A DNA stretch of 64,000 nt from an uncultured Clostridia bacterium. Lineage in GTDB: Bacteria > Bacillota > Clostridia > TANB77 > CAG-508. The first letter of the stretch is position 1; every line of letters starts with the position of its first letter. Position numbers and translations under genes: made by a program. Where the stretch lies: positions 1,414,009 through 1,478,008 of the forward strand of contig OZ006973.1 of the NCBI GenBank assembly GCA_963931085.1, in the 5' to 3' direction. Under the pieces are notes generated by a model. The model made no database searches, was not told where the DNA came from, and worked only from the letters and a program-made list of their open reading frames with translations. Shown in pieces: positions 1 through 64,000 of this stretch.

Positions 1-181
1 TCTCCAGTGATATCCATAAAATCTTGCAATACATTTAAATTATTTATTTTTTTAGAAATATTAGTATATGTATTTAATTTATTTTTTATATCAATATTAT
101 AAAAAATTAATATTGCAACTATTGCTACTAGTATCACTATAGGTACTAAAACCAAAACAATTCACCTCTTTACAAAGTATT

Positions 182-3100
182 TTAATATTTATTTCTCATT
201 TGATTTAATGTATTATTCATTTCGTCAGAAAAATTACTTCTAGTATAGTCAGGTCCAGTTTTTATATAAGTTTGCTTACTTAATAAAGGATACACCATAT
301 TACCTAAAATTTTCAAGCTATTCATGAAATTTTTTGAATATCCACTTATACTTACATTACAATTTACTAAAGTCTCTAAATACTTAGAATAAGTTGAATC
401 TTCAAATGGAAGTGTACAAGCCTTTATTTTATCTTTATTAAATAATTCTGTCATATATGACATACTAGGATCATTATAGAAAGACATTCCTCCTATAATA
501 GTCTTAGATGTAAGTCCTCTAACTTTAATTTCTTTATTAACAACTACTCTTAATTTTTCTTGGTCTAATATTCCATTTGTTTTAAGTTCTCTTAAAAATG
601 CTGTTAATGGTTGTATTGTTAGTATATCCATTGACTGTACTAAATATATCTCTTGAGCATTTGCAAAATATCCAAGTGGTGTATCAAAATCGCAGTCAAT
701 TAATACTAGTGAATATGTTCTTGCAAGTGTTGTTAAAATTGCTTCTGCACTTGAAAAATCTTTTTCTTCATTTGGTACTGCAGTATAAACATCTAAATTT
801 CTATCAACTTTTATTCCTTCTGCAACACCATTTTCCAATTTATCAATAGCATCATAAGATATTTGTCTTAAATTTTCATCATTATTTGTATAAATATAAT
901 ATGCATTTCTATTTTTAGTCATATCTAATATTGCTGTTTTTACACCTATTGATGAGAATAAACTTGCTAAATTGTTAACTATAAAAGATGTACCATTTTT
1001 ACTAGTTCCAATAAATGCTGCAATTTTCTTATCCCTTGTTAATACACTTTCAAGAGTTCCTGTTGAAAATACTCTCTTTTCTTCAAGTTTTCTAATTCCT
1101 TCTTTTCTTTCAAAATCATTATTTCTATATGAAGTTGCTGTAGATATAGTAGAAGAATTAAGTTCTTCACTTAAATTATTTTCAAATCCTGGCAATGTAT
1201 TAGTTTCTTGAGCTCTAGCCTCACTTGCTTCATATGATTGAGAGTTATTAAAATTATTATTACTATTATTACTATTATTATTAATATTACTACTACTTAA
1301 TACTGAGTCTTCTTTAATTTCAGTACTTTGATTATCTCTATTAAACTCTTCATCAAAGCCTGGAAGAGTTACATTTTCTCTTTTTACTGGTTCAACATTA
1401 TTCTCATTTTCTTCATCTTGAGTTATGTATGATTCTAAATCAAATCCCGGTAAAGTAACATCTTCATCAGTATCATTTTGTGAATTTTGAATATTAGATT
1501 CAGAAACACTTTCTATATTATTTTTGGTAGAAACATTTACAACATTTTCATTATTAGCATTATTTTGATTTGGTACAACAGTATTTGTATTTATATTATT
1601 ATCTACATTTACATCTGCCTTTTGATCTGCACTAGAATTAAAATTCATAAAATCTTCATCTAGTGTAGAGCCATTAGTAGCTTTTGGTAATTCTATATTC
1701 TCAAATTCTTCGTCTTCAAACCCTGGTAATGTTGTAGTAGATTCATCATTATTATTAGTAGTATTTTCTTGTTTTACAAAATTATTTGCATTATCTTGTA
1801 CTTCTTCAGGTTTTTGAGTTATTTTTCCTTCTGGTTTTTCAAAAGTATCAAAAGAACTAAAATCTTCTGTTATGTTTTCATTTTCAAATCCTGGTAGCAC
1901 AACTGTTTCTTCTGCTTTTGGGGCCTCTACCTCTAAGTCTTCAAATCCTGGTAAAGTAGGTACTACAGGATTTTCAAGTTGTTTACTTTCTTTCTCAGGT
2001 TCTTCCTCTGGTAAAGGATTTTTTCTAGGTCTTCCTCTCTTTCCTTTTGGTTTTGGATTAGGATCAACAGGATATTTTCTAGGTCTTCCTCTACCTTTCT
2101 TAACAGGCTCTTCTTGCAAAGTTTCTTCTTTTACCTCTTCAGTACTTGCCTTTGGTTGTTCTTGAACAGGTTGTATTTGCTTCATAGGTTGCACATTTGG
2201 TACGTTCTGCACAGCTTTTGTTTCTTCTTTTGGCATTACTGCAAACATGCTACCTTGATTATTTGCTATAGGAGCATTATTTAGCTCTGGTCTATTTATT
2301 GCTTCAGCTTGTTTTACTTCTTCTTTTACAGGTTCTTTAGGAAGTTCTAAATCCTCAAATCCTGGTAATGTAACACTCTCTTCTTCTTTTTCTTGTTGTT
2401 TAACTTCTTGAACTTGGTTTACTTGCCCAATAGATTGATTATTAGTAATATTTTGAGCTGGTCTTTGAGATTGTTCTTGTGTAGTTTGTATTTGTGACTG
2501 ATTTTGTTCGATTTGTTGTCTTTGTACATTTTCGCTTTGAGTTTGTATATTTTGTACATTTTGAACTGGAGCATTTTGCTCTTTCATTTGTTGTTGCTGA
2601 ATATTTTGAGTTTGATTTATACTTTCCGGTCTAATTGTTCTTGCAGATTCTATATTCATTTCGTCATCTGATAAAACTCTTCTTGCATTTTTTGTATTAA
2701 TAGCATTAGGAATTAAGACCTCACCTTGAATGTTAGGTCTATTCATTTTTTTATCTAATAAATCAATTCCAATTGGTTGTTGCTGTTTTCTTTGGTTATT
2801 AGTTTCTGCATTAGGAATATAAGATTCTTTTCTCTGTTCTTTTTCAGCTTTTTCTTGCTCTTTTTTCTTTTGTTCGTATTGTTCTTTTATTCTCTCTTCA
2901 TATTCTTCTTTTTCTTTTAATTTTTGTTCTTGTAATCTCTCTTTTTCTTTCTGCTCTCTTATTTTATCCCTGTCACTTGCATAAGTTACAAGTTCTTGAT
3001 ATTTTGGGCATTCTGCTTCTAATACTGCTTTTACGTTTATTGGTAAATATCTGATAATTATTTTAAGCTGTTCATCTGTATATTGTGAAGCTATATTATT

Positions 3101-3667
3101 AAAACTATCAGTATATCTTTCTTCATTTTTACCTAATTTTTTATAATAACTTACTATGTTTTGAACTTCCTCTTCACTAACATCTTCTAAACTAGATTTG
3201 CTGTCTCCTGCATTTTCTAATTTATAATATTGCATAGCTTCTTCTTTTGTACGAGGAACATTTATTAATTTACATACATTATCAATTCTTCTGTCAGAAC
3301 CAATTAAAGCATCATATATACCAATATTATATAACTTATGTATCATTGAACTAGATTTAGTTCTTCTATCTGTACAAATTAATATAATTGGAATTTTGGC
3401 ATCTGCAAAATCATTTATTTCTTCTGAAATTGCTTCTAATCTTTCATATATAAATTTATCTATTGCATCATAATTATTATTAGCAAAAGGCTCTAAATCT
3501 TCACTAACAACAATTCTATCATAAATCCTATCTCTTTGAATCTCTTTAATTATTGCATTAAAGTAAAATACATTTTTAAAAGTTATAGTGTCATTATAGT
3601 TTTTATGATAACTTTTAACTATTGCATCAGAAACATTCTCATTACTTACTGCAAATAAAATTCTCAT
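182..3667 (-). CDS. Large multidomain protein. N-terminal CheY/receiver-like domain (CpaE/TadZ-type). Long acidic disordered region with seven T(L/V)LPGFE(D/N) repeats and two AT-hook-like GRGRPRK / KRGRPRK motifs. C-terminal MinD/ParA-like (CpaE-type) ATPase domain with a degenerate P-loop.
   Basis: 1161-aa ORF. N-terminus MRILFAVSNEN...ILICTDRR resembles a receiver domain. C-terminus KIAAFIGTSKNGTSFIVNNLA...VLIDCDFD fits a ParA/MinD fold with a deviant Walker A. The middle is low-complexity and E/K/N/Q-rich with LPGFED repeats. RGRPRK appears twice, translated from about 2040..2100. Confidence 0.6.
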   Translation of the reverse strand: MRILFAVSNENVSDAIVKSYHKNYNDTITFKNVFYFNAIIKEIQRDRIYDRIVVSEDLEPFANNNYDAIDKFIYERLEAISEEINDFADAKIPIILICTDRRTKSSSMIHKLYNIGIYDALIGSDRRIDNVCKLINVPRTKEEAMQYYKLENAGDSKSSLEDVSEEEVQNIVSYYKKLGKNEERYTDSFNNIASQYTDEQLKIIIRYLPINVKAVLEAECPKYQELVTYASDRDKIREQKEKERLQEQKLKEKEEYEERIKEQYEQKKKEQEKAEKEQRKESYIPNAETNNQRKQQQPIGIDLLDKKMNRPNIQGEVLIPNAINTKNARRVLSDDEMNIESARTIRPESINQTQNIQQQQMKEQNAPVQNVQNIQTQSENVQRQQIEQNQSQIQTTQEQSQRPAQNITNNQSIGQVNQVQEVKQQEKEEESVTLPGFEDLELPKEPVKEEVKQAEAINRPELNNAPIANNQGSMFAVMPKEETKAVQNVPNVQPMKQIQPVQEQPKASTEEVKEETLQEEPVKKGRGRPRKYPVDPNPKPKGKRGRPRKNPLPEEEPEKESKQLENPVVPTLPGFEDLEVEAPKAEETVVLPGFENENITEDFSSFDTFEKPEGKITQKPEEVQDNANNFVKQENTTNNNDESTTTLPGFEDEEFENIELPKATNGSTLDEDFMNFNSSADQKADVNVDNNINTNTVVPNQNNANNENVVNVSTKNNIESVSESNIQNSQNDTDEDVTLPGFDLESYITQDEENENNVEPVKRENVTLPGFDEEFNRDNQSTEIKEDSVLSSSNINNNSNNSNNNFNNSQSYEASEARAQETNTLPGFENNLSEELNSSTISTATSYRNNDFERKEGIRKLEEKRVFSTGTLESVLTRDKKIAAFIGTSKNGTSFIVNNLASLFSSIGVKTAILDMTKNRNAYYIYTNNDENLRQISYDAIDKLENGVAEGIKVDRNLDVYTAVPNEEKDFSSAEAILTTLARTYSLVLIDCDFDTPLGYFANAQEIYLVQSMDILTIQPLTAFLRELKTNGILDQEKLRVVVNKEIKVRGLTSKTIIGGMSFYNDPSMSYMTELFNKDKIKACTLPFEDSTYSKYLETLVNCNVSISGYSKNFMNSLKILGNMVYPLLSKQTYIKTGPDYTRSNFSDEMNNTLNQMRNKY

Positions 3668-3694
3668 TTGTTAAAACCTCCAAACGTAATTGTT

Positions 3695-4159
3695 TTATAA
3701 CACCCATCCTCTAGTTACTACTGCGAATACTAAAGGTAGTACTTGGCATATTACTAAAGCTGTAACAAAAGCAATTACTAAATTAAAACCTCTATCTCTA
3801 ACATCTAATTTTCTTATACCAATAACATATTGATATATTGCACCTACTGCGATACCTACAAAGCAGAATGGAATACTATAAATTCTAAGAGTATCTAAAA
3901 TAAGTGCTACTACACCATATACATCTGAACCATATTTTTCTGAATATTGTTCAAATTTTGATTTAAACTCTTCTTTCATTTGTGCAAATTTTGTAGCATT
4001 CTCTGTTTCTAAAACATTTTTTTCTGTAGCTATTTGTGTAGAATTATTATTTTCTTGTCCAGCATTATTTGCAGGAACATTTGATGTTGCATATATTGGC
4101 ATCGCTATTAACATTATTAACATAAATATTACTACAGAATAATATAAGAATTTTTTCAT
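3695..4159 (-). CDS. Hypothetical membrane protein (N-terminal signal/TM segment, C-terminal TM segments)
   Basis: 154-aa ORF with a hydrophobic N-terminus and two C-terminal hydrophobic helices. No recognisable family. Confidence 0.45.
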   Translation of the reverse strand: MKKFLYYSVVIFMLIMLIAMPIYATSNVPANNAGQENNNSTQIATEKNVLETENATKFAQMKEEFKSKFEQYSEKYGSDVYGVVALILDTLRIYSIPFCFVGIAVGAIYQYVIGIRKLDVRDRGFNLVIAFVTALVICQVLPLVFAVVTRGWVL

Positions 4160-4357
4160 CTATGTATCCCCCATTTTTTTGATTTTCGCCTAATTTTATA
4201 CATATATAATCATACAATAATTTAGAAAAAATAGCAATAAAATAACAATAAAAAATGTTACAATTACTCATTATTTTTAATAAAATAATTTAAATTTCAT
4301 AAAAAAATTAGTAAATATTAGTGGCATTTAGTAATTTACTAGATGCCACTAATGTTT

Positions 4358-5626
4358 TTATAATCTTTCATATAAATATTTCATCCATTTAAAAGTTGCA
4401 TTTGCCCAGTTTTTGTCACTTGCATATCTAGTATTTACTCCTTTTAAATTTGGTCCATTATAGTATTTTCCTGTCGCAGTTTCTCCATCATATATCTTAG
4501 TACCTTTTTCGTTCAAATAATGTTTTACTAAAACTCTTGCGACTAAATCTATACCTTCTGAATATGTCTCAAAATCAAATGCACCACCATATGGATTACT
4601 ATCATAAGCACCATATCCAAATAAATTTTTCTTGTCTTGTGCTATTTTAGATGTTCCCCATCCTCCTTCATGTATCGCCATTGCAGCCAAATAAATACCA
4701 TTTATATTATATTGTTTTTCAGCATAATAGAAATATTCTGCATTATCTTCTATTACATGTTTTTTATCATCCTTATTTCCTGATAAGACTTTTTTAAATT
4801 GCTCTAATGTAAATCCACTTGGCTTATTTAAATCCATATCAATATCTAAGGAAGCCAGTAGTTCTTCTTTAGAATATTCTACTCCGTCTTTAAAATCTCC
4901 TACAGCATTAGGATTTTTAGCAGTAAAACAATTTGCTTGGGCATATCCTAAAAAGCTATCAAATTTAACTTTATACCATTCTCCTGTAACTTCTACTAAT
5001 CTTACTTCATCATTTTGTTTTAATACACATACTTTATCAGATTTATTATTTGCAGCTTTTCTTAAAGTAAGTGATGAAGGTGTAACATATAACTTATCTC
5101 CAACTTCTGGAGTATATGTATATGTACCAGAACCTGTTCCAATTTCAACTATTTTATCTATAGTTCCTTTTATCACTCTACTTGTAACCCTTTCTTCTCC
5201 TATGTATTCATTACCTAAGTATGATTTTACTACGATAACTTGTTGAGCTCCATCTACACCTTCTTGAATTGTCTTTAATTGTCCTTGTGGAAGTTCAGGA
5301 TTTTCTCTATAAACAGTTGTATAATCTAAATCCATTTCATCTACTACTAAAGTCTTTGTTTCTACATCTTTAGTGTTTTCATTTAATATGTTTTTTATAT
5401 CTAATACATCCATATTCTTTTCTATAGTAATTTCTTTCTTTGCTTCTCCTTCTTCTTTTGCTTCTGCTATTTCCTGATTTAAAGTTTCTGCTGCATTAGA
5501 CTTTTTTACTAAAAATCTTGTAAGTAATAAAGCACATACTAAAATAACTATAAGTAGTAAAACGATAATTATATTTCTTTTTTTCTTGTTTTTAGTTGGT
5601 TCAATTACATATTCTACTCTTTTCAT
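4358..5626 (-). CDS. Cell-wall hydrolase: TM anchor, G5 domain, SH3b domain and a C-terminal GH73 N-acetylglucosaminidase (mannosyl-glycoprotein endo-beta-N-acetylglucosaminidase) domain
   Basis: G5-like YTTVYRENPELPQGQLKTIQEGVDG. SH3b-like VLKQNDEVRLVEVTGEWYKVKF. C-terminus YLAAMAIHEGGWGTSKIA...YYNGPNLKGVNTRYASDKNWA is typical of GH73. Confidence 0.7.
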   Translation of the reverse strand: MKRVEYVIEPTKNKKKRNIIIVLLLIVILVCALLLTRFLVKKSNAAETLNQEIAEAKEEGEAKKEITIEKNMDVLDIKNILNENTKDVETKTLVVDEMDLDYTTVYRENPELPQGQLKTIQEGVDGAQQVIVVKSYLGNEYIGEERVTSRVIKGTIDKIVEIGTGSGTYTYTPEVGDKLYVTPSSLTLRKAANNKSDKVCVLKQNDEVRLVEVTGEWYKVKFDSFLGYAQANCFTAKNPNAVGDFKDGVEYSKEELLASLDIDMDLNKPSGFTLEQFKKVLSGNKDDKKHVIEDNAEYFYYAEKQYNINGIYLAAMAIHEGGWGTSKIAQDKKNLFGYGAYDSNPYGGAFDFETYSEGIDLVARVLVKHYLNEKGTKIYDGETATGKYYNGPNLKGVNTRYASDKNWANATFKWMKYLYERL

Positions 5627-5764
5627 ACATTTTCTCCTATAAATATTTTAATATCTACATATCTTTTTGTCAATTAAATAAAATAGGATTTAATTCCTTT
5701 AATTTCCTTGAAAAAAAGGTTAAACTGGTATATATTATTAGTATAAAATTTTACGGAGGATAAG

Positions 5765-6619
5765 ATGATTTTAGAAAACAATAGAAAAAAAGTAATAATA
5801 TTTAGAATTATTCTTGGCATTATAGTTTTTGCAATACTTATTAGTGCTTTTGTTTATTTTAAAATTACAAACAAGAAAAATGATTCTTCTTCAAATAATA
5901 ATCAATTATCTGTTGAAGAAGGAAATAAAACTAATGAAAATGAAGAAACAATTTTTAAAATAGATAATATCTTATTATATAGTTCAGCAAATGCTCTTAA
6001 TAATTCTGAAACGCAAAAAGATTACTGGAATTTAAATATATATCAATATACTGATATGTCAATTACTATTAATAATCACGTATATTCAGATAAATTAACT
6101 TCAAAAAATTTAGTAAGTAAAATGTATATTGATAATGTTAATTTTTCTGTAAAACCTACTTTAGGCACTCCTGGACTTTTCTATAAAAATCCTAATTCTA
6201 TTGGAATGCCAATCGTAGATGATTTAGACAATCAAATTACAGATAGACTAGATTTTACTGTAGATTCTATAAACAGTACTGTAGATTATTCTAAGCCATC
6301 ATTTTATGCAGATTGTTCTAATCCTCTTACACTTTCATATGTAAACTCAAATGTTTACTCTAGCTTAATTATTAAAAATAATGCATCTTCTGTAACTTTT
6401 GATGGTTCACTTCTTCAAAAGTCTGGCACTAAGCTTTCTAATATACAAGCAACTGTAAATTTTACAATTCATATTGAAAATGCTATTGCAGAAGAATATG
6501 TTTGTGATGTTGAAATTCCTATTCCATTAGAAGATGAATCTCAATCAATTCTTGATGGTCATTATGTTACAGAACTTACAAATTTGGAAGAATATAAATT
6601 TACTAAAGTAATAAAATAG
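5765..6619 (+). CDS. Hypothetical membrane-anchored protein
   Basis: 284-aa ORF with an N-terminal TM helix, preceded by GGAGGA. No family recognised. Confidence 0.45.
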   Translation: MILENNRKKVIIFRIILGIIVFAILISAFVYFKITNKKNDSSSNNNQLSVEEGNKTNENEETIFKIDNILLYSSANALNNSETQKDYWNLNIYQYTDMSITINNHVYSDKLTSKNLVSKMYIDNVNFSVKPTLGTPGLFYKNPNSIGMPIVDDLDNQITDRLDFTVDSINSTVDYSKPSFYADCSNPLTLSYVNSNVYSSLIIKNNASSVTFDGSLLQKSGTKLSNIQATVNFTIHIENAIAEEYVCDVEIPIPLEDESQSILDGHYVTELTNLEEYKFTKVIK

Positions 6620-6634
6620 AAAGGACTTTATTTT

Positions 6635-8425
6635 ATGAATAAGAGTAATCCAAAATCAAAAATTAATTATATGGAAAAACATTATTTTAAAAGAGATGAT
6701 TTTTCAGATTTAAAAGAAATGATATATACTGTTGGAAAAAAATATGCTGGAAAAACTGCATTTAAATTAAAAGATAATGCAGGTCAGATTTATAATGTTT
6801 CATATTTTGAATTTTTAAAAGATGTTGAATCTTTAGGAACTGCTTTAATAAGTTATGGTTTAAAAGATAAATTTATAGCTGTTGTAGGAAAAAACAGTTA
6901 CAAATGGGCTGTATCTTATCTTGCAGCATGTATAGTAGGAGTCGTAGTTCCAATCGATAAAGAACTTAAAGTAAATGATATGATTACTTTTTTAAATGAC
7001 TCAAACTCTTCAGTTATTCTTGGTGATTCAAGATATCTAGAAGAAATTAAAGCAAATGACAATTTATTAAATAATCAAAACTTAATTTACATTGATTTTA
7101 ATAAAGAATCTTCTAATACAGATAATGTACTATCTTTTAACCATTTTAAAACAACTGGTCAATATAATAAAGAAACATCTTATGATACTTCTTTTGAAAA
7201 TATAAAAATAAATCCTGATGAAATGCATTTTTTACTATTTACATCTGGAACAACAGGAAATTCTAAAGGCGTATGTTTATCTCATAGAAATATTTGTTCA
7301 AACATTTTTTCAATAGGTAGTATTGTAAAGGTTGACACACATACTGAAATAATGTCAATTTTACCAATACATCATACATATGAATGCACTTTAGGTTTCT
7401 TACTTGTAATATCTAGTGGTGGAACTATATCTTATCTTGAAAGTTATAAACATTTACCACAAAATTTAAATGAATATAAACCAAATATATTTTTAAGTGT
7501 TCCTCTAATATTAGATAAATTACATGCAAATATATTAAAATCATTAGAAAACTCTTTACCTAAAAAGTATTTCGAAAAGAATCCTGAAAAGCATATTATG
7601 GATAAATTACCATTTATATTAAAACCAATAGTAAAATCTAAAATAAAAAAAGCATTAGGAGGAAATATTCAAAAAATAATAGTTGGAGCTTCTCCTATTA
7701 GTCCTGAATTAATTGATTCTTTAAATAAATTTGGAATAACTGTATTAAATGGCTATGGACTTACTGAATGTTCTCCTTTAGTTGCAGGAAATAATGACTT
7801 TTTTGTAAATAAAGCTTCTGTTGGACTTCCTATTCCAAATGTAGAATATAAAATATCTAATCCTGACGAAAATGGCGTTGGTGAAATAGTCGTTAAAGGT
7901 CCAAATGTAATGCTCGGATATTATAAAAATGAAGAAGAAACTTCTAAAGTACTTAAAGATGGATGGTTTTATACTGGAGATCTTGGAAAAATAGATGATG
8001 AAGGTTGGCTTTATATTACCGGAAGATCTAAAAATGTTATTATCACTAAAAACGGTAAAAATGTATATCCAGAAGAAATTGAATTTTTACTAGATAATGA
8101 TGAATTTATATTAGAATCATTAGTAGTTGGAAGATTTAATAAAGAAAATAAAGAAACATATGTAAAAGCTAATATTATACCAAATATGGATAATATTAAA
8201 TCATCTTTAAATGTTGATGAAAATTCTAATGTAAGTGATAAAAAAATATTTGAAATTATAAGTGCTAGTGTTAAAAAAGTAAACAAACTTCTTCCACAGT
8301 TTAAGCATATTAAAGAATTTTCAATTAAGAATAACGAGTTTGAAAAAACGACAACTAATAAAATAAAAAGATTTGGTAAAAATTTAGAAGATGATGAAAA
8401 TGATAACTCTGAGAAAGCTGAATAA
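6635..8425 (+). CDS. AMP-dependent acyl-CoA synthetase (long-chain fatty acid--CoA ligase-like)
   Basis: AMP-binding signature LLFTSGTTGNSKGV, plus GYGLTECS, YTGDLG and WLYITGRSKN motifs. Confidence 0.85.
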   Translation: MNKSNPKSKINYMEKHYFKRDDFSDLKEMIYTVGKKYAGKTAFKLKDNAGQIYNVSYFEFLKDVESLGTALISYGLKDKFIAVVGKNSYKWAVSYLAACIVGVVVPIDKELKVNDMITFLNDSNSSVILGDSRYLEEIKANDNLLNNQNLIYIDFNKESSNTDNVLSFNHFKTTGQYNKETSYDTSFENIKINPDEMHFLLFTSGTTGNSKGVCLSHRNICSNIFSIGSIVKVDTHTEIMSILPIHHTYECTLGFLLVISSGGTISYLESYKHLPQNLNEYKPNIFLSVPLILDKLHANILKSLENSLPKKYFEKNPEKHIMDKLPFILKPIVKSKIKKALGGNIQKIIVGASPISPELIDSLNKFGITVLNGYGLTECSPLVAGNNDFFVNKASVGLPIPNVEYKISNPDENGVGEIVVKGPNVMLGYYKNEEETSKVLKDGWFYTGDLGKIDDEGWLYITGRSKNVIITKNGKNVYPEEIEFLLDNDEFILESLVVGRFNKENKETYVKANIIPNMDNIKSSLNVDENSNVSDKKIFEIISASVKKVNKLLPQFKHIKEFSIKNNEFEKTTTNKIKRFGKNLEDDENDNSEKAE

Positions 8426-8433
8426 TAAATATA

Positions 8434-8466
8434 AAAATCCTTAATAACTTAAATATTAAGGATTTT
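8434..8466. terminator. Bidirectional rho-independent terminator between convergent genes
   Basis: Perfect 13-bp inverted repeat AAAATCCTTAATA-N7-TATTAAGGATTTT flanked by A and T runs. Confidence 0.6.
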
Positions 8467-8559
8467 TAATTTTTATTTTATTTTATCTAATTTTATTTTT
8501 TCAATTTAATTTTTTAATTTTATTTAATATTTTCTTCTATATCATTCAATTTTAAAAAT

Positions 8560-8787
8560 TTAATCTTCATAATTATTTAATAACTCTTTTAATTTCTCCA
8601 TTTCATCTTTAGAAAAAGTTACACCTTTACCCATTTTAGAATGATCTTCGTTCCAATCTCTTAAATCAAACTTTGGATCTCTTCCATTCCAGCTAACTAA
8701 ATTTAATTCTTTGCTCCAACCTTTTTCAGTAGTAGATAATACTCCTATTTTTTTAATTACTTCATATGTTATTTCTGCCATTTCCAT
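8560..8787 (-). CDS. YdbC-like / PC4-like ssDNA-binding protein
   Basis: 75 aa. KGWSKELNLVSWNGRDPKFDLRDW...GKGVTFS matches the YdbC family pattern. Confidence 0.65.
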   Translation of the reverse strand: MEMAEITYEVIKKIGVLSTTEKGWSKELNLVSWNGRDPKFDLRDWNEDHSKMGKGVTFSKDEMEKLKELLNNYED

Positions 8788-8869
8788 CTCTCCTTTATAC
8801 TTTTCTCTCTTTTCTATTTATCTTTCTTTTATTTATCTTTTTTATTCTTTTTTCTTTTCTTCTTCTTCT

Positions 8870-9790
8870 CTACTCTTCTTCTAAAGTTACTGTTGCACCA
8901 ATAATTCCAGCGTCATTTTTAAATTTAGCTACCTTTATTTCTGGTGAAGATTCCTGATTATACGTACTATTAGGCTCTTTTAATTTATCTAATAACTTTT
9001 TGAAAATTGGATTATCCTCATAATATGCAAAACTTCCGCCAAGTGAAATTACTTCAGGTTCAAATATATCTATTATATTGCATAATCCTACTTTTAGATA
9101 ATCTAAATATTCATCTATAACCTTTTCTATTTTTTCATTATTAAAATCTAGTAATTTTTCATTTAAATATCTTCCTGTAAAATCATTATCAATTTCTAAA
9201 ACTTCTGCTATATTTCTTTTTAAAGCTCTCATTGAAGCATAAGTTTCAAAACATCCTCTTTTACCACAATTACATTGAAGACCATCTTTGACTATGACCA
9301 TATGTCCTATTTCAAAACCAGCATATCTTTTAGGCTCTAATAGTTTGCCTCCCATAAACACTGCTGCACCAATTCCTGTACCCATGCACAAAAACACACA
9401 ATCATCTGCATCTTTTAAAGATCCATAATATTTTTCAGCTATTGCTGCACATTTTGAATCATTTCTAATTTGCATTGGTAAATTTATTGTTTTTTGAAGT
9501 TCAGAAATTATATCAAATTTGAAAAGACCTAAATTAGGTGACTTCACAATTATATTATCTTTTATAGTTCCTGGTGCCGCAATTCCAATCATATCTATTT
9601 CTGAAATACTTAATTGAGTATCATCTAAAACTTCATTGATTAATTCTAAAATATGATTTACTAATGCTTCTTTAATATTCTGTTTGTCTTGCTTGCTTAA
9701 ATCTATTCCTGACATATCTATTAAGTTACCATTTTTGATAACTCCAACGCCGACATGGCTTCCACCTATATCAACACCTATTCTTATCAT
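8870..9790 (-). CDS. glcK: ROK family glucokinase
   Basis: N-terminal IGVDIGGSHVGVGV and the ROK Zn motif CNCGKRGCFETYAS. Confidence 0.8.
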   Translation of the reverse strand: MIRIGVDIGGSHVGVGVIKNGNLIDMSGIDLSKQDKQNIKEALVNHILELINEVLDDTQLSISEIDMIGIAAPGTIKDNIIVKSPNLGLFKFDIISELQKTINLPMQIRNDSKCAAIAEKYYGSLKDADDCVFLCMGTGIGAAVFMGGKLLEPKRYAGFEIGHMVIVKDGLQCNCGKRGCFETYASMRALKRNIAEVLEIDNDFTGRYLNEKLLDFNNEKIEKVIDEYLDYLKVGLCNIIDIFEPEVISLGGSFAYYEDNPIFKKLLDKLKEPNSTYNQESSPEIKVAKFKNDAGIIGATVTLEEE

Positions 9791-9868
9791 AATAAACTCC
9801 TTTTTTATTTATTATATTACACTATTTATCTAAAAATCGCAAATATTATTTTTATTATAAAATAAAAT

Positions 9869-9890
9869 AAGGAACGTAAATACGCTCCTT
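9869..9890 (-). terminator. Terminator downstream of the pil operon
   Basis: AAGGAACG-N6-CGCTCCTT hairpin with one mismatch, followed by a T-rich tract on the minus strand. Confidence 0.4.
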
Positions 9891-9895
9891 TATTT

Positions 9896-11254
9896 TTATA
9901 AATACGCACTGAATAAGAAAGATCCCATATAAACTTGAATACATGGTACTAGTACTACAACTACAAAGAATACAAGTACTACACCAACTATTGAATAACT
10001 TATTTCTGGTAAAACTTTCATTATCTTTTGTAATATATTATCTATATCCATTTCAACATATTCAAGTAACTTATCAAGCATTGCACCTAAGTCTGTTTGC
10101 ATACCAACTTTAAGCATTTCAGTTGTCATTCTATTTCCAAATCCCGCTTCTTCAAAAGGAGTAACCCATGATTGTCCAATCATAATATTATTTATAGATG
10201 ATTCAACTATTGACATCATAACATTATTTCTAATAACATTTTTTGAAACTTCTAAAGCTTGCTGAATTCTCATACCATTTTTTATATTTAATGTTACAGC
10301 TTTCATAACTCTAGAAAAATCTAAAGCATAGATTAATGGTCCAAAAATAGGCATTGTATATTTAAAATAATGATACTTATATTTTCCAACTGGTGTATGT
10401 ACATATACTACTATTGCAACAATTACTGCGAGTATTATTCCTGCTGGAACATACCACCATATTAATGCCTTATCTAGAAAGTTTGAAAACCACATAGTAG
10501 GAGCAGGTAATTTTTCTTGAGATCCAACTGCATCAAACACTTCTTGAATAGAAGGTATTGCATAAAGAGTACCTATTATTAATAGTAAAATCATTCCTAC
10601 AAATTGTATTAAATTAGGAATTATAATTTTTTTAACTTTTCTTATCAAGGCATCATTACTATCTAAATATGCTAAGGCTTGTTCTAATGATTTAACAAGT
10701 GACCCTGAAAGCTCTCCAACTTTAATCATATTTGTATAAATTACTGGAAATACATTTTCATAGTATTCCATAGTAGTATACATATAATCTCCGCCTTCAA
10801 CACCTGATAATATATCTTCCAAAACTCCTCTTAAACTAGGATTTTCTGTAGATTGAATTACAGTCTGAAGTGCATGTATATTATTAAAATCAGCTTTTTT
10901 CAAAAGCAAAAAACTTTGAGTAAAAACCATAACATCTCTTTTAGTAATTTTTTGTGTACTTAAATATTTTGATTTAAAAGATTGATATGTAGAAACTTTC
11001 TCTTTTTTATTTCTATTATTATACAAAAGATCAATCTGTGCTGGTGACATATCTTTTAGCACAGCTTCAGCATCTTTATGATTTCTAGCTTTATATTTAT
11101 CTTTTGTACCAAAGTTTACTGCTTGCTGAATATCAATTGGGACTAAATCATTTTTCTTAAGTTTTTTTACTAATTCAGCTTTTGTCATTCCTGAAATAGT
11201 ATTTTTTACAACTCGTCCGTTTTTAGTCATAGCCTTATATTGATAAGTTGGCAT
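9896..11254 (-). CDS. pilC: Type IV pilus platform protein PilC (GspF family)
   Basis: 452 aa with two T2SS-F-like repeats and three TM segments. Adjacent to pilB and pilT. Confidence 0.85.
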   Translation of the reverse strand: MPTYQYKAMTKNGRVVKNTISGMTKAELVKKLKKNDLVPIDIQQAVNFGTKDKYKARNHKDAEAVLKDMSPAQIDLLYNNRNKKEKVSTYQSFKSKYLSTQKITKRDVMVFTQSFLLLKKADFNNIHALQTVIQSTENPSLRGVLEDILSGVEGGDYMYTTMEYYENVFPVIYTNMIKVGELSGSLVKSLEQALAYLDSNDALIRKVKKIIIPNLIQFVGMILLLIIGTLYAIPSIQEVFDAVGSQEKLPAPTMWFSNFLDKALIWWYVPAGIILAVIVAIVVYVHTPVGKYKYHYFKYTMPIFGPLIYALDFSRVMKAVTLNIKNGMRIQQALEVSKNVIRNNVMMSIVESSINNIMIGQSWVTPFEEAGFGNRMTTEMLKVGMQTDLGAMLDKLLEYVEMDIDNILQKIMKVLPEISYSIVGVVLVFFVVVVLVPCIQVYMGSFLFSAYL

Positions 11255-11340
11255 TTTTATACCTCCTACTTACATTAGTTAACTTTTCTTTATTCTATCA
11301 TATAAAAAATATTTTTTGTATATCAATATTATCCTTTTTA

Positions 11341-12450
11341 TTATCCTTTGTGCATTTTTAAATTTGATATCGTTCTTTCTAATGCTGTATAATTTTTCTC
11401 TTCTATTTGTTCCTTTGCTTGATCAATCGTTATTCTTCCTTTTATTACTAAACTTGCTAAAGAATTTAATAAACTAATACTTCCCTTTTCAAGACTTCCT
11501 TGTACAGCATCTTCTAATTCTGAAATACTAAATTTTTCTTTTCTTAAACATCCTGCAACAATATTATCAACAACCATTACTTCTGGAACCATTACTAAGT
11601 CATTTCCATCTGCAGACTTTATTAATCTTTGTGAAACAACTATTTTTAGTAATGCTGCCATTAAATATTTAATTTGTGCTTGGTCTGAAAAATCATAGAA
11701 ATTTATAATTCTATCTATTGTCTCTGCACAAGATTTTGTATGTAGAGTTCCTATTACTAAATGTCCTGATTCTGCCATATCTATAGCAGCTTCCATTGTA
11801 AACCTGTCACGAATCTCTCCTATTACTAGAATATCACAGTCTTCTCTTAGAGCATTTCTAACACCATCTACGAAAGTTAGAGAGTCTGCTCCTTCACCAA
11901 CCTCTTTTTGTATAATGATTGATTTTTTAGATTTATGTTTGTATTCAACCGGAGCTTCTAAAGTTAATATTTTTTTATTTTGTTTTTCATTTATATTATT
12001 AATTAAAGCATTAAGAGTCGTTGATTTACCTGAATTAGTTTTACCTGTAACTAATATTACTCCTTGAGGTTGATATGTCATTTGTCTTACAACATCAGGA
12101 ATTCCTAATTCTTCAAAAGCAGGTAAAGTATTTTTAATAATTCTCAAAGTAAATAAAGGAATTCCATCCATATTAGATATATTAACCCTCATTCTTATTC
12201 CTTTATAAATTAAAGATGTATCTAATCTTCTATCATCTTTAAACTTCTCATCTAGAATAACATTTCCTTTTACTATATAATCATAAACAGTATATATATC
12301 TTCTTCTGTAACTACATTTTCTTTTGATGGAACTAAAGATTTTTTTATCCTTAGAACTGGCTTTAACCCACATATAATATGTATGTCTGATGCGTCATTT
12401 GCTATTCCTTCGTCTAATACTTTTTCAAAATCTATCATTTTAACCTCCAT
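11341..12450 (-). CDS. pilT: Twitching-motility retraction ATPase PilT
   Basis: Walker A GKTNSGKSTTLNALI. PilT/GspE-family signature: acidic Asp box then His box (TLHTKS). Confidence 0.85.
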   Translation of the reverse strand: MEVKMIDFEKVLDEGIANDASDIHIICGLKPVLRIKKSLVPSKENVVTEEDIYTVYDYIVKGNVILDEKFKDDRRLDTSLIYKGIRMRVNISNMDGIPLFTLRIIKNTLPAFEELGIPDVVRQMTYQPQGVILVTGKTNSGKSTTLNALINNINEKQNKKILTLEAPVEYKHKSKKSIIIQKEVGEGADSLTFVDGVRNALREDCDILVIGEIRDRFTMEAAIDMAESGHLVIGTLHTKSCAETIDRIINFYDFSDQAQIKYLMAALLKIVVSQRLIKSADGNDLVMVPEVMVVDNIVAGCLRKEKFSISELEDAVQGSLEKGSISLLNSLASLVIKGRITIDQAKEQIEEKNYTALERTISNLKMHKG

Positions 12451-12457
12451 ATTATTA

Positions 12458-14089
12458 CTATTTGTTGAATAATACTACTTTTTTATCTAATTCTTCTAAT
12501 GTTGTTCTTCCATCTAATACCTTATATAATCCATCTATTTCAAAAGGTAAATATCCATCCTTTAAAGCTTGCGTTCTAATTTCATAAGTAGATGCACCAT
12601 TAACAACTAGTTCTTTTATATGATCTGTCATACTTAAAATCTCTATAATAGCAATTCTTCCTAGATAACCTGTGTTATTACATTCTTTACATCCTACAGT
12701 TTGATATGTATATTTTCCTCTAAAATCAAATTTAATTCCATAAGGAGCTGCAAGTTTATTCATAGCTTCTTTTTCTTCTTCTGTAAACTGTCTTTTTTTA
12801 GCACAGTGAGGACATACCCTTCTTACTAATCTTTGTGAAACACATGTTGCGACTGTACTTGATATATCATAATCAGAAATTCCAAGTTTTCTTAATCTAG
12901 TAATAACTTCTACAGCATTTATTGTATGAATTGTAGATAATACATAGTGTCCAGTTTGACCTGCTTGCATTGCAATTTCAGCTGTCTCTAAATCTCTTAT
13001 TTCTCCTACTAATATAATATTAGGGTCTTGTCTTAAAACTGTTCTAAGAGAACTTGCAAAAGTTGCTTTAGGTCCTACTTCAACTTGATTTAATCCTTCT
13101 ATTCTAATTTCAACTGGATCTTCTATTGTAATAATATTAACATCTGGAGTATTTAAAGTATTTATAATACTGTATAAAGTAGTTGTTTTTCCTTCTCCAG
13201 TTGGAGCAGCTACAATTGTAATAGAATTTCTTTTATCAAAATGTTTTTTTACAAAATTTTCTTCTCTAGGAAAACCAAGTTCATATATATCTCTTATCTT
13301 TGCCTCTTTTTTTAGTAAACGTAAAACAAACTTTTCTCCATATATAGTAAGCTGTGAAGAAACACGAATATTGTAATCAGGATAAAGTAATATTCTACCA
13401 TCTTGATCTTCTTGTTTTTCCTGATACATATTAGAAATTGCTTTCAATCTTCCTATTATTTGAGATTGCTTTTCCTTTTCTATTTTTGCAACAACTATTA
13501 AATTACCATCAATTCTATATCTTACCCTAATTATATTCTCCATTGGTTCTATATGAATATCTGATGCATTTTTTTCCATTGCTGTTTTTATAATAGTATC
13601 TATTAATTTAACAACATCTTGTCCTACTGTTGTTAGATTATCAGTTGAAGTTCCTTCTAATGATTTTAAAGTATTCTCTAAATTAGAATCAAAAGTTAAA
13701 TATCTTTCCATTTGATATCCATTATGTAATAACAATAATCTAACTTGCTCTACCGCTTTTTTATTTGTTAAATCAGAAAAACAAACTTTTACCTTACCAT
13801 TATATTCCTCAAATGGTACAGCTTTGCTTCTTTTACAAACATCTAAAGATAAATAATCTGTTGGTTGTATTCTTAATACATTATTGTTTAATAATACAAC
13901 CTTTTCATTTAATATTTCTCCTAATGCCTTTAATAGTTCATTCTCATCACATAAATTTAAAAAATGAATTATATCTACTAACTTTTTATTAGGATGATTT
14001 TTTTGATGTCTTATTGCTTCTTTTACATCAGCCTCTGTTACTATATTTCTTTTTACAAGTTCTATTCCTATTGGCACATTTCTTGCCAT
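12458..14089 (-). CDS. pilB: Type IV pilus assembly ATPase PilB (GspE family)
   Basis: Walker A AAPTGEGKTTTLYS. Tetracysteine motif CPHC...CKECNNTGYLGR. N1/N2 domains present. Confidence 0.9.
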   Translation of the reverse strand: MARNVPIGIELVKRNIVTEADVKEAIRHQKNHPNKKLVDIIHFLNLCDENELLKALGEILNEKVVLLNNNVLRIQPTDYLSLDVCKRSKAVPFEEYNGKVKVCFSDLTNKKAVEQVRLLLLHNGYQMERYLTFDSNLENTLKSLEGTSTDNLTTVGQDVVKLIDTIIKTAMEKNASDIHIEPMENIIRVRYRIDGNLIVVAKIEKEKQSQIIGRLKAISNMYQEKQEDQDGRILLYPDYNIRVSSQLTIYGEKFVLRLLKKEAKIRDIYELGFPREENFVKKHFDKRNSITIVAAPTGEGKTTTLYSIINTLNTPDVNIITIEDPVEIRIEGLNQVEVGPKATFASSLRTVLRQDPNIILVGEIRDLETAEIAMQAGQTGHYVLSTIHTINAVEVITRLRKLGISDYDISSTVATCVSQRLVRRVCPHCAKKRQFTEEEKEAMNKLAAPYGIKFDFRGKYTYQTVGCKECNNTGYLGRIAIIEILSMTDHIKELVVNGASTYEIRTQALKDGYLPFEIDGLYKVLDGRTTLEELDKKVVLFNK

Positions 14090-14115
14090 AGTAATCCCTC
14101 TCTTTCGTATATTTC

Positions 14116-15075
14116 TTATTCTTCTTCTGTATAAATATTGTTATCATTCAAGTGATCAACAAGTAATTTATATAAATCACTATTACTTATACTTTCCCAT
14201 TTACCTGTTTGTCCATCTTCAAAATATTTTGTATCAAATTCTTTAGTTCTCTCTACTGTATATCCACTTACAAATTTACTTCCATCTTCTCTTGTTGCAT
14301 ATACTGGAACAATTGGATAATTTGTTTCTTTATACAAAAATGCTAATTTTCCTTTTGGAGTAATTGCAAATCTTGGTATCCATGCTTGAACATTTTCTGC
14401 ATCTACTTCTTTTGCATCTAATGTTGTGGCATAACATAAAAAACTATCAAAATATGAATAATTAGCCCAGTTCTCATCACTTTTTGATACGACTTTAAAT
14501 TTTTTATCTATTCCGGAAAGATTAATATTATTTAATGTATTTACATATTCTTTTCCATCTTTAGAAATAACTACTGGTTTTAAATAATCATACATATATA
14601 TATCATCTTCTAGTTTTACATTTTCCCTTTGTTTTGTAAGCCTAATTTCTGTTGCATCTGCATTTTCAAAATCGCCTTTCAAATCATATTTAACTTGAAT
14701 AACAATTTCTTTTACTATATCAAAATCAGCTTTAAACTCATCATATTTTAGCTTGTTTACTGAAATATTAATTTTATAAATATCTGGATTCAAGTCAGTA
14801 ATTCCAAAATTTTCTGCAACTTCCTCATTTATATTACTTCTAGTTTTATAAAAAAAATCATCATCATATTCTAAAGAATCTAATTGCTCTGCTATTTTAG
14901 TTGCAACATCATGGGCTCTTGCATTCATTCTCATTTCATATGATAAAGATCTTATATTGCTATATACTGTAAGTAAAAAAGTTAAAGACATAGCAAGTAT
15001 GAATAAAGCTATAACTAAATCTTGTCCTGTTACACCATTTTCACTTTTTAGTTTTTTAATCATATTACTTATCAT
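14116..15075 (-). CDS. Minor pilin / pseudopilin-like protein with a prepilin-type N-terminus
   Basis: N-terminus KSENG|VTGQDLVIALFILAMSLTFLL: a Gly cleavage site, acidic +5 and a hydrophobic helix. Position between pilD and pilB. Confidence 0.5.
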   Translation of the reverse strand: MISNMIKKLKSENGVTGQDLVIALFILAMSLTFLLTVYSNIRSLSYEMRMNARAHDVATKIAEQLDSLEYDDDFFYKTRSNINEEVAENFGITDLNPDIYKINISVNKLKYDEFKADFDIVKEIVIQVKYDLKGDFENADATEIRLTKQRENVKLEDDIYMYDYLKPVVISKDGKEYVNTLNNINLSGIDKKFKVVSKSDENWANYSYFDSFLCYATTLDAKEVDAENVQAWIPRFAITPKGKLAFLYKETNYPIVPVYATREDGSKFVSGYTVERTKEFDTKYFEDGQTGKWESISNSDLYKLLVDHLNDNNIYTEEE

Positions 15076-15086
15076 ATCTTTCCCTC

Positions 15087-15896
15087 TTACAATACTAAAA
15101 TCTTAAACACTTGTATACATACAACAATTAAATTTGATATTGCCAAATAAAAAGCAATTGGAATTTCTCCTTTTTCATTTTCTTCTTCAGATAATATATT
15201 ACTCTTATCTATTGGCTTTAATTTTATACTAGCAATTTTCATAACAGTAATTAATATCATAATCAATACAGTCATAAAAACTTCATTTGTAGTAATAAAT
15301 AATTGCATATATTCTATAATCATTACTAAATCAATTATATAATTGTCACATTTAATATTATTTATAAAGTATAATATTAAAATTGATGCAATATATATAA
15401 TATATCTATACATATTAGCAAATTCTAACTGACCTACTATGCATAGATATAACATATATCCAAGACATAGTAATGTTCCCAAAAGAATAACTGGTCTAAA
15501 AACTATTTTTTTCTCTCTGTCTATTCCTGCTATTATCATAATAGTTGTTGCATAAATGATTAAATATAAAAAATTAAATAAAACATCTATTGTAACTTCC
15601 ATTACTGGAATTTGTAATTTTAAATATAATAAAACAGCAATAAAACCAGATAATACTTCAATTATAAAATATCTTGGTCTTATTTTTTCTTTACAATATC
15701 TACATTTTCCACCTAAAAACACATAGCTTAATATTGGGATAAGATCAAAAAATCCAAGTTTGTGACCACAATTAGGACAAAAAGATCTTTCTTTTATTAT
15801 ATCTTTTTTTAAAGGTAATCTATAAACAGCAAGAGTCGCAAAACTGCCAAATAAAGTACCAATTATAAATATTAAAAGTAAAAATATTAATTCCAT
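15087..15896 (-). CDS. pilD: Prepilin peptidase PilD (A24 family)
   Basis: CPNCGHKLGFFDLIPILSYVFLGGKCRYCKEKIRPRY zinc-binding motif and polytopic membrane topology. Confidence 0.85.
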   Translation of the reverse strand: MELIFLLLIFIIGTLFGSFATLAVYRLPLKKDIIKERSFCPNCGHKLGFFDLIPILSYVFLGGKCRYCKEKIRPRYFIIEVLSGFIAVLLYLKLQIPVMEVTIDVLFNFLYLIIYATTIMIIAGIDREKKIVFRPVILLGTLLCLGYMLYLCIVGQLEFANMYRYIIYIASILILYFINNIKCDNYIIDLVMIIEYMQLFITTNEVFMTVLIMILITVMKIASIKLKPIDKSNILSEEENEKGEIPIAFYLAISNLIVVCIQVFKILVL

Positions 15897-16008
15897 TAGT
15901 TTATAGATCCTTTCCTTTCTTCTGCCTTTAATTTATTTTTCTTCATTTTTAAAAAAAGAGCATATGTTTTAAGCACTACATATGCTCTCTTTTTAATAAT
16001 ATATTTTA

Positions 16009-16449
16009 TTAATCTGCATTTTCTACTGTAACTGCTTGTCCTACAACATCATATGTTGCTGAATATGATTTCTCATCAACTTTAACTTTAAATTTAACAT
16101 TATTTGTTGTAGCTTCTACTGTTGCTTCACCTTCTACAGTATATGAACCAGGTAATGCTTTTCTGAATTCTGAATCAGTTGTATTAATAGCATCTTTTAC
16201 ATTGTTTGCTATATTAACACCTGTTAAATCTCCTCCTTCAGCAGTAAATTGAGATATTTGTGTAGTAATAGCTAAAGTAAGTTGCTCTTCGATATCTCCT
16301 TTGTTTGTGCTTTCTTTTGCTTGATTTGCTTGATTTAATATACCATTAGGTCCTAGTACCATTGAAATAGATACAGCAGCTAAAATTAACAATACAATAA
16401 TTGTAATTACAAGTGCTACTAATGTTATACCTTTTTGATTTCTCATCAT
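16009..16449 (-). CDS. pilA: Type IV pilin (major pilin candidate), atypical Ala at +5
   Basis: MMRNQKG|ITLVALVITIIVLLILAAV class III signal followed by a hydrophobic alpha1 helix. 146 aa. GGAGG RBS. Confidence 0.7.
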   Translation of the reverse strand: MMRNQKGITLVALVITIIVLLILAAVSISMVLGPNGILNQANQAKESTNKGDIEEQLTLAITTQISQFTAEGGDLTGVNIANNVKDAINTTDSEFRKALPGSYTVEGEATVEATTNNVKFKVKVDEKSYSATYDVVGQAVTVENAD

Positions 16450-16505
16450 TGTAAAATCCTCCTTTAAATTTTCTTGTGTATATATTTTTAAAAAATATAA
16501 CCTAA

Positions 16506-17078
16506 TTATTTTGTTGTACCTGTATCAAAAAAAGGTTTATCATCATCTTCCTTTTCATTGTCTTTGTCATCTTTATCCTCTTTTTGATTTGTACTTGATG
16601 TATCTTTATTATCATTTTTATTACTATTATTTGTAGTAGAAGAACTATTAGAACTTCCGCTATTATAATCTTTATCTGATAAACTACCGCTTGTAGAAGT
16701 AGTACTTGAACTTGAACTTGAAGTAGAACTTGAAGATGTACTTCCAGTATTTACAGTATTTACTCCATCATATGTATTTGATTCAATATCTGAAAATGGA
16801 TGTTTTTTACCTCTGTCAATTATTCCTTCTGCTATGTAATCAGATACATCATCAGAATCTAAACTATACATGCTTTTTGATAAAGATACTATTATTTGAT
16901 TTGATTGTATTGCATCATCTTCTAAAGCATTTGAAACTTCATCATCTCTTGAATATTCTATTGTCTCATTTTCTCCAGTATTAATATTTAAATAATCATA
17001 AAATACTAATATTAGAATTATTACCATAGCAACTGCAATTAGTGCCATGCATATTACTTCTTTTATAATAGATTTCAT
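16506..17078 (-). CDS. Membrane-anchored protein with a Ser/Thr-rich acidic tail, in the pilus operon (function unknown)
   Basis: 190 aa with an N-terminal TM helix and a low-complexity S/T/N/D/K tail. Lies between the pilO-like gene and the pilin gene. Confidence 0.4.
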   Translation of the reverse strand: MKSIIKEVICMALIAVAMVIILILVFYDYLNINTGENETIEYSRDDEVSNALEDDAIQSNQIIVSLSKSMYSLDSDDVSDYIAEGIIDRGKKHPFSDIESNTYDGVNTVNTGSTSSSSTSSSSSSTTSTSGSLSDKDYNSGSSNSSSTTNNSNKNDNKDTSSTNQKEDKDDKDNEKEDDDKPFFDTGTTK

Positions 17079-17088
17079 AATCTTTACC

Positions 17089-17886
17089 CTACCTTATTTC
17101 ATTATTTTCTGTAGAATTTGTTTCTTCACTTGAAGTCTCATTTGTTGTTGTATTATTTCCTTCAGATTCTGTAGTATTTGAATTTTCTTCATCAGTATTG
17201 CCTTCTTCAGAATCTCCAGATAATAAGCCTTGAGCTTCTGGACTATCTTCTACTTGATTATTTATAAGTTCTAGTGTTTCTCTAGATAATGGGACATCTC
17301 TTACTACAAAAGTTGCTACTACATAATTTGCTTTTTCTAATTCTTCTTCTGCATCTTTAGGTTCATATGGAACTAATTTAAATTTACTAATTGAAAATTC
17401 AAGACCTTCATCATCTTCACAATCTTCAACAAAATCACTTATTGGTCTATACTCACCTTCTACTGTAAAATTCAAATCAGCATATATATAATCTTCATTA
17501 TCTGATGGTGTTGAACTTGTTGTACAAACTAATCCAAGCTCAACATTTTCTCTTACAGCATATGTTCCAAGTATTGTCCATAGATATTCTAAATCGTAAT
17601 AATCGCCAAGTGCAGCTTGTTCTTGTGCTTCACTTGAAGCATATTTACTTACTTGTTCATATTGTTCTTTTGCTGTTGTAAAACTTGCAAGTGCTATTCT
17701 TAAATTATCTTTTGCACTTGTATAATTTTCTTTTTCTGATTCTACTATTGCTACTTTTCCATCATACTCATCTTTTTGTTCTCTAAGAGCTGTCATGCTA
17801 TTAATTCCTGAAAAGCCATATGAATATAAGTAGAAACTAAATATGCAAGCAACTAATATTAATAATCCAATTATTATTTTTCTCAT
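17089..17886 (-). CDS. PilO-like pilus assembly protein
   Basis: N-terminal TM anchor, a coiled-coil segment, then a globular domain. Immediately downstream of the fused pilMN. Confidence 0.5.
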   Translation of the reverse strand: MRKIIIGLLILVACIFSFYLYSYGFSGINSMTALREQKDEYDGKVAIVESEKENYTSAKDNLRIALASFTTAKEQYEQVSKYASSEAQEQAALGDYYDLEYLWTILGTYAVRENVELGLVCTTSSTPSDNEDYIYADLNFTVEGEYRPISDFVEDCEDDEGLEFSISKFKLVPYEPKDAEEELEKANYVVATFVVRDVPLSRETLELINNQVEDSPEAQGLLSGDSEEGNTDEENSNTTESEGNNTTTNETSSEETNSTENNEIR

Positions 17887-17918
17887 CTTGCAAAACTCCT
17901 TATTTTTTATACTTTACT

Positions 17919-19508
17919 TTATTCTGGTAAATCTCCTTTTATAGTTACATATATTTCTTCGTTTTCTTTGTAACTTGTTGTTGAAGTTACATCTGTTAAA
18001 ATACCATCTGTATATAATATAACTTTAAATAAACCTAATTGTTCATAATCTTTAGATTTAGCTACTATAGACATTGTATTTCCAGAAACATTTTCAATAG
18101 ATACTAGTGTTACATCTTCTGGAACTGAATACATAACTTGTTGTAAGAATATTGGAATAGCATTTTTTACTATTACATCTTCATCTGATTCAGTATCATT
18201 TCCAACCATCTTATTATATCTATCAGTATAAATATCTGCTGCATTTTGCAACATTCCTATATCTTTAGAAACTTCTATTGTTTCTGTTTGTATTTTCTTT
18301 CTTTCATTTGATAAATTATCTGAAGCTTTTACTAAATTATTTGATACAGCAAATGATAGTATTGAATATCCTAATGCAAATATTAATACTGTACATAAAA
18401 CTCTTATTAGTAATTTTTCTTTAGAATCTAAGCTTCCTTTATTAAATTCTGGTAATTTTATTTCAGGAACACCTGTAATTTCTAATCCACCTATAGATTT
18501 GCTTCCACCACCATTTGATTTAAAATTAAGTTCTGGTATTCCTTCTCCTATTCCTTCTAAAGCAAGTGCTGTTGCTGAATTTGCTTCCATTAACTCTTTA
18601 ACTGATATTTTAAGTGATGATGTCTTTAAAAAGCTAGGTCTTAACATCTCACAATGAATATTCTCAAAATAATTTTGAAAATATAAATCAACATTATTTA
18701 TAGCAATTCCTGATCCTGTAAGATATATATAATCAATATTTTCAGGAATATTATCTCTTATTCTCTTTACTTCATTTACAATCTTGTAAAGTGTTGGCAT
18801 TATAACATCTAAATATTCATTTTCATCTGCCATCCCTGTATCTTGTGTAGAAATCGTAGTATTTTTACAAATTTCATAAGATTTAGAAAGTGAATTTTCG
18901 CTTGCATTTATTTCTGATAAAATTTGGTTCATGCCGTCATTCATCTTAATAATTTGATCTATTACACCATTTATAACTGTTGTTACTGTTGTAACATCTT
19001 CAATATTAACAACAATGACATTTGGTTTTGAATCTAAATCTAATAAATTTACAATACTTGTTGCAATAGGAGTAGATGAAGTAAGTCTAAGTTTTTCAAA
19101 AGGTCTTACTCTTTCTGCTAAAGCTACTTTCATTACAGAAACATTTAGAGCTTTCATTTTATCAGCATTGTTTCTATTTACAGACAAAATATATCTATGT
19201 TCAAATAAGTTTTTCTCATAACCTTTTTCATTGCAAAGCATTTCAAATTCAATATCAATAGATTTTTTGATATCATTCTTACTTAATAAAGAAAACACAT
19301 CTATATAATCATAATTTTCACCTGAAATATTAATTGCTATTGGTGATCTCTGGCTATTAGTTTCTTGTATTATTTGATTAAGCGAATTATCTAAGTTTTC
19401 ATAGAACTTAACACCAGATGACTCTATTTTTATGTTATCTTTTTCTTTGCTAATCTTTGAATATTTTATACTTAAATCGTCTATATAAATACCTAAACAG
19501 CTTTGCAT
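17919..19508 (-). CDS. pilMN: Fused PilM-PilN type IV pilus assembly protein
   Basis: 529 aa. N-terminal actin-like PilM region, a central TM helix (LIRVLCTVLIFALGYSILSFAV) and a PilN-like C-terminal part. Same fusion as in clostridial T4P loci. Confidence 0.7.
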   Translation of the reverse strand: MQSCLGIYIDDLSIKYSKISKEKDNIKIESSGVKFYENLDNSLNQIIQETNSQRSPIAINISGENYDYIDVFSLLSKNDIKKSIDIEFEMLCNEKGYEKNLFEHRYILSVNRNNADKMKALNVSVMKVALAERVRPFEKLRLTSSTPIATSIVNLLDLDSKPNVIVVNIEDVTTVTTVINGVIDQIIKMNDGMNQILSEINASENSLSKSYEICKNTTISTQDTGMADENEYLDVIMPTLYKIVNEVKRIRDNIPENIDYIYLTGSGIAINNVDLYFQNYFENIHCEMLRPSFLKTSSLKISVKELMEANSATALALEGIGEGIPELNFKSNGGGSKSIGGLEITGVPEIKLPEFNKGSLDSKEKLLIRVLCTVLIFALGYSILSFAVSNNLVKASDNLSNERKKIQTETIEVSKDIGMLQNAADIYTDRYNKMVGNDTESDEDVIVKNAIPIFLQQVMYSVPEDVTLVSIENVSGNTMSIVAKSKDYEQLGLFKVILYTDGILTDVTSTTSYKENEEIYVTIKGDLPE

Positions 19509-19674
19509 CAGCTTTCTCCTTTGCTAATTTCTTTTTATATTTTCTTCGACAAAATACCGCACAATATTGTCCTTTTATACTATTAAATTTACCTATACTA
19601 CTAATAAAAGTCAATATTTTTAACATAAGTGTTAATCAATTGTAATAGAGATGTAATAATGATTTTTTTAATAT

Positions 19675-19703
19675 GTATAATCTTTCTAAATGTGGAAATA
19701 CTA
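19675..19703 (+). promoter_or_regulatory. Forespore-type (sigmaF/sigmaG-like) promoter for the spoVA operon
   Basis: GTATA-N14-GGAAATACTA matches GYATA-N14/15-GGnnAnAHTR. An AAGGAGG RBS follows at 19720. Confidence 0.4.
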
Positions 19704-19731
19704 ACAAAAATTAAACTTTAAGGAGGATATA

Positions 19732-20179
19732 ATGGAACCTTTAGATACAAACAAAAGTTATCAAGATTTTACTAATAAAAAATCACCTAACTCTCCTATT
19801 TTAAAAAATTGTTTTAATGCATTTTTAATCGGAGGTTTAATTTGTACTATTGGCGAGATAATCTCTCAATATTGTACTTATAGGGGTATTTCCTTAGAAC
19901 TATCTGGAACTATAGTCTCAATATCATTGATTTTTCTAAGTGCCTTTTTAACAACTATAAACGTTTTTAATAAAATTGGAAAATTTGCAGGAGCAGGTTC
20001 TTTAGTTCCTATAACCCGGATTTGCAAACTCAATTATATCTCCTTCTATGGAATATAAATCTGAAGGATATATTATGGGTGTCGGATCAAAAATGTTTAC
20101 TATTGCAGGACCTGTTTTAGTATACGGAATATCTACATCTATAATTGTTGGGTTTTTATACTTTATATTATTTATTTAA
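19732..20179 (+). CDS. spoVAC: Stage V sporulation protein AC (SpoVAC). Needs a +1 shift at in-frame CGG 20017..20019
   Basis: NAFLIGGLICTIGEIISQ...GAGSLVPIT then CGG. Skipping the C gives GFANSIISPSMEYKSEGYIMGVGSKMFTIAGPVLVYGISTSIIVGFLYF, matching the SpoVAC C-terminus. The ORF track shows a truncated 108-aa ORF. Confidence 0.8.
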
Positions 20180-20204
20180 AATTTATTTAGGAGGCTCTAT
20201 TTAA

Positions 20205-21209
20205 ATGAAAAAAATAGGAAAACAAACTTTTAAATTATCAAATCCTGTTTCAATAAAAGAAACGGCAAGTATAGTAGGTCCAAAAGAATCAAACGGTCCA
20301 CTTGCTAAATATTTTGATAAATGTATAGAAGATGAATTTTATGGAGAGTCATCATGGGAAAAAGCTGAAAGCAAATTTATAAAAAGTGCTACTGAGATGT
20401 TAATCACTAAATCCGGAATTTCAAATAAAGATATCGACTTTTGCTTTGCAGGAGATTTATTAAATCAATGTATATCTTCATGTTTTGGTTTAAGAGAAAC
20501 TAATATCCCCTTTTTTGGAATATTTGGTGCATGCTCTACTTTTGTAGAATCTTTAATACTTGGAGCAATGGCTATTGATGGGAATTTCGCAAAAAATGTT
20601 TTGTGTGCTGTATCTAGCCATTTTTGTAGTGCAGAAAAACAATTTAGATTTCCTTTAGAACTTGGAAACCAAAGACCCCCTACTTCGCAGTGGACTGTTA
20701 CCGGAAGTGGAGCTTGTATATTATCTAAAGAAGGTACTGGCCCCTATATTACTCATGTAACGCCTGGGAAAATTATAGATATGGGAATAAAAGATGTAAA
20801 TAATATGGGAAGTGCTATGGCTCCTGCTGCAATAGATACTTTAATTACTCATTTTCAAGATACTTCAAGAGATCCTGACTATTATGATGGTATCTTCACT
20901 GGAGACCTTGGATATATTGGCAAAGATATTTTGTTAGATATTGTAAAAACTAAAGGATATGACATAACAAATAATTATAATGATTGTGGGATTTTAATTT
21001 TTGATAAAAATAAACAAGATACTCATTCTGGTGGATCTGGGTGTGCTTGCTGTGCTTCTGTTTTTTCTGGATATCTATATAAAAAATTAAAAGAAAGAAA
21101 ATTAAATAAAATATTACTAATTGCTACAGGTGCACTTACTAATTCTACGACTTCTCAGCAAGGTGAATCTATTCCAGGGATAGCACATGCTGTAAGCATT
21201 GAAATGTAA
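20205..21209 (+). CDS. spoVAD: Stage V sporulation protein AD (SpoVAD)
   Basis: 334 aa with a thiolase-like fold; characteristic SpoVAD N-terminus. Operon position is between spoVAC and spoVAEB. Confidence 0.9.
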   Translation: MKKIGKQTFKLSNPVSIKETASIVGPKESNGPLAKYFDKCIEDEFYGESSWEKAESKFIKSATEMLITKSGISNKDIDFCFAGDLLNQCISSCFGLRETNIPFFGIFGACSTFVESLILGAMAIDGNFAKNVLCAVSSHFCSAEKQFRFPLELGNQRPPTSQWTVTGSGACILSKEGTGPYITHVTPGKIIDMGIKDVNNMGSAMAPAAIDTLITHFQDTSRDPDYYDGIFTGDLGYIGKDILLDIVKTKGYDITNNYNDCGILIFDKNKQDTHSGGSGCACCASVFSGYLYKKLKERKLNKILLIATGALTNSTTSQQGESIPGIAHAVSIEM

Positions 21210-21224
21210 TTGAAAGGATTTTTT

Positions 21225-21612
21225 ATGGAATTTTTACAAAACATAAATTATTTAAAATTATTATATGCCTATATAATAGGAGGAATCATTTGTATTATTG
21301 CTCAAATATTAATTGATAAAACAAAACTTACTTCTGCAAGAATTTTAGTATTATATGTAACAGTTGGAACTATTTTAGGTGGGCTTGGTATATATAAATA
21401 TTTAGTAGATTTTGCAGGAGCTCGGAGCTACTGTTCCTCTTACAGGCTTTGGATATAATCTAGCAAAAGGAGTTATTAATGAAGTAAATAATATTGGATT
21501 TTTAGGAATATTTACAGGAGGAGTAAAAGCTGCTGCAGGTGGGATTTCTGCTGCTATCTTTTTTGGATATATTGCTTCTCTTGTTTCAAAACCCAAAATT
21601 AAAAAACAATAA
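21225..21612 (+). CDS. spoVAEB: Stage V sporulation protein AEB (SpoVAEB). Needs a +1 shift at in-frame CGG 21423..21425
   Basis: AYIIGGIICIIAQILIDKTKLTSARILVLYVTVGTILGGLGIYKYLVDFAGA then CGG. Skipping the C gives GATVPLTGFGYNLAKGV...FFGYIASLVSKPK, the conserved SpoVAE C-terminus. Split into two ORFs in the track. Confidence 0.8.
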
Positions 21613-21734
21613 ATAATAAAATAAGTATTTAAAAATTGATTAACTTTAAAAATTGATTAACTTTAATTTTTATTTTACAGTCTTTGCTTATCATGTTATA
21701 ATATTTAGAAAAATTTAGAAGGAGGGTCAATGCT

Positions 21735-22226
21735 ATGTTTACAAAAGGCTTATTTGACACTGAAAGATTGCGGATTCGCACATTTAGACGGAAGGATTTC
21801 GAGAGGTTTCTAGATATTGCACTTGATAAAGAAGTACAAAAATACTTTAAAGGTCTTGGCCGATCCGTCTCTGAGATATCTGAGTACTTTGATTTGATTA
21901 TGTCTCAAGATAGGCAATATAATGAAGCTCTTGCAATCACTCTTAGAACAACACATCAAATAATTGGTTACATCGGAGCTTTCTCAATGCCCCCTGAAAC
22001 ATTAAATGTAGAATACTTTCTCGCAAAGGAATTCAGAGAGTGCAGGTACGGGACAGAGGCTTTTGAAGGACTAATTTCTTACATCAGGATTTTCTATCCA
22101 CACATAAGATATATCTCACTTATGTTAGACAAAAAAAACATCGCATCTCAAGAATTACTTTCTAATTTTGGTCCTGAGATAAGAGATTTTGATACAAAAA
22201 ATTACGAGTACATTATATCTCTTTAA
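21735..22226 (+). CDS. GNAT family N-acetyltransferase (RimJ/RimL-like). Higher GC than surroundings. Uses two in-frame CGG Arg codons.
   Basis: TERLRIRTFRRKDFERF start typical of Acetyltransf_3. Extended -10 TGTTATAAT upstream. A tandem 17-18-bp direct repeat lies at 21631..21665. Confidence 0.75.
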   Translation: MFTKGLFDTERLRIRTFRRKDFERFLDIALDKEVQKYFKGLGRSVSEISEYFDLIMSQDRQYNEALAITLRTTHQIIGYIGAFSMPPETLNVEYFLAKEFRECRYGTEAFEGLISYIRIFYPHIRYISLMLDKKNIASQELLSNFGPEIRDFDTKNYEYIISL

Positions 22227-22320
22227 TCTACTAACCTAAAAAGGAAGATCACTATGTTTAAATTAAAAATAAGAGAACCAGTAGTAACTACTGCTGGCTC
22301 TCTTGTTTTATTTTTGCTTA

Positions 22321-25173
22321 TTATTTTGCCACGATATTAAAAATCTTTCCTTTTACATAGATTTCTTTTACAACTGTTTTATCTTTTAGTAAAGTTTGTA
22401 TTGTTTCATTTTCTCTTACTTTATCTTTAACCATGCATTCTTCCTCATCTTTTACGATTTTAATAGTAGTCTTAACTTTACCATTTATCTGTACAGGAAT
22501 TTCTATTTCATCATCTATTGTCTTTGCTTCATCATATGTAGGCCAAAGCATTTGAGAAATATCTTTTTCCTCTCCTATTTCTTTATATAATTCTTCTGTC
22601 ATATGAGGTGCAAATGGATTTAATAATTGTAAAAACACTTTATATTCTGCTTTATTTATTTGTTTTTCTTTATAGAACTCATTTACCATTGTCATAAATG
22701 TTGCAACAGCAGTATTAAACTTCATTTCTTCTATATCTGAACTTACTTTTTTAATAGCTTTATGCATCATTTTTTCAAACTTAGGAGAAAATTCATCACC
22801 TTCTACTACCATATCCTTTAAGTTCCATACTCTATCTAAGAATTTGCTACAACCTCTTATACTTTCCATTGACCATGGAGCTGTTTGATCAAATGGTCCC
22901 ATAAACATTTCATAAACTCTAAAACTATCTGCTCCAAATTCTTCTACTATATCATCAGGATTTATTACATTACCTTTAGATTTAGACATTTTTTCACCAT
23001 TACCACCTAAAATCATACCATGAGATGTACGTTTTTGATAAGGCTCTTTAGTTGGAACAACTCCTATATCATATAAGAATTTATGCCAAAATCTTGAATA
23101 TAGTAAGTGAAGTGTTGTATGTTCCATTCCCCCATTATACCAATCTACAGGAGACCAATATTTAAGTGCTTCTTTTGAAGCTAGTGCTTTATCATTATGT
23201 GGATCCATATATCTCAAGAAATACCAAGATGATCCAGCCCATTGAGGCATTGTATCAGTTTCTCTTCTTGCATCTTTTCCACAACATGGACATTTTGTTT
23301 TTATCCATTCTGTTTGTTTTGCAAGTGGTGATTCTCCATTTTCTCCTGGTTCGTAATCTTCAATATCAGGAAGAACTAATGGAAGTTCTTCTTCAGGAAT
23401 TGGATTCCATCCACAATCTTCACAATATGCCATAGGAATTGGCTCTCCCCAATATCTTTGACGAGAAAATACCCAATCACGAAGTTTATAATTTACTTTT
23501 CTTTCTCCAAGTTTATTATCATGTATAAATTCTATTGCTTTATTTTTTGCATCTGAAGAATCAAGTCCTGTCAAGAAATCAGAATTTATTGAAATAGAAT
23601 TTGATAAATCATCATATGATTTTTTATTAAAATACATATCAATTTGGAATTTTTGACTTTCAATATTTATGTAGTCATATAATTTATCTTTTTCTACCCA
23701 AACTCTTTCAGATAATTTTGCTTCTTCTTCAGATATTTCTTTTTTATCTAAAGAATTAAGTTCTATAACAACACATTCTTGTATAATTTTTCTATTTACT
23801 TTCTTGTGATCTGCATAAAATTCATCAAATGTAGTTGCATTAATTTGATATACATTTTTAGTATCAAAATAACCTGTCTCTTCTGTCATTTCTCTTACAG
23901 CTGCTTTGCTTGCAGTTTCACCTTCTTCTATTCCACCCATAACTAGGTTTTTCCAGCATCTATCATCATGTGCTAATACTAAATATTTATCCTCTACAGG
24001 ATGTTTTATAATTACACTTACAACATGTCTTTCTGTATTTTTAGCATCTTTTCTTGGTGGATTATTTTCATCAAAGAACTTTGGAGCAACTACTTGTTTA
24101 ATTGGTAAATTAAATTTAGTAGCAAACTCAAAATCTCTTTCATCGTGTGCAGGTACTGCCATAATAGCCCCTGTTCCGTAAGTGCTTAATACATAATCAG
24201 AAATCCATACAGGTATTTTTTCTTTAGTTAAAGGATTTATTGCTTTAATTCCTTTTATTTCAACACCTGTTTTTTCTTTATTTAGCTCTGATCTTTCAAA
24301 ATCAGATTTTAAAGCTGCTTTTCTCTTATATTCTTCTACTTCTTCAATATTTGTAATTTTGTCTTTATATTCTTCTATTAATTTATGCTCTGGGGCAATA
24401 ACCATATAAGTTGCACCAAATATAGTATCAGGTCTTGTTGTATATACGCGTAGTGATTCATCTATACCATCTAATTTAAAATTAACTTCTGCTCCTTCAC
24501 TTCTTCCTATCCAATTAATTTGTTGAGCTTTTATTTTCTCTAAAAAGTCTACTTCATCTAAATCATCAATTAATCTTTGAGCATATTTTGTAATTCTAAG
24601 CATCCATTGGCTTTTTTCTTTTTGAACTACTGGACTTCCACATCTTTCACAAACACCATTTACAACTTCTTCGTTTGCTAATCCTACTTTACATCCTGTA
24701 CAGAAGTTAATTGGCATTGTTGCTTTATATGCAAGACCATGTTTATATAATTGAATAAAAATCCATTGTGTCCATTTATAATAATTAGGATCTGTAGTAT
24801 TTACTTCTCTTGACCAATCAAAAGAAAAACCTATTGATTTTAATTGTTCTTTAAAATGTTTAATATTGTTTTCGGTAGTTATTCTAGGATGAATATGGTT
24901 TTTAATTGCATAATTTTCAGCTGGTAAACCAAAAGCATCAAAACCTATCGGATAGAGTACATTATATCCTTGCATTCTCTTTTTTCTTGCGATAATATCT
25001 AATGCAGTATAACTTCTTGGATGACCTACATGTAAACCTTGTCCTGAAGGATAAGGAAATTCGATTAATCCATACCATTTTGGTAATGTAAAATCATCTT
25101 TTGCATTAAATGTTCCTTCTTTTTCCCATTTTTCTTGCCACTTTTTTTCAACCTTTTTAAAATCGTATGACAT
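22321..25173 (-). CDS. leuS: Leucyl-tRNA synthetase with a ~120-aa Nudix hydrolase domain inserted after the CP1 editing domain
   Basis: Class I motifs HVGH and KMSKS. Editing-domain markers TRPDT and [14 protein letters not shown] perfect Nudix box [23 protein letters not shown] lies between the CP1 end and the [11 protein letters not shown]...RYWGEPIP region. Total 950 aa versus ~805-860 aa typical. Confidence 0.9.
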
Positions 25174-25346
25174 ATGTATCTCTCCTTTATCTTAGAATAT
25201 CAACAATTATATAACACTATGTTACATTTTGCAATAATTAGTAATATATAAATTAAAAAGATATGTATATAAATTTAAAAAATAAAAAATAAAAAAGATA
25301 ATAAATAAAAATATTTTACTTATTAACTTTTTTATCTTAATTATTT

Positions 25347-26231
25347 TTAATTATCATTATTATCATCTTGGCTTTTAGATTTTTCTATGATTTTCTTTTT
25401 TCTTTCATCATAGTCATCTAAAAAATGATATATATCATTTCCTTTTTGATAAGAAATTATTGTACTTAAATTCACATTTTGCACACTACTAAATATATTC
25501 ATATCTATATTATCATAATTATTTTTAAGCTGTTTTATTAATGATTTCATTTCTTCTCTTTTAGATGTTCCATCTACATTTCCATTTGCCTCATATTCTT
25601 CTGTAAATTTACAAGCACATTTAATAAAATCAAGATTATATTTATCTCTCCATTTAAGGATAGCCTCTTCTTTTACGTAATACATTGGCCTTATAAGTTC
25701 CATTCCTGGATGTGATGTACTTAAGATTTTAGGCATCATTGTTTGAAGTTGTCCGCCATAAAACATTCCCATTAGTATTGTTTCTATAACATCATCAAAA
25801 TGATGACCAAGTGCTATTTTATTGCATCCTATTTTTTTAGCTTTTTCATATAAATATCCTCTTCTCATACGGGCACATATGTAACAAGGATTATTTTCAA
25901 TTCTTACTACTGAATTAAAAATTGGGGTTTCAAATATCTCAATAGGAATATTTAATAATTTAGCATTTTCTATAATTTTATTTCTATTTAATTCATTATA
26001 ACCTGGATCCATAACTATAAATTTTAAATCAAAATCCATTTTTCTATGTCTTTTAATTTCTTGAAAGCATTTAGCCATAAGCATTGAATCTTTACCACCA
26101 GATATGCAAACTGCAATTTTATCGCCATCTTCTATCATTTTAAAATCCATTACTGCTTTTACAAATTTAGACCATATATTTTTTCTATATGTAGTTATTA
26201 AACCTCTTTCAATTTCTTTATACTTTTCCAA
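25347..26231 (-). CDS. ttcA: PP-loop ATPase, TtcA-like tRNA 2-thiocytidine synthetase family
   Basis: SGGKDS PP-loop, CYICARMRRG, and ALGHHFDD motifs. Confidence 0.75.
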   Translation of the reverse strand: MEKYKEIERGLITTYRKNIWSKFVKAVMDFKMIEDGDKIAVCISGGKDSMLMAKCFQEIKRHRKMDFDLKFIVMDPGYNELNRNKIIENAKLLNIPIEIFETPIFNSVVRIENNPCYICARMRRGYLYEKAKKIGCNKIALGHHFDDVIETILMGMFYGGQLQTMMPKILSTSHPGMELIRPMYYVKEEAILKWRDKYNLDFIKCACKFTEEYEANGNVDGTSKREEMKSLIKQLKNNYDNIDMNIFSSVQNVNLSTIISYQKGNDIYHFLDDYDERKKKIIEKSKSQDDNNDN

Positions 26232-26338
26232 TATTCATTCCTCTATTAATTATTGTTTTATTATATATATTTTTTATTTATATCTATTTTTATTCATATT
26301 TATTTTTATTTATTTATTTTTATTTATTTTTTATTTAT

Positions 26339-27085
26339 TTATTTTTTAGTGAACTTTTGATTTCCACCACTAAAATTAGACTGACTATATCTTTTATTTT
26401 TTGTTCTAGCTAAAATTTTCTTTTTCTTTGTATTTGATGGAACATTTCTTCCACTTAAAACTTTACTAGTAAGAAGTATGTTATCTTCACTATTTTCTTC
26501 CTTATTCTTTTTTATTTCTTCTTCAATTTTCTCTTTTTCTTTTTTAAAATCAATTTCTAACTTATCTGTTGGTTCTGTTTCATTTTTTATATCGTAATAA
26601 TAAAAATCTCTTGAATATATACCAATACAAATTATAGTAGAAACTAATAAAGTATATCCTCCATAAAGAGCACTATAAATTGTAAGAATAACATTATTTA
26701 TAATTTCAGCAATTCTGCATAGTTTTTTATCTTCATTTTTTAAAAATAATATCATATTACTTAATATTATAATTATCATAAATAAATCATAAATTCTCTT
26801 ATATGAAAATATAATTAATATTAAAAAAATAATTCCATAAATAATATATATGTTTCTAGGAATTTTCTCATTCTTTATCTTATACATATACTCACACATA
26901 ACTAGTGTTCCAATAAGCATATAGCAAATAGCACCAGTATATGCATTAAGAAGTAATAATGTAACTCCAATAAAAAAATATGTACCAAGAATCATTATCA
27001 AAGATGACTTTTCTTCTCTTACAAAATATTTTCCAATATTTAAAGTACTTGCAAGTATCCCTATAAATTGTGCAAATATAAACAT
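26339..27085 (-). CDS. Hypothetical polytopic membrane protein with a Lys-rich C-terminus
   Basis: 248 aa, about 6 hydrophobic helices, KKKKILARTKNKR tail. Confidence 0.45.
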   Translation of the reverse strand: MFIFAQFIGILASTLNIGKYFVREEKSSLIMILGTYFFIGVTLLLLNAYTGAICYMLIGTLVMCEYMYKIKNEKIPRNIYIIYGIIFLILIIFSYKRIYDLFMIIIILSNMILFLKNEDKKLCRIAEIINNVILTIYSALYGGYTLLVSTIICIGIYSRDFYYYDIKNETEPTDKLEIDFKKEKEKIEEEIKKNKEENSEDNILLTSKVLSGRNVPSNTKKKKILARTKNKRYSQSNFSGGNQKFTKK

Positions 27086-27124
27086 ATCACATTTCTCCTA
27101 TTAATAAATATATAAAATTTTATA

Positions 27125-27734
27125 TTATATTATTTTATTTTCAATCAATATTTCTTTTAATTTTTCAATGTCTAATCCGTACAATAACATCAAATGACCC
27201 TATATAGCTTTCTATATATTTATTTCCAATTCCTTGTATAGCATATGCTCCAGCTTTATCTAAAGGTTCTTTTGTTTCAATATAATCTAATATTTGATTT
27301 TTACTCATATTTTTCATTTTTACAACAGCTTTAGAAGTACAAACACTCTCTTTTATTTTAAGATTATTATTACTTTTTATAAAAACTGTCATACCTGTAT
27401 AAACATAATTTTCATTTCCTTGAAGTTTGCTTAGAATATTAAAAGCATCTTTTTCATCTTTAGGCTTTCCTAAAACATTTCCATCAAAATATACTATTGT
27501 ATCTGCAGCAATTATTACAAATTCATCCATATTATTTTTTTCATTTGCTGATACTTTTTCTAAAACTTCTGTTGCTTTTCCGTAAGATAATTCTTTTACA
27601 AGCTCTTCTGGATCTTTTATACTGCTTTTTAATTTTTCTTCATCAAAACTACTTGGAATTATTCTGTAGCTTTTTACAATTTTTGAAAGTAATTCTTTTC
27701 TTCTTGGAGAAGAAGATGCTAATATAATTTCCAT
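27125..27734 (-). CDS. maf: Maf-like nucleoside triphosphate pyrophosphatase. The C-terminus needs a +1 shift at in-frame CGG 27177..27179
   Basis: ILASSSPRRKELL N-terminus. Zero frame ends ...SFDVIVRIRH. Skipping the C of GTA-CGG-A gives ...DVIVGLDIEKLKEILIENKII, matching the conserved Maf C-terminal VxGLP..L pattern. Confidence 0.8.
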
Positions 27735-27749
27735 TTTATTTCCTCTACT

Positions 27750-28284
27750 TTATTTTATATTAATATATTTTCCTTTTTCATTTTGTTCTTTATAAAATTG
27801 TTGTAATTTAACTATATCATAGTCGTTTTTAAAAGCTCTTTTAGGAATAACTGTATAAGCAAACTTTGATTGCATTAAATATATAAAATCTTTACTTTCC
27901 CATATTTCCTCAATGATAAACCATTTTGTTTCAGCTTTTCCCTTTTTAAAAATACTTTTTATTCCATCTTTATCTATTTCAAAATTCATTTTTTCTTTAA
28001 TAAACTCTGTTTTATCATAAAGTTTTCCGAGGTTGCAAAAAATAAAGTATACCAATTAACATATAAGAAATTAAAAGTAAGATTCCTATTATAATTGAAA
28101 AGAAATATTCTCCTATACATAAAAATAATACTTCTATTAAAGTCATAATTATTAAGAAAATAATATTTCCGTTTGATATTGTTTTACTCTGTCTTAAAAA
28201 CTTCCTTCTAGATTTAATATATTCATCTTTTGTAAAAGTAAATTCTAATTTTATACTCTCTTTATCTAATTTAATTTTACTCAT
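27750..28284 (-). CDS. YcxB-like small membrane protein. Two ORFs joined by a +1 shift at in-frame CGG 28028..28030
   Basis: N-terminal soluble part, two TM helices, C-terminal part. The upstream frame reads CCT-CGG-AAA-ACT-TTA-TGA. Skipping the C gives QPGKLYDKTEFIKEK..., continuous with ORF 27750..28055. Confidence 0.55.
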
Positions 28285-28441
28285 TTATATCACCTTTTTT
28301 ATAATTTAGTATCATTAACATATAAAGTATATCATATGTTTTAAATCTTTTAAATATTTTAAATAATATACTTACATACTTACTTTATATAAATTTATGT
28401 TAAAAAATATATAAATAAAAAATATATAATTATATAAAAAT

Positions 28442-28466
28442 ATATAAAATTGCGGGAGGGAAAGCT
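28442..28466 (-). terminator. GC-rich rho-independent terminator of the 28490..28957 gene
   Basis: Perfect 9-bp stem GCGGGAGGG-N7-CCCTCCCGC, followed by a T-rich tract on the minus strand. Confidence 0.6.
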
Positions 28467-28489
28467 CCCCTCCCGCGCTTTATGGACGT

Positions 28490-28957
28490 TTACTCTTTAG
28501 CCGGTGTAAACTCAACGCACCAGTCGCTGTGTTTCCCGCGAAGCCTGCTCATCACAGGATACATACTGAAGTGGAATTTCTCCGCCATGATTGCAACTCT
28601 GAAGATAACTTTGAGAAAGTCCATCTGTTTCCCGATATCATATCTTTTGTACACTTTGCAATACTGCTTGTTGTACATGATAGACACCTTGCCATCGCCT
28701 AAATACTCGATTTCGGCAACGACTCTCGTTTTGATACTTCCCTTCTTTGCTAGCTCAATCAGCTCCTTTCTCATTGCAGTCCAAATCCGTGTTGCCTGAG
28801 CATCAGCTCGTTTGCTTTCTTCAAGTTCGGTCTCAGGATTTTCTAAGGCATTTGCTACCTTTGTTCCTAAGTCCTTGATGCTAACATTGCCTAAATTTTC
28901 AATCACTTCAATAAAGCTCCTTTCTAGGCATTGATCATAAAATGATCTTAACATCAT
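28490..28957 (-). CDS. Hypothetical protein in a short ~45% GC island (likely horizontally acquired). Contains one ordinary in-frame CGG Arg codon.
   Basis: 155-aa ORF whose GC is far above flanking DNA. It has its own GC-rich terminator. ATRIW is encoded with CGG at 28787..28789. No family recognised. Confidence 0.55.
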   Translation of the reverse strand: MMLRSFYDQCLERSFIEVIENLGNVSIKDLGTKVANALENPETELEESKRADAQATRIWTAMRKELIELAKKGSIKTRVVAEIEYLGDGKVSIMYNKQYCKVYKRYDIGKQMDFLKVIFRVAIMAEKFHFSMYPVMSRLRGKHSDWCVEFTPAKE

Positions 28958-29045
28958 ATTTTAGCATTTTTTTATAAAAAATCAATATGTTAACATAATT
29001 TTTATAAATAAATAAAAAGTATCACATTTTTCTCATGTAATACTT

Positions 29046-29669
29046 TTATTTCTCCAAATATGTTGCAGCATTATTTTTATCAACAATCTGAAATCCTTTC
29101 AATTTCTTTATTTTATTTCTCCTCCATAATTCCTCATATAGTTGAACTGGAATATCTACTTTGTAATTATCTTTAACTTCTGGAAATGAGAATGTAATTT
29201 TACCATTTTCATAATTTGAAAAATATATTTTTTCCGCTTCGCATTCTTTTATTCCATCCTCTTCTACTTTGCTAATAACAAATGGTTTAATAAGTTCTAT
29301 TAAAACATCATTTAACATAGCTTCAAAAACACATATTTTTTCTAATAAATCATTCTTTGAAAAAACAATACGTGCTTTATCCTCACATTTTTCAGGAAGT
29401 GATATTTGTTTTATTTTATCAACTACTTCAATATCTTCTTTTGGAACATAATAAATCATAAAATGATTTTTAATATCATTATATACAGTTAAATAATCAA
29501 CTTGAAAATCATTTCCACATTTTGGGCAAGTATATTTGAAAAAGTCTAAACTTTTTACTTCTTCTTTTATTTTTGAATCAGTATCAACATTTATTGAATC
29601 CCATACATTAAATTTTCCAACATGTCCACAATTTACACATTTAACTTCTTGAAAATGCATTCTACTCAT
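29046..29669 (-). CDS. CpXC domain protein
   Basis: Two CxxC pairs (CVNCGH ... CPKCGN) at the N-terminus. 207 aa. Confidence 0.65.
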   Translation of the reverse strand: MSRMHFQEVKCVNCGHVGKFNVWDSINVDTDSKIKEEVKSLDFFKYTCPKCGNDFQVDYLTVYNDIKNHFMIYYVPKEDIEVVDKIKQISLPEKCEDKARIVFSKNDLLEKICVFEAMLNDVLIELIKPFVISKVEEDGIKECEAEKIYFSNYENGKITFSFPEVKDNYKVDIPVQLYEELWRRNKIKKLKGFQIVDKNNAATYLEK

Positions 29670-29895
29670 TTGCCTATTCCTCCTTCATCTATGCATCTCT
29701 TTTTTTATTTTACCAATAATCATTTTAAATTTCCAATATACTTTTAAAAAAATTAATTATTTTTTCCTTATTTTTAAATCAATTTTATTAATATTTCTTT
29801 TTATTTACATTTTCATTTCAATTTTACAATTTAATTGATTTTATGTTTCCTAAATAATATAATTAAAGTATATAATTATACTTAGGAGAAAAAAA

Positions 29896-30966
29896 GTGAA
29901 AAACCAAAATAGAATTTCAAGAATTAATAATTTATATACTAAAATAATTTTAGAATCAAAAGATTTATCACCAGAATATTATATAAATTTAAGAAAAAGT
30001 TTAATCTTAGAAAAGCTTACTGGTATGCTTACATCTGAAGTAAATTTTGAATCACCTGATAAATCTTATTACACATTTGAATATGAAGATTTTAAAATTA
30101 TTCACTCAATTCTAACTTCTGATAAAAGTATACAAAATGGAATTGATTATATTTATGGTATGGTACCATTTTTTTCAGAAAAAGATAATAAAAAAATAAT
30201 GATTACTAGATTAACTATAAAAATTGGAATTGATCAATATTTATACATTTCTTGTGATCAAAAAAGAAATATAACTCCTGAAATTATATTTTTTGATGAC
30301 TCTTCTAATAATGAAATTACATCTTTAGATAAATATGAAAATAAATTTTCTGATTCATTAAATTGGAAAGAAATAAAAAATGATGAAATAATTATAAAAT
30401 TATCACCAAGACCTTCTAAAATATTAAATATTCTAAATTATTTAGGAGATTCAATAAATGATTCATTATTAAAATTAGAAGATTCAAATATAAAAGAAAA
30501 TGATACTAATGATTCTGGATATTCTTTTAGAAAATTCTTTAAAGATACTAATAAGCCTATTTCAGATGAAATTCCAAATTCAATATTTACAGAACCTAGA
30601 CCAACTATTAAGTGTAAAGATGGATTTAAACTATCTGTACAGGCATCTGCATATAATTCTTGTTATCCAAAACTAACAGGACTTGACATTTATAAATCTT
30701 TTGAAGTTTTATCTAAAAAAGAAATAGAAGAATTTACTTTATACTTATCTAATAAATATTATTTAGGATCTTCAAATATAACAAATAAAATTAAACAATA
30801 TGATTATGTTCCTTTAAATGTTTTAGAAGATTTTATAGAAAGTCATGGTGGTATTGATAAAGATGCAACAATGGAATCTTATGAAAAAAATAGACCATCT
30901 GATTTAAAAAGATTATCTTATGCAAAAAAAGTTATGGAACATAGTATTAAGAAAAACATTATCTAG
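29896..30966 (+). CDS. Hypothetical protein
   Basis: 356-aa ORF with no recognisable family. One of a + strand pair embedded in a minus-strand region. Confidence 0.45.
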   Translation: MKNQNRISRINNLYTKIILESKDLSPEYYINLRKSLILEKLTGMLTSEVNFESPDKSYYTFEYEDFKIIHSILTSDKSIQNGIDYIYGMVPFFSEKDNKKIMITRLTIKIGIDQYLYISCDQKRNITPEIIFFDDSSNNEITSLDKYENKFSDSLNWKEIKNDEIIIKLSPRPSKILNILNYLGDSINDSLLKLEDSNIKENDTNDSGYSFRKFFKDTNKPISDEIPNSIFTEPRPTIKCKDGFKLSVQASAYNSCYPKLTGLDIYKSFEVLSKKEIEEFTLYLSNKYYLGSSNITNKIKQYDYVPLNVLEDFIESHGGIDKDATMESYEKNRPSDLKRLSYAKKVMEHSIKKNII

Positions 30967-31299
30967 TTGAAAGGAGCTATTATGATAAACACAGAAGAAA
31001 AAAGTTTACTTGTAATTGAATCAAATAATATTAATTTTTTAATAAAAATTAAAAACTTCTTGACTCATCTATTCTCAAAACAAGATGTTTTAGCAGAAAA
31101 AATTGAAGTTAAAGATGAACTAGCAAGCTCCTTTGAAAACACTTATGGTGATAAAACAATCGAACAAATTCAAGTATTATTTGAAAATGGTCAGATTAAA
31201 GAAAGTGAATTACCTAGTGAAAAATTAGAAGAACTTAAATCTTTATATGTAAGTCAATTAATTCAAATAGATGAAGATTCAATAAAATATAAAAATTAA
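30967..31299 (+). CDS. Hypothetical acidic protein
   Basis: 110 aa. Start overlaps the upstream stop, suggesting translational coupling with 29896..30966. Confidence 0.4.
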   Translation: MKGAIMINTEEKSLLVIESNNINFLIKIKNFLTHLFSKQDVLAEKIEVKDELASSFENTYGDKTIEQIQVLFENGQIKESELPSEKLEELKSLYVSQLIQIDEDSIKYKN

Positions 31300-31307
31300 C
31301 ACTTTAA

Positions 31308-31345
31308 AATTAATAATTAATAATTAATTATTAATTATTAATTAA
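31308..31345. repeat. Perfect ~36-bp AT-only palindrome between convergent genes
   Basis: AATTAATAATTAATAATTAATTATTAATTATTAATT equals its own reverse complement. Confidence 0.7.
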
Positions 31346-31424
31346 TTTAAAAAATATAATAATACTACTAAAAAATAAAAGGAATATATTTTTAATACAT
31401 ATATTCCTTTTATTTATGTACTTT

Positions 31425-32177
31425 CTACATATTTTTCTCTTTTAATTCTTTTTCTGCATTCTTATAATCAGGCATATAATTTGAAACTAAAGCCCAAAAC
31501 TTTTTAGAATGATTCATTTGTTTTAAATGACATAATTCATGAAGACATACATAATCTATAGCTCTTCTTGAATATTTTACAAGTTCATTATTTAAGCTAA
31601 TTACTTTCTTAGAAGAACAATTTCCCCATGCCCTTTTAAAATTTCTAATTTTAAAACTTTCAGGAATAAACCCTGTCTTTTTAATTAGTTTCTCCATTGA
31701 AAAACTAATTTCTTTATCAGCTAAGTTCGAATAATATTTATAAACTAAATTCTTAACCTTACTTTTCTCTCTTTCTTTATCATAACTTTTGTTTTTTAAA
31801 TAAGTATTTCTCAAATGTATTTCTAAAATATTAGACTCATCATCTCTTATTAATATATCTTCTTTTATAGAATCATAACTAATATTTAAAATATATTTAT
31901 CACCTAAAATTTGAAAAATGTCTCCATCTGCATAATTTAGCTCTTTTATTTCCTTTTTAGGATATTTTTTTAGATTATTATATATCCATCTCGATTTTTC
32001 AGTTACTACCTTTTCTATTTCTTCATCTGATATTCTACTAGGAACTCTTACTTCTAGTTCTCCATTTTCAATATGCAAATAAATTCTTTTTCTCTTTCCT
32101 CTATTTACTTTATATTCAATTTTTTCATCCTTATAAATTAGTGTTTTTGTTAAAACTTTATTATTCATTAATCTCAA
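31425..32177 (-). CDS. YgjP/DUF45-like zinc metallohydrolase (SprT/M48-like fold)
   Basis: HELCHLKQMNHSKKFW HExxH-type motif near the C-terminus. 250 aa. Confidence 0.65.
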   Translation of the reverse strand: MRLMNNKVLTKTLIYKDEKIEYKVNRGKRKRIYLHIENGELEVRVPSRISDEEIEKVVTEKSRWIYNNLKKYPKKEIKELNYADGDIFQILGDKYILNISYDSIKEDILIRDDESNILEIHLRNTYLKNKSYDKEREKSKVKNLVYKYYSNLADKEISFSMEKLIKKTGFIPESFKIRNFKRAWGNCSSKKVISLNNELVKYSRRAIDYVCLHELCHLKQMNHSKKFWALVSNYMPDYKNAEKELKEKNM

Positions 32178-33339
32178 AACCTTCTATATGATATCCACAT
32201 TCTTTCAAGAAGAAGTTATCAGTTTGTCCTGCAATGTAATCAATAACAATTCTTCTTATATCTGTACTATTCAAATATTCTTCTGATTTACTATTTAAAA
32301 ATTCAAAAAATACTAAATCTGAATTTGTCATATCATCAGATAGCTCTATACCTTTTTTATAGTCTATAGCCTTTAATTTTTCTAAATATATATCAAACAA
32401 TTTATTAAAGCAAACTTCAAGTAAATCTTCATTTAAAGTTGCTTCTTTTGAATTATAAATATGTAGAGCACTCCATTTTTTTAATTTCATTAATGCATCA
32501 AACACTTCTTTAGAAAAACATAAATAATCTCTATCATAACTATTTTCAATTATATCTAATATTAAAGTATTTACAATTTCAGAATTGTTATTTCCTAAAA
32601 CTCTTACTATATCTGAAGGAATATCTATTCTATTTATACTACCTACTACTATTGCATCTTCAATATCTCTTCCTATATATGCAATAATATCTGAAATTCT
32701 TACAGCACATCCTTCTAAAGTCATTGGAACTATTTTTTTACTATAATTTTCTATGTTCATAACTCTATTTACTTCGTTTTTTAGATCCTCTTTTGTTTTT
32801 GTCTTATCTGGTTCATATTTATTTAATAAAATCTCACCATTGTGTGCTAAAATTCCATCTAATGTTTGGACTGTTATAATTAATCCCTCTAAATCATTTA
32901 ATACTCTAACACTTTGAGCATTATGGCAAAAATATCCTATATGTTCCCTTCTGCAAATATTATCTAAAAATCTTTCACCTTTATGTCCAAAAGGAGAATG
33001 TCCAACATCATGTCCAAGTGCGATTGCTTCAATTAAATCTTCATTTAATCGAAGTGCTCTTCCAATAGTTCTTGCTATTTTTGATACTAACTGTACATGT
33101 AAAACTCTATGAGTTATATGATCATTATCAACAAAAGAATAAACTTGTGTTTTATCAATATACCTAGTATAACTTAGTGAATGTATAATTCTATCTATAT
33201 CTCGAAAATATGCTGGTCTTATATCTATTTTATCTTCTTTAAATTTAATAGCATCTTTTGATTTACTTGCTCTTTCAGATAATATAGATTCATTTTCTGT
33301 CATATTTTTCATAACTTTTTCTAATATACTTTTATCCAT
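32161..33339 (-). CDS. HD-domain dNTP triphosphohydrolase (dGTPase-like)
   Basis: HDVGHSPFGH HD motif. dGTPase family architecture. 392 aa. Overlaps the downstream gene by 17 nt. Confidence 0.8.
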   Translation of the reverse strand: MDKSILEKVMKNMTENESILSERASKSKDAIKFKEDKIDIRPAYFRDIDRIIHSLSYTRYIDKTQVYSFVDNDHITHRVLHVQLVSKIARTIGRALRLNEDLIEAIALGHDVGHSPFGHKGERFLDNICRREHIGYFCHNAQSVRVLNDLEGLIITVQTLDGILAHNGEILLNKYEPDKTKTKEDLKNEVNRVMNIENYSKKIVPMTLEGCAVRISDIIAYIGRDIEDAIVVGSINRIDIPSDIVRVLGNNNSEIVNTLILDIIENSYDRDYLCFSKEVFDALMKLKKWSALHIYNSKEATLNEDLLEVCFNKLFDIYLEKLKAIDYKKGIELSDDMTNSDLVFFEFLNSKSEEYLNSTDIRRIVIDYIAGQTDNFFLKECGYHIEGFEINE

Positions 33340-33342
33340 ATC

Positions 33343-33822
33343 TTAATCCTCATCTATCTTATTTCTATTTTCATCTTCAATATCTTCAATACTATCTACT
33401 GATTTTCTAAAATCTACGATTTCTGATGATTCTACAATTAAAATATCCTCATCTACTTTTCCTGTCTTATATTTATCATCTATTTCAACTGTATACATAT
33501 TTTCAGTAATATCTACTAATGTTCCTGTCCTGCCATCTTTCATTTTTACTTTATCATTTTCTTCTATATAACTTTCTATTCCTGGTTTTTCTGGATTTTC
33601 TGCATCTTCTAAATCTACTAATAAATCAATTAAATCTTCATATTCTTCACCAAGACTAGTTACTTCATCATCTTCGTCAATACAATATAGATTTAAATAT
33701 TCTAATAATCTTTGTTCTATATTATAAAGTTCATCTAAATTATAATCTTTATTCTCTAGATTTATATCAGCTTTTTTGCACAATTTAATTTGATGCTCAT
33801 TTAAACTATTTAATAATTTCAT
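33343..33822 (-). CDS. Hypothetical acidic protein
   Basis: 159 aa, very D/E-rich. No family recognised. Confidence 0.4.
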   Translation of the reverse strand: MKLLNSLNEHQIKLCKKADINLENKDYNLDELYNIEQRLLEYLNLYCIDEDDEVTSLGEEYEDLIDLLVDLEDAENPEKPGIESYIEENDKVKMKDGRTGTLVDITENMYTVEIDDKYKTGKVDEDILIVESSEIVDFRKSVDSIEDIEDENRNKIDED

Positions 33823-34071
33823 AAAATCAACCCTTTTTTATTAATTTCTTAGCTACTTTTTTTCCTTTTGTTTTATCATTTTAGCACACATTATTAAATA
33901 TTTAAATATAAATTTATATAAAAATATTCATATAAAAAATATTTTATAAATACTATTTTTTATAAATACTATTTTTTATAAATATATCTTATAAAAATAT
34001 AATAGAAAAAGGAGACTTATAAAATTAAGTCTCCTTTTTCTGTAGTATAGTTATTTCCTCTACGAAAAGTA

Positions 34072-34500
34072 TTATTCAATTTCAATTGTTCTCTTTTTGT
34101 CGATTTTTTCTGGTTCATTTTTTGGAAATTCCAAACATAATGTTCCATTATTAAATGAAGCTTTTATTTCATCTTCATTTACGTCTTCGCCTACATAGAA
34201 GCTTCTTGAACATTTACCAACATAACGTTCTTTATGAATATATTTTTTAGTGCTTTCATCTTTATTTTCTTCTCTACTTGCTGTGATTGTTAAATATCCA
34301 TCTTCAACTTCTATTTGAATATCATTTTTATCGTATCCTGGTAAGTCCATCTTTAATTCGTATTTACCATCTTTTTCTACAATATCTGTTTTCATAGGTA
34401 AGTGCTCTTTTCTTGAATTTCTTCCTCCCTCAAAAAATGGATCATCAAACATGTCATCGAATAAACTCATTCCCCAATCTTTTCTTGGTATCATCATCAT
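34072..34500 (-). CDS. Hsp20/alpha-crystallin small heat-shock protein
   Basis: Alpha-crystallin domain (DIVEKDGKYELKMDLPGYDKNDIQIEVEDGYLTI...GTLCLEFPK). Start moved to MMMIPRK at 34500, preceded by AAAGGAGGA. Confidence 0.85.
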   Translation of the reverse strand: MMMIPRKDWGMSLFDDMFDDPFFEGGRNSRKEHLPMKTDIVEKDGKYELKMDLPGYDKNDIQIEVEDGYLTITASREENKDESTKKYIHKERYVGKCSRSFYVGEDVNEDEIKASFNNGTLCLEFPKNEPEKIDKKRTIEIE

Positions 34501-34606
34501 AAAAATTCCTCCTTTAATGTGTTGACACCTTTTTTTAGGTAGCACATATATAAAAATTTATTTGTATCTAGAAAAGATCTTTTATCTCTTTTCTTTTTAC
34601 ATCCTT

Positions 34607-34635
34607 ATTATATATCGTTATTTTAGCAATGTCAA
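34607..34635 (-). promoter_or_regulatory. Consensus sigmaA promoter upstream of hsp20
   Basis: Minus strand reads TTGACA-N17-TATAAT. An adjacent TTAGCACTC is only one half of a CIRCE element. Confidence 0.5.
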
Positions 34636-34944
34636 TAGTAGAGTGCTAATTTTTTAAAAAATTTTTTAACCTTCTAATTTTCTAATCTTAAACCTTTTAT
34701 ATAAATCCTAAAACGCCTGCAATTTCTTTATTTCATTTATATTATAGTATTTCTAATTTTTAAAAAATAATTCAAAAAATAAGAATATTTAAATAAATTT
34801 TTTAAAATATTTAAATATTCTTTACTAATTATTTTTATATTTGTTTATTATTTTTTTATTTATTATTCTTTTTTAACTTTTATTTTTTAATTTTAATTTT
34901 TATTTCTTAACTTTTATTCTTTTTTTCAATGAATAAAACATTCT

Positions 34945-35478
34945 CTAAACTTTTTCTAGCTCCTTAACCATTTTTCTATTATATATGTACATATAAATAA
35001 CTGTTAATAGTAATAATAAAATAAATGGAATAGAATATAGTACATTCTGAGTTAGAGCATATATTATAAGAATTATTAGAAGCCACATAATATCTAAAAT
35101 AAAGTTTTTCCTTTTATTAATCTTTTTTTGAATTTCAAATTCTATTTTTATAAGTTGCAAATTAAATTCAAAATTTTTATTTAATTCATCATCTAATTTA
35201 ACTTTTTCGATAACCTCACTATCAAACTTCTTATTGGTCTCTTTATAAAAAAACCTTCTTCCTCTCTCTATTCTTCTTAGCTCATAAAACTTTCCCGGAA
35301 TTATATAATCTTCTTTAGTCTCTCCTCTTAAAATATCGTTATTTATATAGTATTTCATTCCATTTTTATTAACAAATAAAAAAACTATATCAGGATTAAT
35401 TGTCTTTCCAAAAAATCCATTGATAATAGCCTTTTCTTTTCCAACTAAATATACGATTCCGTTTACATCTTTTGACAT
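34945..35478 (-). CDS. Hypothetical protein with C-terminal TM helices
   Basis: 177-aa ORF with a hydrophobic C-terminal third. Confidence 0.45.
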   Translation of the reverse strand: MSKDVNGIVYLVGKEKAIINGFFGKTINPDIVFLFVNKNGMKYYINNDILRGETKEDYIIPGKFYELRRIERGRRFFYKETNKKFDSEVIEKVKLDDELNKNFEFNLQLIKIEFEIQKKINKRKNFILDIMWLLIILIIYALTQNVLYSIPFILLLLLTVIYMYIYNRKMVKELEKV

Positions 35479-35580
35479 AATAAACTTGAATTCCTTTCCA
35501 ATTATCTATATCATATACTATTATTTTAATAAAATCAATCTTTTTTTGTAAAAAGTTTACAAATATTATTTATCATATAA

Positions 35581-35610
35581 AAAAGCACTCTTATTTAAAA
35601 GAATGCTTTT
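35581..35610. terminator. Bidirectional terminator downstream of the ATPase gene
   Basis: AAAAGCACTCTT-N6-AAGAATGCTTTT hairpin (1 mismatch) flanked by A and T runs. Confidence 0.45.
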
Positions 35611-35711
35611 TCATATTTTATTTTTATTTATTTTTTTATATTTAATATTAATATTCTTTTATTTTAATATTAATATTATTTTATTTTCAATATTAATATA
35701 ATTTTTAATTA

Positions 35712-38378
35712 TTATGCTTTAGCTTCTTGTTTTTTTATTTTTCTTCTTTTAATAAACTTAACAAATTCAAGTATTGGTATAATTGCAAATGCAAGTAATG
35801 CTGCAACTAAAAGTTCAAACCAACTTATTGGTGTCATTCCAAATAATTTTACAAAGAAAGGAACTTCTGTAACAGCGATTGTTACACCTACTACCATGAT
35901 AAATGCACCAAATAACCAACCATTTCTCTGTTTATTCTTAAATATTGATTCTGTCCTAGATCTCATACAAAGTGCATAAGATATTTCAATAAAGTTTAAT
36001 GTAATAAATGCCATTGACATACCATCTGGTGAATTTGATAAATCAATATATCCATGTTCTATATATTGTCCTATAAAGAAAGCTAAAATAACTAAAAATC
36101 CCATAATAAATGCATGTATTGCAATTTCTTTTCCAACACCATTTGAAAATAAAGTTTCATTAGATGGTCTTGGTTTTCTCTTCATTATATCTTTTTCAGG
36201 TTTTTCCATTCCAAGAGCAAGTCCTGGAATACAATCTGTAACCATATTAATCCATAATAAATGTGCAGGAGTTAATATTGTAAATCCAAATAATGATGAT
36301 ATAAATACAGCAACAACCTCTGCCATATTACTTGAAAGTTGGAATTGAATAACTTTCTTAACATTATCATATATTTTTCTACCTTCTTCTACTGCATTTA
36401 CTATAGTCGCAAAGTTATCATCAGCTAAAACCATATCAGATGCACCTTTAGTAACGTCTGTTCCTGTAATACCCATACTAATACCAACATCTGCTGTTTT
36501 TATTGATGGAGCGTCATTTACACCATCACCTGTCATAGCTGTAATTAATTTTTGTGATTGAAGAGCTTTTACTATACGTGTTTTATGTTCTGGTTGAACT
36601 CTAGCAAATACAGAACAATTTTTAACTACTTCTACTAATTCTTCATCTGATAAATCATTAATTTCTTCTCCAGTCTTTGCTTGAGATGCATTTTCTATTA
36701 TTTTTAAATCTTTTGCTATTGCAACTGCAGTATCTTTATGATCACCTGTTATCATTATTGGTCTTATTCCAGCTGTTCTACATTTTTCTACTGCATCATA
36801 AACTTCTTCACGACAAGGATCTATCATACCAACAAATCCTATAAAAGTTAAATTATTTTCAAGCTTGTCAGCTTCCATTTCTGTTGGAGCTACATCATAC
36901 TCTTTATATGCAACTCCTAATACTCTTAATGCTTTATCTGCATATTCCTTATTTAATTTTTTAATATTTTCTATATCTTCTTTAGTAATATCTACTACTT
37001 TTCCATCTTTTAAATATTTTGTGCATATATTTAAAAGCATTTCACAAGCACCTTTAGTATATTGAATTATTTTTCCATCAACTTTATGAATTGTACTCAT
37101 AAGTTTTCTTCCTGAATCAAAAGGTACTTCACCAATACGAGGATATTTTTTATCAAGTTCATATTTAGGAAGTCCTATTGAATTTGCAAATTCAACTAAT
37201 GCATTTTCTGTAGGTTCTCCTAAAGCCTTGTCCTCTCCTTCTCTAATCACAGAATCAGAACAAAGAGCCATTGCTGTTGCAAGTAATTCTTTATCACATG
37301 AATAACTATCTACAACAGTCATCTTGTTTTGTGTTAAAGTTCCTGTTTTATCTGAGCATATTATTTGTGTACATCCTAATGCTTCTACCGCACTTAACTT
37401 TCTAATTAAAGCTTTTCTCTTAGACATAGCAGTAACACCAATTGAAAGTATAATTGTTACAACTGCTGGCATTCCTTCTGGAATAGCTGCAACTGCTAAA
37501 GATATAGCAATTAAAAATACATCTATTAAAGTTGCAATATCTACAGTTCCAGATGTAATATAAGCTCTTGCAAATCCTACTATAAATACTAATATACATA
37601 TTAAAATTACTAATTTAGTAAGCATCTTTGAAAGTTCTGTCATTTTTCTTTGAAGAGGTGTTTCTTCTTTTTGTGTTTGTTCTAGTGCACTTGCTATCTT
37701 TCCTATTTCTGTATTCATTCCAGTAGAAACTACAACACCTTTTCCTCTACCATATGCAACAGTACTTCCACTATATAACATATTTATTCTATCACCAAGT
37801 GGAATATCTTTTTGTGTTTTTCCAAGATTTAAAATGTTAGTCATTTTAGTAATAGGTACAGATTCACCAGTTAACACTGCTTCTTCTACTTTTAAACTAT
37901 GACTTTCTACTACTCTACAATCTGCAGATACCATGTCTCCAGCTTCAAATAGTACAACATCACCTACAACTAAATCTTCACTTTTTATAACAACTTCTTT
38001 TCCATCTCTTAAGACTTTTGAAGTTGCTGCTGTCATCTCTTTTAATGAATCAATCGCTTTTTCTGCTTTTGATTCTTGAAGAATACCTAAAATAGTATTA
38101 ACAACTACAACAAACAAAATGATAAAAACATCTGATATAGATTCATTTTGAGAAATTGAAACTACAGCAGAAATGATAGCTGTAATAATAAGCATTATAA
38201 TCATTGGATCAGATATTTGCTCTAATACCATTTGAAAAATAGTTGCTTTTTTAGCTTCATTTAATTTGTTTTTACCATTTTCCCCAAGTCTTTTTTCAGC
38301 CTCAGCTGAAGATAATCCATTTTCATTTGAATTAACTTCTTTAAAAACATCTTTAGTTTCTTCTAAATAACTTTTCAT
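35712..38378 (-). CDS. Calcium-translocating P-type ATPase (PMCA/SERCA-like)
   Basis: DKTGTLT phosphorylation motif, TGDGVNDAPS, about 10 TM helices, 888 aa. Confidence 0.9.
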   Translation of the reverse strand: MKSYLEETKDVFKEVNSNENGLSSAEAEKRLGENGKNKLNEAKKATIFQMVLEQISDPMIIMLIITAIISAVVSISQNESISDVFIILFVVVVNTILGILQESKAEKAIDSLKEMTAATSKVLRDGKEVVIKSEDLVVGDVVLFEAGDMVSADCRVVESHSLKVEEAVLTGESVPITKMTNILNLGKTQKDIPLGDRINMLYSGSTVAYGRGKGVVVSTGMNTEIGKIASALEQTQKEETPLQRKMTELSKMLTKLVILICILVFIVGFARAYITSGTVDIATLIDVFLIAISLAVAAIPEGMPAVVTIILSIGVTAMSKRKALIRKLSAVEALGCTQIICSDKTGTLTQNKMTVVDSYSCDKELLATAMALCSDSVIREGEDKALGEPTENALVEFANSIGLPKYELDKKYPRIGEVPFDSGRKLMSTIHKVDGKIIQYTKGACEMLLNICTKYLKDGKVVDITKEDIENIKKLNKEYADKALRVLGVAYKEYDVAPTEMEADKLENNLTFIGFVGMIDPCREEVYDAVEKCRTAGIRPIMITGDHKDTAVAIAKDLKIIENASQAKTGEEINDLSDEELVEVVKNCSVFARVQPEHKTRIVKALQSQKLITAMTGDGVNDAPSIKTADVGISMGITGTDVTKGASDMVLADDNFATIVNAVEEGRKIYDNVKKVIQFQLSSNMAEVVAVFISSLFGFTILTPAHLLWINMVTDCIPGLALGMEKPEKDIMKRKPRPSNETLFSNGVGKEIAIHAFIMGFLVILAFFIGQYIEHGYIDLSNSPDGMSMAFITLNFIEISYALCMRSRTESIFKNKQRNGWLFGAFIMVVGVTIAVTEVPFFVKLFGMTPISWFELLVAALLAFAIIPILEFVKFIKRRKIKKQEAKA

Positions 38379-38491
38379 GTCTTTTTTCCTTTCTTAAATT
38401 TTATATATTTAAAAAAATTATAAACTAATATTATTAAATTTACTAATAACACTTAAAACATAATAATTATATATTAAGTATTACTCTATAA

Positions 38492-39058
38492 TCAACTAAT
38501 TATATTTAAATGTTCTAGTAAAATTCTAAGACCAATTAAAATTAAAATAATTCCTCCTAATATCTCTGCCTTTTTTTCGAATTTACAACCACATATATTT
38601 CCTATTCTAACACCTATTATAGACATTATAAAAGTTACAACTATAATAACTAAACTAGCAATAATAATATTTACATTCATTATTGCAAATGTAATTCCAA
38701 TAATCAAAGCATCTATACTAGTTGCAATTCCAAGAATAGATAAATTCTTAAAATCTAATTTATCATCTACTTCTTCTTTTTCTCCTTTTTCAAAAGCTTC
38801 TCTTATCATGTTTATTCCTATTATTCCTAGCAAAATAAATGCAAGCCAATGATCTACATTTGAAATAATATCTTTAAATGTCTGTCCCAGCAAGAATCCT
38901 ATAACAGGCATTAATCCTTGGAATATTCCAAAAGCTAATCCAATCTTTATATATGTTTTAACTTCTATGTTTTTTAAAGTTAAACCTTTACATATTGAAA
39001 CAGAAAAAGAATCCATTCCAAGTCCAAGTGCTATAATAAATAATTCTATAAATAGCAT
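38492..39058 (-). CDS. mntP: Manganese efflux pump MntP
   Basis: 188 aa with the MntP/DUF204 duplicated topology. N-terminus MLFIELFIIALGLGMDSFSVS. Confidence 0.8.
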   Translation of the reverse strand: MLFIELFIIALGLGMDSFSVSICKGLTLKNIEVKTYIKIGLAFGIFQGLMPVIGFLLGQTFKDIISNVDHWLAFILLGIIGINMIREAFEKGEKEEVDDKLDFKNLSILGIATSIDALIIGITFAIMNVNIIIASLVIIVVTFIMSIIGVRIGNICGCKFEKKAEILGGIILILIGLRILLEHLNIIS

Positions 39059-39320
39059 TTTAATCCTCTTTTCTTTTTTATTACATTATACTAACTATTA
39101 AAATAAAAATGCAATTTATTAAATTATCTAGTATATGGATTTGTACAAATCTGTATAAGATTATACAAAATTATATAAAATTATATAAGATTAATAAATT
39201 ATAAAAAATTATATAACTAATATTTTAGAAATTAAAAATTTATAAAAAACAAATAACTAATAAATAAAATATTAATTAATAATTTTTAATTATTTGGAAT
39301 ATAAATATATCAAAATATCA

Positions 39321-39354
39321 AAAAAGACTTATCTGCCAAATTAGCAGATAAGTC
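39321..39354 (-). terminator. Rho-independent terminator
   Basis: Perfect 11-bp stem GACTTATCTGC-N7-GCAGATAAGTC, followed by a T-run on the minus strand. Confidence 0.55.
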
Positions 39355-39564
39355 TCATTGTTTAAAATTATCCAGACTATTAGCCGGTTGTTGGAATCAT
39401 TACATAATAATTATGCCAATTACTCCCTTATCTATTATAAAAAATATATATCATCAATTTTAAAATGTCAAGAAAAAATAATAGAAGAAAAACTCCTATT
39501 ATTTTTTTATGATTTTATTTCAACAATTATTTTTTTAATATTACATTGCATTAAAAAAATCATA

Positions 39565-39900
39565 TTAAAGGTTTGTAGAGCCATTATTAAAGTTTTGTTC
39601 TGCATTATTTAAATAATTTAAAAATTCATTATCAATAGAATTTTCTCCTTCTTTAACAACTCTCATATCTACTTGTGGATTAGCACCAGAAGAAATAAAT
39701 GAATATGCAGCATCTATTCCACTTAATTTTTCATTTGCTGAAATCTTTACTAACTGCCCATTATGATTTGCATATGTGGCTGTCTCCTGTGAGTTTTTAT
39801 CAATTACTTCAACTTCTCCTCTACTAGCAAGACATTTCTTAAAATACTGTAAATCTTTATTACACATATCGCAATCACTCTCCTTTATTTGGTTTTCCAA
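39565..39900 (-). CDS. Hypothetical protein
   Basis: 111-aa ORF, last gene of a three-gene minus-strand block. No family recognised. Confidence 0.4.
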   Translation of the reverse strand: MENQIKESDCDMCNKDLQYFKKCLASRGEVEVIDKNSQETATYANHNGQLVKISANEKLSGIDAAYSFISSGANPQVDMRVVKEGENSIDNEFLNYLNNAEQNFNNGSTNL

Positions 39901-40026
39901 TGCATTTTTCTACATTTCCTGTAATTATATATTGAAAATACAAAATTATCAAGTTTTTCATATGTTTTTTCACAATTTTTTCACAATTTTTTTCACATAT
40001 TCTTCACATGTTTATAAATTTTTTCA

Positions 40027-40503
40027 CTACTTTTTATTGAAAAAGCTCTTAATTTTATTAATCATTTTACTTATAAAACTTTCTTTATATTCTGTAGGAA
40101 GAATTTTATTATTAGTATCATTATTTTTATTATCTATTTTTGAATCAATATTTCTGCTGGTATTATTAATAGAATCATCAAATATATCATCATATTTATA
40201 CTTTTTAGCCTTTTCATCATTTACTAATTTATCATTATAATTTAATATTTTTTCAAGTTTAACTTTTTGTACATTTGATAAAAAATATTCATTAATTAAA
40301 TATGTTAATATTATTTTTGTTTCTTTTAATATATTTTGATTTTCAAAAGGAATATTTATATCATAAGAAAACTCATAATTCTTATCTTTATTTTTATTAA
40401 TTTCTAATATTTTATCTTGAGGAATCTTTAAATATTCTTTAGCTGGAATATATTTTAAAATTTCAAGTACCTCTACATAAGCTTTTGGGTATACATCTTC
40501 CAT
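40027..40503 (-). CDS. Hypothetical protein, translationally coupled to the upstream gene
   Basis: Start MEDVYPK at 40503. The RBS AAAGGAG sits inside the end of 40505..41506. The stop and start are spaced TAA-T-ATG. Confidence 0.45.
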   Translation of the reverse strand: MEDVYPKAYVEVLEILKYIPAKEYLKIPQDKILEINKNKDKNYEFSYDINIPFENQNILKETKIILTYLINEYFLSNVQKVKLEKILNYNDKLVNDEKAKKYKYDDIFDDSINNTSRNIDSKIDNKNNDTNNKILPTEYKESFISKMINKIKSFFNKK

Positions 40504-40504
40504 A

Positions 40505-41506
40505 TTATAATTCTCCTTTATCCATTTTTTCTTCTGTAGCTTGCATTTGATCAAAAGCTCCATATTTTCTTATATCACTACTTGTGATACTTTTCATAGC
40601 ATCTTTTAAAATATCTCCTGCAAATAATATTTCTGAATGATTTGTTCTTTCCCATACTGAAGTATCTAATAAATCTACTGCATATCTAAAATCTGGGTCT
40701 TGTTCATAGGCACTTTCAAAATCATCTAATGTAAAATTTAGTCTTTCTCTAAATAATCTGGCTGTATCAATTCCAAATTTAACTTTTTCCATAGCTTTTT
40801 CATCTCTAAAAACTATTTCTGGAAGTAAATTACCCGCTTCTACTTCTCCTTTATAAATTCTTTCTAAATCTTCTGATAATCTAGCTTCTGCTAAAAATCC
40901 ACTCTTCTTAGAAAAGCCCTCTTCTAATGTAGCTTGAAGTATTCCACCTTCGATTACATATTCTCTAGACTTTCCTGAAGGATCTAAAACAACTATCATA
41001 CCTGAATCAAATAAATTCTCTAACAATTTATTTAAATCACTCTCTTTTTTAGAATCTTGTCTTAACTTATTTATTTTAGTAGGATTTCTATCATCAAATA
41101 AATCTAAGACTTCTGGTGATAGAGAATCAATATATCTTTTAACAGAATTATTACAATTATACATTTCATAAATATCATCTAGGCTATATCCATTATTTTT
41201 AAGACCTTTTCCTATTAATGTTGCTCTTTCGAAATCACTTTCAAAAGCACTATTCTCAGAAGAATTATTTTCTATTTTTATCTCTTCTATTACGAAATCC
41301 CCAACATTTTGTGCATTATCTACTACAAAGAAAAACTCTATATCAGAAAGTCCTGATATGCTTGTTAGTCCATGCTCATCTTCAGAAACTAACCTTCCTT
41401 CATCATTTAAATAAAAAGTAAGTTCAGATTCATCAACTTTTTTTGATTTAATCTTTCCTCCACTTTTTAATAAATCTATATAATGCTTAAAGTTTATATC
41501 TTCCAT
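40505..41506 (-). CDS. Hypothetical protein
   Basis: 333-aa ORF. No family recognised. Confidence 0.45.
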   Translation of the reverse strand: MEDINFKHYIDLLKSGGKIKSKKVDESELTFYLNDEGRLVSEDEHGLTSISGLSDIEFFFVVDNAQNVGDFVIEEIKIENNSSENSAFESDFERATLIGKGLKNNGYSLDDIYEMYNCNNSVKRYIDSLSPEVLDLFDDRNPTKINKLRQDSKKESDLNKLLENLFDSGMIVVLDPSGKSREYVIEGGILQATLEEGFSKKSGFLAEARLSEDLERIYKGEVEAGNLLPEIVFRDEKAMEKVKFGIDTARLFRERLNFTLDDFESAYEQDPDFRYAVDLLDTSVWERTNHSEILFAGDILKDAMKSITSSDIRKYGAFDQMQATEEKMDKGEL

Positions 41507-41642
41507 AAATTTCTCCTTTGTATTATCTTACATAATAATTATATAAATAACTAATTATAAATTGCAAGAAAAAATATGTAACTTATTTTAAAAATAAATT
41601 ACATATTCTTTCAGTATCTTATATTATTTTTAGTTTATATTA

Positions 41643-43637
41643 TTAATTTATATTATTAAATTCCTCTAATTCTTTTTGAAGATTCTCCCATTCTAAATAT
41701 TTTAGATTAAGTGATTCGTTTTGTTCATTAATCTTATTATTAATTTCTTCAAGTTTTATATAATCTGAACTTATCTCATCATCTTCTAATAACTTTTTAT
41801 TATCAGAAATTACATTTTCAAGTAACTGTATATCTTCTTCAACTTTTCTTATTTTCCTTTCTATCCTTGATTTTTCTTTTAATGGATTATTAATAATATT
41901 TTTTTCTTTTTTTACTTGTATGTCATTTTCACGTAAATGAGAAGCATTTAAATTATTACTTGATTGTATTTCTTCTTTTTCTTTATAGATTTCTAAATAT
42001 TCTTCATATGTGCAATTATAATATTTAACTTTAGTATTTAGTATATTTTCATCATTTTTATTATTATAGTTTTTAGTATCATTTCCTTTTTCAAATACTA
42101 TTATAGAATCTGCAATTTTATTTACAAAAAATCTATCGTGAGATACGAATAATATACTTCCTTCGTATTCTTTAAGCATATTTTCTAAAGTTTCTTTTCC
42201 TATTATATCCATATGATTTGTTGGCTCATCTAATATTAATAAATTAGGTCCATTTTTTAGTATCATACTTAATTTTAATCTAACTTTTTCACCACCAGAT
42301 AGCATTTTTACTTCTTTAAATACATCATCACCATAAAACATAAATGCTGCTAATGAATTTCTAATTTCTGTTACTGTAAGATTTGAAAAAGCATTGCTAA
42401 ACACATCATATACTGTTTTTTCAGAATCTACTAAAGCTTCTTTTTGATCAAAATATCCTATATCTACATTATGGCCAATATTAATTTCTCCTGAAATTTT
42501 CTCTATTTTAGATACTATTGTTTTTAGAAGTGTAGATTTTCCTGTACCATTTGGACCTATAATTCCAATTTTCTGTCCTTTGTATAAATCAAAATTAATA
42601 TTAGTAGCGATAATTTTTTCATATCCAATACTTAAATTAGAAATATTTAAAACATTTTTTCCACTTTGTCTACTTATCTTAAAATTAGATTTAAAAGTAT
42701 TTAAATCATACTTGTTTGGCTCTTCTAATTTAGCCATCCTCTCAATTTGTTTTAGTTTTGCCTGAGCCATTTTAGCTTTATTTTTCTTATACCTAAATCT
42801 TTCAACTACTGCCATTAATCTTTTTATCTCTTTTTGTTGATATTCATAGTCTTTTAATTGTTTTTCATAATTTACTCTTTTTTGTTTTTCATAATAATCA
42901 TAATTTCCAGAGTATAAAGTCATTTCTCCATACTCTATTTCATACACTTTATCTACTATTTTATTTATAAACATTCTATCATGAGAGACAATTATACAAG
43001 CTTTAGGATATGTTTTTAAATATCCTTCAAGCCATTCGATTGTATCTATATCTAAATGATTTGTCGGTTCATCTAATAAAAGTAAATCTGGTTTACTAAG
43101 TAATAATTTTATAAAAGCAATTTTAGTTCTTTGTCCACCAGAAAACTCTGATATTTTTTTATCTAAATCTTCTACCGAAAAGCCAAATTTTCTTACAACA
43201 GTTTCATATTCTTTTTTATATGTATATCCATTTAAGAACTCAAATCTATCTTGCAATCTAGAATACTCTTTTGCCAAAGCTTCACTTTTGTCTGACTGCA
43301 TTTTTTCTAACAACAAATTAATTTTGTTTTCTATGTTTATAATATCTGAATATACTTTTAAAATTTCTTCCTTCATTGTAATAGATTCATTATCAAAATC
43401 TATTTGTCTTAGATATCCGATATTATAAATTCCTTCTTTAAAAATACTAAACTTTTCTTCAGAAGTTCCTTCTGATAATAACGAATTATCAATTATTGCC
43501 TTTAAAAGTGTAGATTTACCACATCCGTTTCTTCCAACAATAGCAACCTTTTCTTTGCCTTTAACTTCAAAATTAATATTTTCTATAATTGTATCTGCAC
43601 CATATGAGACTGACCCATTTGTTATTTTAAAATTCAT
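41643..43637 (-). CDS. ABC-F family ATPase with a C-terminal coiled-coil extension (Uup/EttA-like; an ARE-type function cannot be excluded)
   Basis: Two ABC cassettes (GRNGCGKST / LSGGQ / LLLDEPTNHLD and GPNGTGKST / LSGGEK / LILDEPTNHMD), no TM domain, 664 aa. Confidence 0.85.
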   Translation of the reverse strand: MNFKITNGSVSYGADTIIENINFEVKGKEKVAIVGRNGCGKSTLLKAIIDNSLLSEGTSEEKFSIFKEGIYNIGYLRQIDFDNESITMKEEILKVYSDIINIENKINLLLEKMQSDKSEALAKEYSRLQDRFEFLNGYTYKKEYETVVRKFGFSVEDLDKKISEFSGGQRTKIAFIKLLLSKPDLLLLDEPTNHLDIDTIEWLEGYLKTYPKACIIVSHDRMFINKIVDKVYEIEYGEMTLYSGNYDYYEKQKRVNYEKQLKDYEYQQKEIKRLMAVVERFRYKKNKAKMAQAKLKQIERMAKLEEPNKYDLNTFKSNFKISRQSGKNVLNISNLSIGYEKIIATNINFDLYKGQKIGIIGPNGTGKSTLLKTIVSKIEKISGEINIGHNVDIGYFDQKEALVDSEKTVYDVFSNAFSNLTVTEIRNSLAAFMFYGDDVFKEVKMLSGGEKVRLKLSMILKNGPNLLILDEPTNHMDIIGKETLENMLKEYEGSILFVSHDRFFVNKIADSIIVFEKGNDTKNYNNKNDENILNTKVKYYNCTYEEYLEIYKEKEEIQSSNNLNASHLRENDIQVKKEKNIINNPLKEKSRIERKIRKVEEDIQLLENVISDNKKLLEDDEISSDYIKLEEINNKINEQNESLNLKYLEWENLQKELEEFNNIN

Positions 43638-43678
43638 CTTGCCACCTTTATATAATTAATTTATATTTACATTTACAT

Positions 43679-44038
43679 TTATTTTAATAATTTCTCTTTC
43701 CATTCATTTTCCTTAAATCCTACTAATATAAAATTATCATTTATAACTAGTGGTCTTTTTATAAGCATTCCATTACTTGATAACAATTCAATTTTTTCAT
43801 CATAAGACATATTGTCTAATTTCGTTTTTAAATCCATACTCTTATATAATAATCCACTTGTATTAAAAAACTTTTTTATATCTAAATTACTTCTTTTTAT
43901 CCAGTTATTTAATTCTTCTTTACTTGGAACAGATTCAACTATATGTCTATCTGTAAATTTTACTTTATTGTCTTCTAACCATTTTTTTGCTTTTTTACAT
44001 GTGCTACATTTTGGATATTCAATAAATAAAACTTCCAT
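43679..44038 (-). CDS. ArsC/Spx family protein
   Basis: N-terminal EYPKCSTCKKAKKWL redox motif and thioredoxin-like fold. 119 aa. Confidence 0.7.
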   Translation of the reverse strand: MEVLFIEYPKCSTCKKAKKWLEDNKVKFTDRHIVESVPSKEELNNWIKRSNLDIKKFFNTSGLLYKSMDLKTKLDNMSYDEKIELLSSNGMLIKRPLVINDNFILVGFKENEWKEKLLK

Positions 44039-44193
44039 ATTCTCCTCCTAACTTTAATCTCACATATATAATTTTATTTTTTAAACATTATCTATCTTTC
44101 TTTTGTATATTACAATATTTTCTCTTTTAAATCAAGAATAAAGCTAGAATGCTTTAAAATACATTCTAGCTTTGTATTATTTTAATTTTTAAA

Positions 44194-45540
44194 TTAATCT
44201 TCTTTTTCATCTGATTTTAAATCATTTTCATCTTTTTTATCTTCATCTAATTGTTTTACATGTTTAGTTGCTTTAACTTTTGTAATTCTATTATCTTTAA
44301 ATTGCATTACTTGATAACTAACATCGTCAGTTTCTATCACTGGCTTTTCTTTTGCACTCGGAATTCTATTTAATTTAAAAATTAAATATCCTGATAAAGT
44401 ATCATATTCACCTTCTGGGATAGAAATATCTAATATCTTTTCAACTTCATATACTGGAAGTTCTCCTTCTATCATATATTCATCTTCAAATATTTTTTCA
44501 TATTTTTTCTCTATTACATCATATTCATCATAAATTTCACCAACAAGCTCTTCTACAATATCTTCCATTGTAACTATTCCTGCTGTACCACCATGCTCAT
44601 CAAGCACTATTGCAATTTGTTTCTTAGATTTTCTTAATTCTTTAAATACATCATTTATATGACTTAATTCTGAAACATAATAAGCTTCTTTTACTAAAGA
44701 TTTTATCTTTGTTCTTTTATTTTTTAGAGATGTTACTATATCTTTAACATATACAATACCTTTAATTTTATCTAAAGTCTCTTCATATACAGGCATTCTA
44801 CTAAATCTATTATCAGCTGTAATTTCTTCTATTGCATCTGATACTGAAAGATCTGCATCTAATGCAAATATCTCTGTTCTTGGTACCATTATTTCAGATA
44901 CTAATTTATCATTAAATTCAAATACATTTTCAATCATTTCTCTTTCATCTTTATTAATAGAACCTTTTTCTTCTCCAACATCTATCATCATTCTAATTTC
45001 TTCTTCAGTTACTGTTTCTTCTTCATTTCCACTTGCTCCAAATAATTTAGATACAACATCTGTAGAAAATGTTAAAAATCTAACAAATGGTGCAGTTATA
45101 ATTGAAATAAATCTAATTATTCCAACTGAAGCATATGCTAAAGGTTCAGAATACTTCATTGCAACTCTCTTTGGAACTAATTCTCCAAAAATTAAAGTAA
45201 AATAAGATAATATTATTGTTATAATTATTATAGATATATGATTCCAAACATCTACTGGGAATACTGGAATTAACCTAGCAAGTACTGGTGCTAAATCATC
45301 TGCAAAAGCATCTGATGCAAAAGCACTTGATAAAAACCCTGCAAGAGTAATTCCTATTTGGATTGTTGCTAAAAATTTACTAGGATTTTTAAGCATTTTC
45401 TTGATTGATTTTGCTTTTTTATCTCCTTCTTTAGCCTGTTTATCAATTTTCATATCATTTAATGATATAAATGCAATTTCTACTGCCGCAAAAAAAGCAT
45501 TAAAAAAGATTAGAACGATTAAAACTAATAGTTGTGACAC
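44194..45540 (-). CDS. HlyC/CorC (CNNM) family transporter with DUF21, CBS pair and CorC_HlyC domains
   Basis: N-terminal 4-TM DUF21 domain, CBS pair, C-terminal transporter-associated domain. 448 aa. Confidence 0.85.
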   Translation of the reverse strand: MSQLLVLIVLIFFNAFFAAVEIAFISLNDMKIDKQAKEGDKKAKSIKKMLKNPSKFLATIQIGITLAGFLSSAFASDAFADDLAPVLARLIPVFPVDVWNHISIIIITIILSYFTLIFGELVPKRVAMKYSEPLAYASVGIIRFISIITAPFVRFLTFSTDVVSKLFGASGNEEETVTEEEIRMMIDVGEEKGSINKDEREMIENVFEFNDKLVSEIMVPRTEIFALDADLSVSDAIEEITADNRFSRMPVYEETLDKIKGIVYVKDIVTSLKNKRTKIKSLVKEAYYVSELSHINDVFKELRKSKKQIAIVLDEHGGTAGIVTMEDIVEELVGEIYDEYDVIEKKYEKIFEDEYMIEGELPVYEVEKILDISIPEGEYDTLSGYLIFKLNRIPSAKEKPVIETDDVSYQVMQFKDNRITKVKATKHVKQLDEDKKDENDLKSDEKED

Positions 45541-45647
45541 TTTTATCTCTCCTTAATATTTAAAATTTTATATTACTACTATACCATTTAATTAGTCATT
45601 TTGCAAATAAAAAAGAGAGATTATAAAGTAAACTATATTTAACTTAA

Positions 45648-46127
45648 TTACTCATCTCTCAAATTTAATAATTTGTTTTTAAATAACTTATTAATATAAT
45701 CTAATATTTTTCTAAATAAACTTTTCTTTTCTTTTAATGTTAAAGATTTATTTTTATTTTCTTCTTTTTTAAATATATTTTCTGTATTATATTTTTCTTT
45801 TTGTTCTTTATCAAATATCTTTTGATTATTATCATAAATTTTTTCTAACAATTCTTTTTGTTCATCATTACAAAAAAATTCTAAATTTAGCCATAGAATC
45901 ATCGAAATTGCTTCTCTTGAAAGTCCTTGACTCTCGATAGAAATATCAGGATCTATCTTAACTTTATATGATTCATCTTTTTCAGATTTTATAGCATCTA
46001 ATATATCTTTTGGAAGTCTATTTGTATATGATTTTCCAAGAGAAGCTAAAAAAGCATCTACTTCAGAAAAAGCTCTCTTTTTTGCTAAAGATGTTCCCAT
46101 ATTCCTACCTCCTTTGCTAATTTTCAC
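45648..46127 (-). CDS. Hypothetical protein (host side of the prophage junction)
   Basis: 159-aa ORF. The likely start is the internal MGTSLAKK. No family recognised. Confidence 0.4.
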   Translation of the reverse strand: MKISKGGRNMGTSLAKKRAFSEVDAFLASLGKSYTNRLPKDILDAIKSEKDESYKVKIDPDISIESQGLSREAISMILWLNLEFFCNDEQKELLEKIYDNNQKIFDKEQKEKYNTENIFKKEENKNKSLTLKEKKSLFRKILDYINKLFKNKLLNLRDE

Positions 46128-46196
46128 ATATATAAAATTATATCTATACTTTTTAATAAATTCAAGTACATAAACATCTATTTTATACGAAAAAAA

Positions 46197-46224
46197 AGCA
46201 TCACCTAAGTAATGCTTTTTTTAA
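46197..46224 (-). terminator. Terminator immediately 3' of the tRNA-Phe fragment
   Basis: AAAAAAGCAT-N10-ATGCTTTTTT hairpin with a T-run. Confidence 0.5.
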
Positions 46225-46225
46225 G

Positions 46226-46272
46226 TGGTGGCTCGAAGTGGAATCGAACCACTGACACGGGGATTTTCAGTC
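46226..46272 (-). other. 3'-terminal 47-nt fragment of tRNA-Phe(GAA): anticodon loop, T-arm, acceptor 3' strand and CCA. Putative prophage attachment-site core copy.
   Basis: Minus strand reads GACTGAAAATCC...AGTGG-TTCGATT-CCACT-TCGAGCC-A-CCA. No matching 5' half (D-arm/acceptor 5' strand) lies at higher coordinates. Confidence 0.7.
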
Positions 46273-46604
46273 TTTTATATAAATTCTTTATAAGTATATA
46301 TTTATAAACATTTTTAATTACTACACACTTATTTTGACACACCTATTTGACACACTAAATATTTATTTTGTACTATTAATATTACTTAAAATACTGTCTC
46401 TAATTCCTCTCATATATATCTTACTACACATTCTTATATTATTCAATATAAACTCTCTTTCCTCTTCTTTTAAATCTAGTTCTTCAATTCTTCTTATAAA
46501 TATTTCTTCCATTTTTACCTCTCCTTATTCGTATACTTCTATAATATATATTTTATAAGTTGTTAAAAAGTTACGGCTGTAAGGAAAGAACCGCTATAGC
46601 GGTG

Positions 46605-46802
46605 TTAATCTTCATAATTAAATAGCTCTTTTATATCTACTTCAAGAGCTTTTGCGAGTTTACAAATTGTTATAATACTAGGAATTTTTTCATTTCTTTC
46701 TAAGTCGCCAATATAACTTTCAGATACACCTGATAGTTTAGATAATTCTTTTTGAGTTAATCCTTTTTCAGTTCTTATCTCTTTTATCTTTAATACTAAC
46801 AT
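46605..46802 (-). CDS. XRE-family helix-turn-helix transcriptional regulator (phage Cro/CI-like)
   Basis: IKEIRTEKGLTQKELSKLSGVSESYIGDLERNEKIPSIITICKLAKALEV is a canonical HTH_XRE. 65 aa. Confidence 0.8.
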   Translation of the reverse strand: MLVLKIKEIRTEKGLTQKELSKLSGVSESYIGDLERNEKIPSIITICKLAKALEVDIKELFNYED

Positions 46803-46832
46803 GTATGTAGTATCTGCAGAAATAAAAAAATA

Positions 46833-46853
46833 ATCCTGGAACTCGTCCAGGAT
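46833..46853. terminator. Bidirectional rho-independent terminator
   Basis: Perfect 8-bp stem ATCCTGGA-N5-TCCAGGAT with an A-run upstream and a T-run downstream. Confidence 0.55.
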
Positions 46854-47097
46854 ACTTCCGTTTTTCTAAATCTACACTCGATTTAAATTCCAATTTCCAA
46901 GTAGCATTAAATATTATAGCTTGTTTATTCTTATGTTTCAAGTACATTCGTATGACATTATTCGACTATTTTCACGTTATCAAGTGCAAATCTGATACTT
47001 TCATTAATTAATTCGTTTAAGCTTAGTGTGTTTGTTTGTATAGACAATTTTCTTAACCTAGTCATTTATCTTATCCAATAATATTCAATTTCAACTA

Positions 47098-47256
47098 TTA
47101 AATTACCTCTTCCCATGCTACTGGATATTCGGCAGGTGACCACACGCAGTTATCTAGCTTACATACATATTTAATATAACTTTCTTCAATTTTTTTAAGA
47201 ATATCTCTTAAATCAAAATCTGAATTTTCAATTACATTTTTAAATATTTTAAACAT
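47098..47256 (-). CDS. Small phage hypothetical protein (52 aa)
   Basis: ATG at 47256 preceded by AAGGAGGAAG. MFKIFKNVIENSDFDLRDILKK.... Not in the ORF track (short). Confidence 0.3.
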   Translation of the reverse strand: MFKIFKNVIENSDFDLRDILKKIEESYIKYVCKLDNCVWSPAEYPVAWEEVI

Positions 47257-47266
47257 TGCTTCCTCC

Positions 47267-50200
47267 TTAAATTAGCTGTGCTGAAACATCAGCTATATTT
47301 TTATTAATTTTGTCTAATAATATATTCATATCTTGATAGTACTTCAACTGAAATTTAGGTGATAGTTCATCATCAGAATATATATGATTTATTCCCTTTG
47401 ATAAAGAAAATTGCTTTAGTTGATTTAAGACTGCTGTTTGTTCTGGTGTGCATGGAAGCTTTGTTAGAGTTTCAAGTTTATATGCTATCTTTACTGGTAT
47501 TCCTGCATTTTTTTGTTCTACCAACCAATCTTTAAATTCTTCTACAGTTTCAAATGTTTTTTGTGGATTAAAATTTAATCTAATAGAAGTCGGTTCAACT
47601 CCAAAAGTTAAATCTTCAACTCCATATTGACCAAAATCTTTTAAATGTGTACATATGCTTTCACTTATTTTATTAATATCTGCACCAAATGGATAATCAT
47701 AAAATCCATATCTATATTTTCCCGAATTATTAATTTTTTCCATTAACCAATTTTCTTCTCCAGTACATTCATAAATGTTCCACTTATGTACCTCATACCA
47801 ATTACCATCAATTTTCTCAAACATATCTCCTTCTAGCATTTCTTGTTGAACTGGTAAAGTATAAACATCTTCATGATAAGGCTCGTACTCTGTAGCTTCT
47901 GTGCCTTTTTCTATTTGAAAAGATACTATAGTATTAAATGTATAACCTACTTTTTGAGGATGTAGATAAGAATATAATTCTATATCATTATCAAAAGTAA
48001 TAGTTTTTGGCTCTTGAGAATCTTTATGTATATAATATCTTTCTAAATCATTCCCGTTTTTGTCAGTTATATGTATTGATATTTGTAATCTTTCTTGTAG
48101 TCCTGTAGCAGAAAAAGTATAAGTACCTTTTTTTAATTTTAATCTTGATGTTAAAATATTCTTTTGAAAATCAAAAAAACTTAAATCTGTAGGACTGCCA
48201 GTTACTTGTATTGTATAATTTTCTAATATTTCATAATTTACGCCACTTGATAATTGGTTACTATCAAAATATGGATATTTATTATAATTTTTCCCTATTC
48301 TTTTAAATTTAATTATTAAGTTTTCTGTGTATGGTTCAAACTCTGGAAAAATGGTATCATCATAAGTTCCTTTAACAAGCATTGGCTTAATAACAGTATC
48401 TATCGTAGTGTTGATAGGGATTCTAACAACAATTCCATAATTATTATCATTTGATACTGTAAAATTCTTTACAGTTTCTCCATATGCGTCTCCAACATAA
48501 TAAATATTAGTATGTATATTTTCGGGTAATCCAAAACATTTATAACTGTAGTTACCATGTTCTATAGGAACTGCTTCTCTTAAAGATAACTCTATACTCG
48601 CAGTTGATGTACCTTTTAAAGCTAAAGTTCCATCATTATTATATTTAACATTAACTCCATTAATAGTTGATTTGGTATATAAGTCACTAATGTCTAATAT
48701 ATTTTTACTTTTTCTTCCTACAGAATTAATTCCCTGTGGATAATCTGGATTAGGACTTGGATTACCGCCTGTGTATGGTTCATAAGGTTTTTCTTCTGTA
48801 CCTTTTATAAACATAATTTCATTTCTAGGAGCAGGATTTCCACCAACGTTTACTGAATACGACAATTTAATAAACATTGCATTCTCAGGTGTTTCGATTG
48901 TTGCTTTATATGTGTCAAATTGTTGTACATTATCACCAGAAATAAAACTTTTATTATTATCATAAAAACCATAATTCAGTTGAAAAAGTATTCCTTCATA
49001 TTTTATTGAAAATAAATAACTATTTGATGGTTCAATTTCTATAAAATCAGAAGTTCTCCAAGCAGAATTTGATAATTCTTTACCATTAGAAATATCTAAT
49101 ATAGTATCTGTAACACTATCAATATCAAATAAATTATACCCTTCTGTACTTGCCTGCCTAGAATTTCCAAACACACTTAACTTATTAAAACTACTTTCTC
49201 CTGCGTCATCTATATCTATTTCTTCTAACACTTCTGTTTCTGTTTTAGGTAGAATTTTTAGTATAGCTTCTGCGTTAGAGTTATACTCATTTATTTTATT
49301 AGTTGCGTTCGTATTATATTCATTTAATTTATCTTCTGCATTAGTGTTATATTCTTCTAACTTTTCATCTGCATTAGTGTTAAATTCTTCTACTTTAGAA
49401 TCATAATATGTATTAAAATCACTTTCTGCATTATCTGTAATCTGTGATACAAGCCAGCTTTTAACTTCATCTGTTAAAATTACACCTGCATTTTCTTTTA
49501 CGTTATTTGTTAAAGTTACATATAATGCTCCATCAATTACTTCTAACTTACTAATTCCAACACCAGGTTCTCCTTGTTCACCTTTTGCTCCTGTGTCTCC
49601 ATCGTCTCCTTTTGGTCCTTGAATACCTATAGCACCAGAGAAGTCTGTGATATAAACCCATTCAGTTTCTGCTCTATAGTAAAGTTTTGCATTATCTTCT
49701 ATCTCAATGCTAGTTGCTATCATAACATAACTATCAATTGGCATGTTTTCGAAGTCGCTTTGCATTACTTCAACTGACGGATAAGTTTTTGATATTCTAA
49801 AAGGTTCTCCTTGCTCACCTTTTTTACCTTCTTTTCCTTCAGGACCTCTAATATTTATTGTTTGTGGATTAACTAAGCCTTTATTGTTAGACCAAGATAA
49901 ATCGCCATTTTCGTTTATTTGAGGTGTAAACGTAGCACCGTCAAAGTTTCCTAGCTCTACATCTTTCTTTAACTGTGTTACATATTCCTGTCTTGCTGTT
50001 TCATTAGCAACTCTAGTATCTTCGTTAGATATTCTAGTCTGCTCATTACTTTCTCTTGTAGCCTCATTCTCTGTTGTTTCTGTATTTAATTCGTTTACTT
50101 TCTGAATTAACTCATCTAATATAATTATTTTAGGATCGTCTTCTGTTACGTCATCATCACATATAATAGAATCTGATATTCTAATTGTTAAAATACTTGT

Positions 50201-50482
50201 TCTGTAGATTAAATCTTCGTTTGTGTCAAAGAACTCTATTGCCATTTGTAGTTTATTAAACTTTAATAAATCTCTTGTGAATGTGAATTTATTTGAATTG
50301 ATATCATCAAACAACTTACATACTGTAGTTCCATCTGCTAACATGAAGTTTAATTTCTTGTTATACTTTTCTAAATACTCTGGAAACTCGAACTCTATTG
50401 TTGTTGAATTGTTTTCTTCTAAATAACCAAAATAGAGCGTAGATTGTTCAAATCCACGCTCATCATTTATTTTTATTATCAT
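47267..50482 (-). CDS. Phage tail fibre / receptor-binding protein with BppU-like N-terminus and collagen-like Gly-X-Y segments
   Basis: N-terminus MIIKINDERGFEQ... (BppU_N-like). GPEGKEGKKGEQGEP and GIQGPKGDDGDTGAKGEQGEPG collagen-like repeats. 1071 aa. Confidence 0.7.
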   Translation of the reverse strand: MIIKINDERGFEQSTLYFGYLEENNSTTIEFEFPEYLEKYNKKLNFMLADGTTVCKLFDDINSNKFTFTRDLLKFNKLQMAIEFFDTNEDLIYRTSILTIRISDSIICDDDVTEDDPKIIILDELIQKVNELNTETTENEATRESNEQTRISNEDTRVANETARQEYVTQLKKDVELGNFDGATFTPQINENGDLSWSNNKGLVNPQTINIRGPEGKEGKKGEQGEPFRISKTYPSVEVMQSDFENMPIDSYVMIATSIEIEDNAKLYYRAETEWVYITDFSGAIGIQGPKGDDGDTGAKGEQGEPGVGISKLEVIDGALYVTLTNNVKENAGVILTDEVKSWLVSQITDNAESDFNTYYDSKVEEFNTNADEKLEEYNTNAEDKLNEYNTNATNKINEYNSNAEAILKILPKTETEVLEEIDIDDAGESSFNKLSVFGNSRQASTEGYNLFDIDSVTDTILDISNGKELSNSAWRTSDFIEIEPSNSYLFSIKYEGILFQLNYGFYDNNKSFISGDNVQQFDTYKATIETPENAMFIKLSYSVNVGGNPAPRNEIMFIKGTEEKPYEPYTGGNPSPNPDYPQGINSVGRKSKNILDISDLYTKSTINGVNVKYNNDGTLALKGTSTASIELSLREAVPIEHGNYSYKCFGLPENIHTNIYYVGDAYGETVKNFTVSNDNNYGIVVRIPINTTIDTVIKPMLVKGTYDDTIFPEFEPYTENLIIKFKRIGKNYNKYPYFDSNQLSSGVNYEILENYTIQVTGSPTDLSFFDFQKNILTSRLKLKKGTYTFSATGLQERLQISIHITDKNGNDLERYYIHKDSQEPKTITFDNDIELYSYLHPQKVGYTFNTIVSFQIEKGTEATEYEPYHEDVYTLPVQQEMLEGDMFEKIDGNWYEVHKWNIYECTGEENWLMEKINNSGKYRYGFYDYPFGADINKISESICTHLKDFGQYGVEDLTFGVEPTSIRLNFNPQKTFETVEEFKDWLVEQKNAGIPVKIAYKLETLTKLPCTPEQTAVLNQLKQFSLSKGINHIYSDDELSPKFQLKYYQDMNILLDKINKNIADVSAQLI

Positions 50483-50494
50483 AATATTTTACCT

Positions 50495-52063
50495 CTATTT
50501 ATAATTATTAGTATTTATATATGCTTTTCTGCCAGTCTGTCTTACTTGCACATAATCTACAGAACTTGATACATTTTTAAGTACTGTAACTGTAGTATTT
50601 TTTAAATAAGTGTATCTAGTTCCTGTTAGATTTGATTTTGAATACAAGTAACATTTTTGTTTTAATGTTTTTACTTTTCCTACAGTACCAGAATTTGAGC
50701 TAGAAGAATTTAAAAAAGCACTTGTTTTACAATAAGCATATCTTCCTGTTTTAACTACATAAATGTAGTCTACTGTTGAACTAGCATGTCTTACAACTTT
50801 AATTTGTGTTTGTGGAAGATATGTGTATTTAGTACCTGTTAAATTAGATTTTGAATATAATGTAGTTCTGCTTTTTAATCTATAGTAAGCTCCTACTTTA
50901 GTTGAGTATGAGCTAGATGTACTTGAACTTGATTTCTTAGATGTTAAGTATTCTGAAGAAACCCATCTACTTGAACCTATTCTGCTCCAGCCGTTTTTTG
51001 TTTCGTATACAGTTACTTTTTCACCATCTGTTAAACTGTCTACTATAGAATAATTCGTTCCAGGACCTTTTCTAACATTTAATGAAGTATTTACATCTAC
51101 ATATCTTGTATATTTCTTGCTTGAGCTTGAGCTCATATTTCCACTTCCTTGATCATTACTAAAAATAAAATAATTCTTTACATTTGCGTATTTTTTAAAG
51201 TTAGATTTACTTACATAAACATTGTTTCCACTAACCTTAACATTTGCCTTCTTTCTTGAAGCAGTATTGAACTTACCTGAGTATAGATATGGATCGTAAA
51301 TCTTTAATGTATCATCATCTAAACTCATGATAACTATGTAGTGGCCACCAGTTGTAAAAAGTCCACTACCACATGAGACTACAGCATAATACTTACTAGC
51401 TCCATTACTTTCTTTCTTCTTTAAATAATTCATGGCCGTGTTATAATTACCTGTGCTATGATATTCGTCAAATCCAAAATAGTCTGCAGTAAATGAAAAC
51501 GCAGCCCAAGCAGTACCACTACCAGCAGTTCTATATCCATTATCTACAAAAAGATTAGCCATAGTTGTAGGTAATATTGTACCTTTAGAACTTGATACAA
51601 CTATTGCTGCTGCAGTTGGCCCACAGCCACTAGACTTCATCGTTTGAGATTTATCTCCTATTGATGAATACATTTTATTGGCCCATCTACTATCACCTTG
51701 GTTGTAATAAGTTAAACCCTCATAAGCTCCTAATAATTCAAGTCCGTCTCCATCATTACTACCATTGTATGATATATTCTCTTGCTCTACTTGTGCATCC
51801 TGCTCTATTTCATTTTCGTTAACTTCTTCTATTGTCTCAACTGTTTTTAGTTCTTCAGCATTTTCTACAGCATTAATTGTATTTTCTGCTTCTTCTATAA
51901 CTTCATTAGATACTACTACATCTTCTTGTTCAATTTCATTTACAATTACATTTTCTATAGTATCTATTGAATTATTTAACTCGTCATTGTTAAAAAATAC
52001 TGCACACAACGATCCAATTACTGCTATAAAACATAATGCTACTATTAAGATTTTCTTTTTCAT
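50495..52063 (-). CDS. Secreted peptidoglycan hydrolase / putative endolysin: signal peptide, C39-like (papain-like) peptidase domain, two SH3b-like repeats
   Basis: MKKKILIVALCFIAVIGSLCA signal. QGDSRW...SGCGPTAAAIV...GGHYIVI Cys/His arrangement. Duplicated C-terminal ~60-aa repeats (KCYLYSKSNLTGT+YTYL...). Confidence 0.65.
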   Translation of the reverse strand: MKKKILIVALCFIAVIGSLCAVFFNNDELNNSIDTIENVIVNEIEQEDVVVSNEVIEEAENTINAVENAEELKTVETIEEVNENEIEQDAQVEQENISYNGSNDGDGLELLGAYEGLTYYNQGDSRWANKMYSSIGDKSQTMKSSGCGPTAAAIVVSSSKGTILPTTMANLFVDNGYRTAGSGTAWAAFSFTADYFGFDEYHSTGNYNTAMNYLKKKESNGASKYYAVVSCGSGLFTTGGHYIVIMSLDDDTLKIYDPYLYSGKFNTASRKKANVKVSGNNVYVSKSNFKKYANVKNYFIFSNDQGSGNMSSSSSKKYTRYVDVNTSLNVRKGPGTNYSIVDSLTDGEKVTVYETKNGWSRIGSSRWVSSEYLTSKKSSSSTSSSYSTKVGAYYRLKSRTTLYSKSNLTGTKYTYLPQTQIKVVRHASSTVDYIYVVKTGRYAYCKTSAFLNSSSSNSGTVGKVKTLKQKCYLYSKSNLTGTRYTYLKNTTVTVLKNVSSSVDYVQVRQTGRKAYINTNNYK

Positions 52064-52214
52064 AGTTTTTCTCCTTTCTTTTTATAAAATTTAAAAAGCG
52101 CCTCAAAAACAAGCTTTTATTCTCGTTTCTAAGACGTTTTTATTATTTGTTAATATACTTACTTTTTTTATAATTTTATGAAGTCATAGCATTTTCAATA
52201 AAATTAAGTATTTT

Positions 52215-52844
52215 TTACATTTTATTACTTTTTTCTATCATTTTTTCAAGATTTTCTTCTATAAAAAATTTTAATTTCAGAATTTCATTTAATTCTTTTT
52301 CAGAAAAATTAACTTTATTTTCATTTTCATATTGTATCGCTAAAAAACCAATCGGCTCATTATTCTCGTTATTTAAAATAATGTCATAATACGATTTTAT
52401 ATCTTGACTTTTTTTAAGAGAATATGTAGCTGGCATTATATTTTTAATATCTTCTAAATCATTAATTTGCATTTTAGTATCATTAAGTAATTTTTTAATA
52501 AATTGCGGAATACAGTTTAAAGGAATAGCTTGTAGGTACATTTGATAACTCTTAATTCCAGTCCTGCACACTTCATATGTACAACTTGTTTTTAAAGCAC
52601 TTCGCCCGTTTGCAAAATGACCTCCATTATGAAAATCATAGACTTGTACTCTATCAGCTCTTAAAAACTCTTTAATTTCTTCCATTTTATTGATAATTAA
52701 ATAATCTATGTCACATTGTTTTTTTATTTTTTGTGGAATCGTTTCTTCAATTGTTTTTTTAGCTTTATTTAATGCTACTATTAATCCAACAACTGCGGTC
52801 AATAACGCAGTTAAACTTATTATTATACTTGTTATCTCTTCCAT
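52215..52844 (-). CDS. Hypothetical single-pass membrane protein directly upstream of the lysin (holin candidate, speculative)
   Basis: 209 aa. One N-terminal TM helix (SIIISLTALLTAVVGLIVAL), then a soluble domain. Confidence 0.4.
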   Translation of the reverse strand: MEEITSIIISLTALLTAVVGLIVALNKAKKTIEETIPQKIKKQCDIDYLIINKMEEIKEFLRADRVQVYDFHNGGHFANGRSALKTSCTYEVCRTGIKSYQMYLQAIPLNCIPQFIKKLLNDTKMQINDLEDIKNIMPATYSLKKSQDIKSYYDIILNNENNEPIGFLAIQYENENKVNFSEKELNEILKLKFFIEENLEKMIEKSNKM

Positions 52845-52858
52845 TATATTCTCCTAAT

Positions 52859-53329
52859 TTATGAAAATTCTAAGACACAGTTTTGCAAATCTATTCCAAC
52901 TGGTGTATTAGTGTCAGTGTTTAAAGAACTATCATAACTTAAAATAAGATTGGCATAAATTCCTTGATTTTCAATTTGTATTGAAGCGTTCAGAACACTT
53001 TCTTTATTAACAATGTATTGCCCTTCAACCGATCTTACTAATATAGTTCCACTTACTACTGTAATAGTGCAACCAGTTGCATCTTTATCTAGCGGTATTG
53101 TGAAATATACGGATTTAGAACTACTAGAAATAAAACCACCACCAGTAAAATTAATAGTAGTACTGTCACCTGAGTGATAACTTAAACTATTTAACGCTTC
53201 TGTAAGTGCTTGCTGAACATTGGTCTGTATTAGACTTAAATTTTCTTCTAAGCTGTTTATTTTCTCTTCTGAACTGTTTGTTTTTTCAATAATTTCCACT
53301 ATTTTCTTTAAAATTTGCTTAACTATCAT
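52859..53329 (-). CDS. Phage hypothetical protein (tail/baseplate region)
   Basis: Start moved to MIVKQ (53329), preceded by GAGAGGTGA. The start overlaps the upstream stop. Confidence 0.4.
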   Translation of the reverse strand: MIVKQILKKIVEIIEKTNSSEEKINSLEENLSLIQTNVQQALTEALNSLSYHSGDSTTINFTGGGFISSSSKSVYFTIPLDKDATGCTITVVSGTILVRSVEGQYIVNKESVLNASIQIENQGIYANLILSYDSSLNTDTNTPVGIDLQNCVLEFS

Positions 53330-54032
53330 TAAAATCACCTCTCGAAACAAATTCTAAACTTTCATTAAAGCCTTCTATGATATCCTGTACATCAATATCT
53401 CCAATGTTTTCCTTAAATTGAATAAGTTGTGAAACGGTTCCAGTGTTTCCTATTTCTATATAATCTTTATTTAAAACTAATTTTTCGCCACAATGGAAAA
53501 TTTCTAAACTCTTACTTCCAACTATATATTTAACAGGAATACTATAATCTTCATCTTTAGTTATTACATTTGACACAGTGATAATTTCTCTATTAATTTT
53601 CATAGCATTTTTATTTGAATTTATAACTGACATTATAGTTTCTTTTTCATCATTAAAATCATCAACTGTAATTAGATTTGTTAAATCTAATGTTAATCCT
53701 ATAGGAGTCCATGTAGAGCCATTGTAAGAATAGTTTGTTGCATTTTCTACGCAATGCCAAATATCTCCTATTTTATTATTTTGTTTTAGTTCTAACTCAG
53801 AATATGTCCCTACACTTCCTTTATATGAAAAAACTGAAGTCAATGAATCTAATTTTCTTTTATAATTGTCATTAAAATCATGTTGTGATAAACCTTTTCC
53901 CGCTTCTTTTTCTACTTTTGAATATAACTCTGAATCTATTATATCTGCATTTATTCTATTCACATCATCTATATCGTAATTTTCTTCTTTTTTAGGTTTA
54001 ATCAAATTATAATGTTGTGAATAATCTGGCAT
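53319..54032 (-). CDS. Phage hypothetical structural protein (tail/baseplate region)
   Basis: 237-aa ORF between Tal and the lysin. No family recognised. Confidence 0.4.
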   Translation of the reverse strand: MPDYSQHYNLIKPKKEENYDIDDVNRINADIIDSELYSKVEKEAGKGLSQHDFNDNYKRKLDSLTSVFSYKGSVGTYSELELKQNNKIGDIWHCVENATNYSYNGSTWTPIGLTLDLTNLITVDDFNDEKETIMSVINSNKNAMKINREIITVSNVITKDEDYSIPVKYIVGSKSLEIFHCGEKLVLNKDYIEIGNTGTVSQLIQFKENIGDIDVQDIIEGFNESLEFVSRGDFNDS

Positions 54033-55076
54033 CTATATACACCTCCTCCATTCTCCATCAATATTTATCCATCTACAAACTCTTTTCCATTCGCCATCAA
54101 TGTTTCTCCAACGTTTACATCTTTTCCATACTCCATTTATATTTCTGTGTCCATTTTTCTGATTTCCAGTTAAATGAATTTTACACTGATCTACATAAGA
54201 ATATCCTTCTCCAACAAGTTCAAAATCTGCTGTTACCATAGAACTAGTTCCATATAATTTATATATGCTATCTAGTTCACTATCAGAAAATTCAATATTA
54301 TTTTCTCCACCTTTTATATTATCTCTATTAAAAATTTCTGACTGTTCGACTTTTAATTTTAAATTTAGTGAAGAAATATTAGCCGGATTAGTTATATTTA
54401 TATTAACATTATCTCCGTGATCGAAATCGCTTAAATCACTAATCTTAGCTATATCTAACGTTGTTGCAGACAATTTGCTGCTCGTTGTATACACTCCTCC
54501 ATTTTTACTTCTAACTCTTGTTTCTATTGTGTATTTAGTGTTAGGATTTAAGTTTGAAATAGTATATTTTAGACTACTAACTGTTTTCCACGAGCCTCCG
54601 TTAATTCTATATTGAACAAGATCTACATCAATATCTGTTGAACAAGATATTGATATCTTATCTAATCCTATGTTAGAAATTTTATGAGTAGTAATTTTAG
54701 CAGCTGGTTCTTTGTATTCAGGAAAACTTATTTTACCTGAGTCTTTTGCAGTATGAGACATATCTCCACAACGAGGAGTAAATGTAACTGATCTAGTAGT
54801 TCCTTCATTTTCAAAACTAATCCACTCTGTTGTATAACTAACACTTTTTACACCTGTTCCGAAAGAACTAGTTACTGTATATTCTTTATTGTTAATAGAA
54901 ATCTTGACATACAAAGGATATCTAAAATTACAACTGCTATATAAAGATCTCATTGTTATTTGAAATCTCACTCTGACAGTTTTATCGTACACGTTTGGTC
55001 TCTCTGCTTCATATTTTATCGAATAGTTTAATGTAGGAGATGAATGCCATTGTCTATCACTTATTATTGTTTTCAT
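54033..55076 (-). CDS. Phage structural protein with fibronectin type III-like domain and a C-terminal Trp/Arg-rich triple tandem repeat
   Basis: TKYTIETRVRSKNGGVYTTSSKLSATTLD is FN3-like. C-terminus NINGVWKRCKRWRNIDGEWKRVCRWINIDGEWRRCI has three ~12-aa repeats. Confidence 0.45.
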   Translation of the reverse strand: MKTIISDRQWHSSPTLNYSIKYEAERPNVYDKTVRVRFQITMRSLYSSCNFRYPLYVKISINNKEYTVTSSFGTGVKSVSYTTEWISFENEGTTRSVTFTPRCGDMSHTAKDSGKISFPEYKEPAAKITTHKISNIGLDKISISCSTDIDVDLVQYRINGGSWKTVSSLKYTISNLNPNTKYTIETRVRSKNGGVYTTSSKLSATTLDIAKISDLSDFDHGDNVNINITNPANISSLNLKLKVEQSEIFNRDNIKGGENNIEFSDSELDSIYKLYGTSSMVTADFELVGEGYSYVDQCKIHLTGNQKNGHRNINGVWKRCKRWRNIDGEWKRVCRWINIDGEWRRCI

Positions 55077-55093
55077 ATATAATCATCTCCTTT

Positions 55094-55981
55094 TTAAAAT
55101 ATTTGATCATATAAATCCCCATCCACTCCACCAGTTGGTACATCTGTTCCATAGGAAATTTTTTTCTGTTTTTCATCATTTAATTTTTTACCCATTGCAG
55201 CAGATAATGCTTCATCTGTGCTTGTACTTGTTAATGTATTGTTTATTGCTGTTTTATTTGCTCCGTCTTCTAGTCCGTCTAATTTTTGCTTATAAAAATC
55301 AGTAAAATTATTTTCGCTGGTTCCTCCGTTCGCATCCTGAAAGATTCCTGATATAACTACATTTTCTTCATCTTTTCTAACAAGATTATCTGTTACAGTA
55401 TCTATATAATCTTGAAATTTCTGATATAATTCTTCACCGTCAACAGAAATAAGAGAATTAACAATTCCACACACATCTTTATTTAGTCTTTTATCTGCAA
55501 TATCTTCTTCTGTTATATTGCCTGTACTTTTTACAGTAACCTCTGCTATGCATATTTCGTAAATGTTATTATCTCTTTGTAATGTAGCTGGTGTTGTTCC
55601 ATTTCCCTCTTTCACAATTAGTTTAGTCTGTCTTACATCAAGTGAATCATTTAGTTGTACAACTATTCTATCTACTCTTTCTCCTGATGTTGGCCTTTCT
55701 AATGTTATTATTCTTTCTGCTGTATTTTCAAAATCTGCTCCTTCTATTAATCCTGCTCCAGGAGCAACCTTCACATTCATTCCTCCATCGAGTGAAACTT
55801 TCATGCTGTTTTCGCCATAGTTCTTATAATCACCAAAGTAGACACCATTACTCAAAAACATTCTAAAATATTTTCTAAAAATTTTAGCTTCATACTCTCT
55901 ATCTGGTTCCATTTGTTGACTTTCAGTGTTTAAAACTTCCATTGCATCAAATGGAAAACTTTCTAAGATAATATCTGACAT
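55094..55981 (-). CDS. Phage structural protein (baseplate/fibre-associated)
   Basis: 295-aa ORF immediately downstream of Tal. No family recognised. Confidence 0.45.
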   Translation of the reverse strand: MSDIILESFPFDAMEVLNTESQQMEPDREYEAKIFRKYFRMFLSNGVYFGDYKNYGENSMKVSLDGGMNVKVAPGAGLIEGADFENTAERIITLERPTSGERVDRIVVQLNDSLDVRQTKLIVKEGNGTTPATLQRDNNIYEICIAEVTVKSTGNITEEDIADKRLNKDVCGIVNSLISVDGEELYQKFQDYIDTVTDNLVRKDEENVVISGIFQDANGGTSENNFTDFYKQKLDGLEDGANKTAINNTLTSTSTDEALSAAMGKKLNDEKQKKISYGTDVPTGGVDGDLYDQIF

Positions 55982-56011
55982 ATTTTTTCCTTTCTCACAA
56001 AAATAAACCTA

Positions 56012-57188
56012 TTATAAAATAGGTTTTTGTGTTAGTTTTTTTATTTGTTCTGCTAGACCTGGTATTTTATCCCCAAATCCTAGCTCAACTGTTATATTGT
56101 TTCTTTCATATACTTCTTTTGCCTGAATAATACGCTTATCTTCATAAATACCATCACTTTCAATAGTAACAATATCACCTAAGAAAAAATCTTTTTCATA
56201 TTCCATGTTTGGAATTTGATATATCTTTCCTTCGACTGATCTAATTGTTTTATATGTATCTAATTTTTTCTGTCCTTCTTGATTTAACTCATCTGGATCT
56301 TCTATATTACTTAAATCAATATAAACTTCTCTTCTATCAAATCCTGTTGCATCTCCAATTACAGTTATAAGCCTATCTTCATTTTCTCCTTTTCCTGCAG
56401 CATATCCTACATTTTTATAATTTGTATTATCATCTGTCACTTTTCCATTTAATAAATTTTTCTTTTTTTCTGAAAAAATAATATATGGAACTTTTTTATT
56501 ACCTTCGAGTTGAGAATTAGTATATTGCTCTAATTCTTTATGCGTATATTTTTCTAGTTCTTCGTGCGTGTTTCCATCTGATAATTGATTTATAGTTCTA
56601 TCTGTTCCTTCGTAACAGTCAAAATTAATACATTTATTATCTCTATCTAATATTCCCTTCCAGCCCATACCTGTATCTTCGGCTATATGTTTTTCTTCAT
56701 CGTGTAAGTTTGTTAGTCTTGCTTGCCAAACTGTTTTAAGACCTCTATTCTGTGTAGGAGCTATTTTAATCCATGGTATGTCTCGCTCTGGAGTTCGTAT
56801 TGTATCATAATAGCTTTCTACTAGATGTTTTTTTAAATAATGCTTCATTATATTTTCTGACTGAGTTTCTAATACTCTATCATATCCATTAGTGGCTATT
56901 ATTCTTCTTTTAGTTATTCCTTTTATGCAACTACCTGATATTTTTAATTTTTTTATATTATTTTCAGTTGTTGAAACTCTCTTTTCTATTAACAATATTT
57001 TCTCATCATTTTTATTGACAATAATCATATTGTCAGGTTTTAGTTTCTCAGTATTAGCCTTGTTTTTACTTATAGTAAGCTCAAATGTTCCACACTCAAA
57101 ATAATTCCACGTGCAGATAAGACTTTCATAGTTAGTAATAATTCCGCAAAAGTTCAAAATTTGTATTTATTATTTCTATGCAATTCAT
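56012..57188 (-). CDS. Tail-associated lysin/endopeptidase Tal (Sipho_Gp37-like). Needs a +1 shift at in-frame CGG 57144..57146
   Basis: ATG at 57188 gives MNCIEIINTNFELL-CGG. Skipping the C gives GIITNYESLICTWNYFECGTFELTI..., the characteristic Gp37-like N-terminus. The track ORF starts at an internal TTG. Confidence 0.7.
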
Positions 57189-57191
57189 ACT

Positions 57192-61447
<4,256 letters not shown>

Positions 61448-61469
61448 TTTTCACCTCTTTTTAGGCATA

Positions 61470-61505
61470 AAAAAAACACCAGTTATGTACTGATGTTTTT
61501 TATTT
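61470..61505. terminator. Hairpin plus T-run between the zinc-ribbon moron and the tape measure start
   Basis: ACACCAGT-N5-ACTGATGT (1 mismatch), flanked by an A8 run and T6. Confidence 0.4.
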
Positions 61506-61532
61506 TTCGCTAAAACTTATTTTTGTTTAATA

Positions 61533-61907
61533 TTATTTAGGAATATTTATATCTTCTGCCATATCATGAATATCAACTATAGTCTCTAATAAGAAATATT
61601 GAGTAAATCCAAAAAATAATACTGCTATCCCAGAAATAATTCCTATCCAGTTTGTTGTTGTCTCAACATATGTTTCTGTTATGTAATCATAACTTTCTGG
61701 CACTTCTATAGTAGAATAATTTATAAAAATAATTATTGCAGTGATAATGCATAAAATTATATTCATAATTGCAAAGATATTTAGCCAATATGCATGATCT
61801 TTACGAGATTTTTCACCTTTATCATATTTATCGAAATCGGTTTTACAATAAGGACATTTTGCTTCCCATTCATCAACTTCTTTTCCGCATCTTGGACACT
61901 TAATCAT
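61533..61907 (-). CDS. Zinc-ribbon membrane protein (2 TM helices) inserted in the tail module (moron-like)
   Basis: CPRCGKEVDEWEAKCPYCK zinc ribbon, followed by two hydrophobic helices. 124 aa. Confidence 0.5.
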   Translation of the reverse strand: MIKCPRCGKEVDEWEAKCPYCKTDFDKYDKGEKSRKDHAYWLNIFAIMNIILCIITAIIIFINYSTIEVPESYDYITETYVETTTNWIGIISGIAVLFFGFTQYFLLETIVDIHDMAEDINIPK

Positions 61908-62083
61908 ATATTTCTCCCCCTTTTACTGTATTTTACATTAATATATAAAATATTGCAAGAGTTAAAAACTATCTGCTGTTACTTCTTTTTCTTCTGAATT
62001 TACTTCTTTATGTAATTCAGCATATTCTTCCATGATAATTGAAATTTCGTCAGGATAATAATCTTCCATAAATGCTTTTTTGG

Positions 62084-62530
62084 TTATTCCAACTTTGATG
62101 CAGATTGCAATTGTTCTTTGAAGCCAATTAGCATAGTTACTTCCTTCACTATCGGCTTCATTTGAACGAAAAAACTTTCTAATTTATTAATTTCCCAAAA
62201 TTTCTTACAAATTTCTATCAATTCCGTTGGAGACAATTCGTCTCTAATGACTGATTCATCTACATCTAATAATTTACTTAAAAAACTAAATAAAAACTTA
62301 GGTGATATTAACATTAATTTTGTTATTAAATTCATTATATTTTCTATTGTAAACATTTCTGATAATTTAAAATCTTGCCCATTGTCAGATAACTCTTTAA
62401 TGAAGTCCTCTGGCAAATTCTTTAAAGTTTGTAGAGCTTCAAAATACTTGCCACAAGGCATCTTTCTTATCTCTACACCATACATTTTTACAGTTTTATT
62501 TAAACTTAAACTCTCGTTACTTTTAGACAT
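62084..62530 (-). CDS. Tail assembly chaperone (gpG-like position)
   Basis: 148 aa, acidic. Sits between the major tail protein and the tape measure protein. A T6 run near its 3' end (62175..62180) is a candidate slippery site. Confidence 0.5.
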   Translation of the reverse strand: MSKSNESLSLNKTVKMYGVEIRKMPCGKYFEALQTLKNLPEDFIKELSDNGQDFKLSEMFTIENIMNLITKLMLISPKFLFSFLSKLLDVDESVIRDELSPTELIEICKKFWEINKLESFFVQMKPIVKEVTMLIGFKEQLQSASKLE

Positions 62531-62577
62531 TTCTTTCCTCCTGTTATAAATTATTCGAGGGCTGTATGCCCTCTTTT

Positions 62578-63147
62578 TTATAATTCAGCTGCTGGTACTG
62601 TATCAATAGTATCTAACCATGTTAAATCAGTATTTCCTACTTCAGTATCTTTTATATCATAGAATTTTCCATCGCAAGCTCTATCTAAGAACTTACCTGT
62701 AATTTCTACACTAGATCTATTTCCATTTCCTTTTGTATTTAAATCCATTTTAATTTTAGAAACTTTAAACCTATATTGTTTAAACATTCTGTAAGTACCA
62801 TCAGCTAATAATCCTCTATATGAACAAGCCAACTCTGGTGCAACATCTCCTTTTTTAAAAGAATATGTTTTTGTCTCCTCATCATATGTTCCACCTCTAA
62901 GTTGTGCTCTTAATTCATTAGATAATTCTGCTAGTGTAAGAGTTACTTCTTCTCCTGTAACATCAGAATCTGTATCCCACACACTATCATCAGCCATTAT
63001 ATCTTCTTCTTCAGATTGTTCCTCTTTTGATAAACTTTGCGCTGCTGGTACTGGTATTCTATTTTCTACCTCATACTCTGTTTCAGAGTTTGCTATAATT
63101 GGGAATATACTAAATCTACTAAATCCTTTTAAATATTTTTTAGCCAT
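62578..63147 (-). CDS. Phage major tail protein (phi13-family-like)
   Basis: 189 aa. Position is upstream of the chaperone and tape measure protein. A GAGGGC-N5-GCCCTC hairpin (62555..62575) sits just downstream, as is often seen after major tail genes. Confidence 0.7.
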   Translation of the reverse strand: MAKKYLKGFSRFSIFPIIANSETEYEVENRIPVPAAQSLSKEEQSEEEDIMADDSVWDTDSDVTGEEVTLTLAELSNELRAQLRGGTYDEETKTYSFKKGDVAPELACSYRGLLADGTYRMFKQYRFKVSKIKMDLNTKGNGNRSSVEITGKFLDRACDGKFYDIKDTEVGNTDLTWLDTIDTVPAAEL

Positions 63148-63187
63148 TTAAATTTCTCCTTTCTAATTAAAAAACAAAGAGAAGTTT

Positions 63188-63553
63188 TTACTCCTCTTCT
63201 AAAATCTCATTTTTTTCAAAACGTATTGTTTTGTGTTTTTGTTTACTATTAGAATCATTTACATCTAAATATAAAGTTCTTTCATAACCTATTTTCTTCA
63301 TCTTGTTTACAACTTGAATTGCTATTTTTGATACTTCGCTTGATGATTTTCCCCACACGTCAACCTTTATAGCTAATGCGCTTGAATATTCTTCGTCATC
63401 TCCATAGTCAGATGGTTCATTTCCTAATTCCATATAAGTAATACAGGGTAATTTTGACCAATCTTGTTTTCCTTCTTCACATACATTTTCCACAATTTCT
63501 TCATCTTGCAGTTCTTTTAATTTCTTATATACTATAGGTTTTTGATTAATCAT
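63188..63553 (-). CDS. Phage head-tail joining / tail completion-like protein
   Basis: 121 aa, lying between the gp10-like and major tail genes. Confidence 0.4.
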   Translation of the reverse strand: MINQKPIVYKKLKELQDEEIVENVCEEGKQDWSKLPCITYMELGNEPSDYGDDEEYSSALAIKVDVWGKSSSEVSKIAIQVVNKMKKIGYERTLYLDVNDSNSKQKHKTIRFEKNEILEEE

Positions 63554-63994
63554 TATTTACCACTCTCCAATTTTTTTATATCAGATTCCACTGATTTTAT
63601 TACTTCTTGCTCTACTTCTCCTGTGTTTTTAGCATGAAGATATGCTGGTGTCATATATGGCTGAGCAGTCTGTCCTTTCCAGTCAGCTTTATAGGATATT
63701 CCTTCTGGTCTATCTATATCACTTGACTGGCCTCTTTCGCCTGTTCCAAACTCAACATAAGGTGCATATTCTACATTTGTGTATACTTGAGCTTTGGCTC
63801 CATCAGGTAATACCTCTGAACTTGTTTTAATAGAATTTCGCAAATGTCCTGTATTAACAGGAGTTAATAATTTTGCATTTTTCTGTATTTTTTTAGCCCC
63901 TCTTTCTAGTCCTTTTCTTGAACTTTCTTTTATGTTTCCATTTAACCCGCGATAAAGTAGAAAGTAATTTATCTAATCCTTGTATTGTAGACAT
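63553..63994 (-). CDS. HK97 gp10-like head-tail connector protein. Needs a +1 shift at in-frame CGG 63947..63949
   Basis: ATG at 63994 gives MSTIQGLDKLLSTLS-CGG-G. Skipping the C gives GLNGNIKESSRKGLERGAKKIQKNAKLLTPVNTGHLRNSI...NVEYAPYVEFGTG, matching the gp10 family. Confidence 0.6.
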
Positions 63995-64000
63995 CTAAGT

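Follow-up and report, generated by a model that had tools for sequence, protein, structure and literature searches.

Identification of the leuS gene and its insert

The window, a 64,000-nucleotide stretch of DNA from an uncultured Clostridia bacterium, was found to encode a bacterial-type leucyl-tRNA synthetase (LeuRS), the features of which are listed in Table 1. The protein scored 1,002 bits against the model TIGR00396 leuS_bact (cut-off, 548 bits), with the match falling into two stretches that were split by an insert. The length of 950 residues and the motifs quoted in an initial annotation of this DNA were confirmed (residues 339 to 362, 382 to 391, 489 to 501, and 557 to 567), and the span flagged there as a Nudix hydrolase domain (positions 23670 to 24050, residues 375 to 502) falls within the insert. 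The part of the CP1 editing domain ahead of the insert holds TTRPDT (residues 245 to 250) and a 15-residue conserved motif ending at residue 347, while the part beyond it consists of strand ISI, a helix at residues 539 to 552, and the lead-in to an 11-residue linker motif at residues 557 to 567. The CP1 editing-site residues belonging to the threonine-rich TTRPDT motif and to the GTG...HD.RD motif with its conserved Asp, namely T246, R247, D249, T250, H343, D344, R346, and D347, were invariant in all 39 aligned LeuRS, with or without an insert. With the HIGH, KMSKS, and CP1 editing motifs all intact, the window LeuRS looks fully functional as judged from its sequence. A scan of the window with Rfam at gathering thresholds gave no match, and hence no T-box leader lies upstream of leuS.

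Table 1. Features of the leuS gene and of the domain nested in its product
Feature	Residues	Position in window	Strand	Basis
leuS coding sequence, bacterial-type leucyl-tRNA synthetase		22321..25173	(-)	950 codons plus stop at 22321..22323; one unbroken ORF
N-terminal half of Rossmann catalytic core	1-223	24505..25173	(-)	Pfam tRNA-synt_1, residues 11-220
HIGH motif, here HVGH	48-51	25021..25032	(-)	Motif search
CP1 editing domain, part ahead of insert	224-362	24088..24504	(-)	PF13603, residues 220-369; T. thermophilus alignment
Inserted segment (N-linker, Nudix domain, C-linker)	363-525	23599..24087	(-)	Alignments with insert-less LeuRS and T. thermophilus
Nudix fold proper, strand beta-1 to last helix	378-511	23641..24042	(-)	Model secondary structure, Foldseek, PF00293
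Nudix box, predicted catalytic and metal-binding helix	413-435	23869..23937	(-)	Motif match
Subfamily signature F-Y-A-x-H-K-x-x-N-R, beta-hairpin past box	452-461	23791..23820	(-)	Conservation, 158 members
CP1 editing domain, part beyond insert	526-560	23494..23598	(-)	Alignments with insert-less LeuRS and T. thermophilus; model
Second half of catalytic core	561-800	22774..23493	(-)	Pfam and motifs: RYWGEPIP, Cys-rich zinc motifs, KMSKS
KMSKS	728-732	22978..22992	(-)	Motif search
Anticodon-binding and C-terminal tRNA-binding domains	801-950	22324..22773	(-)	PF08264, residues 801-911

The Nudix domain is nested within CP1

The bounds of the insert were set by alignment with the insert-less LeuRS P0196, P0202, P0208, P0218, and P0250. 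P0196, the closest of these to the window protein, is 811 residues long and shares 91% and 85% identity with it over the two flanks. When Thermus thermophilus LeuRS was aligned, window residues 201 to 363 matched its residues 203 to 363 and window residues 526 to 599 matched residues 381 to 454. Residues 363 to 525 stand in place of a CP1 loop of 16 to 19 residues (T. thermophilus 364 to 380), which in P0196 reads APKDLDVTNTSEYDSEKAFTDVENG. Relative to P0196, the net gain in length is about 140 to 145 residues; the insertion itself had been recognized in the initial annotation, but its size had been underestimated at about 120 residues.

The domain had also been placed between the CP1 editing domain and the catalytic core, and this had to be revised. 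The Pfam editing-domain profile PF13603 (positions 2 to 147 of 185) stops at position 147, and CP1 continues past the insert with one further strand and a helix (residues 526 to 552). Together with the alignments, the profile break and these additional elements locate the insert within CP1 rather than between CP1 and the core. The Nudix domain is therefore nested in a CP1 surface loop, between the strands IKQVV and ISINS. An origin as an intein or mobile intron was rejected, as the junctions (KQVV/APKFF and DLSNS/ISINS) lack the splice residues of an intein, which are Cys, Ser, or Thr at the N-junction and His-Asn followed by Cys, Ser, or Thr at the C-junction, and the fold is Nudix, not Hint. 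CP1 is itself an insertion, and the Nudix domain is hence a domain inside an inserted domain.

The insert belongs to a distinct Nudix subfamily

The profile PF00293 (NUDIX) matched residues 398 to 498 with an E value of 2.8e-10 and a score of 40.7 bits (cut-off, 21.1 bits). The Nudix box, G413-x5-E419-x7-R427-E428-M-T-E431-E432-T-G434-Y435, is an exact fit to the consensus GX5EX7REUXEEXGU, as had been claimed from the outset. In an AF2 model of residues 370 to 512 (mean pLDDT, 96.5), the REx2EE residues of the box are borne on a helix at residues 421 to 433, and in the full-length model the insert and its linkers were predicted with pLDDT values of 84 to 96. When the insert model was searched against the PDB with Foldseek, all matches listed were Nudix enzymes (probability, 1.00; TM score, 0.6 to 0.74), with NudI, NudB, RppH, CT771, and MutT-like proteins placed nearly level. 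The profile match, the model, and the Foldseek matches agree with the initial annotation that the in-frame domain is complete.

Among 158 family members, G413, G414, E428, E431, E432, G434, and Y435 were each kept in at least 137, and E428, E431, and E432 in 154 to 156. Past the box lies the subfamily signature FYAxHKxxNR, in which K457, N460, and R461 were conserved in 155, 153, and 138 of the 158 members, respectively. Further near-invariant positions were R382 (153/158), E484 (137/158), and W492 (153/158). Residue 488 is Ser in the window protein and His in 115 of the 158. The insert belongs to a distinct Nudix subfamily in which the metal-binding glutamates and the R/K/N/R/E/W positions are nearly invariant, and the FYAxHKxxNR signature is a candidate element for binding phosphate and base. 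Of 88 instances at the site used in the window protein (site A, after residue 362), 72 had the strict box. The strict box was also present in 54 of the 55 Clostridial orthologue clusters that carry the insert, so that loss of the box among such orthologues, named beforehand as evidence that would count against a Nudix assignment, was not what the data revealed. In a minority of the family, mostly in second tandem copies, the box has degenerated to GQT and A-x-A-E variants.

No Nudix subfamily model of NCBIfam reached its cut-off for the insert domain, either in the window protein or over 57 members. The commonest weak matches over the 57 were RppH (41 to 47), YtkD (31 to 41), and NudB (37), all far below cut-off. 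For the RppH and YtkD equivalogs, the scores were 29.3 bits against 118 (NF001936), 25.5 against 116 (NF001938), and 28.1 against 154 (TIGR02705); for the MutT 8-oxo-dGTPase equivalogs, they were 15.9 against 97.9 (TIGR00586) and 17.8 against 148 (NF008044).

The insert is under selection and patchily distributed among close relatives

Sixteen contigs from different samples encode the identical 950-residue protein, flanked by the same genes, and the 55 orthologue clusters with the insert came from independent sources (ENA, NCBI, JGI, and Logan). The dN/dS ratio was 0.15 to 0.25 for the insert and 0.04 to 0.21 for the LeuRS body, with equal dS in both; the insert is under purifying selection. 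An artifact, either an assembly chimera or a miscalled ORF fusing two genes, is refuted by this recurrence across assemblies, and given also the single uninterrupted 950-codon frame and the equal dS of insert and flanks, its probability is practically nil; the view that the gene is no chimera was right.

In a neighbor-joining tree of the LeuRS body, proteins with and without the insert were interleaved in one tight clade, and the insert has been gained or lost between LeuRS more than 80% identical. The insert-less P0196 retains the sequence APKDLDVTNTS, a remnant of the N-linker. The patchy presence among such close relatives indicates that LeuRS can dispense with the insert, which is hence no integral part of the enzyme. 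Neighbor-joining trees built for the domain as well as for the body pointed to patchiness, with at least two insert groups among Clostridia; one versus several acquisitions within Clostridia were not separated by the poorly resolved, 140-column domain tree. Transfer of a whole leuS gene from Patescibacteria to Clostridia was rejected, as the LeuRS body is 81 to 91% identical to that of insert-less Clostridial LeuRS and merely 41 to 66% identical to non-Clostridial (Patescibacteria-type) LeuRS clusters.

Nested Nudix domains recur in two distant lineages

To define the spread of the subfamily, an exhaustive HMMER search was used, which gave 316 protein clusters at an E value of ≤1e-3, and host classes were assigned for the best 150. 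These comprised 104 LeuRS or LeuRS fragments, 35 free-standing proteins, and 1 complete ProRS. The LeuRS hosts belonged to a clade of gut Clostridia, from humans and animals, and, widely, to Patescibacteria; the genome bins L001 to L003 belong to Clostridia, and in L005, a bin of Patescibacteria, the insert lies at the same site. Occurring in more than 100 LeuRS protein clusters from two very distant lineages, in about four different LeuRS loops, and in one to three copies per LeuRS, the LeuRS-nested Nudix domain is recurrent, and its nesting is neither a rarity nor an accident. When the insert by itself was the query of a word-indexed protein search, no match was obtained, although the database searched contains the identical protein in full length; this reflects a limit of the tool and not rarity.

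Other domains were also found nested in Patescibacteria LeuRS, namely Ham1 (Ham1p_like), HAD (HAD_2), Ser_hydrolase, and other Nudix types, and nested domains of all kinds occupied at least five different loops. At NCBI, some of the LeuRS-Nudix proteins are labeled "class I tRNA ligase family protein" or even "RdgB/HAM1 family." The subfamily shows a strong preference for LeuRS as host.

The free-standing homologues are 150 to 200 residues long and 40 to 52% identical. They adjoin house-cleaning genes (Nudix, Ham1, HAD, and His_Phos), and one house-cleaning gene cluster contains free-standing relatives of both nested domains, the Nudix and the serine hydrolase. Their context comprised such generic genes and a neighboring PnuC transporter, with no specific pathway. 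No evidence was found for an origin in defense systems or phages: PADLOC gave a marginal match (E = 0.0023), and PHROGs gave generic Nudix families alone. Full-text literature searches yielded no description of the LeuRS-Nudix architecture, which the initial annotation had likewise not seen described, or of Patescibacteria LeuRS insertions.

Proposed function and alternatives

The insert is probably an active pyrophosphohydrolase, accessory to the LeuRS that tethers it. Its apparent catalytic competence is inferred from the near-invariant E428, E431, and E432 and from the low dN/dS. It would form a third active site on the LeuRS polypeptide, that of a Mg2+-dependent nucleoside-polyphosphate pyrophosphohydrolase, which would be carried on the mobile CP1 domain, work independently of aminoacylation and editing, and provide an accessory or "house-cleaning" function in tethered form. 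The free-standing homologues speak for the autonomy of the domain. If the enzyme is active, dinucleoside polyphosphates (Ap4A/Ap4N), already proposed in the initial annotation, may tentatively be considered as its substrate; to our knowledge, no other Nudix substrate is a product of the synthetases. RppH-type 5'-polyphosphate or capped RNA ends would be an unlikely substrate, and the balance of the likelihood falls to other noncanonical NTP or NDP-X compounds.

The Ham1, HAD, and serine hydrolase domains nested in Patescibacteria LeuRS weaken the case for a synthetase-specific substrate, since LeuRS may be simply a permissive host. Carried to its end, this argument makes the domain a pure passenger, a house-cleaning enzyme of the ordinary kind, functionally unconnected with leucylation, that rides in a structurally permissive, constitutively expressed protein and that arose through gene economy in small genomes before being handed to Clostridia. 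It could be so, but we regard it as doubtful. The variety of guests and loops in Patescibacteria, the common gene cluster of the free-standing Nudix and serine hydrolase relatives, and gain or loss among very similar LeuRS are all consistent with a passenger. On the other hand, LeuRS account for 104 of the best 150 clusters, and the sole other host among them, ProRS, is also a synthetase; purifying selection retains the insert in Clostridia, which are not extreme genome streamliners; and up to three copies occur per LeuRS.

A closer bond would exist if LeuRS, and occasionally ProRS, were a dedicated platform through which tRNA charging is coupled to the metabolism of nucleotide alarmones or of RNA 5' ends, which seems rather unlikely. 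A CP1-tethered, RppH-like Nudix domain may then destroy Ap4N, or Np4N and ppp caps, where synthetases make them, or may instead attack the bound tRNA at the 5' end of its acceptor stem. By the same reasoning, the Ham1, HAD, and serine hydrolase domains of Patescibacteria LeuRS may constitute an unrecognized synthetase-borne "sanitation" system and not random passengers.

An RppH-like enzyme that removes ppp, NAD, or Np4N from the 5' ends of tRNA-Leu or other RNA while CP1 holds the acceptor end is improbable. CP1 of LeuRS does contact the tRNA acceptor end, the nearest curated families are the bacterial RNA pyrophosphohydrolases RppH and YtkD, and both RppH of E. coli and the Nudix effectors AvrM14, which decap mRNA, are among the PDB neighbors. 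Yet every match lay far under its family cut-off (29 bits against 118 to 154), free-standing members exist, and mature bacterial tRNAs already carry a 5'-monophosphate, which is made by RNase P.

It is highly improbable that the Nudix fold serves as a noncatalytic CP1 appendage, whether tRNA binding, regulatory (nucleotide sensing), or structural. The confidently predicted linkers (pLDDT, 84 to 91) suggest fixed packing on CP1, and some members, mainly second tandem copies, have a degenerate box; against this, E428, E431, and E432 are kept almost throughout the family, the box is strict in the window clade, and the same domain occurs as a stand-alone protein of about 160 residues.

There is scarcely any likelihood that the domain is a fidelity module, as the initial annotation had suggested as a second idea, cleaving misactivated aminoacyl-adenylates (such as Nva-AMP or Ile-AMP) at an extra pre-transfer editing site, despite its being embedded in the editing domain and despite its hosts among the best 150 clusters all being synthetases. 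An aminoacyl-AMP is an acyl anhydride of a nucleoside monophosphate, not a nucleoside diphosphate-X compound, and is a chemically unlikely substrate; the aminoacyl-AMP hydrolases that we know of are the synthetases themselves and HIT proteins. In addition, the invariance of the CP1 post-transfer editing residues in 39 of 39 LeuRS leaves no editing function that needs replacement, and both free-standing homologues and insert-less sister LeuRS exist.

Implications for synthetase architecture

Bacterial synthetases are usually held to be architecturally conservative, and appended catalytic domains are thought to be mainly eukaryotic. Here, an essential bacterial synthetase is predicted to carry a second, unrelated, and apparently active enzyme in its editing domain. 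Should its substrates be RNA 5' ends or the dinucleoside polyphosphates that synthetases produce, the Nudix domain would physically connect the turnover of alarmones or RNA caps with tRNA charging. Were the domain only a passenger, it would still offer a natural map of permissive LeuRS insertion sites, of use in protein engineering and in work on LeuRS-targeted drugs, among which the benzoxaboroles bind CP1. It would also be a source of systematic misannotation in NCBI protein names, and close LeuRS pairs with and without the insert, such as the window protein and P0196, would be a ready-made experimental comparison.

Comparison with known systems

The nearest curated families, RppH/NudH and Bacillus subtilis YtkD, are RNA 5' pyrophosphohydrolases that are also dinucleoside-polyphosphate hydrolases. 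As structural neighbors of the insert, they share the canonical box, and each consists of a single domain similar in size to the insert, but the insert scored 4- to 5-fold under their cut-offs with about 18% identity, they are free-standing rather than nested in a synthetase, and the insert subfamily has its own signature, R382...FYAxHKxxNR...E484...W492.

Profile matches in the PDB included the AvrM14 effectors and the lupin Ap4A hydrolase (1F3Y/1JKN), where the match to 1F3Y (E = 3.7e-8) spans only the N-terminal, box-containing half. Chlamydia CT771 (4MPO) gave Foldseek TM scores of 0.72 to 0.74, and both it and Mycobacterium tuberculosis Rv2985 (9CXX) lay amid equally scoring Nudix classes. 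With the Nudix Ap4A hydrolases there was no specific family-level match, and other Nudix classes scored the same. Y453 lies 18 residues past the box; an aromatic residue 17 to 18 positions past the box followed by basic residues is presumably an Ap4A-hydrolase-like pattern and serves as a lead only. The best full-length match was an Enterococcus faecalis MutT/nudix protein (2AZW; profile E = 3.6e-8 over positions 6 to 142; Foldseek E = 1.9e-8), which, like the insert, has an F-Y-x-x-H-R-type motif past the box. At 18% identity, this free-standing, uncharacterized structural-genomics protein gives no functional hint.

Among synthetases, IleRS with an N-acetyltransferase domain (NCBIfam NF040702, ileS_w_GNAT) likewise combines a class I enzyme with an unrelated catalytic domain, but the host, guest fold, and position differ, and a curated model exists for the IleRS case only. 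With canonical bacterial LeuRS (T. thermophilus 1H3N/2BYT and E. coli 4AQ7), the window protein has in common the catalytic core, HIGH and KMSKS, the zinc motifs, the CP1 editing residues, and the anticodon-binding and C-terminal domains; it differs from them in the additional enzyme domain of about 145 residues that occupies the loop equivalent to T. thermophilus 364 to 380.

Identity of the leuS product and its Nudix domain

The 950-aa product of leuS is, by its sequence, unambiguously a bacterial leucyl-tRNA synthetase (LeuRS). It scored 1,002 bits against TIGR00396 (NCBIfam; cut-off, 548), contains the Pfam domains tRNA-synt_1, PF13603 (editing domain), and Anticodon_1, and has HVGH at residues 48 to 51 and KMSKS at residues 728 to 732. 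The initial annotation had claimed a complete Nudix domain within this protein, and the peptides it quoted were all found, each where it had placed them. Residues 398 to 498 matched Pfam NUDIX at E=2.8e-10, scoring 40.7 bits where the cut-off is 21.1. From a 57-sequence alignment, AF2 modeled residues 370 to 512 with a mean pLDDT of 96.5 and a pTM of 0.88, and the best Foldseek matches to this model in the PDB were all Nudix enzymes (probability 1.00; TM 0.6 to 0.74). Together, these results confirm a Nudix domain in LeuRS far beyond chance.

Features of the window, Nudix insertion sites in LeuRS, and other hydrolases nested in LeuRS
Feature	Sequence	Position	Strand	Remark
leuS ORF	window	22321..25173	minus	950 aa
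Nudix box	window	23869..23937 (residues 413-435)	minus	23 residues; exact fit to GX5EX7REUXEEXGU
AT-rich segments upstream of leuS	window	25174..25346; 26100..27100		GC 15-20%
Maf-family nucleotide pyrophosphatase	window	27165..27734	minus	house-cleaning enzyme; three genes upstream of leuS
ORFs without Pfam match (E<=1e-5)	window	182..3667; 47267..50482; 58093..61065	minus	1161, 1071, 990 aa
Nudix insertion site	LeuRS	after residue 362		window's own site
Nudix insertion sites, two	LeuRS	around residues 209 and 238		CP1 entry
Nudix insertion site	LeuRS	around residues 632-634		zinc-motif region
Ham1p_like (ITPase)	P0029	984-1167		nested in LeuRS
HAD_2	P0099	654-808		nested in LeuRS
PF06821 Ser_hydrolase	P0038	601-766		nested in LeuRS
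PF06821 Ser_hydrolase	P0094	239-399		nested in LeuRS
PF06821 Ser_hydrolase	P0127	26-212		nested in LeuRS
PF06821 Ser_hydrolase	L005 (Patescibacteria bin)	4837-8343 (protein residues 621-786)		nested in LeuRS

The DNA upstream of leuS is extremely AT-rich, and no T-box or other Rfam family reached threshold in the whole 64-kb window. The Maf gene lies on the same strand as leuS, and its proximity is probably coincidence.

Placement within CP1

The closest insert-less LeuRS (P0196, P0202, P0208, P0218, and P0250; 805 to 811 aa; flanks 81 to 91% identical) were used as alignment partners. Relative to these five, the insert (residues 363 to 525) stands in place of a loop of 14 to 19 residues. Residues 201 to 363 and 526 to 599 of the window protein aligned with residues 203 to 363 and 381 to 454 of Thermus thermophilus LeuRS (1H3N), so that the insert takes the place of T. 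thermophilus residues 364 to 380. The editing-domain Pfam profile is broken by the insert at position 147 of 185, and one more CP1 strand and helix (residues 526 to 552) follow the insert before an 11-residue linker. The Nudix domain is therefore nested within the CP1 editing domain, as a domain in an inserted domain, and not between CP1 and the catalytic core, where the initial annotation had put it. The full-length AF2 model has a pLDDT of 88.3 and a pTM of 0.76; across the insert and its two linkers pLDDT runs from 84 to 96, which suggests a defined attachment to CP1 rather than a floppy tether.

Recurrence and selection

The window protein recurs unchanged as P0151, whose 59 member sequences come from 16 contigs sharing the same gene neighbors, and PF00293 was present in 55 clusters of LeuRS of 913 to 970 aa at 70 to 100% identity; the architecture is thus no assembly chimera, as had been argued from the reading frame and flanks. 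Loss of the box residues among insert-bearing orthologues had been named as evidence against the Nudix reading; the strict box is kept in 54 of the 55 Clostridial clusters. In codon comparisons of the window leuS with three Clostridia genome bins (L001 to L003), dN/dS was 0.15 to 0.25 for the insert and 0.04 to 0.21 for the LeuRS body at comparable dS, indicating that the insert was co-inherited under purifying selection looser than that on the core. The editing residues T246, R247, D249, T250, H343, D344, R346, and D347 did not vary among 39 LeuRS, whether these carried the insert or lacked it, and the Nudix domain is therefore no substitute for a lost editing function.

History in Clostridia

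Transfer of the whole leuS gene from Patescibacteria was excluded, since the body of the window LeuRS shares 81 to 91% identity with LeuRS that lack the insert and bear the names Clostridia or Clostridium sp., but only 41 to 66% with non-Clostridial (Patescibacteria-type) clusters. In a neighbor-joining tree of the LeuRS body, insert-bearing and insert-less proteins interleave, and the insert-less P0196 (811 aa), with 91%/85% identity to the window protein, branches as sister to a protein that has the insert. After IKQVV, P0196 has APKDLDVTNTS, similar to the 11 residues of the window N-linker at that point; this remnant looks like the scar of a precise secondary loss of the insert. Identity between inserts falls to 38 to 51% where the LeuRS body is still 82 to 92% identical, and the Clostridial inserts split, in a domain tree of poor resolution, into two or more groups, with free-standing and Patescibacteria members in between. 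Either fast evolution or replacement would fit these sequences, and under both the Nudix domain behaves as a dispensable accessory.

The wider subfamily and its hosts

An exhaustive HMMER search of 1.84 billion cluster representatives with the 158-aa insert gave 316 matches at E<=1e-3, 155 of them at E<=1e-10. When the best 150 of the 316 were classed with LeuRS flanks as probes, 104 were LeuRS or LeuRS fragments, 35 were free-standing (<=230 aa), and 11 were other proteins, including LeuRS editing-domain fragments by Pfam. Within these best 150, the Nudix domain maps to about four distinct LeuRS positions, with two copies in nine LeuRS and three in two. Those hosts that bear a source name or genome title belong to the Patescibacteria: Candidatus Paceibacterota, Candidatus Saccharimonadales, and one genome bin titled "Patescibacteria group."

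A second synthetase is also a host: one of the 11 other proteins, P0053 (643 aa), is a complete class II ProRS with the Nudix domain at residues 398 to 515, between the anticodon-binding domain and ProRS-C_1. P0012, P0013, and P0043 carry the same ProRS insertion; in the domain tree, these four group with P0028 and P0065, which showed no ProRS similarity.

G413, G414, R427, E428, E431, E432, T433, G434, and Y435, as well as R382, K457, N460, R461, L472, E484, and W492, were each conserved in at least 131 of 158 domain instances. These shared positions set the domain apart as a Nudix subfamily of its own, whose signature reads R...GG[IV]ExGE...REx2EETGY...FYAxHKxxNR...E...W. Of the 88 instances at the insertion site used in the window protein, 72 have the strict box. 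A sub-clade has a variant box, GG.E.GQT...A.AEI.EETGY (Glu to Gln at GX5E, Arg to Ala in RE), which the second copy of a tandem pair typically has (P0001, P0002, P0005, and P0006) and which is also seen in P0051, P0092, P0116, and P0139; its activity may be altered or reduced. Seven representatives (P0052, P0088, P0104, P0113, P0136, P0044, and P0086) have Trp at otherwise invariant Gly positions of the box region (e.g., WWVEENES...EETWY), which suggests UGA-as-Gly lineages (code 25, Gracilibacteria/Absconditabacteria) translated with UGA as Trp.

Free-standing homologues are 40 to 52% identical to the insert. One, P0275, lies in a dense putative metabolite-repair cluster (contig L012, 2545-12375) with three other Nudix genes, Ham1p_like, HAD, His_Phos_1, LDcluster4, Ser_hydrolase, a flavin reductase, and a faint 2'-5' RNA ligase-like match; on other contigs the homologue adjoins GNAT and PnuC transporter genes. 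Nudix-bearing Patescibacteria LeuRS (1,100 to 1,330 aa) also nest other hydrolases in further loops, and the serine hydrolase among them shares 40% identity with a free-standing one located two genes from a free-standing Nudix. It seems that LeuRS has repeatedly served as host to small house-cleaning enzymes.

Full-text literature searches found no account of a LeuRS-Nudix fusion, of which the initial annotation had also known none, and none of domains nested in the LeuRS of Patescibacteria. A 2026 survey of domain insertions treats the LeuRS editing domain as an inserted module only, never as a host (PMC13114784). LeuRS and Nudix are each well-known families; it is their combination that is new. 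The domain is already visible in precomputed Pfam annotations, under generic or wrong protein names: LeuRS-Nudix proteins bear no more specific name than "class I tRNA ligase family protein," a 1,330-aa LeuRS is called "RdgB/HAM1 family non-canonical purine NTP pyrophosphatase," and P0029 is "RdgB/HAM1" at NCBI. Misleading names involve P0339 (MCK5490653.1), P0001 (MDO8574452.1), and P0201.

Possible function

On the most likely reading, the Nudix domain is an autonomous pyrophosphohydrolase of nucleoside polyphosphates, putatively competent in catalysis, that is attached to CP1 and would serve there as an accessory site for house-cleaning. Aminoacyl-tRNA synthetases make Ap4N, and since the domain is fused to two synthetases, the dinucleoside polyphosphates they produce would be the most attractive specific substrate. 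A serious rival is that the domain is a pure passenger, carried by LeuRS only as a guest. RNA 5' ends of the RppH type would be a more exotic substrate, and hydrolysis of aminoacyl-adenylate, which had also been proposed, is unlikely on chemical grounds.

As to the putative CP1-tethered hydrolase itself, the PDB profile matches were led, each at E around 4e-8, by Enterococcus faecalis 2AZW (no assigned function), lupin Ap4A hydrolase, and the mRNA-decapping Nudix effectors AvrM14. Foldseek gave near-ties among 2AZW, NudI, NudB, RppH, CT771 (an Ap4A hydrolase), NudC, and Rv2985, and such near-equal matches to many Nudix classes assign no substrate from sequence or fold. The nearest curated families were RppH (matched by 47 and 41 of 57 members), NudB (37), and YtkD (31), all far below the cut-offs; RppH and YtkD are RNA pyrophosphohydrolases.
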